Positions 1 to 32,000 of a DNA stretch of 32,000 bases are shown piece by piece (position 1 is the stretch's first letter; every line of letters starts with the position of its first letter). A program made the translations under genes and the position numbers. The notes beneath the pieces are model-generated. The model ran no database searches. It saw only the letters and a program-made list of their open reading frames with translations, and was not told where the DNA came from. Origin of the DNA: Trichlorobacter lovleyi SZ (GTDB lineage Bacteria; Desulfobacterota; Desulfuromonadia; Geobacterales; Pseudopelobacteraceae); NCBI RefSeq assembly GCF_000020385.1, contig NC_010814.1, positions 3,360,001 through 3,392,000 of the forward strand. The letters are read 5' to 3'.

Positions 1-1
1 C

Positions 2-853
2 GGCCATGCCGACGCATTACTGGTCAAAGCCGGCTCCGGAGCAGCCACCTTCGGCGTACCGGACTCACCGGGCGTGCCTGCGGATTTTGCCAAACACACC
101 CTGACCGCCGAATACAACTCGCTAGCATCCGTCAAGACGCTTATCACAGAAAACAGCGGGCAGATCGCCTGCATAATCCTGGAACCCGTTGCCGGAAACA
201 TGGGCACCGTCCCTCCCCGCCCCGGTTTCCTTGAAGGCCTGCGGGAGCTCTGCACCAATGAAGGTATCATCTTGATCTTTGATGAGGTTATGTCCGGTTT
301 CCGGGTTGCCTACGGCGGTGCACAATCCCTCTATGGCGTAACACCCGACATGACAACACTGGGCAAGATCATAGGCGGCGGTCTGCCGGTTGGCGCCTTC
401 GGCGGCAAACGAGAGATCATGGAAAAGCTGTCTCCTTCCGGGGGCGTTTACCAGGCAGGGACCCTGTCAGGCAATCCTTTGGCCATGACCGCAGGTATCG
501 AGACCCTGAAATTTTTACAACAGCCGGGATTTTATGACCGGCTTGAAGAAAAAAGCAGCCAGCTCTCCGAAGGGATTTCACTGGCTGCCCGTGATGCAGG
601 TTATCCGCTGTACTCCACCAGGGTGGGCAGCATGTTTTGTGCCTTTTTCACCCCCCACGAAGTCTTTGACTGGACAACGGCTGCCGCCTGCGACACCAAG
701 GCCTTTGCCCGATATTTTCTCGCCATGCTCGAAGAAGGGGTATACCTGGCCCCTTCACAATTCGAGACGGCCTTTATGTCTGCGGCACATTCCCAGCAGG
801 ACATCGAGGCAACCATTGCTGCTGCCCGTAAATGCTTCAAACTCATCAGATGA
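2..853 (+). CDS. hemL: Glutamate-1-semialdehyde 2,1-aminomutase, C-terminal 283 aa (5' end upstream of window)
   Basis: Frame 2 is open from nt 2; the track ORF at 74 is only an internal GTG. The translation reads [26 protein letters not shown]...[10 protein letters not shown]...[11 protein letters not shown]...[17 protein letters not shown]. This is the class-III aminotransferase / GSA-aminomutase pattern, with the PLP lysine in TLGK. Stop TGA 851-853. Confidence 0.9.
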
Positions 854-865
854 TTCACGAAACAA

Positions 866-895
866 TTGACACTGAAAGCCATACCATGCTATGAA
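866..895 (+). promoter_or_regulatory. Candidate sigma70-type promoter for the atpZ-like/atpI/atpB/atpE operon
   Basis: TTGACA (866-871), 18-nt spacer, TATGAA (890-895), in the 83-nt gap after the hemL stop. GGAGG SD at 927-931 lies 5 nt before the ATG at 937. Motif match only. Confidence 0.35.
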
Positions 896-936
896 AGACA
901 GGTTTTGTATACAACTCATCTCGACTGGAGGCGGAA

Positions 937-1179
937 ATGAGCGAACTTCGTGACATTTTCCGCAACATCGGCACCGTCTCCAGCATGGGTATATCGGTTG
1001 TACTCGCGATTGCCATCGGTGTCTGGTTTGGCCTGACTCTTGACCGCTGGTTTGGTACAGCACCCTGGTTTTTCTGGTTATTCCTTTTGATTGGTATCGC
1101 TGCCGGATTTAAAAATGTGTATGTCATTACCCGGCGCGAAATTAAGAATTTGAACCGTGACACTGATCAACGAGGCTAG
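937..1179 (+). CDS. AtpZ/ATPase_gene1-like small membrane protein preceding the F0 genes
   Basis: 80 aa with two hydrophobic helices (ISVVLAIAIGVWFGL / WFFWLFLLIGIAAGF). Good SD. Located directly upstream of atpI-atpB-atpE, as is typical for AtpZ-type genes. Confidence 0.65.
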   Translation: MSELRDIFRNIGTVSSMGISVVLAIAIGVWFGLTLDRWFGTAPWFFWLFLLIGIAAGFKNVYVITRREIKNLNRDTDQRG

Positions 1180-1537
1180 GCTGCCTACTGTTATTTTGCA
1201 ATCAAGCGCAATCCTGCTCTTTATTGCAACAGTTGCCGGTTTCTTATTCTACACGACGCCGGTTGCTCTTGGTATTCTGGCTGGTGGCAGCATTGCCATT
1301 ATAAATTTTGTCTGGCAGCGCAGGACACTACGCCAACTGCTTGACAGTCAGGCTCCCCCCACAGCGAGCTCTGCAACACTGCGCTACCTGCTTCGCCTGA
1401 GTATTACCGCCGTTATACTGTATGCCGTACTGACTTCCGGGCATTTTTCCATTATCGCCCTTCTGGTCGGGCTGTCAGTCATAGTGGCAGTTATCATTGC
1501 ATTAACACTGTATTCAGCGTTTTATAAAGGAGATTGA
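1157..1537 (+). CDS. atpI: ATP synthase protein I (AtpI)
   Basis: 126 aa, four predicted TM segments, ending 3 nt before atpB. The pattern GILAGGSIAIINFVW...LRYLLRL is typical of AtpI. The start (GTG 1157, overlapping the previous gene by 23 nt) is uncertain because no clear SD is present. Confidence 0.65.
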   Translation: MTLINEARLPTVILQSSAILLFIATVAGFLFYTTPVALGILAGGSIAIINFVWQRRTLRQLLDSQAPPTASSATLRYLLRLSITAVILYAVLTSGHFSIIALLVGLSVIVAVIIALTLYSAFYKGD

Positions 1538-1540
1538 CCC

Positions 1541-2233
1541 ATGGTCCACCCGTTGTTGTTTCTCCAGTTCCTCAGCACGAAGCTGCAGCACCTGCTGCAT
1601 ATCTCTGACGCTTCTGCAAACGCAGTCGTCTATACCTGGACGGTCATCGTGCTGTTGCTGGTGCTGTCACTGATTGCAACCCGTGCCCTGAAGACGATAC
1701 CAAGCGGCGTACAAAACTTCATGGAAGTGGTGGTTGACGGAATTGAAAACATGATCGTCGAAACCATGGGTGAGCATGGGCGGTCCTTTTTTCCCTTAAT
1801 CGCCACACTGGCCATCTTCATTCTGGTGTCCAACCTGGTGGGCCTGATCCCCGGCTTCTACCCGCCTACCGCTAACGTCAACACGACGGCAGCCTGTGCA
1901 ATCGTGGTATTTCTGGCCACCCATGTGGTTGGCATCAAGCACCACGGTTTTCACTACCTGAAGCATTTCATGGGTCCGATCTGGTGGTTGGCTCCGCTGA
2001 TGTTCTTCATCGAAGTCATCGGTCACCTCTCTCGTCCGGTTTCACTCACCTTGCGTCTTTTCGGCAACATGAACGGCCATGAACTGGTTCTGATGATCTT
2101 CTTTGCACTGGCACCGTTCCTGGTACCTCTGCCGATGATGCTGATGGGTGTGCTGGTTTCATTCATCCAGGCATTTGTTTTCATGCTGCTGGCCATGATC
2201 TATATCCAGGGTTCCCTGGAAGAGGCACACTAA
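1541..2233 (+). CDS. atpB: F0F1 ATP synthase subunit a
   Basis: 230 aa polytopic membrane protein. It contains the conserved stator-arginine motif [10 protein letters not shown] and the C-terminal [12 protein letters not shown] helix. Confidence 0.93.
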
Positions 2234-2300
2234 GACTTACATATAATCCCTTTTCACTCCTATACCGTTTAGGAGCACACACCACACGGAGGTAGTACAG

Positions 2301-2576
2301 ATGAACTTTTTCACAATGTGTATGCTGGCTGCAGGTTTTGGTATGGCTATTGGCGCTTTCGGTACCGGTATTGGCCAAGGTCTGGCTGTTAAGAGTGCTG
2401 TTGAAGGCGTTTCCCGTAACCCCGGCGCTTCCGGCAAGATCCTGACCACCATGATGATCGGTCTGGCCATGATCGAGTCCCTGGCCATCTACGTTCTGGT
2501 TGTTTGTCTGATCATCCTGTTCGCTAACCCCTACAAGGATGTTGCGATCAAGGCTCTGGAGACCGTTGCGAAGTAA
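2301..2576 (+). CDS. atpE: F0F1 ATP synthase subunit c
   Basis: 91 aa helical hairpin with glycine motif GAFGTGIGQG, polar loop SRNPG and carboxylate E59 in MIESLAIY. SD GGAGG upstream. Confidence 0.95.
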   Translation: MNFFTMCMLAAGFGMAIGAFGTGIGQGLAVKSAVEGVSRNPGASGKILTTMMIGLAMIESLAIYVLVVCLIILFANPYKDVAIKALETVAK

Positions 2577-2601
2577 TTTCGCTGCACGGCTTCACAATGT
2601 C

Positions 2602-2647
2602 AGAAACACAAATGGCGACCGGGCATCCGGTCGCCATTTGTGTTTCT
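2602..2647. terminator. Bidirectional intrinsic terminator between convergent atpE and the LptM-like lipoprotein gene
   Basis: Perfect 21-bp inverted repeat AGAAACACAAATGGCGACCGG / CCGGTCGCCATTTGTGTTTCT with the 4-nt loop GCAT. The 3' arm is U-rich on both strands (CAUUUGUGUUUCU). Confidence 0.7.
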
Positions 2648-2671
2648 ACGGTCTCGACATCAGGGCGCCCA

Positions 2672-3430
2672 TTAGCCGGGATCATCCGCGACCGTCAGGG
2701 TAACAGGTGCGGACAATTCGCTCTCAGCAACAACCCCGTCACTCCTTTTGACAACAGTGCTGACAGCGTAACGATAGGTGTGATTACGTTGTACCGACTG
2801 ATCCTCATAGTGGGTAACGTCGCTAGCCAGTGAAGTAATCGGCACAAGTACACCATCGCCTTCGGCCCGGTAGACGGTGTACCCTACCAGGGAGGTGCCT
2901 TGTGACAGCATGCCAGTAATATCAAGCACAACAAATCCACCAAATGCTACGGAGGCCTTGAGCCCAGGCGCGGCAGGGGGGGATAGCAGTGCAGTCACAG
3001 CAGTGACCGTTGCATTACCGGTTATACCGCCTTTTTGCACTGTCTGCAGACGATACTGATAACGCTCACCGGCACGGACATCGGCATCAATCAGGACAAT
3101 CCGGTTGCCATGACGTTGAGCCGGTGCCGGTAAAACAGGATCAATTGTCTGCAGATTCTGGTACTGGTCCTGACAACTGATACAATCCAGTTCTTGGTAG
3201 ACACGCCGCCCGACCAGTACCGCCTCCAGGTCCTCAAGCTTACGGCCTGACAGATCCTTTTCCGGCAGGTCAAAGATCAGCCGCAGGCGAGAACCGCTTT
3301 GTTCAACCTTCAGCTGTTGCGGCGGCTGAGCAACCAGCATGTCCGGATAGAGCAATGGCCCTTTTTTGCCACAGCCGGACATCAGCACCAGCACAGACAC
3401 AAGCAGGAGCCTGTTCCGTCGCGCCGGCAT
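2672..3430 (-). CDS. Lipoprotein with LptM-type N-terminus (CGKKGPLLYP) followed by two FN3-like beta-sandwich modules
   Basis: Signal peptide plus lipobox LMSGC (Cys20), followed directly by GKKGPLLYP, which matches the LPAM_2/LptM motif C-G-x-K-G-P-L-Y-x-P. Residues ~152-247 show the FN3-like pattern GYTVYR...THYED...HTYRYAVSTV. The start lies 2 nt after the argH stop. Confidence 0.7.
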   Translation of the reverse strand: MPARRNRLLLVSVLVLMSGCGKKGPLLYPDMLVAQPPQQLKVEQSGSRLRLIFDLPEKDLSGRKLEDLEAVLVGRRVYQELDCISCQDQYQNLQTIDPVLPAPAQRHGNRIVLIDADVRAGERYQYRLQTVQKGGITGNATVTAVTALLSPPAAPGLKASVAFGGFVVLDITGMLSQGTSLVGYTVYRAEGDGVLVPITSLASDVTHYEDQSVQRNHTYRYAVSTVVKRSDGVVAESELSAPVTLTVADDPG

Positions 3431-3432
3431 CC

Positions 3433-4809
3433 CTATTTACCTTCCCGACAACGCCGGATTTCGTCTTCAACGCGGTTACGGGCAGTACCACCAATCACAT
3501 CACGGGCGTTGACACTGGCCTCAACTGTGATCGCAGCGAAGATATCATCGCTGAAATGAGGGGAAAAGAGCTGCCACTCAGCCAGGGACAGATCAATAAT
3601 GTCCATCTCATTTTCGACACAGTAGGCCACTGCTTTCCCGACCGCCTCATGGGCATCTCTGAACGGCAGTCCTTTTCGCACCAGATAATCAGCGACATCA
3701 GTCGCCGTGGAAAACCCCTGACCAGCTGCACGCCCCATGGAGCTGCTATTTACCCGCATCTCACGAATCATGTCGGCAAAGATCTTGAGTGAGCCCTTTA
3801 CGGTGTCAATCGTATCGAAGAGCGGCTCCTTGTCCTCCTGCATATCTTTGTTGTAGGCCAAGGGCAGGGCCTTCATCACCGTCAGCAAAGCCATCAGATT
3901 GCCATAGACACGCCCGGTCTTGCCGCGCACCAGCTCAGGCACGTCAGGATTTTTTTTCTGAGGCATGATCGAGGAACCGGTACAGAAGCCGTCGGACAGA
4001 TCAACAAAACGGAAGGCGCTGGTTGACCAGATGATCAACTCCTCTGACAGCCTCGAAAGGTGCATCATCAGGATTGAAGAGGCAGCAATGAACTCAAGGG
4101 CGAAGTCACGATCAGAGACAGAATCCAGTGAGTTGCGGGTCACCGCCGGAAAATCGAGCTGTTCAGCCACATACTCCCGGTCGATCGGAAAGGTGGTACC
4201 GGCCAGTGCACCAGCCCCCAGCGGCAGGACATTGACCCGCTTGAGACAGTCGTCCATTCGACCCTTGTCACGCTTGAACATCTCCACATAGGCCAGCATA
4301 TGGTGCGAAAACAGAATCGGCTGAGCTGACTGCAGATGTGTGAAGCCGGGCATCACCACCTCCAGATTCTTTTCAGCCTGCTCCAGCAACGAATCAATCA
4401 GCATATCCAGATAGGCCACCACCTCAACGATCTCGTCGCGCAGGTAGAGCCGGATATCCAGCGCCACCTGATCATTGCGCGAACGCCCGGTATGCAGCCG
4501 CTTGCCGGCCTCACCGATTTTCTGGGACAGGCGGGCTTCAATATTCATATGGATATCTTCCAGCCCGACCGAGAAATCGAACTGGCCGGCCTCGATCTGC
4601 GCCAGGATATCCTTCAAGCCATGGACAATCTGCTCCACATCCTGTTGAGGAATAATCCCCTGCCGCCCCAGCATCCGTGCATGGGCAACCGAGCCGCGGA
4701 TATCCTGATGGTACAAACGCTTATCAAAATCAATTGAAGCGGTAAATTCTTCTACAAACTTATCCGTTGGCTGGGTAAAACGCCCGCCCCACAGCTTGTT
4801 TTGAGACAT
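3433..4809 (-). CDS. argH: Argininosuccinate lyase
   Basis: 458 aa with N-terminal [18 protein letters not shown] and the fumarate-lyase signature [12 protein letters not shown]. Confidence 0.96.
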
Positions 4810-4815
4810 ACTCGG

Positions 4816-5991
4816 CTACTCCTTCTGTACGTTGGACTCTGTTACAGCTTCATCTTCGCCGTTATACCCTGATGAGGGGACTTTTTCCCATCCCCCCCGT
4901 GATGAACGCTGCATGATGGTATGGACCTTGAGCGGCACACGGGAGCTACGCGGATCGATCTCATGGTGTAACGGCAGGTTAAAATACAGCAGCCGGGTGG
5001 CGCTGCCAAAACGCAGGCGGCAGACCGGAGCGCCGCTGAAATCATCGGTTGCAAACTCACGGGATTGCACCTTTTCCAAGCGGTGATTCCGGTTGATCAC
5101 CACATAGGAATGGCCAAAGCCCTGGGACTGAACCGTACCTTCCAGTGTGGTTTCATCAGAGGCATTACCAAAAACCGTTACTGTTTCACGCACACCGGGC
5201 AGGTCTTCCAGATATTCTCCATAGAACCCGCACACCACATCCCGATAGGCCTGGTGCTCCGGTTTCGGGTTACACTGGATCACAAACAGGGTATCCAGCC
5301 CTTGGCGTGTTGTAAAGAACAGCTGGTTGGCATGATCTATAATCTGTTTGATATTTGAGCTGTACAGATCCCGGTAGAGGTAGTCGAGACAGATGATTGC
5401 CATGAAATTAAAGCAGGAAGGTCTACTGCGCAGCAGATAGAAGTGTCTTCCGCGATACAGGTCATGGTACTTGTCGATAAACTCCTCACCGTGAAACGGA
5501 TGGCTCTTAGCCTCAAGAAAGACCCGCAGGCCTCCATCCGACTCCTTGACCAGGACCATGCACCAGTTAACCGGCATCTCCAGCACATCACCCGAATCAA
5601 TATCGCGGTCAACCAGCTCGATCGCCTCCTGGTTATCAGCTTTGAAGCGTTCAAGAAACCGGCGATACTCCCGCAGCCTGACATGCTCAATACCGATCAT
5701 GGTAACGGTATTGGGGCGGAATCCTTTTTCAATCACCAGCAACAGCTCGTCCAGACGGTTAACCGGCAGGCACGATTCAGGAAAGAGCAGAAAATGAAGC
5801 TTCTTAAGGTTCCCCTCGCCGGCAGCCACCAGGTCAAGGACCGATTTGATCGCCTCCCACTGTGTTTCCTGTTCAACGGGATGAAATCCGGCCTCACGAT
5901 GCAGGTGGTTAGGCAGCTGAGCAATCAGACAGTGGAGATGGTGCCCCAGCGGAAAGGAGAGCTGGACCTTTTTATCGATAACCATTGGCAT
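4816..5991 (-). CDS. Uncharacterised protein with nitrilase/CN-hydrolase-like Glu-Lys-Cys motifs plus a ~100-aa C-terminal extension
   Basis: 391 aa with a strong SD (AGGAG, 7-nt spacer). Motifs are LLFPES (E72, codon 5776-5778), EAKSHPFHGEE (K162, codon 5506-5508) and AIICLDYLY (C201, codon 5389-5391). The spacings of 90 and 39 aa are typical of the nitrilase superfamily. Assignment is by eye only. Confidence 0.45.
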   Translation of the reverse strand: MPMVIDKKVQLSFPLGHHLHCLIAQLPNHLHREAGFHPVEQETQWEAIKSVLDLVAAGEGNLKKLHFLLFPESCLPVNRLDELLLVIEKGFRPNTVTMIGIEHVRLREYRRFLERFKADNQEAIELVDRDIDSGDVLEMPVNWCMVLVKESDGGLRVFLEAKSHPFHGEEFIDKYHDLYRGRHFYLLRSRPSCFNFMAIICLDYLYRDLYSSNIKQIIDHANQLFFTTRQGLDTLFVIQCNPKPEHQAYRDVVCGFYGEYLEDLPGVRETVTVFGNASDETTLEGTVQSQGFGHSYVVINRNHRLEKVQSREFATDDFSGAPVCRLRFGSATRLLYFNLPLHHEIDPRSSRVPLKVHTIMQRSSRGGWEKVPSSGYNGEDEAVTESNVQKE

Positions 5992-6008
5992 CGCAGCTCT
6001 CCTGACGC

Positions 6009-6443
6009 TCAGGCAGCGAACTCGGGAAACACGGTTCCCAGGATGGAGCGCGTCCCTTCAGGCATATCGTACTGAGCAAGGTCTCCTCGTGCGACCCAGA
6101 TTGCTTCAGAGACCTCATCGAGATTGTGGCTCAGGTCATAATGAACCGGCCGACAGCGGTAAAACAGGATGATGTAATGACAGTTTTCTTCACCGGGGGT
6201 GACATGCTCAAACACATTGATCAGGCTGCCAACCTCAATCTCCAACCCGACCTCTTCGTCCACTTCCCGTCTGAGTGCTGTGGCAATCGGTTCCCCCAGG
6301 TCGATCTTGCCTCCGGGCATGACCCACATGCCCTTAAAGGGGGGGATGCTCCTCCTGGTGAGGAGCACCCGTTCCTGTTCATCAATAATTACCGCCACGA
6401 CTGAAGTGACGATATGTTCCTTCCTGTAACGCGGTCTGGTCAC
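6009..6443 (-). CDS. NUDIX hydrolase
   Basis: 144 aa with a complete Nudix box GKIDLGEPIATALRREVDEEVGL (GX5EX7REUXEEXGU). The start lies 3 nt after the argG stop. Confidence 0.9.
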   Translation of the reverse strand: MTRPRYRKEHIVTSVVAVIIDEQERVLLTRRSIPPFKGMWVMPGGKIDLGEPIATALRREVDEEVGLEIEVGSLINVFEHVTPGEENCHYIILFYRCRPVHYDLSHNLDEVSEAIWVARGDLAQYDMPEGTRSILGTVFPEFAA

Positions 6444-6446
6444 ACC

Positions 6447-7664
6447 TTACTTCTTGCCCTGCATCAGGGAGCGAATCCGCAACCGCAGGGAGTTGATCTT
6501 GATAAAGCCTTCGGCATCGGCCTGATTGTAGACCTTGTCCTTTTCAAAGGTTGCAAAATCCAGATTGAACAGCGAATTGGTCTCGGACTTGCGGCCAACC
6601 GTACGGCAATGCCCCTTGTACAGCTTGACCCGTGCCACGCCGTTGACCGTCTTTTGAGATTCATCAATCAGCGTCTGCAGCATTTCACGCTCCGGCGAGA
6701 ACCAGTAGCCGGCATAGACCTGACGGGCATATTCAGGAATCAAGGAATCACGGATCCGCATTACCTCGCGGTCCATGGTGATCTGCTCCACCGCGGAGTG
6801 TGCTTCGCGCAGGATGGTGCCGCCGGGGGTCTCATAGACACCGCGGGACTTCATGCCGACTGAACGGTTTTCCAGCAGATCAACCCGTCCTACCCCATGC
6901 AGGCCGCCAATGGTGTTCAGGTGCGCCAGCAGCTGGGCCGGTGTCATCCGCACACCGTCAACAGCCACGGCATTACCCTGTTCAAACTCGATCTCAACAT
7001 ACTGAGGCTTGTTGGGGGCCTTTTCCGGCTTGCAGGTCAACACATACATCTCTTCCGGCGCCTCAGCCCAGGTATCCTCCAGGATGCCGCCTTCAAAGGA
7101 GATGTGCAGCAGGTTGCGGTCTGAGGACCAGGGACGTTTCTTGGTGATCGGAATCGGAATATCGTTCTTCTTGGCATAGGCGATCAGCGCCTTACGACTG
7201 TTCAGTTTCCACTCCCGCCAGGGCGCAATCACGGATATGGAAGGGTCAAAGTGGTAGTAGGCCAGCTCAAAGCGGACCTGGTCATTACCCTTGCCGGTGG
7301 CCCCGTGGGAGACGGCATCGCACCCTTCCAGCTTGGCGATTTCCATCTGGCGCTTGGCAATCAGCGGACGGGCGATGGAGGTGCCCAGCAGGTAGTGGCC
7401 TTCATAGATGGCATTGGCCCGGAACATCGGATAGACAAAGTCACGCACAAACTCTTCACGCAGGTCATCGATATAGACGGTACTTGCACCGGTCTTGAGC
7501 GCCTTTTCACGCACCGGAGCCAGTTCATCCCCCTGTCCCAGATCAGCTGAAAACGCCACTATCTCCGCGCCATACTCATTTTTTAGCCACTTGAGGATGA
7601 TGGAGGTATCCAGCCCGCCGGAATAGGCCAGGACGATCTTTTTCACTTCTTGTTTCTTTGCCAT
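6447..7664 (-). CDS. argG: Argininosuccinate synthase
   Basis: 405 aa with the N-terminal ATP-binding motif AYSGGLDTS, plus [13 protein letters not shown] and SxDxNLxHxSxEG-type motifs. Confidence 0.96.
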
Positions 7665-7688
7665 TGCGTGTCTCCTTAAAAATCTCTG

Positions 7689-8600
7689 TTATTTCATCAG
7701 AGTGGCCATAATGGCCTTTTGTATATGCAGACGGTTTTCTGCTTCGTCCCATACCACAGAATGTTTCCCTTCAATCACGCTCTCGCTGATCTCCTCGCCA
7801 CGGTGGGCAGGCAGGCAGTGCAGCACGATGCTGTCTGGTCTGGCTGCCGCCAGCAGCTCGTCATTCACGCAGTAGCCCTGAAACGCGAATTCCCGCTGTT
7901 TCTGCTCAGACTCCTGCCCCATGCTGGCCCAGACGTCGGTGTTAATCACGTCGGCGTCACGCACCGCTTCTTCAGGGTCTTCAGTAATGCTAATCGTGGC
8001 AGTGCCCTGTTTCTGGGCCCATTCCCAGACATGACGGTCCGGTTCATAGCCTTGCGGACAGGCCAGCGCCAGATCAAAACCGAAGATAGCAGCAGCCTCG
8101 ATCCAGGTGTTGGCCATGTTGTTACCGTCACCCACCCAGGCAAACTTGAGCCCCTGATAACCGCCCTTCTGTTCGATCACAGTCTGCAGGTCTGCCATGA
8201 TCTGGCAGGGGTGAAACAGGTCGGTCAGACCGTTAATCACCGGCACATCAGAGTATCGGGCGAATTCATCCACGATCTCCTGGCCAAAGGTGCGGATCAT
8301 CACGCCGTCACAGTAGCGTGCCATCACCCGGGCCGAGTCCTTGATCGGCTCACCACGCCCCATCTGGGAGTTGGCAGACGAAATAAACAGACCGTGCCCA
8401 CCCAGCTGGTAGATACCGACCTCAAAGGAGATGCGGGTACGGGTGGAGGCCTTTTCAAAAATCATGGCCAGGGTCTTGCCTTTCAACAGGTGGTGTTCAA
8501 CACCGTTTTTCTGTTTCTGCTTCAGGTCTGCAGCCAGGGCCAGCATGGCATCCAGCTCCTGCCTGGTGAAATCGTGCAGCGCAAGAAAATGCCGTGTCAT
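7689..8600 (-). CDS. argF: Ornithine carbamoyltransferase
   Basis: 303 aa with the carbamoyl-phosphate motif STRTR (ASTRTRISFE), plus HPCQ and HCLPAHRGEE motifs. ATGA overlap with the argD stop. Confidence 0.95.
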   Translation of the reverse strand: MTRHFLALHDFTRQELDAMLALAADLKQKQKNGVEHHLLKGKTLAMIFEKASTRTRISFEVGIYQLGGHGLFISSANSQMGRGEPIKDSARVMARYCDGVMIRTFGQEIVDEFARYSDVPVINGLTDLFHPCQIMADLQTVIEQKGGYQGLKFAWVGDGNNMANTWIEAAAIFGFDLALACPQGYEPDRHVWEWAQKQGTATISITEDPEEAVRDADVINTDVWASMGQESEQKQREFAFQGYCVNDELLAAARPDSIVLHCLPAHRGEEISESVIEGKHSVVWDEAENRLHIQKAIMATLMK

Positions 8601-9796
8601 GCCTCTATCTCCTTGAATATGCTCTCCAGAATCTCAATCATCCGGTTTACTTCCTGCTTGCTGACCGTCAGGGGAGGCACAAAACGCAGCACCGTGTCAT
8701 GGGTCACATTCAACAGAACTCCCTTTTCATGTCCCTTTTTAACGATATCACCACCGGGAATTGAGAGCGACATGCCGATCATCAGGCCGATACCTCGCAC
8801 CTCCTTGACAAAGGAATAGCGGCTACCCAGCCTCTCCAGCTCGCCATGCAGGTATTCACCCATCTCCTCAGCCCGGTTCAGCAGCCCCTCCTCAAGAATT
8901 GCCCGTACCGTTGCCACCGCAGCAGCGGTTACCAGCGGGTTACCCCCAAAGGTAGAGCCGTGGGTGCCAGGCACAAATGAAGCTGCCACCTCATCCCGTG
9001 CCAGCATGGTACCGATCGGCGCACCACCTGCCAGTGCCTTGGCAAGGGTCATGATGTCCGGTGTAATACCAAAGTGTTCATAGGCAAACAACTTGCCGGT
9101 ACGCCCCATTCCCACCTGCACCTCATCCAGGATCAGCAGCAGCTGGTGACGGTCACACAGCTCCCGCACCCCTTGCATATACTCCATGGAAGGGATATTG
9201 ATGCCCCCCTCCCCCTGAATCGGTTCCAGCATAATGGCGCAGGTCTGGGGAGTAACGGCCGCCGACAACGCAGCCAGATCATTGAACGGCACATGGGCAA
9301 AGCCGTGCAGCAGGGGGTCAAAAAAGCGCTGTACCTTCTCCTGGCCGGTGGCAGAGACCGTGGCCATGGTACGGCCATGAAACGAGTCGGCAGCGGTAAT
9401 GATACCGTAGCGCTCAGGATTATTGTGTTTCTCGCGGCTGTATTTCCGGGCCAGCTTGATGGCAGCCTCGTTGGCCTCAGCCCCGCTGTTACAGAAAAAG
9501 GCCTTATCTGCAAAGCTGTGGCTGCAGAGCAGTTCGGCCAGCTCAATCTGTTGGGGGATCTGGTAGTAGTTGGAGCAGTGGATCAGAGTGGCAGCCTGGT
9601 CCTGCAGCGCCTTGACCACCTTGGGATGACAGTGCCCCAGATTGTTCACCGCCACACCGGCCAGAAAATCCAGATATTCCTTGCCGTCAGCATCCCACAG
9701 ACGGCACCCTTCGCCTCTGACCGGCACGATCGGATAGCGTCCATAGGTCTTCATGATTACCTTGTCAGACCGTTCGACCCATTGCTGATTCGTCAT
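8597..9796 (-). CDS. argD: Acetylornithine aminotransferase
   Basis: 399 aa class-III aminotransferase with LILDEVQVGMGRTGKLFA and the PLP lysine in TLAKALAGG. Located between argB and argF. Confidence 0.92.
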   Translation of the reverse strand: MTNQQWVERSDKVIMKTYGRYPIVPVRGEGCRLWDADGKEYLDFLAGVAVNNLGHCHPKVVKALQDQAATLIHCSNYYQIPQQIELAELLCSHSFADKAFFCNSGAEANEAAIKLARKYSREKHNNPERYGIITAADSFHGRTMATVSATGQEKVQRFFDPLLHGFAHVPFNDLAALSAAVTPQTCAIMLEPIQGEGGINIPSMEYMQGVRELCDRHQLLLILDEVQVGMGRTGKLFAYEHFGITPDIMTLAKALAGGAPIGTMLARDEVAASFVPGTHGSTFGGNPLVTAAAVATVRAILEEGLLNRAEEMGEYLHGELERLGSRYSFVKEVRGIGLMIGMSLSIPGGDIVKKGHEKGVLLNVTHDTVLRFVPPLTVSKQEVNRMIEILESIFKEIEA

Positions 9797-9807
9797 TTCT
9801 GTCTTCC

Positions 9808-10389
9808 TCAGTTCTGCTTTAGTACCTTGATCCTGCCATCTGCCACATAGCCCGCTTTACGCAATTCCTGAATGTAGGCCACATCATTTTTCCAGTCAAT
9901 GGTCAGGTCCAGCTTACCCGTCCCCTTCTCTGTGGCTGCCTGCAGACGGAACTCATACTCGCCCGGGTCAAGCTTGTAACTGAGCCCCTTGCTGGTGGCA
10001 AAGTCCTCATTCAGGAACAGAATGATATCCCTGCGGGGTTTTGACAGGGCGGGACGAAAGACCCCTTCCTGTTTCGCGTTGGCGGCATAGGAAGAATACT
10101 TGCCGTCATAGCTCTTGGTCTGCTTGACGTACAGCACCACCCTGAACTTTTTGCCGCCATCCGCCTGGGGGCCAACCGGGTCAGTCAAGCAGACCAGTGC
10201 CCACATCTCCTTATTGAAATCCAGTTCCGTGACAGCTTCCGGCAGCGGCTTGTCACGATCTATCTCGCGGTCAAAAAAAGTGATCGTGCCCGGTGTCTTG
10301 CCCGCACACAGCTCTTTTGCCTGGACAGCAGCAACGGTTACCAGAAGCGACGCCAATACAACAACTGCACGTGCAAGCCTTTTCATCAT
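9808..10389 (-). CDS. Secreted protein of unknown function embedded in the arg operon
   Basis: Start moved to the ATGATG at 10389, which is preceded by AAGGGG at 10395-10400. Signal peptide MMKRLARAVVVLASLLVTVAAVQA-KE. The mature ~170 aa carry no motif I recognise. Confidence 0.6.
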   Translation of the reverse strand: MMKRLARAVVVLASLLVTVAAVQAKELCAGKTPGTITFFDREIDRDKPLPEAVTELDFNKEMWALVCLTDPVGPQADGGKKFRVVLYVKQTKSYDGKYSSYAANAKQEGVFRPALSKPRRDIILFLNEDFATSKGLSYKLDPGEYEFRLQAATEKGTGKLDLTIDWKNDVAYIQELRKAGYVADGRIKVLKQN

Positions 10390-10410
10390 GGAATCCCCTT
10401 CCATAAACGC

Positions 10411-11289
10411 TTATTTGGTTATCTCCGTCCCGATACCGACATCCGTAAAGATCTCAAGCAGAACCGAATGCTCCATCCTTCCGTCAATAATATGAGCCTT
10501 CTTCACGCCATCATTCAGTGCCTCGGCGCAACAGACAACCTTTGGTATCATGCCTCCGGTGATTGATTCATCTTCAATCAGTCGATGCATCTGGGCAACA
10601 CTGATCTTCTGGATCAATTGTTTGTCCTTGTCCAGCACACCCGGGGTGTCAGTCAGCAGGATCAGCTTCTCTGCATTTAAGGCTGCGGCGACCCGGCCTG
10701 CCACAACGTCGGCATTGATGTTGTAACTTTCGCCGGCCAGCCCGACACCAACCGGGGCAATCACCGGCAGATAGCCGCCCTGTTCCAGGGTCTTGATCAG
10801 GTCCGTGTTGACCTTGACCACATCCCCTACATAGCCGATGTCGATCTGTTCAATCGCGCCGTCCTCGCCGGTCACTTCCTGCAGCAGCTTTTTGGACAAC
10901 AGCAGACTACCGTCCTTACCACAGAGACCAACCGCCTTACCACCATGCTGATTCAGGTAGCCTACCACCTCTTTGTTGACCTGTCCCACCAGCACCATCT
11001 CAACCACCGACATGGTCTCGCCGTCAGTCACCCGCATGCCGCGCACAAACTCGGAGACAATCCCGTAACGTTTCAGAGTTTCATTGATCTGGGGGCCGCC
11101 GCCATGCACGATCACGGCATTGATACCCAGCGACTTGAGCATGATCACGTCCAGGGCAAAGGACTCCTTCAACCGTTCGTCCGACATGGCATGACCGCCA
11201 TACTTGATTACAAAGGTTCTGCCTGAGAAACGCCGGATATAGGGCAGCGCCTCCATCAGGGTATTAGCTTTATCAATAAGATGTTTCAC
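10411..11289 (-). CDS. argB: Acetylglutamate kinase
   Basis: Motifs [16 protein letters not shown] and VHGGGPQI. I prefer the GTG at 11289 (292 aa, GAGGAG about 10 nt upstream) over the longest-ORF GTG at 11310, which would overlap the upstream gene by 14 nt. Confidence 0.93.
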
Positions 11290-11296
11290 AACGCAA

Positions 11297-12397
11297 TCAC
11301 TCCTCTGCACAGGTAAGGTTAATGGTCACCGTGGTCCCCTGCCCCAGTTGGCTGTTGACCGCAATTGAACCGCCATGCTGTCTGACGATTTCCCGCACGC
11401 AGAACAGGCCCAGGCCAAAGCCCGGGATCTGTCCGGTGGCGTCGGGGTCAACCTGATAAAACCGTTCAAAGATCTTAGGCATTTCCTCTTCCGCAATACC
11501 ACAACCGCTATCCCGGATTGCGATCTCCGCATGGCCTCCGGCACGGGTCAGCCTGATGGCCACCGTAGCGCCATCACTGGAAAACTTGAAGGCGTTTTCC
11601 AGGATCTGCTGCAGTGCAAACATAAGCCGGTCGCGGTTGCCAAGCACCGCCGCTGAGGTTTCCAGTTCAAGTAAGAGCGTCATATTCCGCTTTGACGAGA
11701 CACGTTGCACAGATTCCGCGGCACTCTTTACCACCTCGGTCAGATCAAACCTGGCTGGTTCTCCTCCCGCACCCCCCAGTGCCTGATGCATACGCACCAG
11801 TGAGGTCATGAGGCAGGAAAGTGCCTCCAGGTCCTCCCGCATTGAAACCAGCCGCAGGTGACAGGCCTCGGTCGGGTGCAGCCGTGAGGCATAGCGTTCC
11901 AGCTCTTCAAGCCCCAGTGACAAGGAGGTTAGCGGCGTCTTCAACTTATGGGAGACAAGCGAGAGAAACGCCCCTTTCAGGCTGTCAAGGCTGTGCATGG
12001 CAGCCAGTTCTTCCTTCAGGGCACGTCTGCCAAGCGCCTTCTCAATTGCTGTCTGCAATTGCAACAGATTAACCGGCTTCTGGATAAAGTCATCGGCATC
12101 GGCCCGCAAGGCCTCCAGTACCGTTTCCTTGTCTCCAAAGCCGGTCATGATCAGAACCACTGCATTGGGATCGTTTCGTTTAATCTCTCGCAGCAGGTCG
12201 ATGCCGTTCCCGCCCGGCATCTGCACATCAGTCAGCACCATATCAACCGGTTCAGCAGCGTAGCAGGCCAGTGCCTCCTGAGGTGAACCGGCCTGCAGAA
12301 TCCGATAGTTCCTCAGCCCCTTGCTACAGAGGTCGCGGATGACCAGCTCATCATCCACCACCAGTATAACAATCTGCTTTCCGGAACGATTCAGCAT
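11297..12397 (-). CDS. Hybrid response-regulator receiver / histidine kinase (REC-HisKA-HATPase_c) with no sensor domain
   Basis: 366 aa. REC domain: VVDDE, phospho-acceptor D57 in [13 protein letters not shown]107. H-box SHKLKTPL (H150). N, G1 and G2 boxes: [27 protein letters not shown]. Confidence 0.88.
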
Positions 12398-12402
12398 GCC
12401 TG

Positions 12403-15033
12403 CTACCCCATGAGTGCTGACACAGCAGCAAGTGCTTCCGGCAGCTTTTCAGGCTGGCTGCCACCGGCCTGTGCCAGTTCAGGCTTACCGCCGCCACGTC
12501 CGCCAATAATCGGTGCCAGCGTACCTACCAGCTCACCGGCCTTGAAGCGGCCGGTCAGATCCTTGGTTACCGTTACCAGCAGGTTCGCCTTGCCGTCCAG
12601 CTCAGCCCCCAGCACGACAACACCTGAACCGAGCTTGTCGCGCAGCTGATCGGCCATATCACGTAGTGCCTTGATGTCAACGACCTGTACCTGCACCGCC
12701 AACAGCTTAACCCCACCCGCCTCCTGCACCTGGCTTAACAGATCGCCGGACTGGGCTGTATTCAGCTTGCCCTGCAGAGACTCTACCTCGCGTTGCAGTT
12801 CCCGTTGACGCTCCACCAGCTTTTCAACCCGGTCAACCAGCTTGCTGCTATCAGCTTTGAGCAGCTCAGCCACGGTCTGACGTTCACCTTCAAGACGGCG
12901 GACAAAACTCAAGGCATTAAATCCGGTGGCACCTTCAATCCGACGCACTCCGGCAGCAATCCCGCCTTCCGACAGAATCTTGAACAGACCGATATCACCG
13001 GCTGCCCGCACATGGGTACCACCGCACAGTTCGGCGCTCACCTCACCGATCCGCACAACCCGCACGGTGCTGCCGTACTTTTCATCAAACAGCGCAGTTG
13101 CTCCGCTCTCCACCGCCTCCTGCATCCCCATTTCACGGATGTTCAGCTCGGCATTATCCATAATCCAGCCGTTGACCAGATCTTCAACCTGCTGCAACTC
13201 TTCAGGAGTCACACCGGTAAAGTGAGTGAAATCAAACCTCAGGCGATTTGGTTCAACCAGTGAGCCGGCCTGCTTGATATGTTCGCCAAGCACCTGGCGC
13301 AAGGCCGCCTGCAGCAGATGGGTGGCAGAGTGATTGCGGGCAGTTGCCCGGCGCTTATCAATGGCAACGGTCAGGTTGACCGCGTCTCCGGTCTTGATGG
13401 CCCCCTCTTTGACCAATGCATGATGCACCACCAGATCCGTGAAAGGGCGGGAGGTTGCCAGCACCTCAAGACGGGCGCTGCCACTGGAGATACAACCGGT
13501 ATCGCCGGCCTGGCCACCTGACTCGCCATAGAACGGGCTGGTATCACAGATCAGATCAATCTTGTCTCCGGCTGTTGCCGACTGCACCTTCTTGCCATCA
13601 CGCAGCAGTGCCGTGACCGGCGAAAAGGCGGTCAGGCTGCCGTAGCCGACAAAATTGGTCCGCAGACCATGATTGTGCAGTTCCTTGTAGACATCGGCAA
13701 TCCCGGCAGCCCCGGAGCCTTTCCAATGCTCGCGCCCCAGCTCCCGCTGATGCTCCATGCAGGCCTCAAAGCCCGGTTCATCGACACTGAACCCTTCAGC
13801 TCTGACGATATCCTCGGTCAGATCCACGGGAAAGCCAAAGGTGTCATAGAGTTTGAAGAGGGTCTCACCGGGAATAACGGAACAACCGCCGGCACGCAGA
13901 CTGGCAACTTCCTCATTCAGAATCGCCAGACCACGGTCAAGGGTCTCGTTGAATCGTTCCTCTTCGGCCAGCACCACCTTGCGAATATAGGTCTCACGCT
14001 CGGCCAGCTCCGGGTAGGCATCCCCCATCATTTCCCGCACCGCATCCACCATCCGGCAGAGCAACGGCTCGGCCACTCCCAGCATCTTGGCATGACGGGC
14101 AGCCCGGCGCATGATCCGGCGCAACACATAGCCGCGTCCTTCATTGCTGGGCAGAGCACCATCACAGATCAGGAAGGTCACTGCCCGGCAGTGATCAGCG
14201 ATCACCCGCATCGAGACGCTATCCTTTTCATTATCGCCATATTTCTTGCCGCTGTGACGTTCGATATGACGGATAATCCCCTGCAGCAGGTCAGTATCGT
14301 AGTTGGAGCGAACCCCCTGCATGACCGTGGTGATCCGTTCCAGCCCCATCCCGGTATCCACGGCCGGTTTGGGCAACGGATGCAGCACGCCGTCAGCCGT
14401 GCGATTGAACTGCATGAAGACATTGTTCCAGATCTCCATGTAGCGGTCACAGTCGCAGCCTACGGCACAATCAGGCGAGCCACAGCCCACCTCAGGACCG
14501 TTGTCCCAGAAAATCTCGGTACAGGGACCGCAAGGACCGGTGTCCCCCATGGACCAGAAATTATCCTTTTCACCAAAGCGATAGATCCGCTCGCGAGGCA
14601 CGCCCTCCTGTTGATGCCAGATATCGGCCGCCTCATCGTCATCGGTATAGACCGTCACATACAGGCGGCTGGTATCCAGCCCCAGATCCTTGGTCAGGAA
14701 CTCCCAGGCAAAGGCAATCGCCTCCTTCTTAAAGTAATCACCAAAGGAAAAGTTGCCCAGCATCTCAAAAAAGGTATGGTGGCGGGCAGTGCGCCCAACG
14801 TTTTCCAGATCGTTATGCTTGCCACCGGCCCGGACACATTTCTGGGAGGAAGCAGCCCGGTAATAGCCCCGGTCCTCCATCCCCAGAAAACAGTCTTTAA
14901 ACTGATTCATACCGGCGTTGGTAAACATCAGGGTCGGATCGTTCTGGGGAATCAGCCCTGAACTTGACACCACAACGTGTCCCCGATCCTCAAAATACTT
15001 CAGAAAACGTGCGCGAATTTCATTACCGGTCAT
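12403..15033 (-). CDS. alaS: Alanine--tRNA ligase
   Basis: 876 aa with class-II motifs ([29 protein letters not shown]), editing-domain HSATHLL...CGGTH, and a C-terminal DHHA1-like [15 protein letters not shown]. Confidence 0.97.
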
Positions 15034-15036
15034 GTA

Positions 15037-15357
15037 CTATTTTCCTTCCTGAGCTGGTCGACGTTTATCAGCTGACGGCAGGTCAGTGGGCAGCCAGGTT
15101 TCAATATAGCGGCCATTTTCGTCGATTTTATTAATATAACGTTTCACCTCGCCGGTATGGGTGTCCAGTAAAAACACGGCCTGGTGAACATAGGTCTCCT
15201 TGCGCTTGAGATCAAAGGTGGTGTAGCTGCCCTGAAACAGGGCATACCGTCCGGTCTCCTGATTTGGCGTTGCAGCCTTGACCGGATTGGCAAACGCTAT
15301 GATCGGCACGATCAACAGGGCCAGATAGAGGCCCACCATTCTGCCATATCGTTTCAT
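15037..15357 (-). CDS. Small secreted protein (106 aa), last gene of the envelope module, 3 nt upstream of alaS
   Basis: SD GGGAGG. Signal peptide MKRYGRMVGLYLALLIVPIIAFANPVKA-AT. No recognisable family. Confidence 0.6.
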   Translation of the reverse strand: MKRYGRMVGLYLALLIVPIIAFANPVKAATPNQETGRYALFQGSYTTFDLKRKETYVHQAVFLLDTHTGEVKRYINKIDENGRYIETWLPTDLPSADKRRPAQEGK

Positions 15358-15366
15358 GTTGCCTCC

Positions 15367-17592
15367 CTACTCAACCACCAGCACTGCCGATGGTTCGCTT
15401 TCCAAGCCATCACCGTCCTCTGCCGTCACATACAGCTCCAGCTTGCCGGACTCAGTACACCGCCACTCGGTTGCTTCAACCGTTGTCAGCTTCTGCCCCC
15501 CCATAAAACTCTTCTTGTAGAGATGATATCGTTTCACATCTGCCTGGCCGGACCGTTGCCAACTGACAAGACGGGTCGTCCTGTCTTTCAACTGCAGTCC
15601 CTCAACCGGCTTTGGCAGTGCCTTGGTAGTACCCTTGACCGAGACAGACATCGGACTCATCAGCCCATCGCGGTCAAGCGCCTGCAGCCGGTAGAGATAG
15701 CTCGTGCCATCTTTCAGTTCAGTATCCACCAGTGTTGTTGCACTGGTCCGCTGAAGCTGTTTAAACTCACCGTCTGCCTGTTGTCTGAAGAGAACATATT
15801 CTGCGATATCAGGCTCAGGATTTTTTTGCCAGCGTACCGAAATCCTGCGTGGCTCACCGGATGCTGCGGTCAGACCTGAGGGTGCTGCCGGCAACGCCTT
15901 GGTGGTGGCATTGGAACGGGCACTCAGAGGGCTGACCGCACCACCTGCGTTAAAGGCGGCAATCACATAGGAATAGGTCGTGGCGTCCTTGAGCGGTTCC
16001 TCAGCATCGCGGTACGAGCGTTTGTCGGCGGTCAACTCGGCAATTCTGACCAGCTTTTCCTGACCCGGTTCGCCACGGTACAGATAAAAGCCACTCACTT
16101 CATCATCAGCAACGGCAGCTGATTCCCAGGTGAGTGTAACTCTTCTGGGCTCCCCCTGCAGTGCGGTCAGCTTGAGCGGTACCGGCGGCAGATCACGGGT
16201 TGTTGCGGCGACCTCTCCAGAAGGCCCGCCAGTTCCCAGCTCCTTACTGAATGCCACGATCCGGTACCAGTAGGTGGTTTTGTCCGCCAGCCCCGTATCC
16301 AGATAACTGGTCTGCAGGCGGTCGTTCATGGTGGCGATCACCTGGTAGGGACCTTCTTTGGCCATTGCCCGCTGAAGAACATAACCGTTCACACCGGCAA
16401 ACGGATGAACTGGCCAACTCAGCGCTATGCGCCGTACCTTACCACTGCCGGCCGTGAGAGCACTGGTTGCCGGCGGCGTTGTCAAGGAAAGCTGTACCGA
16501 TTGTTCACTTTCAGCACCAGCCAGGTTGTAGGCGGTCATGGTATACAGATAGGTGGTGCCATCCTGCAGCCCCTGGTCACGGAAGACGGGTTGGTCGTCC
16601 GCGACTCTGGCGATTGGAAGAAATTCCTTTTCGGCTGCTGAACGCCGATAGATCCGGACCCCTTTCGGCAGGGTCCTTTCATCGCTTCCTGGGCAGGGGC
16701 GTTGACGCCAGCTCAATATGGCCCCGCCGAGTATCGGCTCAACATTCATAAAGATCGGAACCGCAGGCGCAACCGACGTCGCCCCGCGCACAACGGCTGT
16801 CGGCTCGCTGGCCGTACCACCTTGGCCAACAGCCGTCACCCGATAGAAGTAGGTCTCATTCAACCGCAACGGTTCATCACTGTAGCCCGGCTCGGTTACA
16901 GTGCCGACGGTGGTAAACGGTCCCTGGGGCTCATTGGCCCGCAGAACCAGATAACCGACCACGCGTTCCGGCGAGGGATGTCTCCAGCGCAGACGGATCG
17001 CGCTGGTAGAACCAACAGCCTCAAGGGCCGCAGCAGGGGCAAGCGGTTTGGACAGTTCCGGTGCTGTTACAGCTTCAGCAGATCTCTGAGCAGCCTGGCG
17101 AATCCGCAGGGCCAGCTCCTGCAGTGAGCGGGTGGCATCAGCCTCACTCAGCCGCAGCTTTTCAGTCAGAATTACCCGTTGTCCCCGCAGGTTGAGTACA
17201 CTCAGTTCCATCAACATTCCCTGGGACTGGGTCGTCACACTGCCGCTGACCAGATACTCCACCCCCAGCCGCCCCCCAAGCCGTTGCAGTTCTGCACCGG
17301 AAAGGGAATCAGACCTGACCCCCTCCAGATCCATGGCAGCCTCAAGACGTTTGCGTTCAGCAACCTCAAATGAGCCGCTTCGCTCCAGCTCATTCAGCAA
17401 CAGCGTGGTCAGATATTCGGTAAAACTCATGGCCTCGATAGTCCGGGCCACAAACGGTACGCAGCCCAGCTTGGCCTTCAACTGCTGTTCAGCCGCCTCA
17501 ACCGGACTCAACTGGATACAGAGCATGATGACAACAGTAAGCCAGGCCACTGCCGTCAGGCACATTTTTTTACACGTGTCAGTGATTCCCAT
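15367..17592 (-). CDS. Exported protein: CsgG/LpoB-like N-terminal module followed by six fibronectin type III repeats
   Basis: Start placed at ATG 17592 (GGAGAG SD, 7-nt spacer); the track ORF begins at TTG 17613. Signal peptide ends ...QLSPVEA-AE. Residues ~46-158 read VPFVARTIE...LLNELERSGSFEVAERKRLEAAMDLEG...GVEYLVSGSV...LSVLNLRGQRV. These are followed by six repeats of ~90 aa with the W...GY.lyR...Y.D..l...t.Y.Y.v.A pattern. Confidence 0.75.
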   Translation of the reverse strand: MGITDTCKKMCLTAVAWLTVVIMLCIQLSPVEAAEQQLKAKLGCVPFVARTIEAMSFTEYLTTLLLNELERSGSFEVAERKRLEAAMDLEGVRSDSLSGAELQRLGGRLGVEYLVSGSVTTQSQGMLMELSVLNLRGQRVILTEKLRLSEADATRSLQELALRIRQAAQRSAEAVTAPELSKPLAPAAALEAVGSTSAIRLRWRHPSPERVVGYLVLRANEPQGPFTTVGTVTEPGYSDEPLRLNETYFYRVTAVGQGGTASEPTAVVRGATSVAPAVPIFMNVEPILGGAILSWRQRPCPGSDERTLPKGVRIYRRSAAEKEFLPIARVADDQPVFRDQGLQDGTTYLYTMTAYNLAGAESEQSVQLSLTTPPATSALTAGSGKVRRIALSWPVHPFAGVNGYVLQRAMAKEGPYQVIATMNDRLQTSYLDTGLADKTTYWYRIVAFSKELGTGGPSGEVAATTRDLPPVPLKLTALQGEPRRVTLTWESAAVADDEVSGFYLYRGEPGQEKLVRIAELTADKRSYRDAEEPLKDATTYSYVIAAFNAGGAVSPLSARSNATTKALPAAPSGLTAASGEPRRISVRWQKNPEPDIAEYVLFRQQADGEFKQLQRTSATTLVDTELKDGTSYLYRLQALDRDGLMSPMSVSVKGTTKALPKPVEGLQLKDRTTRLVSWQRSGQADVKRYHLYKKSFMGGQKLTTVEATEWRCTESGKLELYVTAEDGDGLESEPSAVLVVE

Positions 17593-17615
17593 GCCGCGAC
17601 TCTCCAGAATCAAAC

Positions 17616-19598
17616 TTATTGCTGTTCAGCTGACTGCAGATACTGCTCAATACCCAGTTTGGCCTGGGATGTTACCTGGCTGGCGACGTGCTTGACCTCT
17701 TCAGCCACAATGGCATCCATGTACCGCTCGACTACCTGATCGCCGCCCCCCTTTTTGCTCAGCAGCTCGGCTGCCTGCAGATAGCTGGCCTGACGATTTT
17801 GGAAGCGCGTAAGCACCAGGCGCCCCAACTCGGCAATCCCCTCATCAACCGCCTTCTCAAGCAGGACGGCATCGGAAGGCAATTCCATCGGATCAAAGGG
17901 GATATTGGCAAACTCAACCCCTTCAGAAAACTTGTCTTCCGCCTCTTTGCGGCTCTTGATCGTGGTGGTAATCACGACCTCCCCTGACTCCACATCAATC
18001 ACCCGGAATGAGAGTGCTACGTTGGCGGTTTTCTTGTGGGTACCGACCTTGTATTTCACTGTCTCACGGATCTCTTCCTTCATCAGTGCCGGCGGTGCCA
18101 GGGCCATCTCCTTCTCGTTGGGAGACGGATGGCTCAAAAGCCAGCTCTGGTAGGCCGGATTGGGAACCTGCTTGGTGGCCACCACCACGTTGACCATCTT
18201 GGAACCTTCTTCAGCACTTTTTTCCACATTGTACTGCAGTACGCTACCGAAGATAAAAATGTCCGTTCCCTTTAACTTACCGGTCTTTTTGGCGCTTTCG
18301 ATGTCATAGAGGCCGGCTTGACCAAACTCGATCTCCTTGATGATGGCCCCCAGCACGTCCCTGGCCAGAATCTTGACATCGCTGCTAGCGTTCTTGGTCA
18401 TATAGGAAAGCAGACTGTCGGTTACCAGCTTACCGGCATCAGTACTGTTCGTTGGAGGCGAAAAATCCATCACCGCAATTTTTTTAACCACCCGTTGCCG
18501 CAGCCTGTCTTTGAGGGTCTGTAACCGCTGCTGGCTTTCACGATCGCCACCTCCCAGCCGTATCGACAGATCAAGCCAGTACCAGGCATTGCCCAGCAAG
18601 CCCGTTGTTTCCATTTCCTGGGATTTTGCAGCCATATCTGCTGCAAGCTGTTTACGCAGGTCCGCCGCCTCCGCCTCTTTCATGAAGGCAGGAGAGAACT
18701 GCCGCCCTGCCTGTAACGACAGGTAGGCGGTATAGAACTGCTTCTTGCTGGTCTGAACCATCCCCTGCTGTAACATTTTTTGCGCACCCTGACGCCGCAA
18801 TTCGGTCATTTTCGTCTGCAGCACCTGATCCGGGCTCAGCAGTTCCGCCTTACCCAGATAGCCTGCGACCTGGAGCCACTTCCCCTGCTTGGCGCTCTGC
18901 TCGGCCTTCCCAAACCAGACACTGGCGGTATTTTTGACCTTGGCATCCTTCAGCAATCCGGCAATTTGCTGATTAGCCGGTTGAATCGCCAGTGCCTGTT
19001 CCAGATTGACAATCATCGCATCCAGGTCATCAGCAGTCCGCAGCTGCTCAGCCTGTTTCAGGTAATATCCAAGCGCGGCGTTTTCTGTCTGGGGCAGCTT
19101 GATCATCAGATCCAGATAGCCGGGGTAGAACTGGCGGATCTCCCGCAGCTTGTTGATGGCCGTTGGCCAGTCCTTCAGATCCGCAGCTTTGGTTGAGGCA
19201 GCATATAACGCTTCAGCTCTTTTCAGCAGGGCATCCATCTGGGACTTGACACTGCTCGCCAGCACCTTTGCATCATTATTGTGGGGGTCAGCCTTAAGCG
19301 CCTTGTCAACATCCAGCTGAGCGGTACGCAGCTGATCATAGGTGATCTCGGCGCCTTGCAGCCGCTTGTGGCCCTGCTCAACAAAACGGGCGGCGGCACC
19401 GGAGCGGGCACTGGCCAGGACTGCCCGGTACTCCTGATTATCCTGTTCTTTGACAATCGCATCTTCGTACAGGGTAATGGCCTCATCAACCCGCCCCTGA
19501 CGTTCCAGTTGTCGGCCAAGCTCAAAGCTCTCCTTGCCGGGATTGTTACAACCGGTAAGCAATACCACTATACCAAGTACCAACAGTATCCGTTTCAT
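17616..19598 (-). CDS. Lipoprotein with N-terminal TPR-like repeats (~350 aa) and a C-terminal CsgG-like module
   Basis: Lipobox LLTGC (Cys17). TPR-like helices (GRVDEAITLYEDAIVKEQDNQEY etc.). Residues ~370-600 read KKIAVMDFSP...ILARDVLGAIIKEIEFGQ...GTDIFIFGSVLQY...VALSFRVIDVESGEVV, which is the CsgG-family pattern. ATGA overlap with the upstream gene. Confidence 0.75.
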   Translation of the reverse strand: MKRILLVLGIVVLLTGCNNPGKESFELGRQLERQGRVDEAITLYEDAIVKEQDNQEYRAVLASARSGAAARFVEQGHKRLQGAEITYDQLRTAQLDVDKALKADPHNNDAKVLASSVKSQMDALLKRAEALYAASTKAADLKDWPTAINKLREIRQFYPGYLDLMIKLPQTENAALGYYLKQAEQLRTADDLDAMIVNLEQALAIQPANQQIAGLLKDAKVKNTASVWFGKAEQSAKQGKWLQVAGYLGKAELLSPDQVLQTKMTELRRQGAQKMLQQGMVQTSKKQFYTAYLSLQAGRQFSPAFMKEAEAADLRKQLAADMAAKSQEMETTGLLGNAWYWLDLSIRLGGGDRESQQRLQTLKDRLRQRVVKKIAVMDFSPPTNSTDAGKLVTDSLLSYMTKNASSDVKILARDVLGAIIKEIEFGQAGLYDIESAKKTGKLKGTDIFIFGSVLQYNVEKSAEEGSKMVNVVVATKQVPNPAYQSWLLSHPSPNEKEMALAPPALMKEEIRETVKYKVGTHKKTANVALSFRVIDVESGEVVITTTIKSRKEAEDKFSEGVEFANIPFDPMELPSDAVLLEKAVDEGIAELGRLVLTRFQNRQASYLQAAELLSKKGGGDQVVERYMDAIVAEEVKHVASQVTSQAKLGIEQYLQSAEQQ

Positions 19599-20791
19599 TT
19601 TACGCGCCCTCCTTTACTGGGGCGACCCTGCCACCTGGCCTGCACCTGCCCCGCTGAATAGCCGATAATCTTCAGTGAATCCTGCTCCAGCCCCAATGCG
19701 GCCAGCTCATCAATCACTTCCCTGAATCCACCAGTCACCTCGAGATCCAGACGCAGTTGCTGATCCCGATAGCCTCGGTCATGCACCTCTTCAATCTGCC
19801 CCACCTGCTCCTTCAAGGCATCCTGCAAGCGCTTGATATCTGTCTGGGGAATCATACTCACCGTCATACGCAATGTTCTCAAACCGGTCAGCCGCTTGGT
19901 CCAGGCCGCAATCATCTGACGTTGCAACCCCTCGCTCAACTCTGCGGCCGCCTTTTCAAAGGCTTCACTGGTTGCGGTCGCCGGATTGACATGCAGGGCC
20001 TGCTGTGTCGCGGTCACAGTGGCCAGCAGCTCCCCGCTGTCCACCTCAACGGCACGACAGGTAACCGTTACCTGCACCGGACGCAGATTGGTTCCGCTTA
20101 AGGCAGAGGTCGACCGGGCAGTGGCACGGCCGACAATCACAATTTCCGCCCCGCCTGCTGCGGCAGCACGAACCACGGCATCAGTCTGATCTCCCTGCTT
20201 GTTGACCGCTTCATGTTGCACTGCCAGCATGGCCTGACGATCAACCAGGGCATAGCCCCGCTTGCCCAGGCTTGAGACAAGACCGTTCTCCACCACACCG
20301 CCCGGAATGGCATTGCCAAAACCGTTCTGTTCCATCACCACCACGGCAATCCGTGGTTTTCCCATTTTTTTGATCAACAGGCCGGCATTATCCAGTCCCT
20401 GTTCCAGTTTATGGCGGGAAACCGAAGCAAAAACCAGGATACGAAAGGCATCGCCATCCACCTTTTCACCAAGAATCCGGTAGGTTTTGATGAACCCCTT
20501 ACTCTTGGAAAAGATTTTATCGTTCAGCAGCTCCGAATCCTTGACCACCGTCTTCGACTCAAGTGCCACCCCCACAACCTGCTCGACAGCCCGTCTAAAG
20601 GCATTCTGCAGGGCCGCCTCGCGGGCCAGATCCTTGCGGTCCGCCACAATGGTGGCATACCCTTCAACCTCGACAACACCGGTTTGCTGATCTGCGGCGG
20701 CCATTCCCGCCGACAGTATCACAGCCAAAGAGAGCCCCAAGAACCGCCTCAGCAGCACAGCTACAGCAGCCTGAACTGTTGTGTTTTTCAT
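19595..20791 (-). CDS. Exported LPP20/FlgT-N-like protein with a CsgG/FlgT-M-like middle module and an uncharacterised C-terminal domain
   Basis: Start placed at ATG 20791, because the AAGGAG SD at 20799-20804 lies between it and the track ATG at 20809. Signal peptide ends ...SAGMAAA-DQ. VVEVEGYATIVADRKDLAREAALQNAFRRAVEQVVG is LPP20/FlgT_N-like. PRIAVVVMEQN...LVDRQAMLAV...GAEIVIVGRA...CRAVEVDSGELL is CsgG-like. Confidence 0.65.
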   Translation of the reverse strand: MKNTTVQAAVAVLLRRFLGLSLAVILSAGMAAADQQTGVVEVEGYATIVADRKDLAREAALQNAFRRAVEQVVGVALESKTVVKDSELLNDKIFSKSKGFIKTYRILGEKVDGDAFRILVFASVSRHKLEQGLDNAGLLIKKMGKPRIAVVVMEQNGFGNAIPGGVVENGLVSSLGKRGYALVDRQAMLAVQHEAVNKQGDQTDAVVRAAAAGGAEIVIVGRATARSTSALSGTNLRPVQVTVTCRAVEVDSGELLATVTATQQALHVNPATATSEAFEKAAAELSEGLQRQMIAAWTKRLTGLRTLRMTVSMIPQTDIKRLQDALKEQVGQIEEVHDRGYRDQQLRLDLEVTGGFREVIDELAALGLEQDSLKIIGYSAGQVQARWQGRPSKGGRVK

Positions 20792-20839
20792 GGGTCTTCT
20801 CCTTTCCATCTACGCCGGCAAGCACCGGGAATCTGTGTA

Positions 20840-21304
20840 TTATTTCTCAAACAACTGCCTGATCAGATCACTCCGGTATCCGCGACGCTGCAAAAACCCG
20901 GCTACCCGCCGCAACTGTCGTTCATCAGCTGCCTGCGGATCAAACCCGGCATAACGGCGTTCAACCAGATGACGGGCACGTTCCAGCTCATCGCCATCAG
21001 CGGGTGATTCCCGCAAAACCTGATCAATCAGTTCCGGCGGTACTCCGCGGCGGCGTAACTCCTGCTGCAGGCGATAGCCGGTAAAACTCCCGTTCTGCCT
21101 CACTGCGGCTACCAGACGCTCGGCATAGCGCTGATCCTGCAGGTAACCTTCCCGGATCAGCCGTTCAACCGCCTGCTGCGCTTCTTCGGCAGCAAACCGT
21201 TTTTGTTGCAACTTACGTCGAAGGGCTGCACAGGTGTAATCCCGGCCGGTCAGCAGCCTGAGCGCTGCCAGATAGCAATCGCTGGGCTGGTTAGAACCGG
21301 TCAA
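20840..21304 (-). CDS. recX: Recombination regulator RecX
   Basis: 154 aa of repeated three-helix motifs: YLAALRLLTGRDYTCAALRRKLQQKRF..., GYLQDQRYAERL, and ELRRRGVPPELIDQVL. Located in the recA neighbourhood. Confidence 0.85.
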   Translation of the reverse strand: MTGSNQPSDCYLAALRLLTGRDYTCAALRRKLQQKRFAAEEAQQAVERLIREGYLQDQRYAERLVAAVRQNGSFTGYRLQQELRRRGVPPELIDQVLRESPADGDELERARHLVERRYAGFDPQAADERQLRRVAGFLQRRGYRSDLIRQLFEK

Positions 21305-22454
21305 CGTCGAGTTTTTCCTCTTTCAGCACCTCGTCAACCTTCTCATCCTTGTTATCAAAATTATCCCAGGTTGCATCAGAAGTAGATGAGATACCGGAAA
21401 CCTTGAGGGCAAAATCATCCGGATTGGAACTTTGCCGCAGCGCCTCTTCATACGTAATCAGCTTTGAGGTGAACAGCTTCATCAAGGACTGGTCAAAGGT
21501 CTGCATGCCATAGGAGACAAAGCCCTGTGCAATGGCATCCTTGATCTGCTTGGTCTTGTCCTTGTCGTCAATACACTCTTTCACCCGCGCAGTCCCCAGC
21601 AGCACTTCAACGGCGGGAACACGTCCCTTGCCATCGGCCCGCGGTACCAGGCGCTGAGAGATAATTCCCTTGATGATACTGGCCATCTGAATCCGCACCT
21701 GACGCTGGTGGTAGGGCGGGAAGACCGAGATAATCCGGTTGATGGTCTCAGGTGCATCCATGGTATGCAGGGTTGACATCACCAAATGGCCGGTCTCGGC
21801 GGCGGTCATGGCGGTTTCGATGGTCTCGTAGTCCCGCATCTCGCCCACCAGGATCACGTCCGGGTCCTGACGCAAGGCCCCCTTCAACGCACTTGAGAAA
21901 GTCGGCGTATCGGTACCCACCTCCCGCTGGCTGATAATACACTTGTTATCGCGATGCAGAAACTCCACCGGGTCCTCAATCGTGATGATGTTACAGGTCC
22001 GGTGGTTGTTGATATGATCGATCATGGCTGCCAGCGTGGACGATTTACCGGAGCCGGTGGTACCGGTCACCAGGATCAGCCCCCGTTCTTCAAGGCAGAG
22101 CTTCTGCAATACCGGTGGCAGATTCAGCTCCTCCATGGTCGGAATCTTCATCGAAATGGCCCGGAAGACCAGCGCAATAGTCCCCCGCTGTCGATAGCAG
22201 GCCACCCGGAAACGCCCCAGGCCCGGCACCGCATAGGCCATATCCACCTCGGAGTTCTCCTCGAAGATCCTCCGCTGGCGGTCATTCATCATCATGTTGG
22301 CGATGCTGCTGACCACATCAGGCCCCAGACGCTGGGCATTGGGGATCGGGTGCAGCTTGCCGTCAATCCGTACAATAGGCGGCAGACCGGTCTTGATATG
22401 TATATCTGAACCGCGCGCCTTGACGGCAATCGTGAGAATTTCGTTCAGCTCCAC
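21291..22454 (-). CDS. PilT/PilU-family type IV pilus retraction ATPase (PilU-like C-terminus; lacks the AIRNLIRE motif)
   Basis: 387 aa, GTG start with GGAGG SD. Walker A GTTGSGKSST, Walker B ILVGEMRD, His box GHLVMSTLHT. The C-terminus GMQTFDQSL...ITYEEALR resembles PilU as I remember it. Its 3' end overlaps the recX start by 14 nt. Confidence 0.88.
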   Translation of the reverse strand: MELNEILTIAVKARGSDIHIKTGLPPIVRIDGKLHPIPNAQRLGPDVVSSIANMMMNDRQRRIFEENSEVDMAYAVPGLGRFRVACYRQRGTIALVFRAISMKIPTMEELNLPPVLQKLCLEERGLILVTGTTGSGKSSTLAAMIDHINNHRTCNIITIEDPVEFLHRDNKCIISQREVGTDTPTFSSALKGALRQDPDVILVGEMRDYETIETAMTAAETGHLVMSTLHTMDAPETINRIISVFPPYHQRQVRIQMASIIKGIISQRLVPRADGKGRVPAVEVLLGTARVKECIDDKDKTKQIKDAIAQGFVSYGMQTFDQSLMKLFTSKLITYEEALRQSSNPDDFALKVSGISSTSDATWDNFDNKDEKVDEVLKEEKLDVDRF

Positions 22455-22481
22455 AGGGCACCTCCGAAATCCTGGTTGGTA

Positions 22482-23492
22482 TTATTCAGCTTTTTCTTCC
22501 TTGGGTGCTGGTTTGATCAGTTCCATCAACCTGGCCTCAATCTCTGCCAGCATGACCGGATTTTCCTTCAGGAACTGACGGGAGTTTTCGCGACCTTGTC
22601 CGATCCGCTCTTTATTGTAGGAGAACCAGGCCCCGCTCTTGTCGATGATATTGCGATCCACCGCCAGATCCAGCACATCACCGGTACGGGAGATTCCTTC
22701 ACCATAGAGGATATCAAACTCGGCCTCTTTAAAAGGTGGTGCGACCTTGTTCTTAACCACTTTGACCCTGGTACGGGAACCGATCACCTGATCCCCCTGC
22801 TTAAGGGTTGCGATCTTGCGGATGTCGAGCCTGACCGAGGCATAGAATTTCAATGCGTTACCACCGGTGGTGGTCTCCGGGTTACCAAACATCACACCGA
22901 TCTTCATCCTGATCTGGTTGATAAAGATCACGCAGCAGTTGGATTTGGAGATAATGCCGGTTAGTTTGCGCAACGCCTGTGACATCAGACGGGCCTGCAG
23001 ACCGACATGGGAGTCCCCCATCTCACCCTCGATCTCGGCCTTGGGTACCAGAGCCGCAACCGAGTCAATCACCAGCACGTCAATGGCACCGCTCCGTACC
23101 AGCGTTTCGGCAATCTCAAGCGCCTGTTCTCCGGTGTCCGGCTGGGAAACCAGCAGGTCATCGGTCTTTACCCCCAGCTTGCGGGCATAATTGATATCCA
23201 GGGCATGCTCTGCATCCACAAAAGCCGCAATACCGCCGCTTTTCTGGGCTTCAGCCACAATATGCAGGGCCAGGGTGGTCTTGCCGGAAGATTCAGGGCC
23301 ATAGACCTCAATTACCCGGCCGCGGGGCACACCGCCCACCCCCAGGGCCAGATCGAGAGATATGGCTCCGGTTGAGATCGACTCTACACCGGGCAGCACC
23401 TCATCATTGCCGAGTCGCATGATGGCGCCTTTGCCAAACTGCTTTTCAATCTGGGAAAGTGCCAGCTCTATGGCCTTGTTTTTATCACTCAC
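22482..23492 (-). CDS. recA: Recombinase RecA
   Basis: Walker [13 protein letters not shown] and loop motifs. The N-terminus [24 protein letters not shown] aligns with the start of the RecA family. I chose the GTG at 23492, preceded by AAGGAGG with a 7-nt spacer (336 aa). The longest-ORF GTG at 23546 has no SD. Confidence 0.96.
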
Positions 23493-23582
23493 AGGAGTAC
23501 CTCCTTGGTACGGAAAAAGTTTGGAAAGAGTTGCGAAACGTACCACATCAAAACAGTCAGCGGCAAGCTAATTTGGGGCAAT

Positions 23583-24065
23583 TCAGGCCGTTTCAGGCAC
23601 TACAAGCCGCTTTTTCAGCAAAAAAAGCGCCTGTTCCGTGGTTTGCAGCCGAACCGACTCACGTCCGCCCTGAAACTGGTACCGATCCGTCACACAGCCA
23701 TCATGATCAGCAAGGGCGATGTAGACCGTCCCGACCGGTTTTTCCAGGGTACCGCCATCTGGTCCGGCAATACCGGTAACCGCCAGAGCCAGATCGCTAC
23801 CGATTACCCTGCGAGCCCCCTCTGCCATGGCCCGGGCAACCGCTTCACTCACCGCACCATGCTGTTCAAGAAGCCCGCCGGGAACCTGCAACAACTGCTG
23901 TTTTATATCATTGTGGTAGGCCACGACCCCCCCTCTGAACCAGGCGGAACAGCCGGAGATTGTAGTAACCCGTTCTGCAATCATACCACCGGTGCAGGAC
24001 TCTGCCAGGGCCAGGGTCATACCGGAGGCAAGAAACCGTGTTGCCAGCTCCTGCTCAGCGCTCAT
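23583..24065 (-). CDS. pncC: CinA C-terminal-domain protein / nicotinamide-nucleotide amidohydrolase (PncC type)
   Basis: 160 aa from ATG 24065. [38 protein letters not shown] is the PncC/CinA_C signature. Overlaps the larC stop by 11 nt. The classical cinA-recA adjacency is present. Confidence 0.85.
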
Positions 24066-25239
24066 GGCAATACTCCCTACGGACGATCTGCTGCACCTTG
24101 CGCAATGCAAGCCCCCGTTCGCGGGCAATCCGACAACAGTCTTCATATTCTGGCTTACTGCCCTGCTGGCTGATCTTGAATCTTACTGTCCCCAGCGAGG
24201 TCTGACACACCTCAATCCGGCGCTGCTGCACAAGGCGCTGCATCTGCTGCAGCCGCACCCCCAAGGTACCGGTTTCTTTCATCACCAGTTGCACCATCCG
24301 GTCCTTCTGCTCAGGCCGGCAGAGTAGCGACAGCATCTGACCAGGCCGCTGCTTCTTCATCTGGATCGGCGTATGCCAGACATCCAGCGCCCCGGCCGCA
24401 AACAGTTGCTCCATGGTGTACCCCAGCTGCTCAGGAGTAACATCATCCAGATTGCAGCTCAGCTCAAGTATGGTCTCATGATCGGCCTGTTCTGGCAGTT
24501 CTCCCAGGAAACCGCGCAGGATGTTGGGGACATCCGCAAAATCCCTGCTCCCGGCTCCATGACCAACCTGTGAGATAATCATATGTGGCATGTTTGTAAC
24601 CGGTTCTGCCAGGGCAGCCAGAATAGCCGCACCAGTAGGAGTTACCCGTTCCCCAGCTCCGCAATCGGCATGAACCGCCAGACCTTTCAGCAACTCCGCC
24701 GTTGCCGGCGCCGGTACCGGCAGACGGCCATGGGCGGTCTGCACAAAACCACCGCCCAGCGGTACTGCGGAACAGTAGACCCTATCCACCTTCAGCCAGT
24801 CCAGACCAATCGCCGTCCCCACAATATCCACTATGCTGTCAACCGCCCCCACTTCATGGAACTGCACCTGATCCACTGCCACCTGATGTGCTTTGGCTTC
24901 GGCCTCGGCCAGTTGCATAAAGATCTGTTGTGACAGATCCTTCACGCGGCCGGCAAGACTACTTGCAGCGATCATCTGCCTGATATCGGCATAACTCCGG
25001 TGATCGTGGTGGTCATGACGATGATGTCCGTGTTGATGGGGCAGATGTACCACAAAATGCCTGCCGGTCATGCCACCGCGTTGGACCTGTTCGTCACTCA
25101 GCACAAAGGCTTCATGCGGCAAACCAAGCCTGCCCAGCTCATTGTTCAGATGGGTTAACGGCACACCGAGATCCAGCAGGACGGCCACCGTCATATCACC
25201 GGCAATACCGGCGGTAGCATCAAAGTAGAGGATACGCAT
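24055..25239 (-). CDS. larC: Nickel-pincer cofactor biosynthesis protein LarC (nickel insertion)
   Basis: 394 aa with N-terminal [16 protein letters not shown], a His-rich tract [16 protein letters not shown], and a C-terminal DUF111-type region. Confidence 0.88.
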
Positions 25240-25240
25240 C

Positions 25241-25990
25241 TTAGACCCGATTCATCAGGCTGGCAGCACAGGCAGCGCCAAAGCCGTTATCAATATTCAC
25301 GACGGTGACTCCGCTGGCGCAGGAATTGAGCATTCCCAACAGCGCAGCAATACCGCCAAACGATGCACCATACCCCACCGAAGTAGGTACTGCAATGACC
25401 GGCCGATCAACCAGCCCTCCCACCACCGACGGAAGCGCCCCTTCCATCCCGGCTACCACGATTAACACAGTTGCCGCACGTAGCAGCTCCATGCGGGACA
25501 ACAGGCGATGAATCCCTGCCACTCCGACATCGCAGAGCAGCTCTGCCTGATTCCCCATAAAACGGGCCGTCACCAATGCCTCACTGGCCACCTGCAGATC
25601 TGAGGTACCGGCCGCCACAATCAGGATCGTACCACGCCCCTGCTCCCGCTTTGGTGTGGTTTCCAGGGTCAGGCAACGGGCCTCGGCATGGTAGAAGGAA
25701 CGTGGAAACACCGCCAGCAGCTCCACTGCCCGCACCTCCTCCAGCCGGGTTACCAGCACATTACTGCCCCGAGCCACCATCGCCTCCATAATCCGGCCGA
25801 TCTGTTCAACGGTCTTGCCCTGGCCGAATATCACCTCCGGTTGTCCTTGCCGCAGTACCCGATGATGATCAACCTGAGCAAACCCGAGATCTTCAAAAGG
25901 AAGATGGCGTAACCGTTCCAAACCCTGCTCCGGTGTTGTTGCCCCTGCCGCAACCGCCTGCAACAACGCCTGTAACTCCTCGAGAACCAT
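25241..25990 (-). CDS. larB: Nickel-pincer cofactor biosynthesis protein LarB (PurE-like NaAD carboxylase/hydrolase)
   Basis: 249 aa. [39 protein letters not shown] and [12 protein letters not shown] are PurE/LarB-type motifs. The stop lies 1 nt before the larC start. Confidence 0.85.
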
Positions 25991-26191
25991 CAGCAGCTCC
26001 TGTTCTGTTTCCCGTTTTATTGTGCCTGTCTCACTCTTATAACACGCTCCCTCTTTTTTTCCATCCGTACTGCACCGCCATTCAGTTTACTGATACGAAA
26101 ACAACATGTTATCCCACCAAAGCAGTAGACTTACCATTTGCTTTCTGCTACATCTTGATGACCAGAAACATCGGAAAGGAAGGACAGAAGA

Positions 26192-27475
26192 ATGGGTAAG
26201 ACCACTGCAGAAAAGATTTTCGCCGCCCATCTGGTGGATGAGCCGTTCAGCGGCACCAAGGTGCTGAAGCTGGATGTGGTGCTTTGCCACGAAATTACCA
26301 CCCCGATTGCCATTGCCGACCTGATTGAACGTGGTAAAGACCGTGTCTTTGATCCAACCAGAATCAAGGCAGTTATTGACCACGTCACTCCCTCAAAGGA
26401 TTCCAAGACTGCTACCCAGGCCAAGATTTTACGTGACTGGGCCCGCCGCCAGCAGATCAAGGATTTCTTTGACGTTGGTGCCAACGGCGTATGCCATGCC
26501 CTGTTCCCGGAAAAAGGCTTTATCCGTCCCGGCAACACCGTGATCATGGGTGATTCTCACACCTGTACCCATGGTGCCTTTGGTGCCTTTGCCGCCGGTG
26601 TTGGCACCACTGACCTGGAAGTTGGTATCCTGAAAGGTGTCTGCGCCTTCCGTGAACCCAAGACAATTCGCATCAATGTAAACGGAGATCTCCCCAAAGG
26701 TGTCTATGCCAAGGATGTCATACTGACCCTGATCGGCAAGATCGGTGTTAATGGTGCCACCGACCGGGTGATTGAGTTCCGCGGCACCACCATTGACGCC
26801 ATGACGATGGAATCCCGCATGACGCTCTGTAACATGGCCATTGAGGCGGGCGGCACCTCCGGCATCTGTATGCCTGACATGACCACCGTGGAATACCTCT
26901 GGCCGTTTATTCAGGGTGAGTTTGCCTCCAAGGAGGCTGCGCTGGCTGACTATCAGAAGTGGGCTTCAGATGCTGACGCCACCTATGAGCAGACCATTGA
27001 GATTGATGCTGCTGCACTGGTACCGGTTGCCACCTTTAACTTTAAACCGGATCAGGTTAAGGCGGTTACGGAGTTCACCGACAGCAGGGTTGATCAGATC
27101 TACCTTGGATCCTGTACCAATGGCCGTCTCGAAGACCTGCGGATTGCTGCTCAGATCCTGAAGGGCAACAAGCTGGCGGAGCATGTGCGTGGTATTCTGT
27201 CTCCGGCAACTCCAAAGATCTACCGTGATGCCATGAAAGAAGGGTTGATTGATATCTTCCTTGATGCCGGTTTCTGTGTCACCAACTCCACCTGCGGGGC
27301 CTGTCTGGGGATGAGTAACGGCGTGTTGGCCGATGGCGAGGTCTGCGCCTCCACCACCAACCGCAACTTCAACGGCCGGATGGGCAAAGGCGGCATGGTA
27401 CACCTGATGTCGCCGGCCACCGCAGCGGCAACCGCCATTGAGGGCAAGATTGCCGATCCACGCAAATATCTTTAA
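26192..27475 (+). CDS. leuC: 3-isopropylmalate dehydratase large subunit (short, type-2 LeuC/HacA-like)
   Basis: 427 aa aconitase-family protein. Motifs: MGDSHTCTHGAFG, GSCTNGR, and the cluster cysteines in NSTCGACLG. Confidence 0.9.
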   Translation: MGKTTAEKIFAAHLVDEPFSGTKVLKLDVVLCHEITTPIAIADLIERGKDRVFDPTRIKAVIDHVTPSKDSKTATQAKILRDWARRQQIKDFFDVGANGVCHALFPEKGFIRPGNTVIMGDSHTCTHGAFGAFAAGVGTTDLEVGILKGVCAFREPKTIRINVNGDLPKGVYAKDVILTLIGKIGVNGATDRVIEFRGTTIDAMTMESRMTLCNMAIEAGGTSGICMPDMTTVEYLWPFIQGEFASKEAALADYQKWASDADATYEQTIEIDAAALVPVATFNFKPDQVKAVTEFTDSRVDQIYLGSCTNGRLEDLRIAAQILKGNKLAEHVRGILSPATPKIYRDAMKEGLIDIFLDAGFCVTNSTCGACLGMSNGVLADGEVCASTTNRNFNGRMGKGGMVHLMSPATAAATAIEGKIADPRKYL

Positions 27476-27503
27476 TTTTTGACGGTATAAAGGAGCAAGC
27501 GCT

Positions 27504-28031
27504 ATGAAAACCTTCGGAGGGCCGGTTCTGTTTCTGGATCGTGCCGATATCAATACTGACGAAATCATTCCGGCAAAGTATCTGACCGAGATCACCAAGC
27601 AGGATCTGAAACCGTACATGCTTGAAGACCTCAAGCTGGACGGATTTGACCCCAAAGGCGAGAAAACCCTGAAAGCGCGGGTCGTCGTATCACGCGAGAA
27701 TTTCGGGTGCGGCTCTTCACGCGAACATGCCCCCTGGGTTTTTGAGGTTAACAACATCACCGCGGTTGTTGCAGAGTCTTTTGCCCGGATCTTCCGCCAG
27801 AATATGTTCAACTGTGGCATGGCTGCCATCGAACTGCCCAAGACAGATCTGGACCGGATTTTTTCCCACGCCCAAGATGCTGACGCAACCATGAGCATCG
27901 ATATCGAGGCTCAAACCCTGACCCTGTCTGCTGGCGGTACGCAGCTGGCCTTTAACTTCGAGCTATCCCCCTTTGACAAGGCCCTGGTTCTGGCAGGTGG
28001 CTGGGTTGATTATGCCGACACAAAATATTGA
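27504..28031 (+). CDS. leuD: 3-isopropylmalate dehydratase small subunit
   Basis: 175 aa with an AAGGAG SD. Swivel-domain motif NFGCGSSREHAPW. Directly follows leuC. Confidence 0.9.
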   Translation: MKTFGGPVLFLDRADINTDEIIPAKYLTEITKQDLKPYMLEDLKLDGFDPKGEKTLKARVVVSRENFGCGSSREHAPWVFEVNNITAVVAESFARIFRQNMFNCGMAAIELPKTDLDRIFSHAQDADATMSIDIEAQTLTLSAGGTQLAFNFELSPFDKALVLAGGWVDYADTKY

Positions 28032-28067
28032 CAGGTTGCACGTATACACTTTTAGCACCCAGAACAC

Positions 28068-28097
28068 TTGATTTTTTTATAACCGGAATGCAATACT
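28068..28097 (+). promoter_or_regulatory. Candidate sigma70-type promoter for tatA
   Basis: TTGATT (28068-28073), 18-nt AT-rich spacer, AATACT (28092-28097). The -10 element lies ~30 nt upstream of the tatA ATG. Motif match only. Confidence 0.3.
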
Positions 28098-28128
28098 TAC
28101 ATCCACTATAGCAGATGGAGGGTTGATT

Positions 28129-28314
28129 ATGTTTGGATTTGGCATGCCGGAACTGATTGTTATTCTGGTGATTGTACTGGTGGTCTTCGGGGCAGGACGT
28201 CTGCCTGAGATCGGTGCTGCCTTTGGCAAAAGTATCAAGAACTTCAAGAATGCCACTGAAGGCAAGGATGAGATTGAGATAAAGCCCAAGAAGGATGACG
28301 AGCACAAGGCCTAG
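28129..28314 (+). CDS. tatA: Twin-arginine translocase subunit TatA/E
   Basis: 61 aa from ATG 28129, with a GGAGGG SD 6 nt upstream. [29 protein letters not shown]...KNFK is the canonical TatA TM helix plus amphipathic helix. Confidence 0.92.
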
Positions 28315-28318
28315 TCAC

Positions 28319-29254
28319 TCAGCTCATACCAATACCACCCTTTACTGATAGCCGGCACCCCTGCCGGCTGTCTCTTTTTACAAGCTCTGCATCGATACGG
28401 TTTAAGACTTCAAGTTTGCGACGCGACCAGTCCGGCGCGACCAGCTCACTGCGCCCATCACCCATCAGACGATGAATCATGATCTTCGGATCAAGCAGTT
28501 CAAGCGCATCAACCACCAGCGCAACATACTCATCGCGGGTCATCAATGGCAGGTCACCCGTTCGGTACTCCTGCTCAAGCTGGCTGCCTTTCAGAACATG
28601 CAGGTGATGCAGTTTAACCCCATCCACCCCCAGACGATTCAACTCCTCCACCGAAGCCAGCATCTGTTCGCGAGACTCTCCGGGCAATCCCAATATCAGA
28701 TGGGCACAGATGCGCAATTTCTTCTGCTTGCAACGATTGACCGCCTCAACAAAGCAGGCGTGATCATGTCCACGGTTGATCGCCTGCAGGGTCTGGTCAT
28801 GCATGGTTTGCATGCCTAATTCCAGCCAAAGATAGGTTCGCCGGTTAAGCTCAGCAAGCATGTCAAGCACGCTATCCGGCAGACAATCAGGGCGCGTGCC
28901 GATGATAAGCCCGACCATATCCGCATCAGCAAGGGCCGCTTCATAGAGCAGCCGCAAATCGTCTGCAGCAGCATAGGTGTTACTGTAGGCCTGGAAATAA
29001 GCCAGAAACTTTTCAGCCCTGAACTTTTTCACCAGGTATTCTTTACTCTTCTGCAACTGCAGGTGTAACGGCAGTTCAGTAGGCACACCTACCGCTGCAG
29101 CACCTCGATCACCGCAAAAGGTGCAGCCACCAGTACCCAGACTGCCGTCACGGTTGGGACAACTGAAACCGGCAGCCAGTGAGACCCGCTGTACACGGCA
29201 GCCAAATCGTGTGCGCAGCTCATCCGTAAAGGTTGTATAACGTTTAGTAGTCAT
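28319..29254 (-). CDS. Radical SAM protein, TIGR01212 (YhcC-like) family
   Basis: 311 aa. FSCPNRDGSLGTGGCTFCG is the family-specific cluster motif. TIM-barrel-like core (GLIIGTRPDC, ELGMQT). Confidence 0.85.
   Translation of the reverse strand: MTTKRYTTFTDELRTRFGCRVQRVSLAAGFSCPNRDGSLGTGGCTFCGDRGAAAVGVPTELPLHLQLQKSKEYLVKKFRAEKFLAYFQAYSNTYAAADDLRLLYEAALADADMVGLIIGTRPDCLPDSVLDMLAELNRRTYLWLELGMQTMHDQTLQAINRGHDHACFVEAVNRCKQKKLRICAHLILGLPGESREQMLASVEELNRLGVDGVKLHHLHVLKGSQLEQEYRTGDLPLMTRDEYVALVVDALELLDPKIMIHRLMGDGRSELVAPDWSRRKLEVLNRIDAELVKRDSRQGCRLSVKGGIGMS
28350..28379 (+). terminator. Intrinsic terminator of tatA, lying inside the 3' end of the convergent radical-SAM CDS
   Basis: AGCCGGCA (28350-28357), loop CCCC, TGCCGGCT (28362-28369), then GTCTCTTTTTA. 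There is no U-tract on the opposite strand. Confidence 0.6.
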
Positions 29255-29260
29255 GGCAAT

Positions 29261-29288
29261 AAAAAAGGAGCGACATCGCTGCCGCTCC
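29261..29288 (-). terminator. Intrinsic terminator after atpC
   Basis: The minus strand reads GGAGCGGCA-GCGA-TGTCGCTCC: a 9-bp stem with one G-U pair and a GNRA tetraloop. It is followed by TTTTTTATT, starting 26 nt after the atpC stop. Confidence 0.7.
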
Positions 29289-29314
29289 CGTATACCTCAC
29301 TCTGCTATGCTCGC

Positions 29315-29731
29315 TTACTTACGGGCAGCCTTACCGGCCACCTGCATCCGGATCAGGGCACGTTCAAGAGCAGCTTCATACACCTTGAACTGCTTGTCTT
29401 CCGGAGTCAACTTCTTAAGCGCATCCTCGGCACGGCCAAGCGCTGCTTTGGCACGCTCGAGATCGATCTCGTCGGAGCGTTCGGCAGTCTCAACCAGGAC
29501 AATGATCTTGTCGTCCTGCACCTCGAAGTAGCCCCAGTTGAGTGCCATGCTGACAGCCTGGCCATCTTTCTTGTAGCAAAGCTCACCGATATTGAGTGAC
29601 GTCAGGAAAGGGGCATGACCCGGCAGTACACCGAACTCACCCATTTTTCCGGTCGCTGTCACTTCATCGACCAACTCATCAAGCACCTTGCTGTAGGGTG
29701 TGACTATTTCAAGCTTCATCTTTTCAGCCAT
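29315..29731 (-). CDS. atpC: F0F1 ATP synthase subunit epsilon
   Basis: 138 aa with an N-terminal beta-sandwich (KLEIVTP...GEFGVLPGHAP) and a C-terminal helical hairpin. Follows atpD. Confidence 0.93.
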   Translation of the reverse strand: MAEKMKLEIVTPYSKVLDELVDEVTATGKMGEFGVLPGHAPFLTSLNIGELCYKKDGQAVSMALNWGYFEVQDDKIIVLVETAERSDEIDLERAKAALGRAEDALKKLTPEDKQFKVYEAALERALIRMQVAGKAARK

Positions 29732-29779
29732 TGTATGGAGCTCCGTTGGGGCAGAGGTTCTGCCCTGCCAGGTAGTAAA

Positions 29780-31225
<1,446 letters not shown>

Positions 31226-31247
31226 TCATATAGTGATTCGTTTGTAA

Positions 31248-32000
31248 TTATCCCTTAATCGATTCAGCGCCTGAGATGATTTCCATCAGCTCGGTGGTAA
31301 TGGCGGCCTGACGTGCACGGTTGTACTGCAGGGTCAGTTTGCCGATCATTTCTGAGGCGTTCTTTGATGCACTGTCCATAGCGGTCATACGCGCACCGTG
31401 TTCACCAGCCACCGACTCAAGCATCGCCTTGAAGATCTGAACTTCGATATTCTTTGGCAATATCTCGGTCAACAGGTCACTGACCGAAGGCTCATAGATA
31501 TATTCAACACCATTTTCATCAGCGGCGATCTTCTCTTCAGGCTCAATCGGCAGCAGCTGCTGGAAGGTGATATCCTGTGACATAACCGTACGGAACGAGT
31601 TAAACAGCATCACAACCTGGTCATACTCTTCTGCAAGGTAACCCTCGATCACATCCTGAGCAAGCATTGCTGCTGCCTGATAGTTGGGCTTGGAAAGCAT
31701 ATTGGCAAAGTTCTTGTAGACCGTATGGCGGCTTTTCAGAAACTCATACCCTTTACGGCCAACCGTCATGATTGAGATCTGATCGAACTCAGCCTGCTTC
31801 TCCTTGATGTAACGCTCGCCAGCCTTGCAGAGGTTTGTGTTAAAGCCACCACACAGACCACGATCTGAGGTTACCACAATCAGCAGCAGTTTTTTTGCAT
31901 CACGCTTTTCCAGAAGGGGATGCAGATTGCCTTCCAGATTACCGGCCAAAGATTGCAGCACTTCACCCATCTTCTGGGCATAGGGACGTGCAGCTACCAC
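31248..32000 (-). CDS. atpG: F0F1 ATP synthase subunit gamma, C-terminal ~250 aa (N-terminus beyond window end)
   Basis: The frame is open to nt 32000. ...[10 protein letters not shown]...[13 protein letters not shown]...[25 protein letters not shown] is the gamma-subunit pattern. Confidence 0.93.

Follow-up and report, generated by a model that had tools for sequence, protein, structure and literature searches.

A conserved cassette of exported FlgT-like, CsgG-like and repeat proteins between recX and alaS of Trichlorobacter lovleyi

In Trichlorobacter lovleyi, recX and alaS are separated by four minus-strand genes, here called A to D, which constitute a conserved and uncharacterised, co-transcribed cassette of exported proteins, of which no description was found in the literature. 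A, B and C each bear one alpha/beta module of the CsgG/TolB_N/FlgT_M type, and A is a full-length FlgT-like protein. We tentatively propose, giving it slightly less than an even chance, that the four products may assemble into a periplasmic, hetero-oligomeric scaffold, tethered to the outer membrane and probably ring-shaped, with a structural role in the envelope.

Results

Organisation of the locus

The window, i.e. the whole stretch of DNA that was analysed, is 32,000 nucleotides long. A sequence-only reading of it had placed four tightly coupled genes between recX and alaS, and the open reading frames, the overlap and the gaps are all found where it had put them:

19595 to 20791, minus strand: gene A, 398 aa (ORF with ribosome-binding site; a longer ORF reaches 20809)
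17616 to 19598, minus strand: gene B, 660 aa (ORF)
15367 to 17592, minus strand: gene C (ORF with ribosome-binding site; a TTG ORF reaches 17613)
15037 to 15357, minus strand: gene D, 106 aa (ORF)
20840 to 21304, minus strand: recX, upstream flank (Pfam RecX_HTH1/2/3)
21291 to 22454, minus strand: PilT-like ATPase, between recA and recX (Pfam T2SSE)
12403 to 15033, minus strand: alaS, downstream flank (ORF; homologues tRNA-synt_2c in collinear loci)

An ATGA stop/start overlap joins A and B at 19595-19598, the gaps in the run from A to alaS are 23, 9 and 3 nt, and alaS starts 3 nt past the stop codon of D. A GGAG-type ribosome-binding site was found upstream of every start from A to D, and no terminator-like site in the intergenic stretches from recX to alaS.

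The expectation that all four products are exported was borne out. The signal peptides of A, C and D are plain, without a lipobox in C and without any Cys throughout the A family, while B has a lipobox:

19548 to 19562, minus strand: lipobox LLTGC of B (aa 13-17; Cys17 and Gly16 invariant)

Cys17 and Gly16 are invariant in alignments of 13 and 47 sequences and among the locus-derived homologues, and the lipobox Cys across ~50 homologues. Together with the lack of Asp at position +2, this invariant lipobox points to outer-membrane targeting, and B would be an outer-membrane-type lipoprotein.

Distribution of the cassette and history of the site

The quartet does co-occur elsewhere, as the sequence-only reading had asked: the order A-B-C-D is kept in 32 of 55 independent loci, and the cassette was found in at least six unrelated genomic contexts, in Desulfuromonadales and related lineages and in Nitrospirota. 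Outside the lineages with the recX-alaS arrangement it is located at unrelated places. In Nitrospirota it lies among further paralogues of the same folds and an SLH-domain (wall-binding) lipoprotein, in clusters with SLH, transglutaminase, caspase and DUF4384 genes; an OMP beta-barrel gene is found in the extended Nitrospirota clusters. In the Syntrophaceae variant, a PKD/Ig giant of 2,100-3,000 aa stands in place of C. Flagellar, curli and PBP genes had been reported missing from the window; they are, as are pilus-assembly partners, none being recurrent in the loci, and flagellar, curli or PBP genes never adjoin the cassette in the loci examined (55+, at least six contexts).

The block had also been taken for an insertion into a housekeeping operon. 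Cassette-free sites do exist, where alaS comes directly after recX in collinear relatives, but they fall within clades that bear the cassette (bootstrap 191/200 and 200/200). From this we take the cassette to be an old occupant of the slot that was secondarily lost two or more times, which explains the pattern better than a recent insertion would. We conclude that A-D is a self-contained, vertically inherited operon.

The PilT-like ATPase is a backbone gene outside the cassette: in the relatives L059-L061 the site is empty and the PilT-like gene keeps its position. Since pilT is present at cassette-free sites too, the suggested link of the cassette to the adjacent pilT is not supported. This bears on whether the cassette could be a type IV pilus accessory, in which B would act as a TPR pilotin of the PilF/PilW/Tgl type together with the PilT-like ATPase nearby. 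B is indeed a TPR lipoprotein; in the window a PilT-like gene is found two genes upstream, and in 2 unrelated contexts (L023 and L037) one lies directly downstream of D. However, recA-pilT-recX is identical in cassette-free relatives, most cassette contexts are without a PilT-like gene, and no secretin or pilMNOPQ is found in the window or recurs in the loci, so that we consider a pilus role very improbable.

One module common to A, B and C

The sequence-only reading had seen the same module signature recur in A, B and C, and this recurrence is real. In profile-profile comparisons (hhalign), the A and B modules matched with 82.5% probability (E 1e-5) and those of A and C, in register, with 45% (E 2e-4); the B-C match, also in register, was weak (E 0.037). 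Unrelated-domain controls all fell below the A/B/C pairs. The motif G-x-[DE]-h-h-h-x-G-x-[VA] is found in all three proteins, and Foldseek backs one fold for the module (A and B models). The Pfam matches expected were found for CsgG (B and C), TPR and fn3, that of FlgT_N in A being just under its cut-off.

At the level of the fold only, the class is shared with PelC of the PelC/PelB Pel exporter, GNA1162, LpoB and LptE. The PelC ring sits under the outer membrane, beside the TPR domain of PelB; the cassette differs from the Pel exporter in having no glycosyltransferase or porin genes. With the CsgG channel (4uv2/4uv3) and the CsgG/HfaB family, the modules share the alpha/beta core and, in B and C, PF03783. 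They differ from CsgG in that no amphipathic transmembrane hairpins of its type are found in A, B or C, in being fused to TPR, FN3 or FlgT-type domains, and in lacking csgA/B/E/F-type partners in the cassette.

Protein A is FlgT-like over its full length

Protein A is a secreted, non-lipidated, three-domain FlgT-like protein:

20417 to 20680, minus strand: N-domain of A, SHS2/FlgP/LPP20/FlgT_N-type (aa ~38-125; Pfam FlgT_N, FlgP profile match)
19886 to 20359, minus strand: M-domain of A, CsgG/TolB_N/FlgT_M-like alpha/beta module (aa ~145-302; Foldseek, hhalign)
19622 to 19879, minus strand: C-domain of A, FlgT_C-like alpha/beta (aa ~305-390; AF2 secondary structure)

The FlgT-N-like, CsgG-like and C-terminal parts recognised earlier thus hold, but make up one FlgT-like whole, with an N-domain of FlgP type. 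FlgT was the best Foldseek match of the AF2 model (pLDDT 77.5), with E values of 1.9e-11 for 8z5n and 2.6e-10 for 3w1e, over 396-397 columns that include the C-domain. Foldseek TM-scores in general were low (0.23-0.42) because domain orientations differ, and sequence identity to FlgT is only ~12%. The N-M-C layout is nevertheless common to both, the FlgT domains spanning 24-109, 121-287 and 292-377 against the bounds given above for A. Pfam FlgT_N reached 27.7 bits, just short of its cut-off of 28.8, and NCBI names the A orthologues 'flagellar assembly protein T N-terminal domain-containing'. A FlgT_C Pfam match was seen in c10, a paralogous neighbour family. The M-domain matched CsgG 4uv2 (E 3.6e-7, Foldseek), as well as GNA1162, LpoB 4q6l and PelC, and Pfam CsgG is precomputed for several A orthologues.

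Against the PDB, the A family profile found Campylobacter jejuni FlgP (9hmf_C, LPP20 family) with E 1.5e-8, in an alignment spanning the beta-hairpin insert. The corresponding conserved insertion of the N-domain, aa ~74-100, separates the helix from strand 2, and its pLDDT in the monomer model is <50. Judged by sequence, the N-domain is homologous to FlgP, the ring-forming hairpin included. FlgP builds its concentric rings with this hairpin, and ring-forming members of the FlgP-type family bear the insert, which correlates with ring formation (PMC12222027). FlgP has 171 aa and is a lipoprotein, whereas A is non-lipidated and has two further domains. The NCBIfam LipL46-like model, from Leptospira, aligns with A residues 41-334 (E 7e-17), which suggests a common multi-domain architecture, but A scores 61 bits, far under the 400-bit equivalog cut-off, and LipL46 is a lipoprotein, unlike A. 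LipL46 has been described solely as a surface antigen and adhesin, without a mechanism.

Could the cassette then be a flagellar motor accessory that assembles around the LP-rings, and so be for Desulfuromonadales what the H-ring is for Vibrio or the basal disk for Campylobacter? A would then stand for FlgT/FlgP, and the disk and spoke proteins of FlgO/FlgP-like kind would be B and C. FlgT is the closest structural match of A in all three domains, A is homologous in sequence to FlgP, and its orthologues carry the flagellar label. The Vibrio H-ring, a FlgT ring plus lipoprotein rings (FlgO, FlgP), likewise combines a soluble ring protein and outer-membrane lipoproteins bearing small alpha/beta domains, and TPR proteins (PflA, PflB, MotX) are standard in such disks together with lipoprotein rings. 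Yet the cassette is devoid of flagellar neighbours at every locus, including the Nitrospirota clusters described above, belongs to a unit read through from recA to alaS and not to a flagellar regulon, and has gone cleanly from close relatives. In place of a small FlgO or FlgP, the lipoprotein partner is B, a TPR-CsgG-like fusion of 660 aa; FlgQ and Pfl partners are missing, and the six-FN3 protein and the single-blade protein that it adds have no counterpart in known disks. A flagellar role is quite unlikely.

Protein B combines a TPR-like solenoid and a CsgG-like domain

Behind its lipobox, B consists of a TPR-like solenoid and a CsgG-like domain, and it ends in a bundle of helices:

18489 to 19535, minus strand: TPR-like region of B (aa 22-370; AF2 DSSP, Pfam TPR families, PDB TPR matches)
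17874 to 18485, minus strand: CsgG-like domain of B (aa 372-575; Pfam CsgG 373-463, AF2)

Pfam (CsgG 47 bits, plus TPR and LPAM_1), AF2 (pLDDT 84.2) and Foldseek (TPR proteins first, then CsgG 4uv2 at E 1.5e-4) agree with the lipobox, TPR and CsgG-like parts read from the sequence. The protein has 189 homologous clusters, and its NCBI name is 'CsgG/HfaB family'. The TPR-like region comprises 18 helices, in ~9 TPR-like helix pairs. Myxococcus TraC, an accessory lipoprotein of outer-membrane exchange, resembles B in being an outer-membrane lipoprotein of ~600 aa whose N-terminal TPRs precede an uncharacterised C-terminal domain, but B scores 36 bits against a 500-bit cut-off, the likeness is confined to the TPR region, and the cassette has no traAB genes.

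The CsgG-like domain has a long beta-hairpin (447-479 / 505-535) with helices at its tip. Its charged residues, 6/23 and 9/21, mean that it neither spans a membrane nor lines a barrel. B as a CsgG-type membrane pore was ruled out by this high charge.

Repeats in C, and the case for export

17059 to 17481, minus strand: N-terminal CsgG/TolB_N-like module of C (aa ~45-185 in 748-aa ORF numbering; Pfam CsgG 64-128)
15370 to 17052, minus strand: six FN3 repeats of C (iterated family HMM)

C had been described as a CsgG-like module followed by six FN3 repeats, and so it is. Pfam CsgG scored 22.8 bits for a cut-off of 20.8, with weak TolB_N (TIGR02800) and LpoB profile matches, and fn3 gave E 1.9e-26. 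The iterated family HMM found exactly six FN3 domains (aa 188-280, 295-380, 378-473, 474-572, 573-664 and 665-748; i-E 3e-17 to 1e-32).

CsgG exports curlin, and HfaB exports holdfast anchor proteins. B, aided by A, might similarly be an outer-membrane-associated conduit or anchor for an Ig-like repeat fibre (C here, the PKD giant in Syntrophaceae) and/or for D at the surface. The CsgG scores above cut-off in B and C and the NCBI name of B agree with this, and an Ig-fold repeat protein is always alongside A and B. Moreover, D is small and secreted, like CsgE and CsgF, the PKD/SprB repeats of the Syntrophaceae giants are typical of surface fibres, and the extended Nitrospirota clusters hold a beta-barrel gene. 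On the other hand, the sole long hairpin of B is charged on both faces, transmembrane hairpins would not fit into the short modules of A and C, 350 residues separate the lipid anchor of B from its CsgG-like domain, and no amyloid-type subunit or outer-membrane barrel gene is present in the T. lovleyi cassette or window. We regard export or anchoring as unlikely. The Syntrophaceae giant, which looks more like a surface fibre, would suit it better than it would a scaffold.

Protein D resembles a single propeller blade

15079-15255, minus strand: conserved core of D, PD40/TolB-type beta-propeller blade-like (aa ~35-93; D family HMM)

D had been listed as a 106-aa secreted protein. Secretion stands, and by profile comparison D resembles one PD40/TolB-type propeller blade. 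There is no Pfam match in D, and Pfam PD40 does not score it directly; the giant proteins that match D are PD40-repeat proteins, and the HMM of the D family gives 14-19 in-register matches to their blades. Relatives of D form 72 representative clusters among 1.84 billion proteins. Both blocks of TolB are present in the cassette as separate polypeptides, the TolB_N-like modules and the blade of D, but D has one blade where TolB has six, and the cassette is without tol-pal genes.

An alternative is that the cassette regulates a cell-wall enzyme or serves as a Tol-Pal-like adaptor, B being LpoA/LpoB-like and the TolB-type blocks mediating binding. LpoA and LpoB are outer-membrane lipoproteins that extend across the wall and activate PBPs, and LipL21 of Leptospira, of LPP20 type, is reported to bind peptidoglycan. 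The weak LpoB and TolB_N profile matches of B and C, the LpoB 4q6l match of the A module and the likeness of D to a TolB-type blade speak for this reading. The LpoB matches are all below cut-off, however (15.2 and 12.6 versus 22.3 bits), the fold is generic among many lipoproteins (LptE, PelC, GNA1162), and PBP, amidase and tol-pal genes are absent from the neighbourhood in every context. Such a role is improbable.

Discussion

In the scaffold that we favour, the N and M domains of A, being of FlgP/FlgT type, would let it oligomerise as a ring, much as happens in the H-rings and basal disks of flagella; ring formation is here extrapolated from the homologous domains. B would dock on this ring through the homologous module and anchor it to the inner leaflet of the outer membrane, while its TPRs would offer a platform. 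C may dock by its N-terminal module, and its six FN3 domains, as a rod of ~20 nm, would extend in the direction of the cell wall or inner membrane. D alone could not fold as a propeller, and would form a homo-oligomer or complete a partner. A structural role is what we infer by default.

Read through from recA-pilT-recX into alaS, the cassette would be constitutively expressed, and its clean deletion in close relatives suggests that it is dispensable. It might brace or space the outer membrane against the wall, or act as a platform. Without flagellar or curli partners, the cassette uses parts of flagellar outer-membrane rings and of the curli channel.

Results

The minus strand of the window carries four genes for exported proteins in the recX-alaS interval, called A to D here and jointly the cassette. 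When the window sequence was re-checked, the reading frames and junctions claimed for them from the sequence alone proved exact:

19595-20791, minus strand: A, 398 aa with the ATG at 20791 as start, exported protein with a FlgT-like model
17616-19598, minus strand: B, 660 aa, lipoprotein with TPR-like helices and a CsgG-type domain
15367-17592, minus strand: C, exported protein with an N-terminal CsgG-type module and FN3 domains
15037-15357, minus strand: D, 106 aa, exported protein, candidate single propeller blade

The minus-strand order is cinA, recA, a PilT-like ATPase gene, recX, A, B, C, D, alaS, a response-regulator/histidine-kinase hybrid gene and arginine-biosynthesis genes, and the remainder of the window consists of housekeeping genes. 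The TGA of A overlaps the ATG of B (ATGA, 19595-19598), the B-C, C-D and D-alaS spacers are 23, 9 and 3 nt long, and a GGAG-type ribosome-binding site precedes every start from A to D. No terminator-like hairpin was detected in any intergenic gap from recX to alaS in a promoter and terminator scan of the window, which is informative only for this lack of intergenic terminators, its counts being at or below shuffle expectation. GC content is 0.53-0.595 in the cassette and 0.55-0.58 in the flanks.

The recurrence of a CsgG/LpoB/TolB_N-type module in A, B and C, suggested by the sequence-only reading, was confirmed by profile-profile comparison, Pfam and Foldseek. Using family sub-alignments, A(140-305) matched B(365-605) with 82.5% probability (E 1e-5) and C(45-185) with 45% probability (E 2e-4), while the B and C modules aligned in the right register with E 0.037; the 25 control pairs with unrelated domains all gave E 0.01 or worse. 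A, B and C share the motif G-x-[DE]-h-h-h-x-G-x-[VA].

In A and in all orthologues, the signal peptide is not followed by a cysteine, so that the N-terminal lipidation characteristic of FlgP and LPP20 proteins is absent. FlgT_N (PF16548) scored 27.7 bits in A for a gathering cut-off of 28.8, and is precomputed in most A orthologues. LPP20 and CsgG matches were weak, with 11.8 bits for CsgG (PF03783), below the cut-off of 20.8; this family is precomputed in several orthologues. The AlphaFold2 model of A (41-sequence alignment, pLDDT 77.5) has three domains, and its best PDB matches in Foldseek were both FlgT, namely 8z5n from the cryo-EM structure of the Vibrio LPHT-ring (E 1.9e-11) and the crystal structure 3w1e (E 2.6e-10), with 396-397 columns aligned. 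The FlgT_N, FlgT_M, FlgT_C layout thus extends over nearly the full 398-aa model, and the domain limits parallel those given in the literature for V. cholerae FlgT (N 24-109, M 121-287, C 292-377). For the middle domain, the next matches were CsgG, GNA1162, HpaA, LptE, LpoB and PelC.

The profile of the A family also matched C. jejuni FlgP (9hmf_C, E 1.5e-8), in an alignment that runs across the hairpin; Vibrio FlgP was weakly matched. Between its SHS2 helix and strand 2, A possesses the insertion that marks ring-forming FlgP/LPP20 proteins. In the Campylobacter motor this insert is the basis of the FlgP concentric rings, and it correlates with ring formation in the family, FlgT included (PMC12222027). 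In A, the insert (aa ~74-100) is strongly conserved, yet its pLDDT is below 50 in the monomer model, as would be expected if the segment orders only within an oligomer. Homology speaks for a flagellar disk. Against this stands the genomic context: no flagellar family (flgO, flgP, motX, motY, LP-ring genes) was present in the window or among the recurrent neighbours at 55+ loci, and lineages that lost the cassette exist (see below). We consider a flagellar disk quite unlikely, and conclude that A is not to be filed as FlgT, because the context expected of FlgT is missing.

Membership of A in the Leptospira LipL46 family was also considered. NCBIfam NF033164 matched residues 41-334 (E 7e-17) with 61.2 bits, far under the family cut-off of 400, and the literature offers no mechanism for LipL46. 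As judged from its sequence, A is a distant relative of LipL46 and not a member.

B is named 'CsgG/HfaB family protein' by NCBI, in a 100% identical T. lovleyi entry. The G16 and C17 of its lipobox are invariant in homologue alignments, and CsgG (PF03783) scored 47.0 bits for a cut-off of 20.8. In the model (pLDDT 84.2), 18 helices form a TPR-like solenoid (22-370), which is followed by an alpha/beta domain (372-575) and, at the C-terminus, a bundle of four helices. CsgG (4uv2) was the best non-TPR structural match in Foldseek (E 1.5e-4), and the search of the PDB with the B sequence profile returned TPR proteins only, leaving the C-terminal domain uninformed.

B departs from CsgG in several respects. 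Two amphipathic beta-hairpins per subunit form the CsgG barrel. The hairpin of B (447-479 / 505-535) is unusually long, with a helical and polar tip, and is so heavily charged (6 of 23 residues in 457-479, 9 of 21 in 505-525) that a transmembrane hairpin of the CsgG type is excluded; long hairpins are missing from the modules of A and C. The lipidated cysteine of CsgG directly precedes the CsgG domain, whereas ~350 residues of TPR-like helices intervene in B, and among A, B and C only B has a lipobox, the other two having plain signal peptides. Finally, neither csgA/B, encoding amyloid subunits, nor csgE/F occurs in the window or among recurrent neighbour families. The hairpin charge rules out a true CsgG pore, and B is not to be filed as CsgG.

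An LpoB/TolB-like adaptor of wall enzymes would draw on the fold of the module, LpoB being among the structural matches of A. Scores of B and C against LpoB (PF13036) were 15.2 and 12.6 bits for a cut-off of 22.3, and that against TIGR02722 was 11.7 for a cut-off of 110; neither protein thus qualifies as LpoB, and we hold such an adaptor to be very unlikely. The Myxococcus TraC family (NF040658) was rejected for B as well, with 36.3 bits for a cut-off of 500, over the TPR region only, and no mechanism in the literature.

The most conserved stretch of B is residues ~411-446 (window 18261-18368), nearly all of which are invariant in 47 sequences (consensus LARDxLGxxxKEIExGQAGxxxIxxAKKxGxLxGTD). 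Residues 414-442 are also the least confident part of the model (pLDDT <50). Oligomer contacts or ligand binding may take place here.

C starts with a signal peptide and the N-terminal module (Pfam CsgG, residues 64-128, 22.8 bits for a cut-off of 20.8), and its FN3 domains number exactly six. D also carries a signal peptide but has no Pfam match; its conserved core reads GRYqLFQG...DLK...vFLlDt.TG.VKRY.NkiDE.G.YiEtWlpTd. Only 72 clusters emerged when 1.84 billion representatives were searched exhaustively with D, mostly of ~100 aa, with a few giants that Pfam identifies as PD40 (TolB-type propeller) repeat proteins. The D family HMM matched each giant 14-19 times, every match covering the same positions of the profile, spaced ~58 residues apart (best i-E 1e-5). 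Since these matches fall in register with the blades, the D core looks like a single PD40/TolB-type propeller blade, and D has room for one blade only. A lone blade cannot fold as a propeller by itself, which implies homo-oligomerisation or strand complementation.

We then scanned one genome per GTDB species and mapped the window proteins by tblastn at the 55 loci with a B relative. Gene content and contexts are listed below.

Gene content and genomic context of loci with a relative of B (L numbers designate loci)
32 of 55 loci: A-B-C-D, order as in the window
8 loci: interrupted by contig ends
A few loci: A-B-C without detectable D, or B-C-D without A
Syntrophaceae loci: LPP20-like genes, a FlgT_N gene resembling A, a PKD/Ig giant of 2,100-3,000 aa and a B-like gene
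Context, recX-alaS slot: Trichlorobacter and many Desulfuromonadales MAGs
Context, adjoining methylmalonyl-CoA mutase: L023/L024
Context, sodB and ABC-transporter flanks: Citrifermentans bremense
Context, thiolase, AhpC and Ser/Thr-kinase flanks: Geomonas RF6
Context, larger envelope cluster: Nitrospirota and one deltaproteobacterial MAG (L043:1323-18979; also L026, L028, L030, L032, L034, L038)

Co-occurrence of the quartet elsewhere, which had been anticipated, was thus observed, and the reported absence of partner genes held: no flagellar, curli, PBP or pilus-assembly family is recurrent among the loci. Given this absence and the unrelated contexts, we conclude that the cassette is a self-contained unit. 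Neither a missing module, nor a known machine nearby, nor a lack of co-occurrence, all named beforehand as grounds for rejection, was encountered. The larger cluster encodes an OMP barrel, an A paralogue, a CsgG+FlgT_C lipoprotein, an SLH-domain lipoprotein and LPP20-like proteins, together with a transglutaminase, a GNA1162-like/NosD beta-helix/TPR protein, an ankyrin-caspase and DUF4384.

In the Syntrophaceae variant (L048:207-11830; also L046, L049, L051, L052, L054), a PKD/Ig/SprB-repeat giant replaces C, before the B-like lipoprotein, which suggests that the Ig-repeat partner can be greatly enlarged. This giant favours a CsgG/HfaB-like device that exports or anchors an Ig-repeat protein; the charged hairpin of B counts against it, and we regard this device as unlikely.

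Two other readings were discarded. For an anti-phage defence system, PADLOC gave no match for A-D at E up to 0.01. For a mobile or plasmid-borne island, there was no plasmid homologue of B and no GC anomaly, and the backbone tree indicated vertical inheritance.

Three loci found via recX homologues (L059, L060 and L061) have an empty site, with recX directly followed by alaS. They are collinear with the window: aconitase-type genes, larB, larC, cinA, recA, pilT, recX, then alaS and arg genes. In a backbone tree of recA, PilT and AlaS (1,593 columns, 200 bootstraps), L060, whose RecX is named Trichlorobacter sp. by NCBI, fell inside the Trichlorobacter clade, nearer to the window than the cassette-bearing L007 (191/200), and L059 and L061 grouped with the cassette-bearing L027 (200/200). 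The block had been taken for an insertion into a housekeeping operon. Empty collinear sites do exist, but they are nested in cassette-bearing clades, which argues for ancient residence followed by loss rather than a recent wedge; the most parsimonious account is long residence of the cassette between recX and alaS, with two deletions or more. The cassette is therefore dispensable in at least some lineages.

The same pilT is present at the three empty sites, meaning that the PilT-like gene belongs to the backbone and not to the cassette, and a functional tie between the two was rejected. The type IV pilus link left open from the adjacency did not survive: pilT persists without the cassette, and secretin and pilus-assembly genes are absent from the window and not recurrent at the loci. 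The PilF/PilW/Tgl pilotins are TPR lipoproteins that go with a PilQ secretin; B is a TPR lipoprotein without a secretin. Despite this resemblance, a pilus accessory is hardly credible.

A PilT/T2SSE-type ATPase gene lies directly downstream of D at two loci whose contexts are unrelated to recX-alaS (L023:12917-14587, plus strand; L037:14771-15871, minus strand), with 44-48% identity to the PilT-like protein of the window. Taken with the arrangement in the window, a PilT-like gene near the cassette is thus recurrent; as PilT paralogues are numerous in these genomes, this could be due to chance.

Other features of the locus were recorded. The empty spacer of L061 (L061:9511-9702) is ~190 nt long, compared to 25-40 nt in L059 and L060, and holds a long inverted repeat, ACACGGAGGCACAGAGAACACGGAG ... 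CTCCGTGTCTCTGTG, possibly a repeat element, or else a scar at this cassette-free site. CinA of the window (23583-24146, minus strand) is short (187 aa, CinA domain only), as in L060 (160 aa); L059 (3732-4976) and L061 have the long MoCF_biosynth+CinA form of 414-417 aa. The listed cinA frame overlaps the larC-like ORF (24055-25239) by ~90 nt, so its real start is probably further downstream. Between argB and argD, which adjoin or overlap in L059 and L060, the window has a 198-aa ORF (9808-10404, minus strand) that neither Pfam nor NCBIfam matches and whose signal peptide is clear; it would be a second exported-protein gene scattered in the housekeeping array. Between argG and argH lies a 391-aa ORF (4816-5991, minus strand), again without Pfam or NCBIfam match; relatives have at this position a gene of similar size (381-388 aa) without Pfam match. 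Finally, the first 29 residues of a 252-aa ORF (2672-3430, minus strand) resemble the lipoprotein signature of LptM, an LPS translocon maturation chaperone (24.4 bits for a cut-off of 27.7), the rest having no family match.

Discussion

FlgT, FlgP and CsgG are textbook ring-builders, known to our knowledge only within flagella and the curli machine. Like these relatives, A and B probably assemble into oligomeric rings beneath the outer membrane. Export signals, a lipidation motif, domain identities and co-inheritance of the quartet were observed, and membrane hairpins of the CsgG type were lacking. Beyond this, a mechanism can be drawn. A would form a ring via its FlgP/FlgT-type domains, and B would tether it to the outer membrane and add a TPR platform. 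C would dock by its N-terminal module and project a rod of six FN3 domains, of roughly periplasmic length, while D would oligomerise or complement a partner. Together they would serve as a structural scaffold of the envelope, produced constitutively owing to read-through into alaS. We put this mechanism forward tentatively, at a little under even chances overall. We are more confident in an outer-membrane-associated periplasmic hetero-complex than in the mechanism as a whole, and less so in the ring and in the structural role.

A bolder version, which we find doubtful, is that the cassette builds an organelle new to science, a disk or ring beneath the outer membrane that is not flagellar, with a FlgT/FlgP-type ring of A, B as lipid anchor and TPR rim, periplasm-spanning FN3 spokes of C and a propeller of single-blade D subunits. 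Such an organelle would have been kept from Desulfuromonadales to Nitrospirota, and would be the free-standing source of flagellar H-ring and basal-disk parts, or the reverse.

All the folds are known; their combination, the conserved four-gene order and the non-flagellar setting are absent from the papers that we found. We found no description of the cassette in the literature under the topics CsgG-like/LPP20/TPR, Geobacter and CsgG, FlgT with CsgG and TolB, FlgT_N/PF16548, and non-flagellar FlgT. As names for its members, both 'CsgG/HfaB family protein' and the longer 'flagellar assembly protein T N-terminal domain-containing protein' mislead.

The cassette joins a full-length FlgT-like protein, a FlgP-type ring hairpin, three CsgG/TolB_N modules, an FN3 rod and a lone blade. 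It spans two phyla without flagellar or curli genes, which suggests that metal-reducing and dechlorinating bacteria, like groundwater Nitrospirota, have an envelope assembly not characterised so far. T. lovleyi can be cultured, and closely related lineages with a precise natural deletion exist. The finding also bears on a question of the flagellar-motor field, the origin of accessory disks.
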